Assembly (NCBI GenBank): GCA_963815195.1
Contig: CAWFGE010000015.1
Span: 576,001-640,000, forward strand
Source of the DNA: an uncultured Planctomycetaceae bacterium
Lineage (GTDB): Bacteria > Planctomycetota > Planctomycetia > Planctomycetales > Planctomycetaceae
Reading direction: 5' to 3'
DNA length: 64,000 nt
Shown: positions 1 to 64,000 of the stretch, piece by piece
Position numbering within the stretch: position 1 is the stretch's first letter
Layout: the number at the start of each line of letters is the position of its first letter
Notes under the pieces: model-generated
Database searches by the model: none
What the model was told of the DNA's origin: nothing
Seen by the model: only the letters and a program-made list of their open reading frames with translations
Position numbers and translations under genes: made by a program

Positions 1-103
1 GCCGGCGGACGCGCGACTTGGCCTGGGTCCGATTCGCCCGCAGCCGCTGTTTTACGTTGGGAGATTGGGGGGAAGGGTTCCAATCTTTCGTGCCTTTGCT
101 CAT
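1..103 (-). CDS. 5' end of a gene running off the window (MSKGTKDWNPSPQSPNVKQRLRANRTQAKSRVRR...)
   Basis: ATG at 103 on the minus strand with an open frame to the window edge; no recognisable motif. Confidence 0.35.
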   Translation of the reverse strand, partial: MSKGTKDWNPSPQSPNVKQRLRANRTQAKSRVRR

Positions 104-468
104 GGGAGGGTCTCTCTCGTTGGGTTTTCTGTTGATTCCCAACGTCCGTGTCGCGACCCGGCCACTGAACACCTGGATGGCACCCCTCGCCCGGATCGTC
201 ATAGCATCGTGGTAACAATCCATCCTACGCGGAGCCGCGAAGCACTATCAAGGTGTACATCGCAAGTGCCGATCGCGCGACGGGTTACGACGGGGAATTA
301 CCCAGACGGAACCTGGGCAAAAACGCCGTCTGCGCATAGTCATACGCACAGTAGTCGAGCTAAGTTCTGAGCAACCCAAGAGTTGCACACAGAAAATCCG
401 CGAAGCAAAAGCGGAGAGGAGAATTCGCAGGCCCGGCGGCTGTTCAGAGACCGCTGCAACTTCTTGCA

Positions 469-481
469 AATCAATAACTTA
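469..481 (+). promoter_or_regulatory. IHF-like binding site
   Basis: AATCAATAACTTA matches WATCAANNNNTTR in an AT-rich intergenic region. Confidence 0.35.
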
Positions 482-502
482 CAGAATTTTTCTTCTCTGC
501 GG

Positions 503-3492
503 TTAGGGTTTCACCGCCCCGATGTAGGGTTGGAGATCGACTTCAAACTTGCCGACTTTCTCGGCAGGCGGGCTCGGTTTTGGCAGTTTGCCGGCGTCGG
601 CGGGGGCGAGGAAGCGGGGGTCGCCCGGTTCCTTCGACGTAAAGGTCAGTTTCAAACCGGCTTGGGCGGTTTTGCCCGTGAAGAGTTTGAGTTCCTGCTT
701 GTCGCCGGGCTTGGTTTTGTCGCCGGTGGTCCAATTGGCATCGATGGCGTTGCCCTTGAGGTCCTGCTTGGCGAACTTGTCGGCGTCGCCTTTGAGGAGC
801 GCCGCCTCCTGGTTTTTGATGTCCGCAAACAGGTTGCGCTGCAGGCCGAACTCGTTGACCGAACCGGGCGTCTGGGCAAAGGTCACGCCCTGCGCCAGGT
901 TGTAGAATGTGTTGTTGCCGACGATCACGCGATCGAGCGCGGTGTTCCCCGTGAACTCGATCCCCGCGCCTTTGCCGTCGCCCGCGAAGATGTTGGAGAG
1001 CACGCGCAGGCTCTTCACCCCGCTTTTGACTTCCAAGCCGGCTTTCATCAGCCCGAGAAACCGGCAGTTTTGGACGAGGATTTCTTGCTGGAGCGCCGAT
1101 CCGCTCACGATGTCGCCGGTGTTTTCCAGCAAAAGCCCGGTCGTGTTCGCCCCCGAACCACGAAAGGTCACGCCGTCGAACACCACCGTTCCCTGCTTGT
1201 TGAACAGGGGAGGGCTGCCGAAGATGGAGTCGGCCGCGATGCCGGTTTTTTGATAGCCTTTGAGCGTCAGCTTCCGCAGTTGGGTTTTGGCGAGATCGCC
1301 TTGAAGTTTGATCGCAGTGCTTTTGCCCGTCGCATCGATCACGAGGTTCTCGATGTGCAAATCCTTGACGCCGTCGGCGAGGCGAATCACGGGACTCGCC
1401 CCGGACGGTTTCAGCGTCGCGGGGTTCTTGGCGTCGGTCGTGATGCGGATTTGCTCCGGGAACGGCTGCTTGGCCATGTACCGGTTCTCGAGGTCGATCC
1501 GTTCCGGGAAGACTTCGCCGGCCGCCAGACGAATCTCCTGCGGACCTTCGGCATCCAGCGGGTCGTAATGTTTTCGCACGTAGCTCAAGGCTTTGTTCAG
1601 CGTGGGAAACTGGCCGCCTTGGCCCACGCGAATGGGTTGGCCGAGCAGGCTGTCGTCCGTGGGGCCGTTGCCGTTGCCGTCTTGAATTTCCGGATCGGCT
1701 TTGCCGGCGTCGTCCCCGCCTCCGATCATCCAAAACGCCCCCATACCCAAGAGCAGCACGGCGAGCACGGCTCCCGCGACTGCCAGCAGGCGCTTATTTT
1801 GCACCAGATTCTTGGCGGTTCCGGACGACTTTTTCCGCGACTGCGTCCGCACGGGCGTCGCACTGACGACCGTCGGCACCGCGGAATCCGGCGATGTGTC
1901 GATGACGAACGGGTTGTCCGAAGCGGGAACGGGAAACACAAGCTCGTCCGCCACGGCGGTTTGCGTGGACGAATTGGGCACCGCCGCCGCGACAGGGACC
2001 GCCGGTTTCGCGGCGGGCGGCTTCGCCGGTGAGGTTTTTGACGAGGCCGGTTTCGCGGAGTGAACGGGCCGGGCGACGGGCGGGGCGTGGCGGGATTTGT
2101 CCCCCGCCGGTTTGCGCGCGGGACCGGATTGGGTTCCGCGGATTCTGGCGGCGGCTCAGTTTTCGGCGACGCGATTTGCGAATCCGCCGCTCCCAGATTG
2201 GCGAGAAAGGCGGACAACTCGCTGCCGGGATCTTCGGCCGGTTCCGGCATCTGGATCTTGGCGGGCTTTGGCGCTTCCGCGGGGGGGGCGGGCGGCGTTT
2301 GCACCTCGACCGCCCGGGCGACCGGAATCACCGGCTTGGCGACGAGCACGTCCTTGGAATGGCCGGCGAGTTTCTGGCTGCTGCCGCTTTGTTTCTTGCC
2401 GCTGCCGCTCAATCCGGGATGGGCCTCTTGCCATTCCTCGTTGCCGTGCTCCCCGAGCCATTGGGTCAGATCCTCCGCGACTTCGTCGGCCGTCTGATAG
2501 CGTTCGTCCCGCTTTTTGGCCATCATCTTTTGGAGGATCGCGACCAGGTCGGCGGGCATGTCGGGACGGTCGTCGGTCACGGCCGGCGGCTCTTTGGTTT
2601 GATGGCTCATCAGCCGCTGGGCGAGCGTTCCCTCGGTAAACGGAGGATGTCCCGTCACCAAAAAGTAAAACGTACAGCCCAAGCTGTAAATATCCGCGCG
2701 GGCGTCCACGCTGTGGCTGTCGAGGGCCTGTTCCGGGGCGAGATAATCCGCGGTCCCCAGCACTTTTTCGTCATGGGCGACCGTGAGCGATTCCTCGTCG
2801 CCGTCGTTGAAAAACCGCGCGAGCCCCATGTCCAGCAGCTTGACGACGCCGTTGCGATCGATCAGCAGGTTCCCGGGCTTGATGTCGCGGTGCACCATCC
2901 CGGCGTGATGGGCATGCGCCAGCCCCGATGCGCTCTGGCGGATGTAGTCGGCCGCCGTTTGATAATCGAGCCGCCCATCCTGATTGATGATTTCCTGCAA
3001 ACTCCGGCCGTCGACAAATTCCATCACCAGGAAATGGATTTCCGTGTCTTTTTCCATTTCCTTGTCGACATCGTAGGCCTTGATGATGTTCGGGTGATCC
3101 AGCGACGCGACCGCCTGGGCTTCGCGGTGAAACCGGCCGAGATAGGAGGTGTCGTTGACGCGCTTCGTCGGCAGGACCTTGATCGCGCACTGCCGGCGCA
3201 TGAGCACATGTTCCGCCAGGTACACGGAACTCATTCCGCCTTTGCCCAGCAGTCTCAGCAAGCGGTATTTGCCGAGAAAAAACCCCTTGTGTTTGCCTTG
3301 CAGGAGTTTATCGGCTTGCCAGCGGGTGAGCAGGCCGCGTTCGACGAGTTGGTCCGCAATCTCCCGCGAGCTGTCGACCGAAACACCTTCCTCGCGCAGC
3401 TCGGCCAGCGTGCGTTTCAGGACATCCGCAGTGACCAGATTGCTTTGCTTGACGACGTTGAGAAACGATTCTGAAGTCAGTTTGATTGACAT
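503..3492 (-). CDS. Hanks-type Ser/Thr protein kinase with Pro/Ala linker, TM helix and C-terminal right-handed beta-helix (pectin-lyase-like) domain; split by a frameshift near 2060-2110
   Basis: ORF 1726-3492 has LGKGGMSSVY, AIKVL, HRDIKPGN, DMGLAR, GTADYLAPE; ORF 503-1981 has a TM segment (LLAVAGAVLAVLLLGMGAFW), GQFPTLNKAL and Asn-ladder repeats. Confidence 0.85.
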
Positions 3493-3846
3493 CGCAATGC
3501 TGCCTGAAAGCCTTGTCGCTTTTGCCGGTCGGTCAAGAGTTTGAAGCTCGCGAGATGGTCACGAGAAAAGAGGGGATGCAAGACGAATGGCCCGATACCT
3601 GATTTATCGGAGAATCCGCGGAAAGTCGCAAGGATAATTCATACGAAGAATTGTGAGGAACGCACGGAGAGACGATTTCCAAAGGGAAGGCCACCCGTAG
3701 AAGTCTTTACCTTACCAACCGCTGTGTGCCGTTTCCAGCCTGAGAATTCCCGCCGCGTCGGATCGGCCTGCCAAAACCGCCCGAATTGCGATAAAACAGA
3801 GGGCAGAGGCCACAGGAATTCCATTGAGAATTGGGAACGAAAATTC

Positions 3847-4389
3847 ATGGGCGAACCATCTCAACAATCCGCCGAACGAAAAACGCCCGACCCGCTGCCG
3901 GGGGAACGCTTTCCGGGGCAGGGCGGTTTGGGATCGGCGCTGTTGCTCGTCGGGGCTGCGATTGCGGTGCTGGCGGTGATCGACCGCACGTCGGGGCTGC
4001 CCTTTTCCATGCCCCGCACCTGGTACAATGACCGGACGCTGTGGTATTTCTTCGCCTTGGCGAGCTTTCTCGCCGGCGTGTTCTTGCAGCGGAGTCCACC
4101 CACCGAATCGCGCGGCTGGCAGCCCGAGGTCCCGGGCCGGCGGTTCGAGCGGGTCGTGATCTACACCCGCGACGATTGCCATCTCTGCGCTCAGGCAAAA
4201 GATGTGCTCTGGGCGCACCGCCATTGTCTGCCGGAGATCGAGGAAGTGGACATCGCCGGCGATCCCGCGCTTCTGGAAAAATTTTCCGAGCAGATTCCGG
4301 TCGTGGAAATCGACGGCCAGATTCGCTTTCGCGGGCAGGTGAACGAAGTCCTCCTCCGCCGGCTGATCGAAGCCCATCCGCCGCATTAA
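3847..4389 (+). CDS. membrane-anchored glutaredoxin-like (DUF836-type) protein
   Basis: two N-terminal TM helices, YTRDDCHLC redox motif, IPVVEIDG. Confidence 0.75.
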   Translation: MGEPSQQSAERKTPDPLPGERFPGQGGLGSALLLVGAAIAVLAVIDRTSGLPFSMPRTWYNDRTLWYFFALASFLAGVFLQRSPPTESRGWQPEVPGRRFERVVIYTRDDCHLCAQAKDVLWAHRHCLPEIEEVDIAGDPALLEKFSEQIPVVEIDGQIRFRGQVNEVLLRRLIEAHPPH

Positions 4390-4390
4390 G

Positions 4391-4470
4391 TGAGCGGTCG
4401 GAAGATTAGCCGCCGGCCTTGTAATATCCAAATTTCCGTTGAAAAGGCGGGGGCTACGCCCTTCCGCTCA
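4391..4470. repeat. degenerate REPIN, TGAGCGG family
   Basis: TGAGCGGTCGGAAGATTAGCCGCCGG ... GGCGGGGGCTACGCCCTTCCGCTCA inverted arms resembling the copies at 5928 and 12757. Confidence 0.6.
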
Positions 4471-4544
4471 TATTTTGCGGCTTCGCGAACTTCAAAACTT
4501 GCGCTTCGGGATAATGAACAATTCGATTTAGCGGAAACTCCAAC

Positions 4545-5217
4545 ATGCAGCGGGTCTTGGGGATTTATGTCAAACATCCGGCGGCCGGGGCAGGTGAAAA
4601 CTCGCCTGGCCGCCGCGCTGGGCCCCACAGCGGCGGCGGAACTCTATGGGGCATTTCTCGCGGACTTGACGAGCCGCTTTCGCGATGCCGGGGATCGGCG
4701 GTTTTTGTGCTATTCTCCCGACACGCCCGAAGCCGCCGCTTGGTTTAAGGACCTCGCCGGCACCGATTATGAACTCTGGCCGCAACCGCCCGGTTCGCTC
4801 GAACCGCGTTTGCAGAAATTTTTCTCGTTCGCCCAGGAAGAAGACGCAGATCGAACCGTCGTCATCGGCTCCGACAGCCCCACGCTGCCCCGCGAATTTG
4901 TCGAACTGGCCTTTGAGCGATTATCGACGACCGATTGCCTCCTGGGACCGGCGACCGATGGAGGTTACTATCTGCTTGGCCTCAAAAAGCCGCTGCCGAT
5001 TTTCCACGCCATCGATTGGAGCACGCCCAACGTCCTCCCCCAAACCGTCGCGCATCTCCGGGAATGCCGAGCCAGCCTGGAACTCCTGCCGCCCTGGTAC
5101 GATGTGGACACCGCGGAAGACCTGGACTGGCTCCGCGCCCATGTGCAAGCCCTGACCTACGCAAAGGATTCCGTCATCGAAACCCTGGCTCAAACGCGAA
5201 GCCTCCTCGGCCAATAG
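4545..5217 (+). CDS. DUF2064 / TIGR04282-type glycosyltransferase-like protein (CofC-like fold); frameshift near 4580
   Basis: MQRVLGIYVKHP joins PGQVKTRLAA; IGSDSPTL, LGPATDGGYYLLG, WYDVDTAEDL motifs. Confidence 0.85.
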
Positions 5218-5456
5218 TTTTTCGGGCTCTTCCGGCGAATCGGGGGGACGCGGATGATCTTTTCACAAGATATTCTTTCACACCGTCGTTGTTGCCCCTG
5301 ATTATCCGGAAGAACCGTTTTTCCGCACTCCAGACTGGGAGCCTTCGCCGCCGATTCGCTATAATCTCCCTGCGACGGATAACAAATTGACCGCAAAATC
5401 CCATCAATCCTGCTCCAGAATCTCTGCGGAGCCTTATCTTCGGAAATCGATGTCCA

Positions 5457-5915
5457 ATGGCTGACCAACCCCCCTCGAGAATTTTGATCGCCGACGACAA
5501 CCAGCAGAACTGCGAGCTTCTGGACGCATACTTGTCGGACGAGGATTACGAAATCGCGATGGCCTATGATGGGCGGCAAACGTTGGACCGGGCCGCCGAT
5601 TGGGAGCCCGATCTGATTTTGCTGGACATCATGATGCCCAAACTCAGCGGCTACGAAGTCTGCCAAAAGCTCAAGTCGGACGAAGAGACGCGGGCGATCC
5701 CGATTTTGATGGTCACGGCTCTCAACGAAAAAAACGACATCGAGAAAGCCGTGCAGGCGGGCTGCGACGATTTCCTCACCAAGCCCATCAACCAGTTGGA
5801 GCTGAAAACCCGCGTGCGGTCGCTGCTCCGAGTTCGGCATCTCACCAACGAGCGCGACCGCCTCCTTGCGTACCTCGCCGAGGTCGAACGCCACCTCCCC
5901 AACCGCCCGTCTTAG
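5457..5915 (+). CDS. single-domain response regulator (PleD-like receiver)
   Basis: ILIADD, LILLDIMMP, MVTA, DDFLTKP. Confidence 0.9.
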   Translation: MADQPPSRILIADDNQQNCELLDAYLSDEDYEIAMAYDGRQTLDRAADWEPDLILLDIMMPKLSGYEVCQKLKSDEETRAIPILMVTALNEKNDIEKAVQAGCDDFLTKPINQLELKTRVRSLLRVRHLTNERDRLLAYLAEVERHLPNRPS

Positions 5916-5927
5916 TTCCTCAGAATA

Positions 5928-5992
5928 TGAGCGGCACGGCGCTAGCCGCCGGTTCCGTCCACCAAACCGGCGGCTACGCGCCGTGCCGCTCA
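5928..5992. repeat. REPIN, TGAGCGG family
   Basis: TGAGCGGCACGGCGCTAGCCGCCGGTT ... AACCGGCGGCTACGCGCCGTGCCGCTCA inverted repeat. Confidence 0.85.
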
Positions 5993-6007
5993 CAAATACC
6001 AATCAGC

Positions 6008-7210
6008 ATGTCGATAACCAACGGAAAGATTGTTCTCAAGCCCAAACGGGCGCTGCCGTTTTATTCCCGGCATCCGTGGGTGTTTTCGGGGGCGGTCAAA
6101 CGCATCGAAGGCAGCCCCGAGGCCGGGGACGTGGTGGATCTCGTCGCGAGCGACGGCGAGTTCATCGCCCGCGGACTGTATAACCCCCACAGCAACATCA
6201 AAGTCCGTCTGTACGCCTGGGACGAAAAGGCGGAGCTGGACGAGGGCTTCTGGTCCGTGCGTCTCGATTCCGCGCTCGCGCTTTGCGCGCAGCTTTTTCC
6301 CCAGGCCGATGCAGAGACCGCTTACCGCGCGGTGTTCAGCGAATCCGACGGGCTATCGGGTTTGATCGTCGATCGCTACGGCGATTTTCTCTTGGTGCAG
6401 TTTACGAGCCTTGCGCTCTGGAAGCGGCGGGAATCTCTCACGCGGATGCTCCAGGAGAAATGCAACCCCCGCGGGATGTGGATCCGCACGGAGAAGGGCA
6501 TCCGCGAAAGCGAAGGGCTGGAACTCGCCGACGGCCTGTTGAGTGGAAGCGAACCGCCGCGGCCGCTGGTCATCAACGAGCATGGCATTCGCTATGGCGT
6601 GGATGTGGTCACCGGCCAGAAGACGGGCACGTTTTTGGATCAGCGGGACAACCGGGCCGCCGCCGCGCGTTATATGGCCGGGCACCGGGTGCTCGATCTG
6701 TTTTGTTACGCCGGCGGGTTCGGGATCGCGGCTCTCAAACTCGGCGGGGCACACTCCGTGATCGCCGCGGATGTGTCCGAATCCGCTCTCGAAACCGCCC
6801 GGGGCAACGCCGAGCGCAACGGGGTCGCGGACCGTATTGAATTCCAGAAATCCAACGCCTACGACATGCTCGAACAATTGGCCGAGCGGGGCGAGCGGTT
6901 TCAGTCGGTGGTTCTCGATCCGCCCAAGATGACCCGGCACCGCGCGGGGGTGACCAAAGCTCTCCGCGGTTATCACAGCCTGAACCGGCTCGCGGTCGAT
7001 TTATTGGAGCCGGGCGGGATTCTGGTGTCGTGCAGTTGCTCGGGACTTGTCAGCCGGGAGGAGTTCGCCCACATGCTCGCCGAGGTCAGCCTGCGCTCGG
7101 ACCGGGCGATTCAGTTTCTGGAACTCCGCGGGCAGGCTGCGGACCATCCCATCTCCGCCCATTGCCCGGAGACCAGCTACCTCAAATGCTTCATCTGCCG
7201 GGTGGTGTAG
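6008..7210 (+). CDS. rlmI: RlmI-family SAM-dependent 23S rRNA methyltransferase with PUA domain
   Basis: HPWVFSG, ESDGLSGLIVDRY, GQKTGTFLDQRDNR, VLDLFCYAGGF, VVLDPP. Confidence 0.85.
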   Translation: MSITNGKIVLKPKRALPFYSRHPWVFSGAVKRIEGSPEAGDVVDLVASDGEFIARGLYNPHSNIKVRLYAWDEKAELDEGFWSVRLDSALALCAQLFPQADAETAYRAVFSESDGLSGLIVDRYGDFLLVQFTSLALWKRRESLTRMLQEKCNPRGMWIRTEKGIRESEGLELADGLLSGSEPPRPLVINEHGIRYGVDVVTGQKTGTFLDQRDNRAAAARYMAGHRVLDLFCYAGGFGIAALKLGGAHSVIAADVSESALETARGNAERNGVADRIEFQKSNAYDMLEQLAERGERFQSVVLDPPKMTRHRAGVTKALRGYHSLNRLAVDLLEPGGILVSCSCSGLVSREEFAHMLAEVSLRSDRAIQFLELRGQAADHPISAHCPETSYLKCFICRVV

Positions 7211-7211
7211 C

Positions 7212-8322
7212 ATGGCAAAACGCCGGTCCCGCCGCGCCGATTCGCGGAAGGCTTCGCCGGGCTTGTCGCCGCGGTCGGCGGAGCAGCTTCTGATCGATGC
7301 CCTCGCCGAGTTTCCTGCGAGCCGGGTGTTTTGCACCTCCCTGGGGCGGGCCCAATTGGCCCGGCGGTATGCGGAGCAGTTTCCCGATTCGCAGGCGACG
7401 TGTTTGTTCCTGGACATCTATGAAACCCGCCGCGCGGAGACCTTCGAACCCATCCCGGCGAACCTCGAGATCCTCTGTGCGACGGATTCCGCCGGAGGAC
7501 GAGTTCGACCTGGTGCTATTGCCGTTGACCCAAGGCGGGGAAGCGGAACTCGCGCGGGACCTGATGCAGTCCGCCCATCAGCGGCTTTCAGTCGGCGGAC
7601 AAATGGTCGCGGGCGTCGACAATCCCAAAGACACCTGGCTGCACGGAGAGATGCAAGCCCTGTTCACGAAAGTCACCCGCCGGGCGGAAGAGGGCGGCGT
7701 GATCTACGTCGGCACGAAACGCGAGCCTTTGAAGAAGCTGAAGAACTTTCGCAGCGAGTTCAAGTTCCGCGACGGCGACAACTTGATTAGCGTCGTCACT
7801 CGGCCCGGCGTCTTCAGCCACCGCCGACTCGACACCGGAGCCCGCGCGCTGCTGGAAGCCATGGCAATCAACCCCGGCGATCGCGTCCTGGACCTGGGCT
7901 CTGGGGCAGGGGTGTTGTCGCTCGCCGCGGCATTGCGCGCGGCGGATGTCAACGTCCTGGCGATCGATTCCAACGCCCGCGCCCTCGGGTGCACGCACGA
8001 AAGCGCAGCCCTCAACGGCATCGAGACCATCACCACTCGGCTCAACGCCAACGCCAAGGTCGAGGAAGAAGTCCTGGGCACATTCGATGTCGTGCTCGCG
8101 ATCCCGCCTTACTTCTCCAACGACCGCATCGCCGAGGTGTTTTTGAAAGGCGCGTCCCGGGCGCTCAAGCCGGGCGGCGAAGCGCTGTTCGTCGCCAAGA
8201 GTTCCGAGTGGTACGAAGAGAACATGCCCCGCCGATTTCGGGACGTCACGGTGGAAACCGCGCGAGGCTACTCGGTCATCAGAGGCCGGAACCGCGACGC
8301 CAACGACCGCCGGCAGCGATAA
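7212..8322 (+). CDS. RsmC/MTS-family small methyltransferase; frameshift near 7490
   Basis: PGVFSHRRLDTGARALL, VLDLGSGAG, (N/I)PPY-like motif; N-terminus lies in another frame (MAKRRSRR...). Confidence 0.8.
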
Positions 8323-8476
8323 AAAAACGGATTTCCGCGTGATCCGCGCTGCGTTCGTTTGCGTTCTCCCAAAAGGGCCCGGCGGGTTTTGGGGTTGTGT
8401 TCTCGAATTCCGCCTTCGACAATTGAGGTACGAATTTGTAATCCGCATTGATCGATTTTTCAGTAGGGAGTGAAGA

Positions 8477-9154
8477 ATGCACGCGATCCTCCTCGCCTCC
8501 GTGCTGGCGGCCACGCCGGTGGAAACGACCTGCGACTCGGCCCCGGCGGCGGCAGAGGAAATCACGCCCTTCGCCCAGACCGGCACGCTGATCTTCAGCC
8601 AAGGCGATTGCCTCGCCGTCCGCATCTTCACCAAAAGCCCGTACACGCACGTGGCGGCCGTGGTGATGGAAGACGGCAAACCCTACGTTTACGACAGCAT
8701 GAGCGGTGTCGGCGTCCGCCGATTGCCGCTCAAAAGATATTGCCAAAGCGAATGCCCCAACACAATGCACGTCTACAAGCCCGCATCCAAGTTCAACCCC
8801 CGGCGGAAGGAACTTTTCAAAGAGCACCTCAAAAGCGAGCTCGGCCGGGAGTACGGCGTCAAGCACCATCTCACCGGGAACCGTGCCGAGGGCATTCATT
8901 GTGCCGAGTATGTGATCGATGCGCTCTCCGCGTGCCGGCTGATGAAAGCCGAGCATCCCGCGAAAGTCTCCCCCGACAGCCTCCGCCGAGGCATCGAAAA
9001 GTCAAACCTTTACGACAAAGCCCTCGTCCTGGAAGTCAAAAAACCCGTGGACCGTGAGGCCGGCGACAACTGGTGCGATCAACTCTGGATCGACACCAAA
9101 CTCTGCACCCGCCAATGCTTCGGCCAACTGGGGCGGTGGTTTGCTTGTAAGTAG
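8477..9154 (+). CDS. secreted permuted papain-like (YiiX/YebB, NlpC/P60) amidase
   Basis: signal peptide; His before Cys order (SPYTHVAAV ... LGREY ... HCAEYV). Confidence 0.75.
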   Translation: MHAILLASVLAATPVETTCDSAPAAAEEITPFAQTGTLIFSQGDCLAVRIFTKSPYTHVAAVVMEDGKPYVYDSMSGVGVRRLPLKRYCQSECPNTMHVYKPASKFNPRRKELFKEHLKSELGREYGVKHHLTGNRAEGIHCAEYVIDALSACRLMKAEHPAKVSPDSLRRGIEKSNLYDKALVLEVKKPVDREAGDNWCDQLWIDTKLCTRQCFGQLGRWFACK

Positions 9155-9169
9155 GCGACGTGGATTTCG

Positions 9170-10479
9170 CTACGAACCACCGCTTTCCGCCGATTCCGAG
9201 AGCCGTTGGCGGGCTTCTTCGGCCCAGGGGCCGCGCTGGTCGTATTGCAGATAGGTTTCCCAGTGGAGCCGGGCGTCCGCGTGTTGGCCGAGGCTGTCCA
9301 AGAGCGCGGCTTTGTGGCGGTGGGCGTCGGGGTAGTCGGGATGGAACTCCAAGGCCACGCCAAACGCGGACAGCGCCTCCTCCGAACGCCCGCGCTCTTC
9401 CAAGACGCAGCCCAGCTGGGTCCAGGCTTCGATGTATTGATGATCGCATTCCACGGCGGCGTAGTAGCGTTCGGTCGAGGCGTCCAACTGCCCTTGCCGA
9501 TACAGCGCCTCCGCGAGGTGAAAATGCAATTCCGGATCGTGCGGGCTTTCCAACAGGCACAAGCGAAACGCCTGCACTGCTTGCTCCAGGTCTCCCGCAT
9601 CGGCCGCCTGCTGCCCGGCGGTGAGCCACTCGGCCGTCGTCCACTGCGTTGTGTCGGACTGTTGTGACGACGGATGATCAAAGGCGAGCAGACCAACCTG
9701 CGGTCGGTGCCCGCGTGAGCCCCATGATTGTTCCCCACCAGGTTCGACCAAATCATGGGGCTGACGCCCCACGCTCGCCTCGAAATCGAAATACCGCTGG
9801 CGGCTGACGGGTTCGATCAGCCCGGCATCGTCGCGGTAGAGCACGTGGCCGCCATCGACCAGGACTTCCAGCTGCCCCAGCGGGCGTTTGATGTCCGGCC
9901 AGATGTCCTCCAGGTTTTCCAGGCTCTCCTGCAGCTTTTGGCGGGAGATGCCCGATTCCAGAAGCTCCATCAGCCGGCGGGCTCCCGTGACTTCGCAGAA
10001 ATCGAAGTAGGGCAGCCGATACACTTTGCGGACCGGCCGGATTAGCCCCAGGCGTTCCCAACTGCGGATTTTTCCGACGGGCACGTTCAAGAGCTTGCTG
10101 AGCATCGCCGGCGTGTAGAGCCTTTGAATCTGATTCGTCTCTTCGCTCAATCCCAGGAGCCCCAGCCAATCGGATTCTTTGACGACCTTGATGTCGAAGC
10201 CCTGGGCGCGGAGGTCTTGAACTTGTTGGAGTTTCTGCGAAGGCTCGCCGTCGGGATCGAGCGGCCAGCCTTCCTCGCCGATGACGAGCATGGTCGTTTG
10301 CCGGCTGACGTGCTGCATCGCGCAGCCGCCGTGCTCCTCGGCCAAATCCTGAGCCTGCCGGTGCGTCATCGAAGCCAGCGTCCCGTAAACGCGACGTGCT
10401 CGCCCTGGAGCACCGGCGAACTGGGGAGTTCGGGGCTTTGTGCTTCGTCCGGTTTTTCTGCGGGGGGGTCGTCGTTCAT
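9170..10479 (-). CDS. BRCT + MerR-type HTH + TPR protein; frameshift near 10384
   Basis: LQGEHVAFTG/TLASM...TTMLVIGEEGW (BRCT), IRSWERLGLIRP (MerR HTH), C-terminal TPRs; likely true start ATG at 10479. Confidence 0.8.
9681..9780. repeat. REPIN (AGGCGAGC / ATCATGGGGCT family) inside a coding sequence
   Basis: both arms nearly identical to the intergenic copy at 55344-55455. Confidence 0.85.
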
Positions 10480-10620
10480 GGCGGGAATTTCGCATCGGAC
10501 ATCGGTGATTAGTCAATCCCCATTCGGATTGCTAAACTCTAAAACCGAACCGCCCAAGTTACAACAGGCGACAAAGGGCGAGAGCAAATTCAACGGACAA
10601 CTGACAAAGGACCACCCACG

Positions 10621-11875
10621 ATGTCGGCATTGGAACAATTGGACCCGGAAGTTTGGTCGGCTTTAGAGCACGAACGCGAACGCCAGCGGGACGGGCTGGA
10701 GTTGATCGCTTCCGAGAATTATACGAGCGCCGCCGTTTTGGAAGCGGCCGGGACGATCTTCACGAACAAATACGCCGAGGGCTATCCCGGCAAGCGGTAC
10801 TACGGCGGCTGCGAGTTTGCGGATGTGGTCGAAAACCTGGCTCGCGATCGGGTGTGCGAATTGTTCGGAGCCGAGCACGCGAACGTCCAACCCCACGCCG
10901 GCTCCCAGGCGAACATGGCGGTGTATTTGACGGTGCTCAAACCGGGCGACACTTACCTGGCGATGGACCTGGCCCACGGCGGGCACTTGACGCACGGGAT
11001 GCACTTGAACTTCTCCGGGCAGCTTTACAATCCGGTGCATTACGGCGTCAGGCAATCCGATCATCGGATCGATTTCGATCACGTCGCCAAGCTCGCCCGC
11101 GAGCACAAGCCGAAGTTGATCGTCGCCGGGGCAAGTGCGTATCCGCGGGAGATCGACCATCCGAAGTTCCGTGAAATCGCGGATGAGGTCGGGGCGCTGT
11201 TCATGGTGGATATGGCCCATTACGCGGGCCTGGTCGCGGGGAAGGTGCACAACAACCCGGTGGAGGTGGCGGATTATGTGACCTCGACGTCGCACAAGAC
11301 GCTGCGGGGGCCGAGGTCGGGGTTTGTGCTCACGAAAAAAGCCAACGCCCGCGACCTGGACCGCACGGTGTTTCCCGGCATGCAGGGCGGGCCGCTCGTG
11401 CACATCATCGCGGCGAAGGCGGTGTGCTTCGGCGAAGCCTTGCAGCCGGACTTTCAGGATTACGCCCGGCAGATCGTGGCGAATGCGAAATCTCTCGCCG
11501 AGACGCTGCTCTCCGGCGGGATCAAACTCGCCAGCGGCGGGACGGACAATCATCTGATGCTCGCCGACGTGACCGCGATCGGCCTCACCGGCAAAATCGC
11601 GGAAACCGCGCTCGATAAAGCCGGCATCACCGTCAATATGAATATGATCCCCTTCGATACGCGGAAACCGCTCGATCCCAGCGGAATTCGCATCGGGACC
11701 GCGGCCCTCACCACCCGAGGAATGAAAGAAGCCGACATGCAAGAAGTCGGCGAGTGGATCCTGCGCGTGCTCGAAATCCGCCGACGACGCGTCGGCCATC
11801 GCCGCGGTCCAGAGCGAAGTCCGCGAGTTCGCCCGCCGATTCCCGGTCCCGGGCATTGGCGAGCGTGGGACGTAA
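10621..11875 (+). CDS. glyA: serine hydroxymethyltransferase; frameshift near 11773
   Basis: [40 protein letters not shown]; shifted frame gives ...[13 protein letters not shown] at 11875. Confidence 0.95.
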
Positions 11876-11905
11876 GCATCGGCGAAACAATAACTGTCGA
11901 ATGTT

Positions 11906-11940
11906 CCCTCTCTCCTTGGGGGAGAGGGCAGGGTGAGGGG
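11906..11940. repeat. REP-like element, CCCTCTC...GAGAGGG..AGGGTGAGGG family
   Basis: CCCTCTCTCCTTGGGGGAGAGGGCAGGGTGAGGGG hairpin downstream of glyA. Confidence 0.6.
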
Positions 11941-11980
11941 ACGGCAAATAGGGCAGTTATTGTTTCGCCGATCTAAGCTA

Positions 11981-12087
11981 AGCCCATGACGAGACTCAGC
12001 AACCAGAACACTTGCGACGGAATACTCTTACAAAAGAGTGTTTTGAAGCAGTTGAAGTGATCATGGGGCTAACGCCCCACGCTCGCT
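11981..12087. repeat. partial REPIN (ATCATGGGGCT family)
   Basis: ATCATGGGGCTAACGCCCCACGCTCGC right arm at 12060-12086; remnant left arm AGCCCATGA at 11981. Confidence 0.6.
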
Positions 12088-12126
12088 CGTGCGAATGGCA
12101 ATTTCTTTCTTACGATCCAGCATTCG

Positions 12127-12759
12127 ATGGCAGCCGATCATCCCGAATTGGATTTCGAGGCCCTCAATGCGGCGACGGAGTCGGCTGCAGAGGCGGGCAC
12201 CGCGGTCAAGGAACCGGGCGGCCCGCTGTCCGGGGAAGTCCTCAAAGCGAAACGCCGGCGTCCGCTGGGGGAAGTGGCCGCGATCTTGGGCGGCGTGTTT
12301 GCGGTAATGGGCCTCTTGGCCTGGGTGTTTTACGCGTTCTTTTTCAATGGGAACGAAGACGACGAGACCTCGATCGAACTGCCGCGGAACCGCATGGAAA
12401 CCGTGATGGTCGAATTGCCGGTGGGCAACGTCCGCTTTCACGGCCCGATCACAAAATCGCCCGGCAAGACGCAGCAGTGGGTGATGATCGTGGAAATCGA
12501 CGCGTCGATCATCGTGCAGGGCACGGCGAGCGAATTGGTCGAAGTCGAGGACCTGCTCAAATCGCACCACCACCGCATCGAGGAAATCCTCGATGAAACC
12601 GTGCGCTCGGCCAAGACCGAAGACTTAAGTGAACCCGACGCCTTGACGATCCGCACCCGGATTCGCGACCGGATCAACACCTTTTTCGGCCGGCCTTTGG
12701 TGAAGGAGTTGATCTTCAGCCACTTCCGCGCCTTCCGCACGCCGGTGAAGACCGGGTGA
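12127..12759 (+). CDS. FliL-like flagellar basal body-associated protein
   Basis: single TM helix; C-terminal ...EPDALTIRTRIRDRINTFFGRPLVKELIFSHF typical of FliL. Confidence 0.65.
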   Translation: MAADHPELDFEALNAATESAAEAGTAVKEPGGPLSGEVLKAKRRRPLGEVAAILGGVFAVMGLLAWVFYAFFFNGNEDDETSIELPRNRMETVMVELPVGNVRFHGPITKSPGKTQQWVMIVEIDASIIVQGTASELVEVEDLLKSHHHRIEEILDETVRSAKTEDLSEPDALTIRTRIRDRINTFFGRPLVKELIFSHFRAFRTPVKTG

Positions 12760-12821
12760 GCGGCACGGCGCTAGCCGCCGGTCTTGCCACGACGAACCGG
12801 CGGCTAGCCCCGTGCCGCTCA
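12757..12821. repeat. REPIN, TGAGCGG family, between convergent genes; its TGA is the stop codon of the FliL-like gene
   Basis: TGAGCGGCACGGCGCTAGCCGCCGGT ... ACCGGCGGCTAGCCCCGTGCCGCTCA. Confidence 0.85.
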
Positions 12822-12822
12822 G

Positions 12823-13668
12823 TTAGTCGCGCAGAATCTGTAGCTCTTCCGGAGCGATCACCGCGTTCAGGCTGCCCGACCGGAAACCTTCTAAGTCGAC
12901 GGTGACGAAGCGAAAACCCAAGCCGCGAAAATGGGCGGCGATTTCGCGGCGGAGTTCGGGACCCAAGAGGCGGGGCAAATCGGGGAGCGGGACTTCGATC
13001 CGCGCGAGTTCGCCCGCTTCCAACCGCACCCGCAATTCCCGCAGGTTGAGCCGCTCGCGCAGGAACCGCTCCGCCGCATCCACACGGGCCACGCGCTCCG
13101 GCGTGACTTCCACGCCATAAGCGATCCGGCTGGACAGGCAGGGCATCGCGGGCTTGTCCCACACCGGCAGGTTCCATTCGCGCGCGAGTTCCCGCACCTC
13201 GGCTTTGGTCAGGCCGACTTCCAAGAGCGGACTGCGGACGGCATGTTCTCGGGCCGCCTGCATGCCCGGCCGATGATCGCCCACATCGTCCGCGTTCGCC
13301 CCGTTGACGACCTGGCCCCAACCCAGGCTCGGCAGCCAACTTTCCAGTCGGCTGTAAAGTTCCGACTTGCAAAAGTAGCAGCGATTCGTGGGATTCGCGG
13401 TGTAGTTGGGGTCGGCGAACTCGGAGGTCTCGATGATGTGGTGCCGAATGCCGATCTGCTCGGCGAGCCTTTGGGCTTCTTCTTTTTCACCCGCCGCGAG
13501 GCTGGAACTCACCGCCGTCACCGCGACCGCATCGTCGCCGCAAGCGATTCGAGCCGCCTTGGCGACCACAGTGCTATCCACCCCCGCCGAGAACGCCACC
13601 ACGACCCGCCGCATCTCGGCGAGCGTTTTCAGAAGCTTGTCGCGTTTTTTTTGCAGCAGCGAGTTCAT
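12823..13668 (-). CDS. larE: ATP-dependent sacrificial sulfur transferase LarE family
   Basis: PP-loop AFSAGVDST, NRCYFCK, DHRPG, PCLSSRIAYG, DLEGFRSGSLN. Confidence 0.9.
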   Translation of the reverse strand: MNSLLQKKRDKLLKTLAEMRRVVVAFSAGVDSTVVAKAARIACGDDAVAVTAVSSSLAAGEKEEAQRLAEQIGIRHHIIETSEFADPNYTANPTNRCYFCKSELYSRLESWLPSLGWGQVVNGANADDVGDHRPGMQAAREHAVRSPLLEVGLTKAEVRELAREWNLPVWDKPAMPCLSSRIAYGVEVTPERVARVDAAERFLRERLNLRELRVRLEAGELARIEVPLPDLPRLLGPELRREIAAHFRGLGFRFVTVDLEGFRSGSLNAVIAPEELQILRD

Positions 13669-13975
13669 TATGAGAGGCGAGGCGAAGTCCAGATAAGAAT
13701 TTGTGGCAAAACCTTCTTACTCTTAAATCTTACTCTTAATCTTACCCTTCACCAAATGGCTGAACCGCCTGACCATTCGGAAATGACATTGGAAATCGGA
13801 TTTTCCAACGAACATTTCTCCCAATTCGCGGGTAACCTGCATAGGGAACCGCCCTTGGAGCAGGTGTCCAGAAGAGCGGCTTTCATCGGGGCGAGGGGCT
13901 GTTTTATAATAGGGACGGGATTGGGCCAAACTCATATCGGCAACACGACTTTCTCAAATGCAGGAACACAATTCC

Positions 13976-15855
13976 ATGCGAGCTTCCGTGATTTTCCTGG
14001 CAGGCTTGGCGACACTTGGCGGCTTTTTGGTCGAAACCGCACCCGTTCAGGCGGTGCTTACATTGGGGCAGCGGCGGGAGCTGCGGGAACTGGAAACCGA
14101 AATCCGCCGGGTGAACAACCTGATCGACGACAAGGATTTCGACGCCGCCGAGAAGAAGCTCAAAGAGATCGAAGACAAAGTCGCCAAGATTCAGAAGGAC
14201 GCGATGGTCACGGACAAGGACCGGGCGATCGCGGGGATCAAGCGGGCGATTTTACTCCAGCGAAATCAGTTGGCCAAGGCGAAACCCGCCAAACCCAACG
14301 ATCCCAACGCGAAGCCGACGGTGAGCTTCACCAAGGATGTGCTGCCGATTCTGACGAAGAACTGCGGCGGCTGCCACGGCGACGCCGGCAATCCGAAGGG
14401 GAGCCTGCGGCTGAGTTCGTTCGAGAACATGAAAAAAGGGGGCGGCAGCGGGCCGCTCTTAACCATCGGCAACGCCAATCAGAGCTTGATCGTCCGCCGG
14501 ATCACCGCGCCCGCCAATCAAAAAATGCCGCCGGGGAATAATCCGCGTTTGTCGAACGAGGACATTCAAACCATTACCAAATGGATCAACGAAGGGGCCA
14601 AGGACGACACCGGCGATGCCAAAGTCGCCGACAAGAAGAAGATGGAAAATATCGTGGTCCCCAAAGCGACCGGCAAGGAAACGGTGTCCTTCACCAAAGA
14701 CATCGCCCCCTTCATGGTCAATCTCTGCGTGGGCTGCCATAGCGGAAAGGACCCGCGAGGCGGGCTGTCGCTCACGACGGTCAACAACATGATGATCGGC
14801 GGCAACAGCGGGCGGGTGATTATCCCCGGCGATCTGGATGGCAGCCGGCTGTTCCGGCTTGTCGGCGGCAAGGAAAATCCCCGCATGCCCCAAAACCAGG
14901 CCCGCATCACGAAAAAGAACTTCGACGATCTGCAGAAGTGGTTTCTCGAAGGCAACAAGTTCGACGTGGATGATCCCAATAAACTGCTGCGGGACATCGT
15001 GCCCACCGATGAGGAAATCATCGCCGAGCGGTTGGCGAAGTTTTCGGACGAAGAGTTCGCCCAACACCGCATGCGCCGCAGCCAGGAACTTTGGACGAAC
15101 GCTCTCACCAAGCAGACTTACCGCTGGCTGGAGACCCGCGAGTTTCTGGTGTACGGCAACGTGTCCGACGCCCGCATGAAGGAAATCGCCGAGTGGGCGG
15201 AAGATCACGCCGGCGAACTGCGGAAGACGTTCAGCGAAAAGGGAATCTACCTTTGGAAAGGCAAGCTGGCGATTTATGTGGTCAAGGACCGCTTCGATTT
15301 TGAGGCGTTCAGCAGCGTCAATCTCGGCCAGGAAGCCCCGCCCGAGATGCACGGCTTCGCCCGGGTGAAGAAGACTTCCGAAGATGCTTACATCGCGCTG
15401 GAGGACGTCGGCGACGCCGCGTCCGAAACCGAACCCAGTATGCGGACGAACCTCATCGAGCAAATCACCGCGGCGTTCCTCGAGCGGGACGGCGGCAACC
15501 TGCCCAGTTGGGTCAAGCGCGGCACCGGTTTGTACTTCGCCGCCCAGGTTCAAACCAAGAGCCCCTATTTCCAGGGGCTCAAAGCGTCCGTCCCCGCGAT
15601 GCTGCAAACGGTCACCAAGCCCGCCGACGTGTTTAACGACGGCACGTTTTCGCCGTCGGCCGTCGGGGCCGTGGGTTATACGCTCGTGGATTTCTTGATG
15701 AAGCGCCCGGCGGGGCTGGGACCTTCGGCCAATTCATCCGCGTCCTTAAGAAAGGAACGAAGGTGCAGGACGCCGTCAAATCGGTCTACCAAATCGACCC
15801 CACCGCCTTGGCCCAAGCGTACGGAGCCAGCCTCAAAACCGGCCGGCGGAATTAG
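13976..15855 (+). CDS. secreted protein with two planctomycete cytochrome c domains; frameshift near 15710
   Basis: signal peptide; VSFTKDVLPILTKNCGGCH...KMPP and VSFTKDIAPFMVNLCVGCH...RMP. Confidence 0.85.
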
Positions 15856-15891
15856 CACTCGGCTTTAATGAGGGGCGCCCATGACGTATGA

Positions 15892-16188
15892 TTGTTAAGG
15901 GGACCGCGTATTTTCTACTCGGAAAGGAAACACGGCCTGGAGAACATCGGTGATCTGTCGGAGGCCCAACGAAAGACACTTCAAGGCATTGGGGCCGGAA
16001 AGCATCCTATCTCAGACTTGCCACAAGATGTGCGGGAGCAGCTTGCGGGTCGGAATCCAGCCGGCTCCGCTCAAGCGGCATTCAACCAGGCTCGCGCTAA
16101 GTATTTGCTGGGTGAAGGACCGAATCCCGGCCGCTCGGTCAACGAATTTGCAAAGCGAACGGGCTTGCCAAAATTCAAGAGAGATTAA
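15892..16188 (+). pseudogene. orphan C-terminal fragment of a putative polymorphic toxin
   Basis: no convincing start or RBS, lower GC, short helical domain (AQAAFNQARAKYLLGEGPNPG), directly followed by a small acidic gene. Confidence 0.4.
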
Positions 16189-16202
16189 ATCGGAGCCAAC
16201 AC

Positions 16203-16490
16203 GTGTTTCGCATTGAATTCAGCAACTCGAACGAGGATTCGATCTTCGTGCAAGTCGATCCTTGGGCGTGCTTGTACGAGCTAAGACAGGGAGACCGGAT
16301 CGAAATCGTCGCAGAGAGTGCATCGTCAGAACCTGTGTTTAGCATTGACGAATATGACCGCGAGAATCGCATTCTTACACTTTGGAATTGTGACGAGTTT
16401 TTCATCGTGCTGGATGGGAAACGAGTGCATTGGACAGAATTTCAGAGCAATTATTCAGAACAGCAACGATCCCAAAGTTCGGTTGAATAA
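16203..16490 (+). CDS. small acidic hypothetical protein, putative immunity protein
   Basis: 95 aa, GGAG RBS, lower GC, starts 14 bp after the toxin-like fragment. Confidence 0.5.
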   Translation: MFRIEFSNSNEDSIFVQVDPWACLYELRQGDRIEIVAESASSEPVFSIDEYDRENRILTLWNCDEFFIVLDGKRVHWTEFQSNYSEQQRSQSSVE

Positions 16491-16581
16491 CTCCTATCCG
16501 CCATTTCCTGGTTTATTGGCCATTTGCCATTGAATGTTCTATAGTCGATGTTTTGACGACTAGCGAACCAGGATGCACAGC

Positions 16582-17718
16582 ATGGCGGATGTGATTGTGA
16601 TCGGCGGGGGCGTGATCGGCCTCAGCGCGGCTTACGAGTTGGCGGGGCAGGGGGCTACGGTTCATGTTTTGGATCAGGGACCGATCGGCCGCGAAGCGTC
16701 TTGGGCGGGGGCCGGCATTTTGCCGCCGGGGAACGCCGAGTTTTCTCTCTCTCCCGGACAGCGGTTGCGGTCGCTGAGCCATTCCCGCTGGGCCGATTTG
16801 AGCGAAGAACTGCGGGAGACGACCGGGATCGACAACGGTTACCGCGTCTCCGGAGGGATCGAGCTTCGCCTCAAGGGCCGAGCCGATCAACTCAATGACG
16901 AGATTGCGTCCTGGCGGGCGGAGGGCATTGCCGTTTCGGACGCGAGCATCGAAGACGCCCGCCGGTTGGAGCCTCGCATCCATCCGGAAGCGGCCGCGGG
17001 TTACCGCCTGCCGGAATTGGGCCAGGTGCGAAACCCCCGGCATTTGAAGGCCCTCGCCGCGGGATGTGCCGCGCGGGGTGTGCGGTTTTCGCCCGGCACG
17101 CTGGTGTGGGGCTTCGACCGGTCGGCGGAAAAAATCGTGGGCGTGAAGACTCCCGCCGGCATCGTCCACGCCGGCACGTTTTGCGTGTGTGCCGGGGCAT
17201 GGTCGGCGAGTTTGGCGGAGGCGGTCCATTTGAAGATTCCCGTCAAACCGGTGCGCGGGCAGATCGTGCTATTGAATGCAGAGCCGCTGCCGTTCTCGCA
17301 CGTCTTGCAAACGGGGCCGCGGTATCTGGTGCCCCGTTGCGACGGGCGGATTCTCGTCGGGTCGACGGAAGAAGACGCCGGTTTTGAAAAAAAGAACACC
17401 GCAGGGGGCGTGGCGGGTTTGATCCGCTTCGCCGCCGAGTTGGTGCCTTGTCTCGCGGACGCCGGCGTGGAGCGGTGCTGGTCGGGACTGCGGCCCGGTT
17501 CGCCCGATGGCTTGCCATATCTCGGACGGGTGCCGGGGACCGAAAACCTCTACATCGCCGCGGGGCATTTTCGATCGGGCCTGCAAATGTCCCCGGGCAC
17601 GGCGGTGCTGCTTGGGCAGTTGATCCTCGGCCAGGATCCGGGCATCTCCCTCGAAGGTCTCGCCTGCGATCGCCACCAGAACGAATCGAAGCCCGCGAAA
17701 AATCCCGCCCACGTTTGA
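16582..17718 (+). CDS. thiO: glycine oxidase ThiO / DAO-family FAD oxidoreductase
   Basis: VIGGGVIG, ASWAGAGIL, PVRGQ, WSGLRP, GHFRSG. Confidence 0.85.
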   Translation: MADVIVIGGGVIGLSAAYELAGQGATVHVLDQGPIGREASWAGAGILPPGNAEFSLSPGQRLRSLSHSRWADLSEELRETTGIDNGYRVSGGIELRLKGRADQLNDEIASWRAEGIAVSDASIEDARRLEPRIHPEAAAGYRLPELGQVRNPRHLKALAAGCAARGVRFSPGTLVWGFDRSAEKIVGVKTPAGIVHAGTFCVCAGAWSASLAEAVHLKIPVKPVRGQIVLLNAEPLPFSHVLQTGPRYLVPRCDGRILVGSTEEDAGFEKKNTAGGVAGLIRFAAELVPCLADAGVERCWSGLRPGSPDGLPYLGRVPGTENLYIAAGHFRSGLQMSPGTAVLLGQLILGQDPGISLEGLACDRHQNESKPAKNPAHV

Positions 17719-17772
17719 TGGCCCGCGATTCGCCCACTCGAAAAATCTCCAAGTCTGTTTTTCCTTTGGAAA

Positions 17773-18998
17773 GTGATGGTGATGGTGGAACCCCGGCGGA
17801 TTGCCATTGTGGGGGCGGGGCCCATCGGATTGGAAGCGGCCTTGTTCGCCAAAAATTCGGGCTACGAAGTCGATGTGTTCGAACGCGGCGAGACCTGCCG
17901 GAACGTGCAAAGCTGGGGCCACGTCCGGCTCTTCAGCCCCTTCGGATTAAACGCCTCTGCCTGGGGCCAAGACGCGTTGAATCGCGAAGGCCAGGACGTG
18001 CCCGCCGAGGACGACCTTTTGACCGGGCGGGAGTTTACCGAGCGGTATCTGTTGCCGTTGAGCGGGCTCCCGCAACTGGCCAACTGTATTCATCCGCAAT
18101 CGGAGGTGCAGGCGATCGGCCGCGAAGCGTTGCTCAAGCAGGATTTGATCGGGAACGCCGCCCGGAAGCGGTCGCCGTTCCGTTTGCTCGTGGATGATCC
18201 CTTCGGCGAGCGAATTGTGCGGGCCGATTACGTCTTTGATTGCTCGGGCACTTATGGAAATCCCAATCGGCTGGGAGCCGGCGGCATTCCGTGCCCCGGA
18301 GAATTGGATACGCTCAAGATTCGCCACGACCTCCCGGACATTCTGGGGACCGAGCGGGACCGCTTCGCGAACCGCCGGGTGCTGGTGGCCGGCAGCGGTT
18401 ATTCCGCCGCGACCGCGGTCGCCTCGCTCGCCGAACTCTCCCGGTCCGCTCCGGAGACCCGAGCGGTTTGGGTGACCCGGAAACCTCAAGATGTCCCGAT
18501 CCCGCCCATCGAGGACGATCCGCTCACCGAACGGGTCCGTTTGACGAGGACAGCCAACGAATTGGCCACGTGCGCGGACGGCCCCGTGGAATGGCGGGCC
18601 GGTTGGCAGGTGCAAGCGATTTCCAGCCGCTCCGACGGCCGGTTATGGGCCGCGCTCCAAAATGCCGAGGGCTTTACGGAGCGAATCGCCGCGGATGAAA
18701 TCCTGGCCCTCGTCGGCTATCGGCCGGACCGATCGCTTTATGAGGAACTCCAAGTCCACGAGTGCTACGCCTCCCAGGGCCCGATGAAGCTCGCGGCGGC
18801 GCTCTCGGGCGAAACTTCCGCCGACTGCCTCGCACAAACCAGTCCCGGCGGAGAGACCCTCGAAAACCCGGAGCCGGGGTTTTTCATCCTGGCGCGAAAA
18901 GCTACGGCCGCAATCCGAAGTTCCTCCTGAAGATCGGCCACAATCAAATCCGCGACGTGTTTTCGATCCTGGAACGGGACCACGAAACACACGAATGA
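17773..18998 (+). CDS. FAD/NAD(P)-dependent flavoprotein monooxygenase (WGHVRLFSP type); frameshift near 18892
   Basis: GAGPIG, WGHVRLFSPF, DCSGTY, GSGYSA; shifted tail GAKSYGRNPKFLL ends at 18998. Confidence 0.8.
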
Positions 18999-19036
18999 CA
19001 CGAAAAGGTTTGAGGGGAACTGTCGCTTAACTCTTT

Positions 19037-19265
19037 ACGCCGAAGCCGTTATATAACAAATCCCAGGAAGGCTGAACTCATGACGCCGAAGGCGTTTCGG
19101 TCTGGGTGGCACGTCCCTGAGCCTCAGCGAAGGGCGTGGCCATTGCAAAGACCACGCCCTTCGTGCCTCAGGGCGTGCCACCCCGGTCCACTTGAAATGA
19201 GCGAGTCAACATTTTCCACCCCGCCGAAGGCGTTATACAACGTTTTGTTTAGCGCCTTCGGCGTA
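19037..19265. repeat. nested REP cluster (ACGCCGAAGGCGT family and a GGGTGGCAC...GTGCCACCC doublet)
   Basis: CGCCGAAG(G/C)CGTT copies near 19038, 19084 and 19222, an inverse copy near 19253, and inverted arms GGGTGGCACG..CCCTGAG at 19104-19183. Confidence 0.65.
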
Positions 19266-19345
19266 AGCGTTATTATGATTTGGCATTTGCTTCGGATTTC
19301 GGGATTCGAATTTCATCCTTTGGTGTCCATGCTGACGAGGTCTTG

Positions 19346-20251
19346 ATGAATCTCACAACAAATCTGGAAAACGCGCCTCGCATCACGCTGCGGTCGCTCG
19401 ATGAGTTGTGGTTTCAAGTGGCGGGGACGCTGTGCAATCTGGAATGCACGCATTGCTTCATCAGTTGCAGCCCGCACAACGACAGTTTCGGCTACCTTTC
19501 GTTGGAAGACGTCGCGAAAACGCTCGGAGAGTCCACAGCGTGGGGGGTGAAGGAATTCTATTTCACCGGCGGCGAGCCGTTTTTGAACCGCGACCTCGTG
19601 CCCATGCTCGAGCGCACATTGCAATACGGACCGGCGACGGTGCTGACCAACGGGACCGTGCTCAAACCCGAATGGCTCGAGCGGCTCGGGGACGCGGAGG
19701 CGGCGAGTTTGTATTCGCTCGAGTTTCGCGTGTCGATCGACGGGCCGACGCCTGAGATCAACGATCCCATCCGCGGGCCGGGCACCTTCGCGCGGGCGAT
19801 GCGCGGGGTGGCGGTCTTATCCGAGTTTGGCTTTCTGCCGATCATCACCATGACCCGCACCTGGGAGGAAACCCAGGACTCAGAAATCCTCGGCCGATTC
19901 CGCGAAGTGCTCAAAGAGCACGGCTGCGCGCGGCCGCGACTCAAAATTCTCCCCCGGCTGAAAATCGGCGCGGAAGCCGGGCGGACGGAGGGTTATCATC
20001 CGCTCGAGCGAGTCACGGCCGAGTTGATGGCGGGCTACGATGCAAGCCAACTGATTTGCAGCCACAGCCGGGTCGTGACCGATCGCGGCGTCTATGTCTG
20101 CCCGATTCTGCTCGATGCCCCGGACGCCCGTTTGGGCGAAACCCTCGAAGAAGCCGGCCGCGATTTCCCCTTGGCCCACGGCGCGTGCTTTACGTGCTAT
20201 CTCTATGGAGCGATCTGCACGAATCCCTCGGCGAGAAACCACGAATCATGA
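19346..20251 (+). CDS. radical SAM protein with C-terminal Cys cluster
   Basis: CNLECTHC, FTGGEP, LTNG, CSHSR...VCPIL, CFTCYLYGAIC. Confidence 0.9.
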   Translation: MNLTTNLENAPRITLRSLDELWFQVAGTLCNLECTHCFISCSPHNDSFGYLSLEDVAKTLGESTAWGVKEFYFTGGEPFLNRDLVPMLERTLQYGPATVLTNGTVLKPEWLERLGDAEAASLYSLEFRVSIDGPTPEINDPIRGPGTFARAMRGVAVLSEFGFLPIITMTRTWEETQDSEILGRFREVLKEHGCARPRLKILPRLKIGAEAGRTEGYHPLERVTAELMAGYDASQLICSHSRVVTDRGVYVCPILLDAPDARLGETLEEAGRDFPLAHGACFTCYLYGAICTNPSARNHES

Positions 20252-20404
20252 AGAAAGTCGCCCTTCGTTCCGCGAAGGCAGCGGATTGCAAGAGGAAGCA
20301 ACGATCGAAGTCGCTACAGAAACTGTAAGCGAGCTGCTACTTTTCGCGACCATCGCGGAGCGATGGGCGACTTTCATTCTCCAGACATCAACTCGAAACC
20401 GGCA

Positions 20405-21196
20405 ATGCACATCGCGTTTTTTGGCGGCGTTTACAATAACGACCTGGCGCTCGAAGCGGCGATTCGGGATGCGAAACACGCCGGGGCGGAGGCGATGTTT
20501 TGCCTCGGCGATCTGGGAGCCTTCGGGCCGCACCCGGACCGCGTGTTCCCGCTGCTCGAGGAAGCCGGCGTCATCTGCATCCAGGGGAACTACGATGATA
20601 GCATCGGCCATGAACTCAACGATTGCCAATGCGGTTACACCGACCCCCGCGACAATTATTTCGCCCAGATCAGTTACGATTACACTCTCGCGAACACCAG
20701 CCCGGAAAATCGCGCCCGCATGCGGGAGTTTCCGAAGGAACTTCGCTTGGAGATGGACGGCCTAAAACTTCTGCTCTGCCACGGCAGCCCGCGGAAGACG
20801 AACGAGTTCCTCTGGGAATCCACCACGAGCACGCAGTTTCTCAGCCGGCTCGCGGATGAACACGACGCGGACATCATCCTGGGCACGCACACGGGGATTC
20901 ATTGGGAGCGAAAACTCCCCGGCGGGGGGCGGTTTGTGAACGTGGGCGTCTTGGGCCGGCCGGAAAATGATGGCCATACCAACGTCTGGTACACTCTCGT
21001 GCGAACCGGAAAAGACGCTCGGACCGAACCGCTGGACATCGAATTTCGCCCGGTCAATTACGACCACGAGCGTCTGGCCCGCGAAATGCGGGACGAAAAA
21101 CTCCCGCAGGAATTCATCGAAACGATCCTCACGGGTTGGTGGACGACTTGCCTCGAAGTCCTCCCCGCCAAAGAACGCCGGCGGGGGAAGTTTTAG
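20405..21196 (+). CDS. calcineurin-like metallophosphoesterase (Cys-containing subfamily)
   Basis: CLGDL, QGNYD, CQCGY, CHGSP, THTG, WWTTCLE. Confidence 0.85.
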   Translation: MHIAFFGGVYNNDLALEAAIRDAKHAGAEAMFCLGDLGAFGPHPDRVFPLLEEAGVICIQGNYDDSIGHELNDCQCGYTDPRDNYFAQISYDYTLANTSPENRARMREFPKELRLEMDGLKLLLCHGSPRKTNEFLWESTTSTQFLSRLADEHDADIILGTHTGIHWERKLPGGGRFVNVGVLGRPENDGHTNVWYTLVRTGKDARTEPLDIEFRPVNYDHERLAREMRDEKLPQEFIETILTGWWTTCLEVLPAKERRRGKF

Positions 21197-21226
21197 GCAG
21201 AGGAAAGATTGAGGAGGTGTGGAATC

Positions 21227-21676
21227 ATGCGAGCCGTCGTGCAGCGGGTCTCGCGGGCAAAGGTCGCGGTGGCGGAAGAAATCACTGGCGAGATCGGCCG
21301 AGGGTTTCTCGTGCTGCTGGGCGTCGCCGACGGAGACACCGCGGATGATGCCCGCTACCTGGCGCAAAAAATCGCCGGGCTGCGAGTGTTCGAGGACGAT
21401 AAGGGCAAAATGAACCTCGCGCTCGCGGACGTGGGCGGCGAGATGCTGGTGGTCAGCCAGTTCACATTGCTCGGCGACTGCCGCAAAGGCCGGCGGCCAA
21501 GCTTCGTCGCCGCGGCCCGGCCCGAAGTCGCGGACGAACTCTATCAACAATTCGTCGAGGCCGTGAAAGAGCAGGGCCTCCGCGTGGAGACCGGCCGGTT
21601 TCAACAGCACATGGACGTGGAACTCATCAACGACGGACCTGTCACGCTGCTGTTGGATAGCGGCAAAGCGTTTTAG
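21227..21676 (+). CDS. dtd: D-aminoacyl-tRNA deacylase
   Basis: [25 protein letters not shown]. Confidence 0.95.
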
Positions 21677-21713
21677 CTGGATCAGCGTGCGCCATTTTGG
21701 GCGTTTTTTAGTG

Positions 21714-21950
21714 GAAATCCGAAGCAGGAAATCCGAAACAAATTCAGTCGTTCCAAAAAAGGCGAGAGCGAGAGCCGCGCACGAAGTAAGCGGTCTTGCG
21801 ACTCTGAATTCAAAAAACCGCTTACTTCGTGCGCGGCTCTGTCCCAAACAATTCCACTGTGCACAAAGCACACCCGTCGCAGGGTTTGGATATTGGGATT
21901 TCGGTCCTTGCGATTTGTTTCGGATTTCGAGATTCGGATTTCGGATTTCC
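21714..21950. repeat. heptamer-periodic inverted tracts enclosing a REPIN
   Basis: GAAATCC/CGAA repeats on the left, GGATTTC/TTCG repeats on the right; perfect inner arms AGAGCCGCGCACGAAGTAAGCGGT / ACCGCTTACTTCGTGCGCGGCTCT (21771-21840). Confidence 0.75.
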
Positions 21951-22057
21951 CGCCGCGGGATTGGGGTTCTCTCGCCCTTCCACTTCGCCTATACTCCGCC
22001 GCTTTGGAAAAGCCATTGGGTGGCCGTTTCTCCAATTCAAGCAGGCAGGATGTGCGG

Positions 22058-23155
22058 ATGTGGTACGACGTGCTGGTTGTGGGCGTGTTATTGTTCGCCG
22101 TGTTTCGCGGAGCCGTGAAGGGATTCGTGTGGCAGTTGGCGACGATCGCCGGGTTGGTGTTGTGCTTTACGTTTTCGGGGACGCTCTCCTCGACGATCGC
22201 GCCCTACATCGCCGTCAGGCCCCCGCTCAACCGCTGGCTGGCGATGTTCGGGCTGTACCTCGTGTTTTCCTTTCTGTCGTTCGGCATCGCGCGGGTGCTC
22301 AGGGGCTGGATCGAGAAAGCCCAATTCGTCGAATACGACCGCCATCTGGGATCCGTGTTCGGACTCATCAAAGGCGGGGTCTTCGTGTTGGTGATGACGT
22401 TTTTCGGCGTCACGCTTTCGCATAACTATCCCGAGATCCGCTCTTCGATCTTCAACTCGCAGACCGGCCGAGTCTCCGCGGTGATTATGGATCGCCTGCA
22501 TCCCGTCATGCCTGAGGAATTTCACGCGGTGCTCGAACCCTACATCCATACGCTGGATCGGCCGGGTTTGAATCTCAAACACGCCCACGACGATCAACTG
22601 GGGCCCGTCGAGTCCGATGCGAATAATCAGGCGGGCCCGATCGCGCCTCCGCCGTTCGTGGCTTCCCCCCGCCGAATCGACGACGAACGGCCGCCATTTG
22701 ACAGCGTGGCCGGCGGCGAAACACAGGGGTCAAGCCGCCTCGGTTTTCCGGACGTGTTCGATCCGTCCTTGCCGATGCCCGCCGCTCCGGAGCGAAGTCC
22801 GGTCAGCCCGGCGGCCAATGGCACCCTGGACGATTCTGCGTCACTCTCGGCAGCGCGGGACAAGATGCTTCGCCAAGTCGCCGGCGTGCTGAAGGACGCG
22901 GCCAGCGAGCGCGAGGCGATCGTGAATCAAATCGAAGGCTCGCTGGCGGGGTTGCCGGACCAGATCAAAAACCGCGTGGTTCAGGATTGGTACACGGACT
23001 TTCTCGTGCTCGACAAATCGGCCGATCCCGATCCCCAAACCGATCTGACGACGCCGTTCGACGCGCGGATCCTCAGGCAACTCCAGTTGAATCAGGTCCC
23101 GCTGTCCTCGTTGAGCACGGCCCTTCAAGACCGGTTGCGAAACGCCCGCCGCTGA
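22058..23155 (+). CDS. CvpA (colicin V production) family membrane protein with C-terminal extension
   Basis: RGAVKGFVWQL, DRHLGSVFGLIKG, four TM helices. Confidence 0.8.
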   Translation: MWYDVLVVGVLLFAVFRGAVKGFVWQLATIAGLVLCFTFSGTLSSTIAPYIAVRPPLNRWLAMFGLYLVFSFLSFGIARVLRGWIEKAQFVEYDRHLGSVFGLIKGGVFVLVMTFFGVTLSHNYPEIRSSIFNSQTGRVSAVIMDRLHPVMPEEFHAVLEPYIHTLDRPGLNLKHAHDDQLGPVESDANNQAGPIAPPPFVASPRRIDDERPPFDSVAGGETQGSSRLGFPDVFDPSLPMPAAPERSPVSPAANGTLDDSASLSAARDKMLRQVAGVLKDAASEREAIVNQIEGSLAGLPDQIKNRVVQDWYTDFLVLDKSADPDPQTDLTTPFDARILRQLQLNQVPLSSLSTALQDRLRNARR

Positions 23156-23219
23156 TGGTCGCGTTCCGGCCGGTAGGTTAGCCGCAGGGCGCTCGCCCCG
23201 GGTTCGTTTGCCGCGGAGG

Positions 23220-23684
23220 TTATGGGGTCCGCCGAATCGAGGCGGATTGAGCGGGCAGGGGCGTGCACACTGCCACCGTGCGTTGTTTCGTGATGCGGAC
23301 CTGGTTGCCGCGCGGGTTGTATTCGACTTGGGACATAAACCGCTGGATCAGAAACACGCCGCGTCCGCCGGGGCGTTCCAGGTTTTCGGGGAGGGTCGGG
23401 TCGGGCACGTCTTGGGGGCGGAAACCGTCACCCTGATCTTCGACCTCGACCCACACTTTGTCTTTTGCCACCTCGTATTTGATCCGCACGACTTTGGCGG
23501 GGTCTTTTTTGTTGCCGTGCTTGATGGCGTTCATCAAGACTTCTTCCAACGCCAACCGCACGCCCATCACGTCATGGCTGGGGTAGTCGTGTTCTTCCAG
23601 GAACTCCACAATCCGAAGCTGGATTGCCCGGGCCGCCAGCGTGTTGCTGGGAATCACGACTTCCTGGGAATAGGTGTTTGGCAT
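23220..23684 (-). CDS. RsbW-type anti-sigma factor / HATPase_c_2 kinase
   Basis: LALEEVLMNAIKHGN, VEDQGDGF, GRGVFLI. Confidence 0.9.
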   Translation of the reverse strand: MPNTYSQEVVIPSNTLAARAIQLRIVEFLEEHDYPSHDVMGVRLALEEVLMNAIKHGNKKDPAKVVRIKYEVAKDKVWVEVEDQGDGFRPQDVPDPTLPENLERPGGRGVFLIQRFMSQVEYNPRGNQVRITKQRTVAVCTPLPAQSASIRRTP

Positions 23685-23989
23685 CAGCAACCAAAATTGG
23701 AGGGAAGGGAAGAAAAGTGAAGTGCTGAAGGGACGTTAGGAAAAGACCTTCCATTCGTCTCCTTCAATATGACGAAAATCGGGCGATCAAACAAGACAAA
23801 GTTTGGAAAATCGGCCAAAAACCGCCGAAGTTGGGAGAATTACGGAAAGGTTCCGATTGTTTGGTTCTGGAATTCCCCAATTCGCTGGACAAATTCCACG
23901 GAGATTTCAAGAGAAACCCCGACAAAGCCGCACGGAGCGAAAATTGAGAACACCGGCCGAAATGAACGGCAGGATCGCACGGATCGTTG

Positions 23990-24538
23990 TCACTTCGGCG
24001 GGAGGATCTCGCGGATTTTTTCCAGAATCTCAACCGGTTCCGCCATGCGGCCCGGTCCGATTTGCCCGCAGCTCAGCCAGCCGCTGCCGGGTTCGACGAT
24101 GTTCACGCCGTCTTCGACGAGTTGGCGGAGGTTCCTCTGCACCGAGGCTTTGTTCCACATTTCCGTGTTCATCGCCGGGGCCACAAGCAGAGGGCAGGTG
24201 ATCGTCAACGCGAGCGTGGAGAGCAGATCGTCGGCAAACCCCAGCGCGATTTTGGCGAGACAGTTCGCCGTCGCCGGGGCGATGACCATCAATTCCGCCC
24301 GCCGTGCCAGGCCGATGTGCTCGCCCTGAAAATGTTCCCTCGGCTCGAACACACGCCGATACACCGGCCGGCCCGTGAGCGCTTCGAACGTGGTGGGGCC
24401 GATGAACCGCTCGGCCGATTCGGTCATCACCACCGTGACCTTCGCCCCGGCTTGCATGACCTTGCTCGCCAAGTCCGCGGCCTTGTAAGCGGCGATGCCC
24501 CCGCTTACCCCGAGCAGAATTTCCCGGTGTTCCAGCAT
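23990..24538 (-). CDS. coaC: phosphopantothenoylcysteine decarboxylase (stand-alone CoaC domain)
   Basis: [34 protein letters not shown]. Confidence 0.9.
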
Positions 24539-24674
24539 GGCTCATGAAATTCCCAATGGGCCGCGGCAATGACCAATGACCAATCGGCACCGCGATGGAA
24601 ACGTTTTGAACCTACGAGTCATCAGCCAGCTTACGCTGGCCGCTCGCCTTTTTGGTCATTGGGATTTCTGAAGA

Positions 24675-24950
24675 TTAGATGTCGTCCAGGCTGGGACCCG
24701 AATCGTCTGTGATGGCTCCCAATCCGACCGGGGCGCCTTCGTTGACCTGCAGCCGGCCGGAACGGTCCAGGTAGATCTTGTTCTGCATGATTTCCTGGAC
24801 GACGACTTCCATCATGTTTTTGGTGGGCAGTTCCACCAGCGGCCGGGCTCCGCGATTGAGGGCCACGAGCCGTTTTTGAATGAGCGACGACAACTTGAAC
24901 CGCCCGCCCACCTTGTTGACGATTTCCTCTTCCTTAAACTCTTCCAGCAT
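24675..24950 (-). CDS. rpoZ: RNA polymerase omega subunit
   Basis: [15 protein letters not shown]; conserved position downstream of gmk. Confidence 0.85.
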
Positions 24951-25545
24951 CGGTTTTCGACTCCTGTTGGGATATGAGAATCTGGGAAATTTCCTCGACC
25001 GCCCGTTCCAGGTCGTCATTGACGACTTGGTAATCATAGCGGTCGGCGTATTTCAATTCTTCCGCGGCGGTCTTCAGTCGCCGGCGAATGACCTGTTCCG
25101 ATTCCGTGCCCCGCGCCCGCAATCGACGTTCGTAATCCTCGACCGAAGGTACGACGAGAAACACGCTCACCGCGTCCGGATATTCTTTCATCACGGCGAG
25201 CGCGCCTTCGACGTCGATCTCCAAAAACGACCACGCCCCCGCTTTCCGGGCCCGCTCCAGCTCCGAGCGCAGGGTGCCGTACCAATATCCGGAATGATGC
25301 ACCTCGGCACATTCCAGAAACTCGCCCGCCTCGCGCTTGCGGTCGAATTCCTCTTGTGTCAGGAAATAATACGCTTCCCCGTCCACTTCCCCCGCGCGCG
25401 GCGGCCGGGTCGTGGCGGAGACGGCTTTCATCAAAGGCACCGGCGACCGCTCCAAGAGCCGCCGCACAATCGTCGTCTTCCCGACACCGCTCGGACCGGA
25501 AAGCAAAAACACGCGAAGATGGGAATTGCCAGGGGACAACGGCAT
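24934..25545 (-). CDS. gmk: guanylate kinase
   Basis: [31 protein letters not shown]. Confidence 0.95.
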
Positions 25546-25599
25546 TTCAGGTTGGTTTCAAGTTCCAAGTTTCACATTTTCGACTGAAAACCGAAAACC

Positions 25600-26484
25600 T
25601 TATTCCACGTTCTGCAGGACTTCGCGGATTTTCTCCACGGCGGATTTCATTTCCACGACGCAGTGGGCGATGGCCACGTTGTTCGCTTTGGCCCCGATGG
25701 TGTTGATCTCGCGGAACATCTCCTGGCTGAGGAATTCCAGCTTGCGCCCCTGCGAATTTTCGCCTTGCAGAAACGTTTCAAACTGCTCCAAATGCGAGCG
25801 GAGGCGGGTGATCTCTTCGTTGATGTCGCAGCGCTCGCTGAAAATGCTGACTTCGCGAATCAGGTCGGAGCTGTCCACTGTGGCATCGGTGGTTTCCAAG
25901 AGTTCGCGAACCCGGTCGAGCAAGCGGTCGCGAAAGCCCGCCACCACCTGCGGGGCCAATTCCGCCACCTGGCCGAGTTGCTCGGTGATGATTCCCGCAT
26001 TCAGCCGGAGGTCGCGAAGCATCGATTCGCCTTCGATGGCCCGGAACTCGGACAGTTTTTCCAGAGCCGCGACCAGCGTCTGTTGGATCAGCGGCCAGTC
26101 ATCGTGCGGGTTGGTGTGCGAGAACGTGTCTTCGCCGACGACGCCCGGCAAGAGCAGCAGATGCTCGAGTTGCGGATGCGAAGTGACGTGCAGAGACTCG
26201 GCGGCCTGATTCAACTGCCGCCAGTAGCTTTGCAGCACATCGCGGTTCAGTTGGTACTGGTTCTCCACACCCACGCGGTCCACGCGCACCGCCGCCGAGA
26301 CCGTGCCGCGGGAAATCACGCCGCGGAGGATTTGCTCGATCTCGCCTTCGAGCGCTGCGTACGCGTCGGGACAGCGGATCATCAATTTGAGGTAACGATT
26401 GTTGACCGTGCGGACTTCGACCGCCACGCTCAAACGTTCGTTTTGGTTTCGAGCATCCCCAAAACCCGTCATGCTCAACAGCAC
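25600..26484 (-). CDS. yicC: YicC/YloC family endoribonuclease
   Basis: SMTGFG, VNNRY, DINEEITRL, GRKLEFLSQEMFREINTIGAK, QNVE. Confidence 0.95.
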   Translation of the reverse strand: MLLSMTGFGDARNQNERLSVAVEVRTVNNRYLKLMIRCPDAYAALEGEIEQILRGVISRGTVSAAVRVDRVGVENQYQLNRDVLQSYWRQLNQAAESLHVTSHPQLEHLLLLPGVVGEDTFSHTNPHDDWPLIQQTLVAALEKLSEFRAIEGESMLRDLRLNAGIITEQLGQVAELAPQVVAGFRDRLLDRVRELLETTDATVDSSDLIREVSIFSERCDINEEITRLRSHLEQFETFLQGENSQGRKLEFLSQEMFREINTIGAKANNVAIAHCVVEMKSAVEKIREVLQNVE

Positions 26485-26519
26485 AACCGTCTCGCTTTCC
26501 GAAATGTGGTAGCCACCGA

Positions 26520-26690
26520 TCAAAACCCGGCCGACTCGAACCGCGCTGGTCCGTTCCATGTCAAGGTCCGGGCGGGTCAGGGGGTTTGATGTGCGGGGCG
26601 GAATAACAACCGTTCAATTCCTCCAGCATACAATTCGGAAGTTCCCTGACGCAACCGGTCTGAGAATTTGGGCAGGGCAGAGGGTCTTTC
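26520..26690 (+). ncRNA. candidate long rod-like structured RNA (possibly 6S-like)
   Basis: nested pairing CCGG/CCGG, GTCAGGGGG/TTCCCTGAC, TTTGA/TCGGA, TGTGC/GCATA, GGAAT/ATTCC; G-U pairs favour the plus strand. Confidence 0.3.
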
Positions 26691-26694
26691 GCAG

Positions 26695-26713
26695 CGGCGG
26701 CTTTTAGCCGCCG
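26695..26713. terminator. hairpin, possible terminator
   Basis: CGGCGGCT-TTT-AGCCGCCG perfect stem. Confidence 0.5.
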
Positions 26714-26742
26714 AGTCAATCTCTGGAACACCCAAGGGCCCT

Positions 26743-27225
26743 TCACTCGGCCTTCGATTCGGTTTTGGAATCCGTTTTGGATTCCGTGTTCCCGGTGTTC
26801 TCAGGCGGCTTGGGCGTTTCCGTTTTTTTTGCGGGGGGCTTCGTTGCGGGTTCGCTATTAGGACCTTTGGGGGGTTGCGATTCTGGCTCGCCGGCACCGC
26901 GTTTTTCCACGGTCGGAACGTTGTCCTGCTCTTTTTCCTGCTTTTCGAGTTCCGCCTCGGATGTAAAACCCTGGGCGACTTGTGTGGCCGCAGGCTCCAG
27001 GGCGAAGCGGCTCACGCCCGCCAGAAACACCCAAATGATCGCCATGATCGCGGTGATCTTGGTGAAGACATCGCCCGCGCGGGTGCCGAAGGCGCTTTGG
27101 CCGCCCGCTCCGCCGAACGCGCCGGCCAGACCGCCGCCGCGTCCGCGCTGCAGCAGGATAATGATCATCAGCAAGACGCCGACGAGCATGAGCAAAACCA
27201 TCGAGAGAATGGCCAACCACATCAT
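26743..27225 (-). CDS. secG: preprotein translocase subunit SecG with long charged tail
   Basis: [18 protein letters not shown]...[14 protein letters not shown]; downstream of tpiA. Confidence 0.92.
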
Positions 27226-27237
27226 AACCTGGGTTCC

Positions 27238-28011
27238 TTATGACTCGGCCAGATTCCAGGCCGCTTGAATTATGGGCAAGAACTCTTGGGCTTTCAAACT
27301 CGCTCCGCCCACCAAGGCACCGTCCACGTTTGTCTGTTCCAGCAATTCCGCCGCGTTATTGGGCTTCACACTGCCACCATAGAGAATTCGCGTCCGCTGT
27401 GCAATTTCGGAATTGTAACGTTCGGAAAGCCAATCGCGAAGATACGCGTGGACTTCCTCGGCCTGCTCGGGCGTGGCCGTCTTCCCGGTGCCGATGGCCC
27501 ACACCGGTTCGTAGGCGATCGTGATCTTGGAGAAGCTCCCGGCGGGAACGTCGGCGAGGCCGTCTTCCATCTGCACGTCGAGCACGGCTTCGGTCTGATT
27601 GGCTTCCCGCTCCGCGAGCAACTCGCCCACGCACAAGATCACGTCCAAGCCGCCCGCGAGCACGGCTTTCACTTTTTGATTGATGAGTTCGTTGCTTTCT
27701 TCCAGGACATGCCGGCGTTCGCTGTGCCCCAAAATCACCTGCTGACAGCCCACGTCCTTGAGCATATCCACGCCGACTTCGCCGGTGTAAGCCCCTGGCG
27801 GCGCGTGCCAGGCATTCTGGGCCCCCAATTGAATCGCGCTGCCCTCCAGGGCCGGCTTCACCGCGGCCAGATAAGGAAACGGCGGAGCGACCAGCACATC
27901 CACATCGGCGCGCTCGGCGGGAACCTGGCTCGCGAGCTCGGCCGCCAGCGCGGTCGCCGACTCGAGCAGGGTGTTCATTTTCCAATTTCCCGCAACGAAC
28001 AACCGCCTCAT
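27238..28011 (-). CDS. tpiA: triosephosphate isomerase
   Basis: [36 protein letters not shown]. Confidence 0.97.
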
Positions 28012-28231
28012 GATCAATGCCTCAAATCCCAATTCAAAAAAAGAAAGCCCCGCGAAGATGACAGATAGTTCCGAGGCGGCGGAAAATCAAGACCACGGCA
28101 AGATAATGCGGAATCCCGCATTTATTGACGTGAGTGTGCCACGGCCTCCACCACTGCCATTCGCGGGAGAGCCGCCAATCTTGGCCGAAACTCTTCGCTC
28201 CGAATTCAAAATGCTAGGGCAGGGCACCCAA

Positions 28232-29461
28232 TTATTCGCGGGGTTCGCTGCGAGGGTAAGCTCCCAGCACCCGCATCGTGACGGCCATTTTCTCCACTTC
28301 GCTCAAGGCCTTTTTGATCCGGGCCTCGCTCAGGTGGCCTTCAAAGTCCATGAAGAACAAATAGCCGTCCTCCTCGCCCCGCAGCGGGAACGACTCGATC
28401 CAGGTGAGGTTGATTTTCCCTTTTTTGAAGATCGCCAGCGCATCGGTCAGCGAGCCGGGCTTGTGGGGGATTTGCAGGAGGATGGATGTGCGGTCCTCGC
28501 CGCTGGGCTTGCAGATCTCGTCGCCCACGACCGCGAAACGGGTCACGTTCTTGCTGCTGTCCTCGATGTTCTCGGCGATGATGTTCAAATCATACTGCAC
28601 CGCTGCCTGCCGGCTGGCGACGGCGGCGGCTCCGCGGGCCTGCTGAGCCAACTGGGCCGCGGCCGACGTGCTCGTGACTTCGTGCTGCCCCGCCTGCGGC
28701 ATGTTGCGGGCGAGCCAATCCCGGCACTGCGACAAGGCCTGGGGCTTGCTGTAGATGTCCGTGATTTCGCTTCGCTGGCAGCGGGCGAGCAGGTTGTGAT
28801 GCACGCTGATCTGCACCTCGCCACAGATCCGCAAAGGCAGCCGGCGAAACATATCCAAAGTGTCGATGATCCGCCCGTCGGTGCTGTTTTCGATGGGCAC
28901 GAGACCATAGTCGGCATGCCCGCGGTTGACTTCCTCGAACACCGACGCGATCGTGCTCACGGGGACCAAATCCGACTGTTCGCCAAACCGCTCGATCGCC
29001 GCGATGTGGGTGAAACTGAAGGGCGGACCCAGATAGGCCACGCGGGAGGTCTTGACCTTTTGCCGGGCCGCGCTGAGAATCTGACGGAAGACCCCGCGCA
29101 CCGCGCTTTCGGAAAGCGGGCCGGGATTGGCGGCCGCCAGTTCCTGCCACAACCGATCGTCGGATTTGGGGTCGTACAAGACTTTTGTGGGGTGCGGCAC
29201 TGCCTGGATCTGGGCCGTAGTGAGTTGCGCCCGCTCGTTGATGAGTTTGAGGATTTCCTTATCCAGTTTGCGAAGCCGGGCCTCCGAATTCGCCCCAGGC
29301 TTTTTCTTACGGACGGGAGCGGCTTTTTTCGCGGGGGCTTTTTTCGCGGGGGCGGTCTTTTTTTTGACCTGGCGATTGGCCGGCACCTTACGTTTCGTTT
29401 TGGACTTGGCCTTCGCAGACGAAGCAGAGCGGCGTTTGGAGGTTGCGGTTTTTTTTGCCAT
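28232..29461 (-). CDS. pheA: chorismate mutase / prephenate dehydratase (P-protein) with Lys/Ala-rich N-terminal extension
   Basis: [39 protein letters not shown]. Confidence 0.93.
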
Positions 29462-29776
29462 AGCAGCCCTTTGTGCTGTGTCTCGCGAGGCCAGCCACGG
29501 AATCGGCCCTTACCATAGCACTGCAGAAACTCGTTCGGGGGAAACAGCGTGCGGTCAAGGGCAGGGGAGTGCTGGCAAAGGCAAGGGGTGAGGAAATCGG
29601 AGGTCCAAACGCGGGCAAAGCCCGCCACAAGCAGGTTGTTATAACCTCTTTATTTACAAAAACTTATGATAATCAATTTTCCAGGGCCCCGTCGGATTTC
29701 TTCAGAATTCGGGTTCCTTTTCGGTTGAGCCTTTGGTTGTACAGGGCAGAGCAAACACTGTCAAGCGGCCCAAAGG

Positions 29777-29912
29777 TGCCAACTGTAAACCTGCGTTCGG
29801 TTTAGTGAAAATAAGCAAAAGTTTCTGCCAAGTTCACCGCAAAACCCGACTGGCTGCCAATTTGACATCCTTGAGAAAACTCAGCCAAAGGCCACAGGAT
29901 GTCATTTTGGCA
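29777..29912. promoter_or_regulatory. repeated TG(C/T)CA operator-like motifs upstream of dnaK
   Basis: TGCCAATTTGACA (29855-29867), TGTCATTTTGGCA (29900-29912), half sites TGCCAA at 29777 and 29826. Confidence 0.55.
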
Positions 29913-30009
29913 CCCATCAGTGGCCTTCACAAAACTCGCGTTCAGATCATTGATCGTAAGTTATTTCCATTCAAGGAATTAAGAATTGTGGGCCCGCGGC
30001 GTCAACAAT

Positions 30010-30025
30010 TGGCACACGCGTTGCT
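30010..30025 (+). promoter_or_regulatory. sigma-54 (-24/-12) promoter of dnaK
   Basis: TGGCAC-ACGCG-TTGCT matches TGGCAC-N5-TTGCW. Confidence 0.75.
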
Positions 30026-30183
30026 CTTAGGTTCAGGGAATCAAAAATCCGCCAAAACGTGTCTGATTTTCCAAAACGGCGGCCATCGGGTTTAATGAAC
30101 ATTTCGTCTTTCGACCAACTTGCGGTATCCGTTCACTTGCCCATGGTCGAAAGCTCTAAACATTGGCGAGAGGAGAAGTTCGA

Positions 30184-32085
<1,902 letters not shown>

Positions 32086-32113
32086 TTCCGTATCGCGGAA
32101 ACGGTCACCAACA

Positions 32114-32142
32114 GAACCCGGTTTCCGAGCCGGGTTTTTTTC
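32114..32142 (+). terminator. intrinsic terminator after dnaK
   Basis: AACCCGG-TTTCCGAG-CCGGGTT followed by a T run. Confidence 0.7.
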
Positions 32143-32155
32143 ATGCAGGAACAAA

Positions 32156-32212
32156 GAACCCAAGCCGACGCCTTGGCGTCGGTCACCGACCGCAAGCGGT
32201 CGGCTTGGGTTC
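32156..32212. repeat. REP-like palindrome (CGACCGCAAGCGGTCGGCTTGG family)
   Basis: GAACCCAAGCCGAC ... GTCGGCTTGGGTTC; right arm recurs at about 53863-53885. Confidence 0.65.
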
Positions 32213-32247
32213 CGCAATGAGAAACAACGATTGGGGAGCTTAAGCCT

Positions 32248-34862
<2,615 letters not shown>

Positions 34863-34900
34863 CCCAAACGCCGACCTTTCATTCCCGAGGAGTTCCGATC

Positions 34901-35227
34901 ATGTTCCACAAATCCAAACTGGACCCATACGAACATCAGTTTCCCCACGACCGCAAAGGCTACGTGCCGGGTCCTGCGGATCACTGGTCGGACATGGACT
35001 TCGAGCACGAAGGCATGGACCCGCACGAAAAAGGAATCTCCGCGGAAGAACAGACCCGGCGGACGCTGTACCTCAACACCGAATGGTGGCCCCAGGTTCT
35101 CGACCGCGTCGCCGAGGAACGCCGGCGTCTCGGAGAAGAACACGGCGAAACCTTCATGTCCCACTGGAAGAACATCGCCCACGAAACCCCCGAAAACCCC
35201 CACGGCTTCGGCGTGGGCGTGGAATAG
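34901..35227 (+). CDS. small His/Glu-rich hypothetical protein
   Basis: GAGGAG RBS, high-GC codon usage, 108 aa. Confidence 0.65.
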   Translation: MFHKSKLDPYEHQFPHDRKGYVPGPADHWSDMDFEHEGMDPHEKGISAEEQTRRTLYLNTEWWPQVLDRVAEERRRLGEEHGETFMSHWKNIAHETPENPHGFGVGVE

Positions 35228-35383
35228 CGCCGCGATCAAGCAGAGCAGGGCAGCGGCACGGACAAAATCATGATTTTGTGAAGCATGATTTTCTTATTGG
35301 GCACTGGATGTGCAATAAAGCGTGTATAGATAATTCTGAGAAGAATAAGGCGGATATGCTTTAAATCCGAAAGGCGACGACCT

Positions 35384-37074
35384 CTAGTCGCTAGTCAGTG
35401 CAAGAATCTCTTGCTCGACATATTTACGGAAAGTAACAACATCAGTGAAGAAGCGGTAGCCAGCCTGATTCGCAGCTTTTTCGATCTCTGGACCTTCCTC
35501 GATGAGTAAGGCAACCGGTTGGCTCAATCCTTCCTGGAGTCCATTGGTCCAAGCAAGATCTAAGTATCCGAATACCTCACCGTTGTTTTTATCGACCAAT
35601 TCGATCGAACGTTCTCCCTCAGGTAATCCTTGAGCAACGACCCAAGCGTTTGTTTCATTTAGAATCGTTTGTTCGTCATCATCAGTGATCGCTACAGCAG
35701 GTTTTTCTGCCGGCTGATAAAGGACGGATACTTCCGACGAAGGAGGCACGGCCCCGGCGCAAAGTTTTTCTAAAAACTCGTTTGCAGCGTTGGCAAGCAG
35801 TTTTCGTCTCTCAGCCAGGAAGTCGAGATACTTTTCGAGTTTCCAAAGTTTCGGATCCATAGGTATCCAATGAGTTTCAAGCACACCCGGTTGCTTTTCG
35901 TTGTAATGAGGTAGGTATTTCCCCGGATTTTTATTAGAGACTTCGAGATTTGTTTCCTGAGTTAGGAATGTGAAATTTGCAATCGCATTCACCTCTCTCC
36001 GTTTATATCCTTGTTTATACAGGAGGGACTTTGGAAAGATATGGTGAATTTGCAAACTAGCCAAATGACCAAGTAAGTGAGCTGTCAACTCATCACCGGT
36101 GCCCCAGTCTCGTGAATGGCATACTCGCGTCATCAAATACAACAAAGGATAAAATCTGTTTCCAACGCTCGATCCGCGAAAATCTTCTTCTGTCAGACGC
36201 AAGTCGCCACGCATGACACGAAGTTCAGCAATCAAGTTTTCTAGTGCGTTTCCCGGTCCCTTTGTTGACGCATTCTCAATCAATTCCAAGTCTCGGTTTA
36301 GGGTAGACTCCACAGTTGAAGAATATCTGCCCCATAAGAGAGTATGAACGTACCAAAAAAGGAGCTTGTCTCTTTCCTTCGGATCACTAATTTTCCCCCG
36401 CTGCGTCAGGTAGCGAACCAAAATCGGAAAGGCACCACGACTTCCGAGGACGCGGTCATGATCCAATCCGAGTCGATTGGCGACAGTATTGAGTAGCTTA
36501 TCAACGCGTTTCTCAGATTCTTCAAGGCTAGTACGAAAGTCATCTGTGGTTACACCTTTAAGTGCAGTGAAGAGAGCTTCGCCCGTAAGATTGGCATTCA
36601 CGACTCGCAAGAGCCAATCGAGACGGAAATGAAACCCGGCATTTGACCATTTGGAAAGCCGGTTTTTCATCTCTGCTCTCGCATTAGGCCATTCGCGCAG
36701 ATTTTGGCTAAAGCGAGGTCACCCTTGGAGAGTTTGGTACCACCACTATTCACTCGATTGAAGATGTCCACGACCACATCGACGGTTTTGTCTTCCCCAT
36801 CGTGAGGCGTCCTGGAAAGTCGGTATTTCGCGGCTAATTCTGGAAAGCGTTTGACGGGCAATACGCTGTGAGCGGTTGTGGCATCGAGAGCAGTTTTAGA
36901 AGGCAGGTGAAAATTATTCCTTCTCGAGGGCCAAAAACCAATCTTCCTTGCAATGGATTGCTTCTTATCGAACGATAGCATCATACGTTGTTTGATCTCG
37001 GTCCTAATACCCGTTGGATTCACGCAAACCATAGACCCCAAGTCGATTTGCTCAAGAATGGTGCCAATTTTCAT
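35384..37074 (-). pseudogene. decayed GmrSD-type (DUF262 + HNH/DUF1524-like) restriction endonuclease
   Basis: MKIGTILEQIDLGSM start; DIFNRVNSGGTKLS; HHIFPKS...NAIANFTFL; DUF262 core (QR..W, DGQQR) absent; frameshift near 36690; low GC. Confidence 0.75.
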
Positions 37075-37197
37075 GGTGTTCCTTTTTGTTTGAGTAAGCG
37101 GGGTAGTCGTAGCAATGTAAAGGAGTTTATTGTAACAGCCAGGCGAGAACGGTATCAACCTCTTGTTCCGCTTGCCTCGTAAGTTTGACCTGGTAGC

Positions 37198-37437
37198 TCA
37201 TTCCGACTCAATGCCATATTTCTGACGCAATTCCTCCATCACTTCCTCGGCGGGGCGGTGATGGCCGGCATTCACGTCGGCGAGGCCTTTGCAAATCGCG
37301 GCGTTGATGCTATCCCTGTCGCGAAGGGACTCCCACTCGATCACGACGTCATCGAAGGAGATCTCCGCGGAGGAATTCCGGATCCGCTGGGAAGCGAATT
37401 GGTGAAAATCATCAAGCTCTTGTTGCGTCACAGTCAT
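37198..37437 (-). CDS. small antitoxin-like protein without adjacent toxin
   Basis: C-terminal AICKGLADVNAGHHRPAEEVMEELR resembles ParD-like antitoxin tails. Confidence 0.55.
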   Translation of the reverse strand: MTVTQQELDDFHQFASQRIRNSSAEISFDDVVIEWESLRDRDSINAAICKGLADVNAGHHRPAEEVMEELRQKYGIESE

Positions 37438-37631
37438 TTCGCGATTCTCCGAAAGGTGCCCATTTTCTTTGCAGGATTTCCATCTCCCATTATGAAAAGC
37501 AAAGGGGCAGAATGAAACTTTGCACCGCAGTTTCGGTTCTGTTGGCGGAAGTGGTCAAATTCCATTGGAATCTGTTATCATCTCACGGAAACCACCGCAT
37601 TGGATGCTCCTCTTTCAATGGGAATCAGACC

Positions 37632-38456
37632 GTGAGAGTCTTGCCAGCCATCTTTGCACAAATTGGTTTTGCGTTGACCGCCGGGATCGGCACGAGTTGG
37701 GCCGAGGAACTTGCCGTTGTCAAACCGTTGCCGCTGGCGCATGCGCACAATGACTATCTGCACGATCGGCCGCTTTTGGATGCGCTCTCGCACGGGTTTA
37801 CCAGCGTCGAGGCGGATGTTTTTCTGGTGGATGGGAAGCTCTTGGTCGGGCATACGCGGAATGAACTCAAGACCGGGCGGACTTTGGAGGCGCTGTATCT
37901 CGATCCGCTTCGCCGGCGGGTGCGCGATGGGGCAGTGCGGGTTTATCCCGGAGGCGGGCGGTTTCATCTGTTGATCGACATTAAGACCGCGGCCGAGCCG
38001 ACCTATGCGGCGATTGCGAAAGTCCTCGCGCGGTATGACGACATGATCTCGGTCGTCGAGGGCGGCAAGCTGGGACCAAAAGCCGTGGATGTCACGATTT
38101 CCGGCAATCGGCCCCAAGAAACGATGGCGGCCGAAGCGGTGCGGTACGCGGGCATCGATGGGCGGCTCGGCGATTTGGAGTCGAAAATGCCGAGCCATTT
38201 GATGCCCTTGATCAGCGACAATTGGAGCTTGCATTTTAAGTGGCGGGGCAAAGGGCCCATCAGCGAAGCCGAGCGGCACGAGTTGGAAGACATCGTGAAG
38301 CAGGCTCACGCGCGGGGCCGGCGGGTGCGGTTTTGGGCGACGGCCGATACCATCGCCATGTGGCGGGTGCTGCGAACGGCGGACGTGGACATGATTAACA
38401 CGGACGACCTCGCAGGCCTCGAAAAGTTTCTCCGCAGTGAAGCCGAGAAGGACTAA
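37632..38456 (+). CDS. secreted PLC-like / GDPD-like phosphodiesterase (Aim6-like)
   Basis: signal peptide, AHAHNDY, SVEADVF, LLIDIK, RFWAT, INTDDL. Confidence 0.8.
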   Translation: MRVLPAIFAQIGFALTAGIGTSWAEELAVVKPLPLAHAHNDYLHDRPLLDALSHGFTSVEADVFLVDGKLLVGHTRNELKTGRTLEALYLDPLRRRVRDGAVRVYPGGGRFHLLIDIKTAAEPTYAAIAKVLARYDDMISVVEGGKLGPKAVDVTISGNRPQETMAAEAVRYAGIDGRLGDLESKMPSHLMPLISDNWSLHFKWRGKGPISEAERHELEDIVKQAHARGRRVRFWATADTIAMWRVLRTADVDMINTDDLAGLEKFLRSEAEKD

Positions 38457-38483
38457 GAATGGTCCGGTTGTTTCCAAGAACCG

Positions 38484-38534
38484 GGGCGGTGCCCCCCTGC
38501 GGGCGGTGCCCCCCTGCGGGCGGTGCCCCCCTGC
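38484..38534. repeat. 17-bp tandem repeat x3 (amplified REP right arm)
   Basis: GGGCGGTGCCCCCCTGC at 38484, 38501 and 38518, framed by AACCG...GGCTAA as at 61613-61638. Confidence 0.85.
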
Positions 38535-38566
38535 GGCTAATGAATGCCAGGTGAGGAACCTTTTCG

Positions 38567-39445
38567 ATGGTTGAACCCGCTCCGCAATCCGATCCGGGAC
38601 CGCTCGAGAACTTGGAGCAATGGGAAGAAGATCTGCTTCGGCGTTACCCCGAACCGGCGGCCAATTCCCATAAAGCCAAAGAGCAGTTCCGCGACTACCG
38701 GTCCGAGGCTCGGCCGGAGGTCAAGGAATTCTATCGGCTGCATCACAAATACCAGACGGTCGAGTTCGTTCGCGCCAAGCGGGCGGATTATCTAAAGCGC
38801 GACAAACGCAAGATGGGCCTCTGGGACGGGCTGGAGTTTTTGAACACGCTGATGGACGACAGCGATCCGGACACATCGCTCCCGCAGATCGAGCATTTGC
38901 TGCAAACGGCCGAGGCCATCCGCCGGGACGGGCATCCGCGGTGGTTTATTCTGACGGGGCTGATTCACGACTTCGGCAAGGTGCTCTGCTTGTTCGGCGA
39001 GCCGCAGTGGGCCGTGGTCGGCGATACGTTTCCAGTGGGGTGCGCCTATTCGGACAAGATCGTGTTCTCCGAGTTCCTCGACGAGAATCCCGACAGCCGG
39101 GTCCCGAAGTATCAGACGCAGTGCGGCATCTATGAGGAAGGCTGCGGGCTCGACAACGTTCTCATGTCGTGGGGGCATGACGAGTACATGTATCACATCG
39201 TCAAGGATTACCTGCCGGCGGAAGCGCTTTATATGATCCGCTATCACTCCTTCTACCCGGCTCACCGCGACGGGGCCTATGCCCATCTGATGGACGACCG
39301 CGACCGCAAATACTTCCCCGCGGTGAGGGCGTTCAATCCGTACGATCTCTACACGAAAAGTGCCGAGCGCCCGGACATCAGCGAACTGCGGCATTATTAC
39401 GAGGTCCTGTGGGCCGAGTTCCTGCCGCGGGAACTGGAGTTTTAG
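38567..39445 (+). CDS. myo-inositol oxygenase family protein
   Basis: [55 protein letters not shown]. Confidence 0.92.
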
Positions 39446-39622
39446 TCTCGTGGCACCCACGCGGGTTCATCGAATGCCGATTTTCTGCTCGATGAGGCCC
39501 CGGCCATGTGCCGATTGCTGAAGCGGCGGGGTTCATCGCGGGCCGTTATCTTGACACAGAGTTCAAATCAACGAATAATGATCTAAGTAAAGCGGGAGTT
39601 CTCTTTTCAAGAGTTTGAACGC

Positions 39623-40005
39623 ATGTTTCGGAAAGGGTTTGTTGTTTTCGGGCTGTTGAGCTTCGGTCTCTATGGGGTGGCGGGGTGCTGGATTCACCAG
39701 GCCGACCACCGATTGGGCGAATGTTGCTGCCGGCCCCCACTCCGGCGGGTTTTGCAAATGCGCTTTTCGTGGGCGGAAACCCGGACGAACATTCGAACGC
39801 CCCTCTCAACAAAATCCATTGCGCCTGGCTCGACGATGTGGAAAAGTCGTCCCAGTTCGCGTGCGACTGCTCGGAAGCGCCCGGCTATTTTGTTTCCGCG
39901 AGCGGTGCCTCGACGAGCCTGCAATCCCGCGCGAGAAACGGCAAAGCGACGCGGCAACACGCTTCCGTGGGCCTTTACGGTTTTCTGTCCGTGTGGTTGA
40001 CGTAA
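39623..40005 (+). CDS. possible small membrane-anchored upstream ORF (probably frameshifted near 39685)
   Basis: hydrophobic N-terminus MFRKGFVVFGLLSFGLYGVAG joins the -1 frame at a G run and ends LYGFLSVWLT*. Confidence 0.3.
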
Positions 40006-40118
40006 TCCGCCGGCGAATGTCTTCTCCGCCGGATTTCTTCCGTCAAACGGAATCGAGCCTTTGGTGCATCGGTTTCTCGCCCCACCTAAAACATCCCACA
40101 TGGAAAGGGACTCAAAGC

Positions 40119-40661
40119 ATGCTTAAAAAACTGATGATCGTTGGAATGATGTTGGCCGTCGTTTGTCTCTCGGCCGGCGAAAGCCAAGCCCGTGGACGGC
40201 GAGGGGGGTCTTCCATGCGCCGGCGAATGCAGATGGTCCAAAAATACATGCAGGCCTACCAGCAGCAGATGATGCTCCGGCAGCAGGCGATCGCGAAACA
40301 GCAGGCGGCCGAGTTGGAGCGCCGCCGGCAGGCCTCCCAGGCCCAGCATCAAAAAGAAGCCGAAGCCCGCGAGCGCCGCAAAGACGCGTATCTGAAGCTC
40401 AAGCACGAACGCCAGCAGGAAGACGGGGCCGACGGCGTCAAACCGGGCCGTGCCGAGGCCATCTTTAAGAACTACGACAAAAACAACGATGAGGTGTTGA
40501 CGCTCGAAGAGGTGGGCAAGAGCCCGCTTTCGCTGGCCTTCAAAGACGCGGACAGCGACAAAAACGGCAAGCTGACTCTCAAAGAGCTCAAAGACTTCAA
40601 CAAAGCCGAAGCCGCCCCGCCGGTCCCGGAAGCCTCGGTCAAAAAGCTGGGAGGAAAGTGA
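40119..40661 (+). CDS. secreted coiled-coil EF-hand protein
   Basis: signal peptide; DKNNDEVLTLEE and DSDKNGKLTLKE EF-hand loops. Confidence 0.75.
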   Translation: MLKKLMIVGMMLAVVCLSAGESQARGRRGGSSMRRRMQMVQKYMQAYQQQMMLRQQAIAKQQAAELERRRQASQAQHQKEAEARERRKDAYLKLKHERQQEDGADGVKPGRAEAIFKNYDKNNDEVLTLEEVGKSPLSLAFKDADSDKNGKLTLKELKDFNKAEAAPPVPEASVKKLGGK

Positions 40662-40920
40662 TTCCTCGCCGGAAAGCGAATGAGGCCGACTTCACATTTC
40701 GCCATTGCTTCAAGCCCGTTCCGCGACGACCCTGGCGGAGCGGAGCTTATCGCTTTGTCGGGTCTGCCCGATTCCCGCGCACAGGACGGGGGTTTGGGCT
40801 GGGAAATGGTGCAAAAGCAAGAGCGGTTCCGATAGGAATCGGCTTAAAAACAAGGCGTTTTTCGCCGGCTAACCGAACATAACGGACATTATCGGACGTT
40901 GCCCCACGCTCGCCCAAAGG

Positions 40921-41947
40921 TCACGAGGCGGCTCGGCCGTTTTTGGGGGCGGCTTCGGCGGGAAGAGTTTCCGTGGCCTGTTCGATCGCGGCTTCCTCGA
41001 AGACGCCGATGCGGCGGAACTTTTCGTAGCGGCGGTCCAGGAGTTCCTCTTTGGGCACGCCGGCGAGCTCTTTGAGGGCATGGAGCACGGAGCCTTTGAG
41101 CGTCGTCGCCATCGCGCGGTGGTCGCGGTGGGCGGCACCCAACGGTTCGGGAATGATTTCATCGATCACGCCGAGTTCCAAGAGATACTTCGACGTGAAC
41201 TTCAAAGCGCGGGCGGCGAGGTCGGCGTGCTTGACGTGCTTCCACAAAATCCCCGCGCAGCCTTCGGGACTGATGACCGAGTAGTAGGCGAACTGCAAGA
41301 CCGCGACGTGATCGCCGATGCCGATGCCCAGCGCCCCGCCGGACCCGCCTTCGCCGATGACGACGCAGACAATGGGCGTTTTGAGCAGGGACATCTCGCG
41401 GAGGTTGTAGGCGATCGCGAAGTCTTGGCCGCGCTCCTCGGCCCCGATGCCCGGGTACGCGCCGGGGGTGTCGATCAGGCAGACGATCGGCAGGCCGAAC
41501 TTGGCGGCCATCTGCATCTTGCCGAGCGCCTTGCGGTAGCCCTCGGGATGGGCGCAGCCGAAGTAGCACTCGTTGCGCTCTTTGAGCGTCCGGCCTTTGC
41601 TCTGGGCGACGAGCATGACCTTCTGGTCTTCGAGCTTGGCGAAGCCGGTCATAATGGCCCGGTCGTCGCCGAACGTCTTATCGCCGTGGAGTTCGACGAA
41701 CTCGTCGAACATCAGTTCGATGTAGTCGAGCGTTTGCGGGCGTTCGAGATGCCTGGCGACTTTGACGATGTCCCACGGATCGAGGTTCTCGAAAATCTCC
41801 CGCTTCATCCGCGTGATCTCGACGCGCATTTTGCGGATGGCGTCTTTGGTGTTGGCGGTGGGATGGGGTTGGGCTTCGAGTTCTTCGAGCTGGCGTTCGA
41901 GTTCATAAATGGGCCGCTCGAACGGGAGATGGTGCGCCAGCCGACAT
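40921..41947 (-). CDS. accA: acetyl-CoA carboxylase carboxyltransferase alpha subunit; frameshift near 41938
   Basis: LPFERPIYEL, ELHGDK.FGDD, PEGYRKA, IDTPGAYPG, GEGGSGGAL, VISPEGCA. Confidence 0.95.
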
Positions 41948-42064
41948 GCGTGGTCCGTTGTCAGTGGTCTGTTGTCAGTGGGTCCGGTGTCCTTCGCTTG
42001 TATCTTCTTGGGCTGATTGATGCAAGACGAAGAGGATTCCGGGTCTTGCCTTCCGCCGGCTGCT

Positions 42065-43547
42065 TCAGAGCACGTCGGGCAGTTCGTCCATTTCCATCAG
42101 GGGCAGGTCTTCTTCCTGTTTCTTTTCCGGCGGCTTGGGGGCCGGTTGTTTGGGCGGCGGCGAAGACGCGGCCGGTTGCTGTTGCGGCGGGGCGGGCTGG
42201 GGGCCGGGGCTTTGTTGCGGTTGGGGGGCCGGCTGCTGTGGGCGGGGTTGTTGTTGGGGTTGTTGTTGGGGCATGCCTTGGGGTTGTTGCGGAGCATAGC
42301 CCGGCGGCATCGGCCCGCCCGGATAATAACCCGGCGGCGGTTGTTGCATGGGATAACCCGGCGGCGGCTGCATGCCCGGTGGGTATCCATAGCCGGCGCC
42401 GGGATATTGAGGATAGGGGGCATAGCCCGGCGGCGGCGGTCCCTGCGGTCCGTAGCCCTGCCCCATCGCCGGCTGACCGGCGGACGGGTTCTGGTGCTGT
42501 TGAGGAGTCGGCTGCGGTTGCCGGGGCGGGGCGGGCTTTGGTTTGGGTTTTGATTTTGGGCTGGCGGGTTTGGGCGGAGCATTCAAACCCGCTTCGCTCC
42601 GCTGATGGTCGCGGCGGCTGTTGATTCGATCCGAAGCTCCCAGCGCATCCATCTCGGCACGCTTCCGTTCGTCCTGAAACTTGGCGTCCAACTCGCGGGT
42701 CTTCCTTGAAGACTTTGAGCGAACGAAACTCCGCGTAGACCTCTTCCATGGTCTTGTGCCGTTTGGCGGGTTTCTTCTCCAACAATCGGGCCACGAGCCG
42801 ATCCATCTCGGGCGTGACGTTGCGGTTGATCGAGGAGACTTCCGGAGCCCTCTCCTGCACGTGCATCCGCAACAGCTCGTTCGGCGACATGCCGCGGAAC
42901 GGAGGGCCGCCCGTGAGCATCTCAAACACCGTGATCCCCAGGCTGTACATGTCCGTCTGGAATGTCGGGGCTTTTTTCAATAACGTTTCCGGGGCAATGT
43001 AGGTCCGCGTGCCCTGCACGGCTTTGGTGCGGCTGCCGATCAGTTTTCCGAGGCCGCCCGCCGCCCGCACCGCCAGCGAAAAATCGATGAGCCGAAGTTC
43101 GCCCGCTTTGTTCGCCAGGATGTTTTCGGGCTTGATGTCTTTGTGGACCCAGCCTTTTTCGTGCATGTATCCAAGCGCGAGACACAGGCTCTCGAATACC
43201 CCGCGGAACCGGGAATGCAACCCGACCCGGTCGCTTTGGATTTGGGTTTTGATGTTCGGCGCGCGGAAGTAATCCATCACGATATAGGAGTACTTCTTCG
43301 TGAAAGACACCTTGTGCACCTTGATGATGCTCGGATGGTCGAGCGCTTTTCCGACCTTGCCTTCGTGTTTGAGCACCTGCTTGGCGTCGGGATGCGATTC
43401 CAGCGATTCGGGGATCAAGAGCTTCATGCACAACGCCTGCGAGCTGCCGCCCGCGTCGGCCACTTCCAAGACCTCGCTCGTGTTTCCGTGGGCGATTTCG
43501 CTGATAATCTTGTAGCCGTCGATAGTCTGTTGTTCGCCGTCGGACAC
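42065..43547 (-). CDS. Ser/Thr protein kinase with Pro/Gln/Gly/Tyr-rich C-terminal tail; frameshift near 42700
   Basis: HKDIKPEN, DFSLA, GTRTYIAPE; tail PPPGYAPYPQYPG...EEDLPLMEMDELPDVL in a second frame. Confidence 0.85.
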
Positions 43548-43788
43548 AATGTTCTCCTGCCGGTCTGGGCGGTTGGACGGAATTCTTCACACTTTATTAT
43601 AGCGACCGGGCCGCGGGTTTCGCAGGGAAAATCTTCCAAGCCGTCCCTTTCCCGGCCGCTCTTCTCCCCCTCTCGCTTGTGAGGCTGTGGGGATTTTGGG
43701 ATGATCGTTCCAGCGACATTCCGTCCCACCGAACGTCCCGTTTGCAGTCGCTGGCAGCGGGAACCCTCCCACATAAGGTGTCTTCTCG

Positions 43789-45150
43789 ATGACGACCCCC
43801 CTGCCCTTTTTGTTGCTCCCTTTGTGCGCGGCGTTTGCCGACGGCTCCGCGCTCGAACTTCGCTATCGGGGTTCCCTGGAGCACGTCTCCCGCAAAGACG
43901 CCAACGCCGAGGTCAAACAGTTCGATCTCTACTGCCTGATGCAAAACCGGGACGGCGGATCGAAAATCGCGTTTCTCGTGGACGAGCGCGGAGGCGGCGG
44001 TTGGGCCTGGCCCGAACGCTTCGGCGAATTGGTCCTCAACGAAAGACACCAACCGGCCACGGCCGCTCGAATCCGATTGCTCCACGACCACGAAGGCGTG
44101 AACTATCCCCTGCCCCTCCGCCAGCCGATCTTCGAATATCCCGACAAACTCGGCGCCGACGCCACCTGGACCGCCGACAAAAAACGCTACGAAGTCCAAA
44201 GACTCACCAAGCAGAAGGACCGTTCCTGCTGGGAAGTCGATGTGTTCACGAACATCGGCAAGCGGGAAACTCTGTGGATCGAAGAAGACACCGGCCTCGT
44301 CGTCGCGGTGAAAACCAAACTCACGATGGGCCGGGGCGATCCGTTTGAACTGTTGATGGAACTCGATTCGGCGAGCGACGTCGCGGCCGAGAAACTCCCG
44401 GGGATTCAAAAAGCCCTCGCCGGGTTGCTCAAGCTGCAAGCGGATCTCAAACGCCGGGAGAACGCGACCAAACCGGAACTCAGCAAAGAGCAGCTCGCCA
44501 CGACCGCCGAGGCTTTGGAGACGCTCGCCAAGGATGCCGCCGAGACGCCGTTTCGCCAGTTGGTCAGCGTCATCAGCCGCGATCTGAAATTGCAAACCCA
44601 GCGGGACGACGATGTGGACGCCCTCGCCAAACGCATCGTCGGCAAAGACGCCCCGGAGTTTTCCTTCGAAGACTTAAACGGCAAGACGGTCGCCTCCAAG
44701 GATCTCGCCGGGCAGATTGTCGTCCTGCACTTCTGGAAATACCACGACAACCCGCTGACCGAACCCTACGGCCAGGTGGCCTATCTGGATTTTCTCTTTA
44801 ACAAGCGGCAGAAGCTTGGCGTGAGCGTCGTCGGCGTGGCCGTTGATCCCCGCACCGACCAAGCCGGCGAAGTCAGCCAGGCCAAGCGCGACTTCCGCAA
44901 GTTTCGCGACTTCATGAACCTGAGCTACCCCATCACCTTGAACTCCGGCACGCTCCTCAAAACCCTGGGCGACCCCCGCGACGCCCAAGCCCCCCTGCCC
45001 TTGTGGGTCGTCATCGACCACCACGGCAAGGTCGCGCATTACAAGTCCGGCTACTACGAAATCAACCCGGACAAAGGCCTCGAAGAACTCGACGCGGTGC
45101 TCATCCCGCTGATCCGCCAAAGAAGAGCCGAAGCCAGCAAAACAAATTAA
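43789..45150 (+). CDS. secreted protein with C-terminal TlpA/redoxin-like fold lacking CxxC
   Basis: signal peptide; VGKDAPEFSFEDLNGK...IVVLHFWKY, LPLWVVIDHHGKV. Confidence 0.75.
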   Translation: MTTPLPFLLLPLCAAFADGSALELRYRGSLEHVSRKDANAEVKQFDLYCLMQNRDGGSKIAFLVDERGGGGWAWPERFGELVLNERHQPATAARIRLLHDHEGVNYPLPLRQPIFEYPDKLGADATWTADKKRYEVQRLTKQKDRSCWEVDVFTNIGKRETLWIEEDTGLVVAVKTKLTMGRGDPFELLMELDSASDVAAEKLPGIQKALAGLLKLQADLKRRENATKPELSKEQLATTAEALETLAKDAAETPFRQLVSVISRDLKLQTQRDDDVDALAKRIVGKDAPEFSFEDLNGKTVASKDLAGQIVVLHFWKYHDNPLTEPYGQVAYLDFLFNKRQKLGVSVVGVAVDPRTDQAGEVSQAKRDFRKFRDFMNLSYPITLNSGTLLKTLGDPRDAQAPLPLWVVIDHHGKVAHYKSGYYEINPDKGLEELDAVLIPLIRQRRAEASKTN

Positions 45151-45159
45151 GGCTGTTTT

Positions 45160-45379
45160 GTGAGCGGCACGGCGCTAGCCGCCGGCAAAGTGAGCGGCAC
45201 GGCGCTAGCCGCCGGCAAAGTGAGCGGCACGGCGCTAGCCGCCGGCAAAGTGAGCGGCACGGCGCTAGCCGCCGGCAAAGTGAGCGGCACGGCGCTAGCC
45301 GCCGGCAAAGTGAGCGGCACGGCGCGTAGCCGCCGGCAGATCGAAGTTAAAAAGCCAGGGCCGAGCGCCCAGTCGCTCA
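45160..45379. repeat. 30-bp tandem array (five perfect copies plus one variant) of the TGAGCGG REP left arm, followed by a single right arm
   Basis: GTGAGCGGCACGGCGCTAGCCGCCGGCAAA at 45160, 45190, 45220, 45250 and 45280, variant at 45310; right arm ...AGCGCCCAGTCGCTCA ends at 45379. Confidence 0.95.
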
Positions 45380-45415
45380 ATTCTCAAAGACGAATCCGCT
45401 GACCCGAACCAAAAT

Positions 45416-45449
45416 AAAACGCCCGCTCGCGGTTGCGAACGGGCGTTTT
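45416..45449. terminator. bidirectional intrinsic terminator
   Basis: AAAACGCCCG-CTCGC...GCGAA-CGGGCGTTTT between convergent genes. Confidence 0.75.
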
Positions 45450-45484
45450 CTCATTGCATCGGGACGTTCCGGTGAGGGACGGCC

Positions 45485-46171
45485 TTATTCCTTCGATTTG
45501 GTTTTGTCTTTGTTCTTGTTCTGTTTCTGGTTTTGGCCGGACTCGTTCATCGGGGCCGACAGGATCGAGATGTCGCTGGCCTGGCCGACGAAGATCCGGT
45601 CCCGGCCGTGCTTCTTGGCGTTCTTGTCGCCGCGGAAGCCGGCTGTCCGCGTTTCTCCGGTTTTCGAGCCTTCGGACTTCGCGTGGAGTTGTTCGGTCCG
45701 GTCGAATTGGACTTGCACGCGATCGCCGATTTCCAGATCCTCAAGAGCCGATTCGTTTTCATCGCCTTCTTTTTGGGAGGTCTTCTGGTTTTGCTTCGCC
45801 TTTTGATTGGCCCAATGGACTTTCGTCTTGGGCGTCAGGGCGACGAAGTACAGGTTCTGGCGCTGTTTGTCTTTCTTGTTGCCGGCCTGGTTTTGGTCGT
45901 TCTCGTCGGCCTGAAAACTCGGGCCTTGTGAAGGCGACCCCAGCACGGCCAGGTAGTCGGCTTCGACGACCACGGCTCTGCGGGATTGCGGATCGATCAC
46001 CATTTCGCCCATCGCGGTCACGCCCGCGATCGTGCCCGTGATCGTCTGCTGTTGCCCCTTTTGGGCTTGCTGGTTTTTGTCCTGGCTTTTGTCTTTGTCT
46101 TGCTGCTGAGCCAAGACCGGGCTGCCCATCAACATTGCCGTGCACGCCAGTCCCATGAGTAAACTTTTCAT
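45485..46171 (-). CDS. secreted Gln/Lys-rich hypothetical protein
   Basis: signal peptide MKSLLMGLACTAMLMGSPVLAQ, AGGAGA RBS. Confidence 0.75.
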   Translation of the reverse strand: MKSLLMGLACTAMLMGSPVLAQQQDKDKSQDKNQQAQKGQQQTITGTIAGVTAMGEMVIDPQSRRAVVVEADYLAVLGSPSQGPSFQADENDQNQAGNKKDKQRQNLYFVALTPKTKVHWANQKAKQNQKTSQKEGDENESALEDLEIGDRVQVQFDRTEQLHAKSEGSKTGETRTAGFRGDKNAKKHGRDRIFVGQASDISILSAPMNESGQNQKQNKNKDKTKSKE

Positions 46172-46406
46172 CCTGTCTCTCCTTTTCCAATACAAATCAC
46201 AAGAGAACCCGCCGATACGCTGGTGGCGGATTGCCTAAAGGGATTGTGCCAATTCGAGGCCGGAGGAAACAGCGGGGCAGAACTGATTCTTCACTGGGTG
46301 GATTCCCCCGCGTTGCGAAGTTTTCGGAAGAATTCCACATCTCGCCTTGACCGCCGTGGGATTTTCGCTCTGACAACGTCATCGGAAGGAACGGCCCTGC
46401 CTCGCC

Positions 46407-47546
46407 TCAGGAAATCTGCTGCATTTCTTGCTTGTGGACCGCGGGGACGATGCGATGGTTTCCGGTCAACCGCCATTCGTCGAGAGTGGGCCGGCAAGCC
46501 AAGGTCACATACACAACCGCCGCCGACACGGGGGGAAACGCATATTCGAGGGGCCAGTGGAAATCCCCATACAACCACTTGAGTCCCGCCCCCAACAGAA
46601 ACAGCGCGAGAACGGGAGCCGCGAACACCACGTCGTAGCGGGGGATGATCCAGTGAAAGGTTCTGATCCGCGCCCACAAACTCAGCGGCGGCGAATAGCC
46701 AAACAGGTATCGTATTAAACGGGCGAAAGGCAACACGAGCATGGCGAGAAACGCGAGCCCCACCGATTCTTCGTAGACATGGGCGAGCACGAACACCCAC
46801 CACCCCACGAGCACCGCCAACGCCGCGGCCCAACCGTAGGAAATACAATGCCGCTCCCGCTTGGGCGCCAGAGAATCATACGGCCAGCCGAGTTTCCAGT
46901 TTTGGCTTTGACTGCGAATGGTGTCCGAAGCTAAAGAAATTCGGTCCGTCAACACGGGCAGACCAGGTTGCTTTAGCCACAGGCTGAGGCCGTGATATGC
47001 AATCCCATAAACCGCAAGAAACAACAGCCCCAAGCCCCACGGGTTTGGCGCCAACAGCACCGCTCCGCCGAGGCCGAACCCGAGCAGCCAGGCGTGCCGG
47101 TCCACTCCCGTGCGGACAAACCCGATCGCCACGCACGCCAAATACATCGCCAAAAACACGCCGGGAACCATCCACCACGCCTCCGGCCAATGCCGGGCCC
47201 CCAAGGCCGTAAGCACGCCGACGACAATCCCATCCTGCGGCACGAGATGGATCGGCCCCACCGGCAAAGGCAGCCCCGGACGCCAGGGCGTTTGATTCAG
47301 CCAGGTCCGGTAGTCCGCCATGAAGGCCGGATGAAACGCAAACGCCCGCATCGCGGCATGACCCGCCGCGGCCAAGCCAAGCAGCGGAATCTGCAGCGGC
47401 TCCCAATTCCCATCGAGCGGAAAGCCGCCCTTCCCGCCCACCACGAGCCAATAAGCCAGTTGGGGAAGATAAGACACGGCATACGCCACCGCAAACCCGA
47501 ACGCCAGCCCGTTAAAAGGCAGCACCACGCGGAACCAGGCTCTCAT
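46407..47546 (-). CDS. polytopic membrane protein, probable ABC-2-type permease
   Basis: many TM helices; overlaps the stop of the ABC ATPase (ATGA coupling). Confidence 0.7.
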   Translation of the reverse strand: MRAWFRVVLPFNGLAFGFAVAYAVSYLPQLAYWLVVGGKGGFPLDGNWEPLQIPLLGLAAAGHAAMRAFAFHPAFMADYRTWLNQTPWRPGLPLPVGPIHLVPQDGIVVGVLTALGARHWPEAWWMVPGVFLAMYLACVAIGFVRTGVDRHAWLLGFGLGGAVLLAPNPWGLGLLFLAVYGIAYHGLSLWLKQPGLPVLTDRISLASDTIRSQSQNWKLGWPYDSLAPKRERHCISYGWAAALAVLVGWWVFVLAHVYEESVGLAFLAMLVLPFARLIRYLFGYSPPLSLWARIRTFHWIIPRYDVVFAAPVLALFLLGAGLKWLYGDFHWPLEYAFPPVSAAVVYVTLACRPTLDEWRLTGNHRIVPAVHKQEMQQIS

Positions 47547-48322
47547 CGCTCCTCCCGCGCAAAATAGGCGTCCACATTGATGAGGGTTTCGGGAAAGATC
47601 ACGCGGCCGAGCATCTCGTCCAGGTTCCCCGTGTAGCCCGTCTCCCGGCGAATCTCTTCGAGCGTGCCGTCGATGGCGATGCGGCCCTCGCGAATCACGA
47701 TCAAGCGGTCCGCGATTTCCGCGACGAGTTCGGGCACGGGCGACGTGAGCACGATCGTCACGCCCTGCTCCAGCGACAACCGCCGGAGCACCTGCTTGAG
47801 CGCCATGATCCCGGACGGATCGAGCCCGCCGGAGAACGGCTCATCCAAGAGCAGCACCTCCGCATCCGTGACCAGCGCGGACGAGAGCGCGATCTTTTTC
47901 TGCTGCCCGGCCGAGTAGGTGCGGATCGGCGAATCCGCGAGTTCGGCCAATTGAAACAGATTCAATAGCCGCTGGGCATGGTCGACCAGCCGGTTCTCGT
48001 CGATTTCATAAATCCGGCCGACGGCGAGCAAAAACTCGCGGCCGGTGCGGTTCTTGGGGAGAAAGGCGCGGTCCGGGAGAAACACGACTCGCTTGCGGAG
48101 GGCGAGTTCGTTTTCCACGCTCGACCGCCGGCGGAGGCCCTCGATCTCGACGTAGCCGTGCTGCGGTTCCAACACGCCGCCGAGCACGCTGAGCAGCGTC
48201 GTCTTCCCCATCCCGTTCGGCCCGATCACCACCGACCGGCTCCCCGCCGGGATGTCGAGCGAGATATTCTTCAAGACGGGTTTGACGCCGTAATGCTGGG
48301 TGACATCGACCACGCGAATCAT
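47543..48322 (-). CDS. ABC transporter ATP-binding protein
   Basis: GPNGMGKTT, YSAGQQKK, LLLDEP. Confidence 0.92.
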   Translation of the reverse strand: MIRVVDVTQHYGVKPVLKNISLDIPAGSRSVVIGPNGMGKTTLLSVLGGVLEPQHGYVEIEGLRRRSSVENELALRKRVVFLPDRAFLPKNRTGREFLLAVGRIYEIDENRLVDHAQRLLNLFQLAELADSPIRTYSAGQQKKIALSSALVTDAEVLLLDEPFSGGLDPSGIMALKQVLRRLSLEQGVTIVLTSPVPELVAEIADRLIVIREGRIAIDGTLEEIRRETGYTGNLDEMLGRVIFPETLINVDAYFAREER

Positions 48323-48465
48323 CAGGAGACCTTGTCCCGGGGCTTCGATTGTGCGATAGATTGGGAAACGCAGTGCACAAGGAACAGGTTCACCGCAATC
48401 CGCCGGAATTGCAAGACGGAGATTGGTAAAACGCGAGAGAGCAAGAGCAGATAGGGGTAGTCCCT

Positions 48466-48583
48466 GTAGGGCAGGCTCCCGCCTGCCTTTCTTTCGGAGT
48501 AGGTTCCCGGGAACGTGTGCACGGCGAGAATTGGGCATTTCAACAATGACCAACAAAAGAAGGCAGGCGGGAGCCTGCCCTAC
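48466..48583. repeat. GTAG-type REPIN A
   Basis: GTAGGGCAGGCTCCCGCCTGCCTT ... AAGGCAGGCGGGAGCCTGCCCTAC perfect inverted arms. Confidence 0.9.
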
Positions 48584-48605
48584 TCGGTTCTAAGGAGCAA
48601 TCGCC

Positions 48606-48977
48606 GTGATTAGCGATACCGACATGTGTCAACGACTCAACCTTGTGCGGACATTCGGATCGTTCGTTCTGCAAGAAGTGGGTGGGGAAGGTGACGCGAA
48701 TGTCATTTCCGTAAAGGCTGTCCCGAAAGCCACTGGCGTATACTGGATTGGAGGGACGACCGTTGCCAAATCCGGTGTGGAAATAGACTCTGTCTTTCGA
48801 GTCGATACCAATACCGGAGGCACCCTACTATCGGTCTTCTGGTGGATCAGTGGGAAATGGTATAAACATGAAGATGATGATGCGTTAGTCGCGTTAGGGC
48901 TATTAAAGGAAGAAGCATTTCCGTTCGACTGGCGATTCACCACGCCATTGGAAGAGGATATTTTTCACCCCACGTAG
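48606..48977 (+). CDS. hypothetical protein, possible orphan immunity protein
   Basis: TAAGGAG RBS, lower GC, 123 aa, bounded by REP-like sequences on both sides. Confidence 0.6.
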   Translation: MISDTDMCQRLNLVRTFGSFVLQEVGGEGDANVISVKAVPKATGVYWIGGTTVAKSGVEIDSVFRVDTNTGGTLLSVFWWISGKWYKHEDDDALVALGLLKEEAFPFDWRFTTPLEEDIFHPT

Positions 48978-49063
48978 GCGGCGGGGTGGCACTGTTAGTT
49001 CTGTTAATTCGGGGTTGTTAACAGTCTTTCGGGTGCCACTGGCAACTTGTTGCCAGTGCTTTC
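48977..49063. repeat. 87-bp direct repeat, copy 1 (CGGCGGGGTGGCA core plus two hairpins)
   Basis: one mismatch versus 49581-49667; includes ACTGTTA...TAACAGT and CACTGGCAAC/GTTGCCAGTG. Confidence 0.95.
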
Positions 49064-49144
49064 CAGCAGCATGGAATTGGAACGTTTCAAAACTCGATTG
49101 GATTATCCGATTCACACTGGCAGGCAAGCTGCCAGTGGCACCCG
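49030..49144. repeat. GGGTG-type REPIN
   Basis: CGGGTGCCACTGGCA ... TGCCAGTGGCACCCG inverted arms. Confidence 0.8.
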
Positions 49145-49187
49145 GCGTTTCTGACCTTCCACCTGCATTGCAATGAGGTTTACTAGA

Positions 49188-49541
49188 ATGACAGAGTTAT
49201 ACTTCGAAGAAGACGGCGTGGTTTCTTTATGGGTTGGCCAAAAGCGAGTTGCGACCGGATCAAATTTCCTTCGAGATAAATATGGGATCGAATATTATGA
49301 TCCAGATAACCAAGAGTGTGTTATAGAGGAATCGGTCACTCCCCTTTTTGACCTCCTATCGCAATTGTCGTACTCGGAGTCTTTTCGGGACGACGCATTT
49401 GAAGCTGCAAAGCATCTCGGCATCACGTCGGCACTATGGATAATGGCGCAATACGATTACGCCTATGATCCTGTTGCTGCCGGTTTGACTGCAATGCCTG
49501 ATGAACCTGTATTCATAGGTAGATTTGGCTGGCATGAATAG
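49188..49541 (+). CDS. Imm22-like immunity protein
   Basis: VVSLWVG, YGIEYYDPD.QE, LLSQLSYSESF, YDYAY, FIGRF pattern typical of the immunity 22 family. Confidence 0.7.
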   Translation: MTELYFEEDGVVSLWVGQKRVATGSNFLRDKYGIEYYDPDNQECVIEESVTPLFDLLSQLSYSESFRDDAFEAAKHLGITSALWIMAQYDYAYDPVAAGLTAMPDEPVFIGRFGWHE

Positions 49542-49580
49542 CACGATCCCGCCGGCAATCGCATTTCGGAGGAAGCCGAT

Positions 49581-49667
49581 GGCGGCGGGGTGGCACTGTT
49601 AATTCTGTTAATTCGGGGTTGTTAACAGTCTTTCGGGTGCCACTGGCAACTTGTTGCCAGTGCTTTC
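49581..49667. repeat. 87-bp direct repeat, copy 2
   Basis: near-identical to 48977-49063. Confidence 0.95.
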
Positions 49668-49721
49668 TAAGACGATCTTCCGAACGACATGAATCCCTCA
49701 ATCCGAAGAACGGACCCCAGA

Positions 49722-50105
49722 ATGGCAGACCGTCGAAAAACCGTGAAACACTACCATGAGCCGGGGGATTGTCACGAGCTGACGTTTTCCTGTTATCGCC
49801 GAATGCCGTTGTTGACCAATGATCCTTGGCGAAAGCTGTTGGCCAGGCAGATTGACACCGCCAACGAACGCCATGCGTTCCGTTTGGTCGCTTTTGTATT
49901 CATGCCGGAGCATCTGCATCTTTTGGTTTATCCCGTGGGAGAGTCGGAGGTCAGCGATTTGCTCAAGGCCATCAAGAAACCGTTTTCGTTCCGGATCAAA
50001 GGGCTTCTCAAAGAACAAAACAGTCCGTTGCTGAACCGCCTTACGATTCGAGAACGCCCCGGCAAGATGTCTTTCCGATACTGGCAAGAAGGAGGAGTGA
50101 CGTAG
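49722..50105 (+). mobile_element. REP-associated tyrosine (HUH/Y1, RAYT-like) transposase, 3'-truncated
   Basis: HELTFSCYRR, AFVFMPEHLHLL (HUH motif), RYWQEGG then a stop inside a GTAG REP; catalytic Tyr helix (YI..NP) missing. Confidence 0.85.
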
Positions 50106-50234
50106 GGCCGGCTGTGCCGGCCTTTTCGACGAAGGGAATCGTACTTATGCCCAATTGGCGGCTGGGTATGCCGGCCATTTGGTGCGAGAAAAATCGTTGT
50201 GTCAAAAACAAAAGGCCGGCACAGCCGGCCCTAC
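50102..50234. repeat. GTAG-type REPIN B
   Basis: GTAGGGCCGGCTGTGCCGGCCTTTT ... AAAAGGCCGGCACAGCCGGCCCTAC. Confidence 0.9.
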
Positions 50235-50271
50235 TCGGCTCATGCAAAGCCATGAGCATGCCACCCCGCCG

Positions 50272-50338
50272 AGTCAAAAGTGCCGTTGCCGTCGTCATCC
50301 ACGTATTTGGCGATCCGGCGGCCGAAGGCGTCGTAGAA
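50272..50338 (-). pseudogene. 22-codon fragment of an RHS/YD-repeat protein
   Basis: translates FYDAFGRRIAKYVDDDGNGTFD, a typical YD-repeat (YDxxGRR) unit. Confidence 0.6.
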
Positions 50339-50371
50339 CATGCTCATGCAAAGCCATGAGCATGCCACCCC

Positions 50372-50635
50372 GCCGTGCTGCGGTTCCAAGACGCCCCCCA
50401 GCACGCTCAACAGCGTCGTCTTCCCCATGCCGTTGGGCCCAATGACCACCGACCGGCTCCCCGCGGGGATGTCGAGCGAGATATTCTTCAACACGGGTTT
50501 CACGCCGTAATGCTGGGTGACATCGACCACGCGAATCATCGAGGAGACCTTGTGGAGGGGGGCTGCCATCGTGCGAGAGATTGCCGAACGCAGTGCACAA
50601 GGAACAGGTTCACCGCAATCCGGCGGAATTGCAAG
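50372..50635 (-). pseudogene. second, diverged copy of the first 56 codons and upstream region of the ABC ATPase gene
   Basis: aligns to 48155-48415; identical peptide, 12 substitutions in the coding part, all synonymous. Confidence 0.92.
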
Positions 50636-50887
50636 TCATGGATTTCTCAATCCGCCCAATGTACGATACCAATCGCCCCCCTGCCCCATTGCCGGCGAGG
50701 CCCAACCTGTTATTGCCGCGGCGGGGTGACATGCTCATGGCTTTGCATGAGCATGTCTTCTGCAGGTTCGATGAGTCCGCGAGGTGACTTTGCCATTGGA
50801 TTGAGGGGCCGTGTCTTTGATGCCGAGAAATCAGGGCTTCGTCAAAACTCATGCTCATGCAAAGCCATGAGCATGCCACCCCGCCGT

Positions 50888-51895
50888 TCACCCATTCAGC
50901 CAGAGGATGAGACTTAGGAGCGCTAACAAGATAACCCAAACGAGGATCGCCCGCCAAGTGGCCTTTTTGGCCCGTTCTGCTTCCCACCAGCTTCGAGGCC
51001 GAACTCCTTGTGCAAGAAATGTGGCGACACCGGCCAGATTGATACAGATAAGATTCGCCCCGGACAAAAGAAACGCCCCGAAAGCGAGTGTGAAGTCACC
51101 TTCCCCAACCAACATTCCGCAAACGACGAGTGGAGGTACCAGCGCCACAGCCACCATGACACCGATCACGGCCCCCGACAGTCCTTGGGTGAATGCCAAC
51201 GTTCCGGCGCAGCCGGCCGCTAAAGCCAATAAGATATCGCCTAGCCCAACCTCAGTCCGTGATGCGATGGCGGGAACAGCGGCATCGACCTGGAGCGGAA
51301 CGCCAATAACGACAGCACACGCAAAGGCCACAAGAACTCCGATGATGTTCGTTAACAACGCTCGGCGAAGAAGATCAAAATCCCCCAGCGTCGTCGCAAG
51401 CGACATGGCAACATTCGGGCCCAAGAGAGGAGCGATCACCATCGCTCCAATAATTACAGCGACATCGTCTCGCAATAGCCCCACCGCCGCGACGACGGCC
51501 GAGAGGATGGTCATCCCCAAGAAGACACGGGAAACGCCGAGTCCCTCACTGACCTCGGCGTAGAGTTCCTCGCGGCTAATCCGTTGCTGTGCCGTCTTCT
51601 GTTCCTCTTCTGAGGTGGATTTCGGCTCCGTGCTTTCCTTTTCCTCCGGCGCGACCCGAGGCAGAACCGCTTCGACCGGAAGCAAAATGACATGGAAGCC
51701 TTTGGTGTGGGCGTATTGTTGCTCAAACCGATCCATGATCAGCTCGGTTTCCTCGGCAGGAACTAATAAATGCAACACAATCTGGTTGGCATCGGTGTCT
51801 CGCCAGCGGCCAAGTATCTCATGCCCTTCGAGCAATTCCTTGAGTTGATCCTCGCTGCTCAGCGGAACGAAGATTTGCATGATACGAAGGTTCAT
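50888..51895 (-). CDS. TIGR00341 / DUF389 family membrane protein
   Basis: AVIIGAMVIAPLLGP, IASRT, GVMVAVALVPPL, NLICINLA. Confidence 0.88.
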   Translation of the reverse strand: MNLRIMQIFVPLSSEDQLKELLEGHEILGRWRDTDANQIVLHLLVPAEETELIMDRFEQQYAHTKGFHVILLPVEAVLPRVAPEEKESTEPKSTSEEEQKTAQQRISREELYAEVSEGLGVSRVFLGMTILSAVVAAVGLLRDDVAVIIGAMVIAPLLGPNVAMSLATTLGDFDLLRRALLTNIIGVLVAFACAVVIGVPLQVDAAVPAIASRTEVGLGDILLALAAGCAGTLAFTQGLSGAVIGVMVAVALVPPLVVCGMLVGEGDFTLAFGAFLLSGANLICINLAGVATFLAQGVRPRSWWEAERAKKATWRAILVWVILLALLSLILWLNG

Positions 51896-51974
51896 CGTTC
51901 GTTCAAGTTCCAAATATCAGGGATTGGAATCGGACAGTTTGTTCAACAAACGTGTGGGGTGTTCTTTCTCCCAT

Positions 51975-52388
51975 TTAATCGAGTATCCCGTCCCAAAAGA
52001 AGAGTTGCCCGTCGACCGCTTTCACGGCTTTGACCTCCCCATCCTGAGACACGATCAAGCCAATGGCTTGCTCGCATTTGTGGCAGACGGAAAAAACCGA
52101 CTGGTGCCGCAGTCCCCACTGGTCACACAAGTACTCGGTCCCGGTCAGGGCATCCACTACAGCGGTTTCCGGCGGAAGGAGAAGGGGGAATCGCACGCCA
52201 AATCCTTGAAGTCGGAGGTGGCCATCGAGAAGAACGGCTCCATCAACGGCCGCCAGCAAGCTGATCTGACTGATGCCTCGAATCAGTTGTCGGCTCATGC
52301 GGTGCATCGAAAGTTCCGCCTGGCAGCGTGCCAATTCGGCCGTAGGATCTGATGAGGACTGCGGCGCACGCAGCAAATCATCCAGTAA
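51975..52388 (-). pseudogene. 3' fragment of a DAC (DisA_N)-fold domain gene, cut at a REPIN
   Basis: LAAVDGAVLL, GFG, WGLRHQSV, IVSQDGEV; frame stays open into the REP with no credible start. Confidence 0.65.
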
Positions 52389-52452
52389 GTAGGGTGGGCA
52401 CCGCCCACCAATGGTTTCCTGATTCCATGTTGGTGGGCGATGCCCATCCTAC
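52389..52452. repeat. GTAG-type REPIN C
   Basis: GTAGGGTGGGCACCGCCCACCAA ... TTGGTGGGCGATGCCCATCCTAC. Confidence 0.88.
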
Positions 52453-52479
52453 TTTCTACGGGGGACGCGAGACTGGATT

Positions 52480-53852
52480 CTAACCGAATAGCGCCGCGAT
52501 CGGGCGGCCTTCGCAGAATTTGAGGGGGCGGCCCAGGGGGTCGCGGAGCGTTTGGTCGGGGGCGATGCCCAGGGCCTCGTAGACGGTGGCGGCGTAATCG
52601 AGCGGGGAGACGGGGCGTTCTTCCGGGTAGCCGCCCTGCGAATCGCTGGCTCCGTAAACCGCCCCGCCCCGAATCCCGCCGCCGGCGAAGAGACCGGAAT
52701 AGCAGAACGGCCAATGCTCGCGCCCGGCGTTGCCTTGGGTGATATTCGGGCTTGCGGCCGAACTCGCCGACCCAGGCGACGAGGGTTTCGTCCAAGAGGC
52801 CGCGCTCGGAGAGATCGTCCAAGAGCGCGACGAGCGCGGTTTCCGCCGGCGGCAAGAGGTCGTTCTTGAGGCGATGGAAATTGTTGCTGTGCGTGTCCCA
52901 GAACGCGTGGCCGTCGTTGTGCCAGTTGACCGAAACCAACGGCACGCCGCGCTCGACAAGCCGGCGGGCGAGGAGCACGCTTTGCCCGTGGATATTCCGC
53001 CCGTAGCGGTCGCGGAGCGTGTCCGCTTCTTGGGAAAGATCAAACGCCTCGCGGGCGGCTTTCGCGGTCAATAGGCCGAAGGCTTGCTGTTGATAGCCGG
53101 TCCAGGACGCGTTCTCGGCCCGTTTCGCCAATCGGCCGCGGGCCTCGTCGAGCGAGGTCAGGAGTTCCTGCCGGCGGACGAGACGCTGCGCGGTGAGGCC
53201 GTCCTGCAGAGACGAGTTCCGGGACGTTCCAGCCGGGGGCGTTGGGGTCGCCGGTGACGAGAAACGGGTCGTACTTCTTCCCCAGCCAACCGCCGTGCTG
53301 TCCGGGAGCCCGGCCGCCGGGTGCTGCGGGGTGAAAGACTTTCCAGGGGACCATCACCGCCGCGGGCAGTTCGCCGGTACTGGGCCGAAGCTTCGCCAGC
53401 ACGGCCCCCATGTGCGGCGTATCTTTTTCGCTCGGCGGATCCTGATCGCTTTTGACGACCGGAGCCCAATGCCCCGTCACGGTCGCATGCCCGCTGGAAA
53501 GATGGGCGGCATCATCGTGCGAGAGCGAACGAATCACCGCGACCCGGTCCATCCGCCGGGCGATCTGCGGCAAATGTTCGCAAACGATGGTGCCGGGGAC
53601 GTTGGTGGCGATGGGATGGAACTCACCGCGAACTTCCGCGGGGGCATCGGGCTTGGGGTCCAGACGTATCCAGATGACTGGGACCGCCCCAGAGGAAAAT
53701 AAAGATGCAAGCCTTCGCCCTGCCCTCTTTCGGTGGCTTCGTCTTGGCGGCGAAGAGATCCGGAACGTGAGACCCAACGTGCCGAGCGTGCCGACTTCCA
53801 GCAACCGCCGGCGGTTTAGGACATGCATCGGCTGGTGATCGCGAGAATTCAT
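52480..53852 (-). CDS. DUF1501 domain protein (several frameshifts)
   Basis: LNRRRLL, CIFIFLWGGPSHLD, PKPDAPAEVRGEF, WDTH, GEFGRKP, GREHWP spread over three frames. Confidence 0.85.
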
Positions 53853-53895
53853 GGCTCGACTTCGACCGCAAGCGGTCGGCTTGGGTGGTTCTTGT

Positions 53896-55257
53896 CTAAA
53901 ACAACTCCTGGATCACGTGGCCGTGGTCGATGGCGGGGACGGGGCGGCCGGCGTGGTTGGTGAAGCTGATGTGGGGATCGACGCCCAGGACGCGGAAGAT
54001 CGTGTGGTGGATGTCGCCGGGCCGTTTGGGGTTTTCCTGCGGGGCCTGGCCCAAGCGGTCGGTCGAACCGATCAGCCGCCCGCCCTGCACTCCCCCGCCG
54101 CCCATCAGGCAGAACATCGAGTTGCCCCAGTGGTCGCGGCCGGGCGTGCCCATGCCGCTGCCGTCGTTCATTTTGGGAGTCCGGCTGAACTCGCCGCAGA
54201 GCACGACCAACACGCGGTCCAACAGCCCGCGCTGGTGCAAGTCTTCAAACAGGGCCGAGACGAGCTGATCGATCTGTGGCAGATAGCGGTCGTAGCCTTC
54301 TTTGAGGTTCCAGTGATGATCCCAGCCGCCGAAGTGGCAGGTGACGAACGTGGCCCCGGCTTCGACCATCCGGCGGGCCAACAGCGTGCTTTGGCCCCAA
54401 CTCGTCCGGCCGTAGCGGTCCCGCAAACGAGGATCTTCGCTTTGAATGTCGAAGGCCTTGCGGGCCGAGGGGCCGGTGACCATCTCGAATGCGTTTTGCT
54501 CGAAGCGGTTCATGGCGTCCATCATGCCGGTCTGGTCGGCTTCTTTGCGGAGGGTATCAAACTGCGACAAAAGCGCCCGGCGGTTTTCCAATCGCTGGAC
54601 GTCGAGGCCGCCCGGCAAGTTGATGTTCTGCACCTGGAAGCGGGGGGAGTTGGCGTCGGAGACGGTTTCGAAGGGATCGTGCTGGACGCCCAGGTAATTC
54701 CCGCCGAAGTAACCGGGGCGGAGGCCGATGCTCATCCCGTAAGGAATCGCCACGTTCGCGGGCATGCCGGGCTTTCGCGCCCCGAGGAGTTTGGTGGCGA
54801 TGGAGCCGACGAAGGGATATTTGCCGGCGTTGTTGGCCCCGCTGACTTCGCCGCGGCCGGTGAGCATCCAATGCCCGCCGGTGAAGTGGTCGCCGGTGTC
54901 GTGGTGCAGGGAGCGGACGATGGAGAATCGGTCGGCGACTTTCGCCTGCAGCGGGTACATTTCGGTGACGTCGAAGCCGGAGACGTTGGTGCGGATGGGC
55001 CGCCAGATGCCTCGGTATTCCGCCGGGGCTTCGGGCTTCATGTCGTACATGTCCATGTGGCCTGGGCCGCCGTCGAGCCAGAGCAGAATCACGGCGGTGT
55101 CTTTCTTTTCGCCGCCGGCGTTCTGGGTGGACTCTTTGGCTTGGAGAAGCTGGGGCAGGCTCAATCCGCCCATGCCCGCCATGCCGACTTGGAGAAAGCT
55201 CCGCCGCGAAACGCGGTCGCAATACCGCCCTGCCCGTCCTGCATCAATCCGCAACAT
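53896..55257 (-). CDS. DUF1501 domain protein
   Basis: SRRSFL, WLDGGPGHMD, WDHH, GEFSRTP, GRDHWG. Confidence 0.92.
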   Translation of the reverse strand: MLRIDAGRAGRYCDRVSRRSFLQVGMAGMGGLSLPQLLQAKESTQNAGGEKKDTAVILLWLDGGPGHMDMYDMKPEAPAEYRGIWRPIRTNVSGFDVTEMYPLQAKVADRFSIVRSLHHDTGDHFTGGHWMLTGRGEVSGANNAGKYPFVGSIATKLLGARKPGMPANVAIPYGMSIGLRPGYFGGNYLGVQHDPFETVSDANSPRFQVQNINLPGGLDVQRLENRRALLSQFDTLRKEADQTGMMDAMNRFEQNAFEMVTGPSARKAFDIQSEDPRLRDRYGRTSWGQSTLLARRMVEAGATFVTCHFGGWDHHWNLKEGYDRYLPQIDQLVSALFEDLHQRGLLDRVLVVLCGEFSRTPKMNDGSGMGTPGRDHWGNSMFCLMGGGGVQGGRLIGSTDRLGQAPQENPKRPGDIHHTIFRVLGVDPHISFTNHAGRPVPAIDHGHVIQELF

Positions 55258-55343
55258 CAGAAAGCCCTTTCACACACGAAATCACCGAACCCATCAAGGT
55301 TCACGCATTTGTATAAGTGTAGAAAGGAGGTTGCGAAGTGTAA

Positions 55344-55455
55344 AGGCGAGCGGACCAACCTGCGGTCGGTGCCCGCGTGAGCCCCATGATCGTACGAAAA
55401 AAGCGAGTGTGATGGTTGCTGAAAAAATCATGGGGCTCGCGCCCCACGCTCGCCT
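55344..55455. repeat. REPIN (AGGCGAGC / ATCATGGGGCT family), intergenic copy
   Basis: AGGCGAGCGGACCAACCTGCGGTCGGTGCCCGCGTGAGCCCCATGAT ... ATCATGGGGCTCGCGCCCCACGCTCGCCT. Confidence 0.88.
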
Positions 55456-56198
55456 TATCCGAACGCCCCCTGGTTGGGCGAGATCATTGTGTTGGCTTTG
55501 ACGCATTCGATGAGGTTGGTCTGCACGACTTGGCGGTACATGTCCGGCAGGTGGCCATCGCCGCCGCAGACGAGGCATTTGAAAAAGCCGACTTTGCCGT
55601 TGCCCGCGCAGACTTTGCACTCTTTGCCCTCGATGGGATTGCCCCGCAGGTCGCCCTCGAAGGACCAGGCGTTTTCGAGGGTGCGGGCGGTGAGCCAATA
55701 GGTGTAGCCCAACGGGTCGGCCATTTTGAAGATCTCGCCCCGGCGGTGGCCGATGACCACGGTATAATGCCAGGTCTTCCGCGAGCTGCGGACCAGGACG
55801 ATCGGGGGGCGATTGTCTTCGACGGACTTCACGACATCGTCGAGCTGGGCTTGTTTTTTGAGGGTGTTGGCGAGGCCGTATTTCGTGAGAGCTTTCTGGA
55901 CCTTGCTCGGCCAGGTGAAGCCGACTTCGTCGTCGCCCATTTTGAACAGCGTGGTTCCCGCGATTTCCTTGAGCTTGGGAACGTCCACCAGGACGCCGTA
56001 GTATTTCAAAACCATCGAGCAGCATGTCGGCCCGCAACTGATTTTGTCTGGCTGCCGGATCACGGGGAAGTTGGACAACAAAACTCCGACGGGGTTGGCG
56101 GCCGAGGCGGAGGCGAGAAACGGCGAGAGCCCGCAAGCGGCTCCACAGGCGGCGGCGCGATGCAGGAATTGGCGGCGCGAGAGGTCACGTTCGGACAT
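55455..56198 (-). CDS. Tat-exported C39-like cysteine peptidase with C-terminal CxxCxGxG zinc-finger pair
   Basis: SRRQFL Tat motif; QPDKISCGPT, WHYTVVIG, MADP triad; CKVCAGNG and CLVCGGDG. Confidence 0.75.
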   Translation of the reverse strand: MSERDLSRRQFLHRAAACGAACGLSPFLASASAANPVGVLLSNFPVIRQPDKISCGPTCCSMVLKYYGVLVDVPKLKEIAGTTLFKMGDDEVGFTWPSKVQKALTKYGLANTLKKQAQLDDVVKSVEDNRPPIVLVRSSRKTWHYTVVIGHRRGEIFKMADPLGYTYWLTARTLENAWSFEGDLRGNPIEGKECKVCAGNGKVGFFKCLVCGGDGHLPDMYRQVVQTNLIECVKANTMISPNQGAFG

Positions 56199-56447
56199 AG
56201 GCAGGTCCGGCTTTGAGGCCAAATCAAGATGTGAAGGTATCCATCCTGAAGAATGAACTGCCTGATGCAGCTCATCCTAAGCCCCAAAATCGGTTCGCTC
56301 GGGCGCACAGATTGACCCGCGACATCGCTGTTCGCCGGGCTCGCGAGGTTTTGACAGCGCGAACGCGGCAGAACCGGCAGGAGCAATGCGTTCCCTGCAT
56401 TCGATACATTTTACCAGATGCTGATGTGACTTGCCAGGATTTTCTTT

Positions 56448-56687
56448 TTACTGGGCGGTCACGAGGAAGGTCCAGATGGCGACCAGCAGCATCACAATCA
56501 CGGTATAGAAGAAGAACAGGCTCAACATTTTGCCGATCACGCCGCCCGCGTGGCGATCTTCCGAGCCGAAATAGGTCATCTCGTCTTTATCGAACAGGTC
56601 CTTGGGCGGAGCGATCTCGGGAACGACCGGTTTCTCGATTTCCTGGCCTTGCTGTTCCGGGGTTTGAAGAGTGCTGGTTTCGGTCAT
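56448..56687 (-). CDS. small membrane protein
   Basis: GGAGAGG RBS, acidic N-terminus, C-terminal TM helix. Confidence 0.65.
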   Translation of the reverse strand: MTETSTLQTPEQQGQEIEKPVVPEIAPPKDLFDKDEMTYFGSEDRHAGGVIGKMLSLFFFYTVIVMLLVAIWTFLVTAQ

Positions 56688-57094
56688 AAGGGCCTCTCCC
56701 CTGCTCTGGGCTGTTACCTACGGGTTTTGAAAAATTTGCCTAACGTCCGATAATCTCGCGAGGATGTTTTCGCCTTTTTACAAAACTTGAGCGGATTTTC
56801 CCAGTTCTCGGGAAAAATGACATAGACATCCATATTTATCCGTATTTTTCCCCAAACCGGCCGGTCTGTCGAGCGAAATTCCGACCGAAATCGTCCAAAA
56901 ACGAACAATTCGCGCGAAGTGTTGGACTGCGAAGAGTTTTTCTGCTGGGGATTGTGGAGAAAATCGTTGGCATCCCAAGGATTGGAAGGCCAATACTTCG
57001 CGCCTGAGGATTTGCGCGCGGACACTTCGGTTCCCAAGCATCTTTTCGGGAAAGGTCAGCCCTTATAAAGATTAGCCCACAAAAAGTTGGGATC

Positions 57095-57865
57095 CTAAGC
57101 ATTTTCTTGGAGGAGTTCGAGCAGCTTGTTGTCCGCGGGGTACGGATGGCCCTTGTGCTGCCGAAACGCCTCGCCGAAGTCGGCCCCGACTTCCCTGCCC
57201 CGGGCTTCGCTCCAGCGGCGGTTGCTTTCGAGGTATTCATCGATGCCGTGCTGCTGCCGGAGCCAGGCCCGCTGGCTGTCGTGGCAGGCGAGCATGCTCT
57301 GTTTGAGCTCGAACGTCGCGGAAATATCGATGACGAACTCCGGCGGGATCGGCTGGCCGAAGTAATCCACGCCTTCGATCGCATCCACATAATACAGGTG
57401 CGGGATCTTGGACAGCGGCGGCGCGGGATCCCATTGGCGGGTCGAATAATGCGGGACCGAGGCATTGAAGCACGCATCCCGCACGAGCCGGCTCGTGACT
57501 TCGTGATCGCTCATATAATCCACGGGAGGAGCCGTGATCACAATGTCCGGCCGAGCTCGGCGAATGGCTTCGGCCACGCGGTGCCGGCTGTCGTTGTCGA
57601 AGCAGATCGACAAATCCCGAAACTCAAGGCACTGGTACTCCGCCCCCAACAGTTCCGCCGACTTCGCCGCTTCGCCTCGGCGGACCTTGGCGATTTCGTC
57701 GGGCGGCAATTCCGCGCTGCCCAAGTCGCCGGGCGTCATCGTCGCCATCACAATCTCGCAGCCCCGCTGCTTAAGCAAAGCCAGCGTCGCCGCGCACTGA
57801 AATTCCAGATCATCGGGATGGGCATGAATCGCCAACACCCGCACGGCAGAAGAACCATCGGACAT
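57095..57865 (-). CDS. PIG-L/LmbE family deacetylase
   Basis: AHPDDLE, RRGEA, SDHE, HDSQ. Confidence 0.9.
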
Positions 57866-57928
57866 AACAAGTTCTCGAGAAGATCCAGGATGAGACTACG
57901 ATTAAAAGACCCGTAAGTGGGATTGATG

Positions 57929-58008
57929 TGAGCGGTACGGCGCTAGCCGCCGGCCGAGTAGAGACCACGCAAACTTACACAGGCCGGGGGCTAGCGCCCA
58001 GCCGCTCA
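57929..58008. repeat. REPIN, TGAGCGG family; supplies the apbE stop codon
   Basis: TGAGCGGTACGGCGCTAGCCGCCGGCC ... GGCCGGGGGCTAGCGCCCAGCCGCTCA. Confidence 0.85.
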
Positions 58009-59082
58009 TTTTTCAGGTTTATCGGACAGACTCTTCGTGCCTTCGTGGTTCTCTCTTTTTTCATTGTCATTGGGAGCGAGACAATCCGCGAATCGCTTCG
58101 ACGCAAACGTGCGGCGGGGTTCGCCTAAGACGATGAACGCGGCGGTGTCTTTTGTGGATTCGACGAGTTTCAAGCCCGCTTCGGGACCGAGGACGCTCAC
58201 CGCGGAGGCGAGGCTGTCGGCTTCCATGCCGGTGGGGGCGATAATCGTCACGCTGGACCGCTGCGTCAATCCCAGGCCCGTTTTTGGATTGACGATGTGC
58301 GAATACCGCGTGCCCGCGATTTCCACGAACTGAAACGCATCGCCCGAGGTCGCGACCGCGGCGTTTTTGATTTCCAGAATCCGGCTCGGCGGGCCGTCGG
58401 TTTGTTCGAGCGGAGCGATCCCGATCCGCCAACCGGCTTTCCCCGGCGGCGGATCGCCCAGCACCAGGTCGCCCCCGGCGTCGATCATCACCCGCGAAAC
58501 GCCGTTTTCCCGCAACGCCGCGAGCGCCGCATCCCCGGCGTATCCCTTGGCGATCCCGCCCAGATCGAGCCGCATGCTTTGTTGCGCGAGCGTCACGCGG
58601 CGGCGTTTCTCATCGAGCTTGACCTTTTGATAACCGACCGCTTGGAGAGCTTCTTTGAGGCGGTCAGCATCGGGGAGTTCTTTCTGCCAACGCGCCCGCC
58701 GCCATAACCGCACCACCGGCCCCACGGTCACGTCAAACGCCCCGTGACTTCGCTTGGAAACGTCCTGGGCGTGCTTTAAGACCATAAACAAATCGCCGCT
58801 CACGGGCACCGCCTTTCCCGGCTCGGCCCGGTCGCAGAGTTGACGCAGTTCGCTTTCGGGGTTGTAATCGCTCATGCGGCGATCCACGTCCGCGATGCGG
58901 TCGAAAGCCGCCTTTGCCGCCTTGTTTGCGATGCCTTCATCCGGGGCGTATAATGTGAACTTGACCAAAATTCCCATATGCTTCTCTTCGTAGGAGAACC
59001 GTTGGAGCGGTTTCCCATCGGCGGCATTTACGGGGCGAAAGGCGGTTCCCCAAAGAACCGCGAGCATCGTCAGGTATCTCAT
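58006..59082 (-). CDS. apbE: FAD:protein FMN transferase ApbE
   Basis: [40 protein letters not shown]. Confidence 0.92.
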
Positions 59083-59126
59083 TGATGGACCTCGAAAGTC
59101 GTCTCTTATTTCACAGGAATCCAAAC

Positions 59127-60191
59127 GTGTTCAACATAAACCGCCTTTGGAGTGCTCTGCAAGTGGCCGGGGTCTTGATTGCTGGGCTGTTCGCCGGTTT
59201 CGTCCCTCAAACTCAAGGGGCGGACCAATCGGACAAGCCCGCCGCGAAGATGGAGGCCTACACCGAGACGATCCCCGACACGGAAATCAAGTTCGAGATG
59301 CTGCCGATCCCCGGTGGGGAATTTGTGATGGGCAGCCCCAAGACCGAACCGAACCGCAAGCCCGACGAAGGTCCGCAGCACAAGGTCAAGATCGAGCCGT
59401 TCTGGATGGAGAAGCACGAAGTCACCTGGAACGAGTACGACATTTGGAGCTTTAATCTGGACATTCAGCGGCGGAAGCTCAAAGGGGCGAATCCGTCGGC
59501 CTTGGATAAAATCGCCGACGCCGTCACCCGCCCGACAAAGCCCTACACCGACATGACGTTCGACATGGGCCACGACAATTATCCCGCCATCTGCATGACG
59601 CAGCTCGCGGCGAAGATGTACTGCAAATGGCTCTCGGCGAAGACCGGCCATTATTACCGGCTGCCCACGGAAGCCGAGTGGGAATACGCCTGCCGAGCCG
59701 GGACGACGACCGCGTATTCGTTCGGCGACGATCCGAAAAAGCTCAGCGAGTACGGCTGGTATTACGACATCAGCGACGACAAATACCACCCCGTCATGCA
59801 GAAGAAGCCGAATCCCTGGGGGCTTTACGACATGCACGGGAACGTCTCGGAATGGGTGCTCGATCAGTACGATGCCGACTTCTATCAGAAGTTCAAGGGC
59901 GTGAAAGTCGCGAGCTTTCCAGAGACGTATAGCGTCCCCGAGAAACTTTATCCGCGCGTGGTCCGCGGCGGATCGTGGGACAACGATCCCGAAGGCTTGC
60001 GGAGTGCCGCGCGGTATGCCTCGACGCCGGATTGGAAAATCCAAGACCCGCAGATCCCGCAGAGCATCTGGTATCACACCGACGCGTTGCACGTGGGCTT
60101 CCGCGTGGTCCGGCCGCTGAACCCGCCGACGGAAGCCGAGAAACAAAAGCTGAAACTGGAACCGATCGCGAAAGACCTCGTGAAGAAATAA
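59127..60191 (+). CDS. secreted FGE-sulfatase (SUMF1-like) domain protein
   Basis: [55 protein letters not shown]. Confidence 0.9.
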
Positions 60192-60236
60192 CTCCGATAA
60201 ATCCTCGAACCGACCTTTAACCTCCTGGAGAAAACC

Positions 60237-61559
60237 ATGACGACGCCCAAAGAGACGCCAAAACCCAGCCGACGCGATTTTGTGAAGACCTCGGCCGCTG
60301 CCGCCGTGGGAGCCGGGCTTCTGGGAACGTTCGCAGCCCCGGCGGGCGCTTATGCCGCGGAGGATGACACGATCAAAATCGGTCTGGTCGGTTGCGGCGG
60401 CCGCGGGACTGGGGCGGCGACGCAGGCTCTCTCCACCAAGGGCAACGTGAAGCTCATCGCAATGGCCGACGCCTTCCGCGATCAGTTGGATAGCAGTCTC
60501 AACAATATCAAACGCCGGCACGCCGACCGCGTGGCTGTCGATGACGACCACAAGTTCGTGGGCTTCGACGCCTACAAACAGTTGATCGACAGCGGCGTGG
60601 ACCTGGTGATCCTCGCGACGCCTCCCGGCTTTCGGCCGATCCATGTCGAAGCCGCGGTCAAAGCCGGCAAGCACGTCTTCATGGAAAAACCCGTCGCCAC
60701 CGACGCCCCGGGCGTCCGCAAAGTCCTCGCGGCGGTCGAAGAAGCCAAGAAGAAGAACCTGAAGCTCGGCGTGGGCCTGCAACGGCATCATCAAAACACG
60801 TACAACGCCACGATCGACGAGCTCAAGGACGGCGCGATCGGGGACATCATCGCCCTCCGCGTGTACTGGAACGGCGGCGGCGTGTGGGATCCCCGCAGAA
60901 GCCGCGACCAGGTCTCGAGCGAAATGGAATACCAGATGCGCAACTGGTACTACTACACCTGGCTGTGCGGAGACCACATCTGCGAGCAGCACATTCACAA
61001 TCTGGACGTCGGCTGCTGGGTGAAAGACGCCTACCCCGTGAAGGCCTACGGCATGGGCGGGCGGGAAGTGCGCATCGATCCCAAGTACGGGCAGATCTTC
61101 GACCACTTCGCCGTGGAATACGAGTTCGCCGACGGCACGAGGATGTACAGCCAATGCCGGCACATCCCCAACTGCTGGAACAGCGTTTCCGAGCACGCCC
61201 ACGGCTCGAAGGGCTTCGCCGACATCGGCGGGGCGAGCTATAAGAACAACGACGGCAACACCTGGCGATACCGGGGGCCGAAGAACAACCCCTACCAGAC
61301 GGAGCACGACGACCTGTTTGCCGCGATCCGCCAGGACACGCCCTACAACGAAGGCGAATACGGGGCCCATAGCACGCTGACCGCGATCCTGGGCCGGGCC
61401 GCGACGTACTCGGGCAAGCCCATCACCTGGGACGAGTGCCTCCATTCCGACCTCAGCCTGATGCCCAAGGAGTTTTCCTTCGAAGCCGACCCGCCCGTGC
61501 TGCCCAACGACCAAGGCCGTTATCCGGTCCCCGTCCCCGGCGTCACCAAAGCGGTTTAG
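60237..61559 (+). CDS. Tat-exported Gfo/Idh/MocA oxidoreductase
   Basis: [37 protein letters not shown]. Confidence 0.92.
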
Positions 61560-61573
61560 TGCAAAACGCTGGA

Positions 61574-61638
61574 TCAGCCGGAACGCGTTAGCGCCCGCTT
61601 CGCTCAATCGAGAACCGGGGCGAGCGCCCTGCGGCTAA
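61574..61638. repeat. REPIN, T(T/C)AGCCG variant of the TGAGCGG family
   Basis: TCAGCCGGAACGCGTTAGCGCCCG ... AACCGGGGCGAGCGCCCTGCGGCTAA; matching single arm at 23178-23203. Confidence 0.65.
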
Positions 61639-61670
61639 TTCATTAGACCCAGCCGAACAAATCCACAAGC

Positions 61671-61703
61671 AAGCAGGCTGCGAAGATTCGCGGCCTGCTT
61701 TTT
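61671..61703 (+). terminator. intrinsic terminator
   Basis: AGCAGGCTGCGAA-GA-TTCGCGGCCTGCT followed by a T run. Confidence 0.75.
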
Positions 61704-61728
61704 CTATCGCCTTTGGAATTCTTCTCGC

Positions 61729-63294
61729 ATGAAACGCGCCCCGGTGCTTTTTCTCTTGGCCCTCGTCTTCAGCGGCTTGGCGCTCGGGGTGTTGTGGGGC
61801 TGGAAGATTCCCTTGGGCGTTCCGGGCGAGTGGACGTGGGGACGGATTCCAATCCAGGGCACCGACGCGTGGGACGTGGCGCTGTGCGGATTGGGATGCG
61901 CACTGGCCGGGGCACTTTATGCCGGCCTGGTGCGCGCGGGAGCGACGCGAATCGACGAAGCGGGATTTCTCGAATCGAGTTTCTGGCTGGCGACTCTCAC
62001 GGCGGCGGCGTTCGGTTGGCTGATCATCTTGGAACTCAGCCCGCCCGCGGGGTTCGGGTTATCGAAGTCGGCCTGGGTGCTGTATTATCCCGGCCCGTCC
62101 GGATACTTCCACGAAGCCCGCTACCGGAAGGAAACGACCGGCGAGTATTTGGCGAACTACGAGAAAGATATTCAATCCCAAGACGTCAAGCGGCGGGTGC
62201 TGCACCACGGGACGCATCCGCCGGGGTTGTTTCTGTGTTATCGGGGTCTGATCCACCTCTGCGAATCCTCGCCGGGCCTGGTGAGGGTCCTGCTGCAAAC
62301 CGAGCCGCCGTCGGTGTCGGGGATGTTCGACGAGATCGCCTCCCAAAACCGCCGGACCGGCAGAATTCTGAAGGACAGCGACCGGGCCGTCATCTGGCTG
62401 ATGACGCTGATCACGCATCTTCTGGGGGCGGCGGTTGTCGCGCCTTTGTTTTTCCTGGCCCGGCATATCGCCTCGAAACCGGCCGCCTGGACCGCCGCCG
62501 CGTTCTGGCCGCTCCTGCCGGCTCTCGCCGTGTTCCTGCCCAAGTCGGACGTGCTTTACGCTTTTTTCGGCACGCTGTTCCTCGCGGTGTGGCTGTCCGG
62601 TTGGAGTCGGCGATGTTTCCTAAGGTGTTTTTTGGCGGGAGGAATTTTTGGGGGCGGGATGCTGTTCAGCCTGGCCTTGTTGCCGGTGGGTTTGCTCGCG
62701 GCCCTCATCACGATTTGGGAGGTGGTCTTCGCTTCGGACCGCGACACGAAACGGTCGCGTGCCAAATCCGCGGGACGGTTGGTTTTAGCGGCCGGGTTGG
62801 GATTTCTCGTGCCGACATTGGCGATGGGACTCGTTTGGGGCCTGAATCTGCCGGCGGTGTGGTGGCTGAACTATCAGAATCACGCCGAGTTCTATCAGCA
62901 CTTCCCGCGGAGCTATGGGACGTGGCTCGCGGTCAATCCGCTGGAAACATTTTTCGCCTTGGGAGCCCCCGCGGCGGTGCTGTTTCTCGCGGCGTGGGTC
63001 CGGCTGTGGAAAGACCGAAACAGCCTGCCCCGCGAAACCTGGGGCGCCTACGCGGGGTTCGCGGCGGTGATGGGACTCTTGTGGATCACGGGAAAAAACC
63101 GCGGGGAAGCCGCCCGGCTGTGGCTCGTGGTCTTTCCGTATTTCCTCTGGCTCTCCGCCCGGATATGGGAACCCGATCCATCGCCCCCGCCCCATAATCG
63201 CCCGGCCGCATCCCCCCTGCCCTTCCTGGCGCTGCAATTGATCGTGTGCTGGTTCACCGTCGTCCGCGTGAACGGGTTTCCGTTACCGTTATGA
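61729..63294 (+). CDS. polytopic membrane protein, probable GT-C superfamily glycosyltransferase
   Basis: about 11 TM helices, THPPG, PKSD, GEAARLW motifs. Confidence 0.65.
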   Translation: MKRAPVLFLLALVFSGLALGVLWGWKIPLGVPGEWTWGRIPIQGTDAWDVALCGLGCALAGALYAGLVRAGATRIDEAGFLESSFWLATLTAAAFGWLIILELSPPAGFGLSKSAWVLYYPGPSGYFHEARYRKETTGEYLANYEKDIQSQDVKRRVLHHGTHPPGLFLCYRGLIHLCESSPGLVRVLLQTEPPSVSGMFDEIASQNRRTGRILKDSDRAVIWLMTLITHLLGAAVVAPLFFLARHIASKPAAWTAAAFWPLLPALAVFLPKSDVLYAFFGTLFLAVWLSGWSRRCFLRCFLAGGIFGGGMLFSLALLPVGLLAALITIWEVVFASDRDTKRSRAKSAGRLVLAAGLGFLVPTLAMGLVWGLNLPAVWWLNYQNHAEFYQHFPRSYGTWLAVNPLETFFALGAPAAVLFLAAWVRLWKDRNSLPRETWGAYAGFAAVMGLLWITGKNRGEAARLWLVVFPYFLWLSARIWEPDPSPPPHNRPAASPLPFLALQLIVCWFTVVRVNGFPLPL

Positions 63295-63370
63295 GTTTCG
63301 CTCGGGCAAAGCGAAACCTTCCCTCGAGTTCCGCTCGCCGCCGGGCGGGTGGTTTGTCGATACTTGAAAT

Positions 63371-64000
63371 ATGGGGATCTTCTTTCGTCACGCGCCCGCG
63401 TTCTGTTTGTGCCGAGCCTTGGGGCTGGTCTGTTTGTGGGGGCTTTTCGGCTGTTGGGCGAAGCCGCTCGAATATGTTGAAGTCAAACGCATCGACGAGG
63501 CGGTGACCGAGACGGAACTCGATGCGTTTTTGGAAGTCGTCCGTCTGCTGCCCGAGGAAAAACTGCCGGAATTGCAGCCGATCTACCGCCCGCCCGCCCG
63601 CTGGAGCGCGGGGCGAACGCTGCCGGTGAGTGAACTCGTCAACGAAGAGACGGCTCAGATCGAACGCCCTTGGGACACGAAGCATTTGGCCCAGGAGGTG
63701 GAAACCAACCGCCGGCTGCAACGGGTGCTCCGCCGCGTGGAGATGACGCCGGAGCAGTTCATGGGGCTGATGCTCGCGGTGGGGACGGCGATGAATCGCA
63801 GCCGGCTGCCCGAAGACTACGACTTCGACAGCCTGATTCAGCACGGCCAGCAGGTGATCACCCGCCTCAAGCGGAACCGCACGCCGTTTGTCGATTACAG
63901 CCCCGATCGGCAGTTTTCCGTCATGCGCGAGGCGATCTGGCTGAACCGCGTCGACCGGGCCAAGCGGCTCCGCGACGTCCCGCGGGAAAACGTGGAACTC
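63371..64000 (+). CDS. probable lipoprotein, runs off the window
   Basis: ATG at 63371, lipobox-like LFGC, open frame PLEYVEVKRIDEAVTETELDAFL... to the edge. Confidence 0.6.
   Translation, partial: MGIFFRHAPAFCLCRALGLVCLWGLFGCWAKPLEYVEVKRIDEAVTETELDAFLEVVRLLPEEKLPELQPIYRPPARWSAGRTLPVSELVNEETAQIERPWDTKHLAQEVETNRRLQRVLRRVEMTPEQFMGLMLAVGTAMNRSRLPEDYDFDSLIQHGQQVITRLKRNRTPFVDYSPDRQFSVMREAIWLNRVDRAKRLRDVPRENVEL

Follow-up and report, generated by a model that had tools for sequence, protein, structure and literature searches.

REP-bounded gene mosaics in a Planctomycetaceae genome and their probable assembly by RAYT enzymes

The window, a stretch of 64,000 nucleotides from the genome of an uncultured Planctomycetaceae bacterium (G000), contains a genuine mosaic of whole genes, gene pieces and REP repeats between an ABC transporter gene and a DUF1501 gene. 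We consider it probable that REP ends are joined to host or foreign DNA at a fixed dinucleotide, through the cutting and rejoining of single-stranded DNA by RAYT (TnpAREP) enzymes. The two-letter joins likely mark where the enzyme belonging to the repeats has cut and rejoined DNA, and we infer that RAYTs catalyze them. Capture by this route is imprecise and not function-specific.

Layout of the mosaic

The module order and coordinates given by an earlier sequence-only reading of this DNA matched on re-examination (Table 1). That reading placed nearly every module boundary at a REP end. Within this layout 50636-50718 is unexplained, and the right join of REPIN A lacks the usual spacing, its CT sitting two bases further out. 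The six copies of the core CGGCGGGGTG(G/A)CA were found again, at 48979, 49583 and 50719 on the plus strand and 50259, 50363 and 50874 on the minus strand. The core has 48 copies genome-wide, where a 5th-order Markov model expects about one for a 13-mer. It is not a separate site, being the foot and outer end common to several REP families. REPINs A and B both terminate in CCCTACTCGG.

Table 1. Features of the mosaic and its neighbours, in window positions
Feature	Position	Strand	Remarks
ABC transporter ATPase gene, intact, left neighbour	47543..48322	-	PF00005, 94 bits
REPIN A, GTAG class	48459..48587	.	Outer AG 48459-60; right end CCCTACTCGG
Likely orphan immunity gene (HNH-like RHS toxin tip)	48606..48977	+	Homologs downstream of such tips
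GTGG-class REPIN, empty REPtron derivative	48979..49147	+	CG at both ends
Imm22 (DUF4284) immunity gene	49173..49541	+	PF14112, E 1.2e-8
Second 87-bp copy, left arm of GTGG-class REPtron	49583..49667	+	Starts with CG
Truncated GTGG-clade RAYT	49689..50097	+	PF01797; cut at AG 50096-97
REPIN B, GTAG class	50096..50240	+	Right CT 50239-40 inside hairpin of next REP
Half REP, GTGG class	50238..50271	-	Outer CG 50270-71
67-nt foreign piece, RHS/YD-repeat-like by translation	50272..50338	-	No native copy in this genome
Half REP, GTGG class	50339..50375	-	Outer CG 50374-75
ABC upstream region and 5' end, diverged copy	50372..50635	-	90% to 48155-48415; cut at CG
REPIN D, GTGG class	50719..50886	.	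44-nt arms; CG at both ends
DUF389 gene, whole	50888..51913	-	PF04087; 3' join at CG directly after stop
DACNV-DAC gene, 3' third	51975..52383	-	Weak DAC match; cut at AG 52384-85
REPIN C, GTAG class	52384..52457	.	Ends are AG and CT
DUF1501 gene, right neighbour	52480..53852	-	Frameshifted in this assembly

The DUF389 and DAC genes, previously listed as separate modules, are both present but form one module. They are adjacent and REP-free in G003, where the whole DACNV-DAC gene (420 aa) lies 5' of the DUF389 gene. The piece at 50272..50338 is labelled an RHS fragment on the strength of a motif (YDAFGRR) that we take to be a YD repeat. The 87-bp repeat is not an independent element, since 49583-49807 matches C13:939123-939344 (88%) including the RAYT start; it forms the left arm of a REPtron and also that of the REPtron's empty derivative.

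A fixed dinucleotide at REP joins

In the REPs of this genome a hairpin follows a GT[AG]G tetranucleotide; they are arranged in inverted doublets and number 481 ends in seven families. Because most families escaped a generic hairpin finder, motifs from G000 served to define them, and this introduces a bias into searches of other genomes and into tree labels. All four window joins with findable original sequence (4/4) have their break at one fixed dinucleotide, lying 5-7 nt beyond the REP foot; it is CG for GTGG-foot REPs and CT (AG) for GTAG-foot REPs. For example, the native ABC sequence reads CGGC-TAC and its copy CGGC-GGG, and the DUF389 gene is 93% identical to that of G001, whose flank differs beyond CGGC. 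A four-letter CGGC target, suggested by these two joins, was rejected, as other natives share CG alone. On the REP side, CG is conserved at -7 in 40/49 G1 ends and AG at -6 in 36/43 A1 ends.

A wider test, with the dinucleotide within the final four shared bases as its criterion and blind to the last 12 nt, found the cognate dinucleotide in 28 of 36 joins and the non-cognate one in 3/36. By class the fit was 15/18 for GTGG and 13/18 for GTAG (rough binomial p of 4e-6 and 2e-8). Eight of the 36 joins break before the site, and the exact end falls on the site, with a shared block of two letters, in only 16. In a separate join count natives share the site in only 16/25 and 10/16, and 11 of 52 informative ends lack the site at fixed offsets, only 52 of 445 REP ends being testable.

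The CT of the GTAG class coincides with the cut site published for RAYTs; the E. coli enzyme TnpAREP cleaves at C|T, acting at a distance, and then rejoins (PMC3333891). The sites published for GTGG guides are C|C and C|A, and C|G is not among them (PMC8266576), so the CG class needs another, only predicted, specificity. Beyond this lineage CG stands at -7 in only 6/55 feet adjoining related RAYTs, and the generality of CG beside distant RAYTs appears weak.

The RAYT of the mosaic is itself a truncated remnant. It keeps HUH without the catalytic tyrosine, scores below the NF047646 cut-off and is 99% identical to C13:936751-936973, where the sequence runs on beyond the AG. Whole RAYT genes of both clades occur elsewhere in the genome, at C12:908728-909312 and C11:44467-45063; both score above the same cut-off, have HUH and the catalytic Tyr and are flanked by their own REPs. 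C|T cleavage would be expected of the C12 enzyme and C|G cleavage of the C11 enzyme. The C12 RAYT is a close homolog of E. coli TnpAREP (4ER8, E 2.7e-37). The two RAYT clades pair with the two REP classes flanking them (GTAG, GTGG) in a quick tree whose labels rest on G000-derived motifs and are hence biased. There are 13 RAYT matches in each of G000 and G001, some of them near-identical duplicates, which does not fit a single-copy, domesticated gene. The GTGG clade is present in 25/301 genomes of the phylum.

Intact RAYTs encoded elsewhere in the genome would act in trans, and ends would be rejoined one at a time. The enzyme would bind the REP hairpin, cut the site just past the partner arm, cut also wherever a distant or incoming strand offers a matching dinucleotide, and swap the ends. 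The other side would be resolved through replication or homologous recombination, and repeated events at one resident REP would produce an array. Selection probably retains genes that arrive whole and are useful, orphan immunity genes among them, and therefore some arrays would serve as acquired-immunity stores.

Rearrangements, cargo and competing explanations

Comparison between genomes bore out the expectation that the segments varying between relatives have their breakpoints at REP ends. The ABC-DUF1501 interval is empty in a congener (G002), where about 120 bp separate the two genes and the array is absent. Synteny was kept at 1/34 and 0/29 of these REPs and at 19/48 and 43/112 of other repeats. 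As the compared relatives belong to different species, the comparison does not show single steps. Mosaics of this kind number 24 in this genome, where REPs also bound deletions, duplications and captured pieces. For example, tandem copies and an 84-bp duplication are bounded by the site, and an 836-bp IS piece has CG-REP joins at either end. CG-joined duplications also occur in G026 and G430; no long array was found in 20 stretches from six other genomes. In addition, one contig of sequencing run X1 skips the array at AG 48501-02, in the REPIN A spacer, running from 48500 to 52384 with 3883 nt missing and two letters shared; this join is known from a single contig of depth 2.5, with 31 nt on one side.

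A rather unlikely explanation of these data is that RAYTs do no more than place REPINs into dispensable DNA at CT or CG, after which host recombination between near-identical copies, be it inside the chromosome or with DNA from outside, produces the deletions, duplications and arrays. It likewise predicts an identical dinucleotide at joins, direct copies of 145-224 bp that are nearly identical do occur in the arrays, and these REPs generally lie near accessory genes. RAYT cutting and joining is preferred to it for several reasons. First, clean insertions should be common, yet none was seen among 30 G001 REPINs or among 29 in a second comparison. Secondly, joins between unlike REPs share two letters only, as where REPIN B meets the hairpin at 50239 and in X1, where this is too short for homologous recombination. 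Third, the 84-bp duplication round one REPIN requires two insertions 80 bp apart.

Slightly less probable again is a dedicated integron-like acquired-immunity system, in which the RAYT and REPINs exist to gather whole immunity genes, ordered and expressed. The window array does carry two orphan immunity genes, one of them likely such, in keeping with the sequence-only reading's proposal that immunity genes are among the captured DNA; both are co-oriented and toxin-less with a GC of about 0.48, and one is closely trimmed (18 nt before, 4 nt after). The gene at 48606..48977 has 15 matches including itself and no toxin upstream here. Its homologs lie downstream of the same HNH-like toxin tip in 3/3 informative cases (L058, L060, L062), and from this neighborhood it is likely the immunity gene for an HNH-like RHS toxin tip. 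Its structure model has a pLDDT of 92 and no match in the PDB (Foldseek) or in an atlas search, and a metagenome scan queried with this one protein gave no match. The Imm22 gene scores 36 bits to PF14112, above the cut-off, has no toxin upstream and is matched in 1/400 other genomes of the phylum.

Further arrays favor such a system. The congener's 10-kb immunity-rich array (G001:C25:154-164k) holds four near-identical 224-bp REPINs and co-oriented SUKH, ankyrin and other small genes; C12:907.7-911.2k holds co-oriented single genes plus the whole RAYT; and L058, from another organism, holds RHS tips together with Imm49, SUKH and three REPINs of 164 bp that end in CG. Toxin or immunity Pfam matches (E<=0.001) were found in 3/30 REP-bounded ORFs versus 0/110 control ORFs, but one array supplies two of the three; one of four G001 matches was left out, having passed only the looser test-set cut-off (0.01 vs 0.001). 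Outward-facing segments are mostly one whole ORF (18/33 vs 171/646 controls), but this control is biased because any intergenic repeat bounds genes. The proposed immunity-specific enrichment was not borne out: 4/22 SUKH loci have such a REP within 1.5 kb and 18/22 do not, and PemK loci have one as often (5/16, p 0.45, two duplicate PemK loci dropped). The cargo also includes broken host and IS DNA (cut ABC, DAC, ClpB-like, RAYT and IS pieces), the position of the enzyme is not fixed and there is no shared promoter. No Pfam match was found in 47 of the 66 cargo ORFs scanned (66 of 89 called). Thus, of the claim that REP ends stitch foreign fragments into an integron-like array, the joining sites are upheld by the join tests and the dedicated immunity array is not.

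Misassembly at repeats, against which the mosaic held, is unlikely, and it and true-integron cassettes (attC with IntI elsewhere) together carry very little probability: indels in the DUF1501 gene of this assembly, an array that no read or listed run contig spans whole and an IntI on C25 speak for them, but the ABC copy is 10% diverged and so not a collapsed repeat, the join rule recurs in independently assembled genomes, the X1 pieces match 48372-48500 and 48572-48916 without difference, and a scan positive in 2/3 control IntI loci found 0 attC-like sites in three arrays.

A broader interpretation of RAYT cutting and joining is possible, though doubtful. The RAYT-REPIN system would be an HUH gene-capture platform and functional integron analogue, in which the CT and CG clades stitch single-stranded DNA into immunity-storing arrays and the benefit keeps the RAYTs. 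If so, no tyrosine recombinase would be needed and incoming single-stranded DNA would expand arrays.

RAYT cutting and joining would in itself offer a third route to orphan-immunity arrays besides tyrosine recombinases and homologous recombination. A long-puzzling repeat family, whose in vivo role and host benefit are stated to be open in 10.1101/2021.07.10.451892, would gain a role in gene capture and reshuffling. The C|T chemistry known in vitro is visible here in the genome, at dozens of joins through which genes are deleted, duplicated or imported; two testable enzymes are named, and a new C|G specificity is predicted for the GTGG clade. The sequence-only reading called this role not established for RAYTs. 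It is unproven in vivo, but was anticipated by Ton-Hoang 2012, where TnpAREP was suggested to sequester genes, or fragments of them, from its flanks (PMC3333891). The open literature searched contained no description of gene or immunity arrays built by RAYTs.

Comparison with known systems

IS91, ISCR and Helitron elements share with the mosaic HUH chemistry, a short target and one-ended rolling-circle capture of adjacent genes. They differ from the Y1 RAYT, its two-letter site and the both-side joins of non-autonomous hairpins seen here, and Y1_Tnp is the only transposase domain in the array. IS91 and ISCR elements have a Y2 or ISCR transposase and ori and ter ends. A comparison of TnpAREP with such elements is drawn in PMC3333891. 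The IS200/IS605 family (IS608, ISDra2) likewise has a Y1 HUH fold, hairpin ends, a site kept at the join and no classical target duplication. In contrast, the mosaic has a dinucleotide site where that family has a 4-5 nt target, its protein is of the NF047646 type (NF033573, the TnpA type of that family, is far below cut-off), and clean two-ended insertions were not found.

Integrons and the Bacteroidales rAID-1 arrays resemble the mosaic in low-GC, co-oriented small genes between repeats and in orphan immunity cargo. However, a tyrosine recombinase heads those arrays (10.1101/471110), and here there is none at the array and no attC. The earlier statement that no integrase lies near was correct, as no tyrosine recombinase occurs within 270 kb on this contig (the nearest on C15 is at 353 kb, the array at 624 kb, and IntI is on C25 only). 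The XerD-like recombinase expected 5' of a rAID-1 cluster was not found. Joins here also cut inside genes, which contradicts the comparison with integron cassettes.

The closest likeness is to the REPtron/REPIN/BIME-RAYT systems of E. coli (yafM) and P. fluorescens SBW25, which share the GT[AG]G foot with hairpin, the inverted doublets, RAYT genes flanked by their own REPs and CT joins. Tandem clusters including flanking DNA (PMC3116915) and captured RAYT 3' ends (PMC2817692) are described for such systems. The differences, for which no counterpart was found in the papers searched, are that RAYTs here are multi-copy and often cut, that REPINs lie at synteny breaks and not at conserved intergenic sites, that a GTGG clade joins at CG, and that there are kilobase arrays holding foreign whole genes.

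The array and its host genome

On re-examination, every module that the sequence-only reading had named was found at its place (Table). GC content drops over the array from about 0.62 to 0.47-0.56. The host genome G000 (8.87 Mb, 25 contigs; window at C15:576001-640000) looks planctomycete-like from its DUF1501 genes and carries very many short repeats and 24 multi-family mosaics. The 13-nt core, with 48 genome-wide copies against about one expected, consists of the outer end plus the GTGG foot and is common to several REP families. The second copy of the 87-bp repeat continues into RAYT, and both match C13:939123-939344, which identifies the repeat as the left arm of a REPtron (a RAYT gene with flanking REPs).

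Table. Window features, join dinucleotides and reference copies
Feature	Window position	Dinucleotide	Reference
30-bp tandem repeat, ~6 copies	45160-45330		
Orphan gene	48606-48977		
Imm22 gene	49173-49541		
RAYT, truncation	49689-50097	AG	C13:936977, 99%
ABC 5' copy	50372-50635	CG	48155
DUF389, 3' end	50888-51913	CG	relative G001
DAC piece, beheading	51975-52383	AG	relative G003
DUF1501 gene (-)	52480-53852		

Several side features were also recorded. Compared with G001, indels interrupt the DUF1501 gene, through either assembly error or decay. The 30-bp tandem repeat comes after a redoxin-like gene (from ORF translations), and one related unit occurs in G001 (L014). The top 20-mer of one host repeat has 225 copies and that of another 128; among many other hairpin families, those tested kept synteny more often than the GTGG/GTAG join-rule REPs. 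An integron-integrase-like gene recurs as short C-terminal fragments at G001:C38:285797, C41:110447 and C8:94517 and at G000:C21:244862 and C18:170171. In the congener G002 (L182, C7:264211-266699), about 1.5 kb separates a GTGG REP from an IntI gene that has two in-frame stops and an attC-like site nearby.

Dinucleotides at REP joins and the RAYT enzymes

In GTGG families CG is conserved at -7 upstream of the foot (40/49 ends of family G1), and in GTAG families AG is conserved at -6 or -7 (36/43 A1 and 40/51 A2 ends); further out the sequence is free in both. Identity to a REP-free copy of the flank ends at this dinucleotide. When host joins were examined genome-wide at fixed offsets, 52 of 445 ends were informative; the native copy had the same site for CG in 16/25 and for AG in 10/16 (background 0.11 and 0.046), and 11 of the 52 had no site at these offsets. 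In G001, 14 of 114 ends were informative, and the native shared the site in 9 of the 11 having one. A blind test, with the last 12 nt hidden and flanks of at least 90% identity, reduced 522 ends to 36 distinct joins. Among these joins, which are not fully independent, the last four shared bases held the cognate dinucleotide in 28 and the non-cognate one in 3; identity ended exactly on the site in 16 and broke earlier in 8, some visibly from a substitution before the site.

The host has 13 RAYT matches, and the RAYTs compared form two apparent clades. The WQxxFWEH type closely resembles TnpAREP of E. coli (4ER8, E 2.7e-37) and was flanked by GTAG REPs in 6/6 cases, while the FWQxGxG type is distant (E 3.5e-7) and had GTGG-type flanks in 23/31 rows and GTAG in 0/31, all labels being taken from host motifs. 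The window RAYT is of the FWQxGxG type and stops short of its catalytic tyrosine; the host also has each type as a whole gene (C11, C12). According to PMC3333891, E. coli TnpAREP cuts between C and T on either side of a REP and far from it, then rejoins, and its authors put forward that it captures neighbouring genes or gene fragments. The CG class is a prediction, because a GTGG guide in vitro gave cuts between C and C or C and A, not C and G (PMC8266576). Some marginal RAYTs with GTGG enrichment are described in PMC6006769.

We consider it fairly likely that RAYTs acting in trans, whose catalysis we infer, make one-ended joins of a REP end to any matching dinucleotide, and that selection would retain useful whole genes.

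Synteny and the locus in relatives

REPIN insertion followed by host recombination might instead build the arrays, which we regard as unlikely. No clean empty or shared site was found in the host for 30 G001 REPINs, from stretches partly picked for containing the core. Across unselected tiles of G001 that total 1.2 Mb, 1/34 join-rule REP blocks were syntenic versus 19/48 other repeats, 226/400 random sites and 93/300 low-GC sites; the reverse comparison gave 0/29 versus 43/112 other repeats. Join-rule REPs are not simple insertions. Host tandem copies close at CT at C12:179525 and, in a set of three, at CG at C13:1118260; an 84-bp duplication surrounds one REPIN, and an 836-bp IS piece has CG-REP joins at both ends. 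Separately, REPIN B copies mark the boundaries of tandem ankyrin paralogs at C15:248.7-253k (L042).

In G002 the ABC gene lies about 120 bp from DUF1501, and the searched REP motifs are absent there. G001 has a different REPIN, then a beheaded permease, with the ABC gene missing and a CT join assigned by eye; its DUF389 stands alone between outward-facing cores. G003 carries whole DAC and DUF389 at another locus without REPs. Sequencing run X1, which may come from the source sample, yielded pieces identical to 48372-48500 and 48572-48916 and no contig across the whole array. One X1 contig (208 nt, depth 2.5, 31 nt on one side) fuses 48500 to 52384, skipping the array, with two shared letters; by the window sequence these are AG, at 48501-02 and 52384-85.

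The REP end motif is not confined to these relatives: other genera and one further family have it too, and duplications in genomes G026 and G430 are joined at CG. CG at -7 is rare beside distant RAYTs (6/55), and 20 stretches examined from other genomes held no long array.

Cargo and origin of the arrays

The orphan gene has 14 relatives at 50-79%. Its homologs lie directly 3' of the same tip, which is HNH-like by its motif, in 3/3 loci with upstream sequence (four recovered); thus the orphan probably encodes an immunity protein whose toxin is missing, next to Imm22. In L058 (Ga0316209_1004121, another organism) this tip sits on an RHS core, and three CG-ended GTGG REPINs lie amid RHS tips and immunity genes; a GTAG REP also follows the homolog immediately 3'. 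The cleanest array found, G001:C25:154-164k (L022:900-11400), has four near-identical 224-bp REPINs and immunity-like cargo with SUKH and ankyrin genes. Like the ABC gene in the window, the gene downstream of this array has a 5' copy within it, here with a cut at AG. The array also contains a ClpB-like fragment with a CG cut, as well as a transposase gene insertion. Host C12:907.7-911.2k (L039:2746-6192) combines a whole GTAG-clade RAYT, repeated REPINs and three co-oriented unknown single genes.

A dedicated immunity platform, for which we see a slimmer chance, would explain toxin or immunity matches at equal cut-off in 3/30 REP-bounded ORFs versus 0/110 controls (sampled from 186). However, no preference of these REPs for immunity genes was seen: a join-rule REP lay within 1.5 kb of 4/22 SUKH versus 5/16 PemK loci. 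Among 66 host cargo ORFs, 47 had no match, 6 were transposases and only 2 matched SUKH or AHH, both below cut-off. Both results weaken immunity-specific capture. An integron and rAID-1 were rejected as the identity of the array.

No RAYT-built array was documented in the literature searched, and a term search of a 2026 preprint that deals with poly-immunity clusters in Stenotrophomonas gave no mention of RAYT. We class the array system as a REPIN-RAYT variant, a kind for which a capture role had already been proposed.
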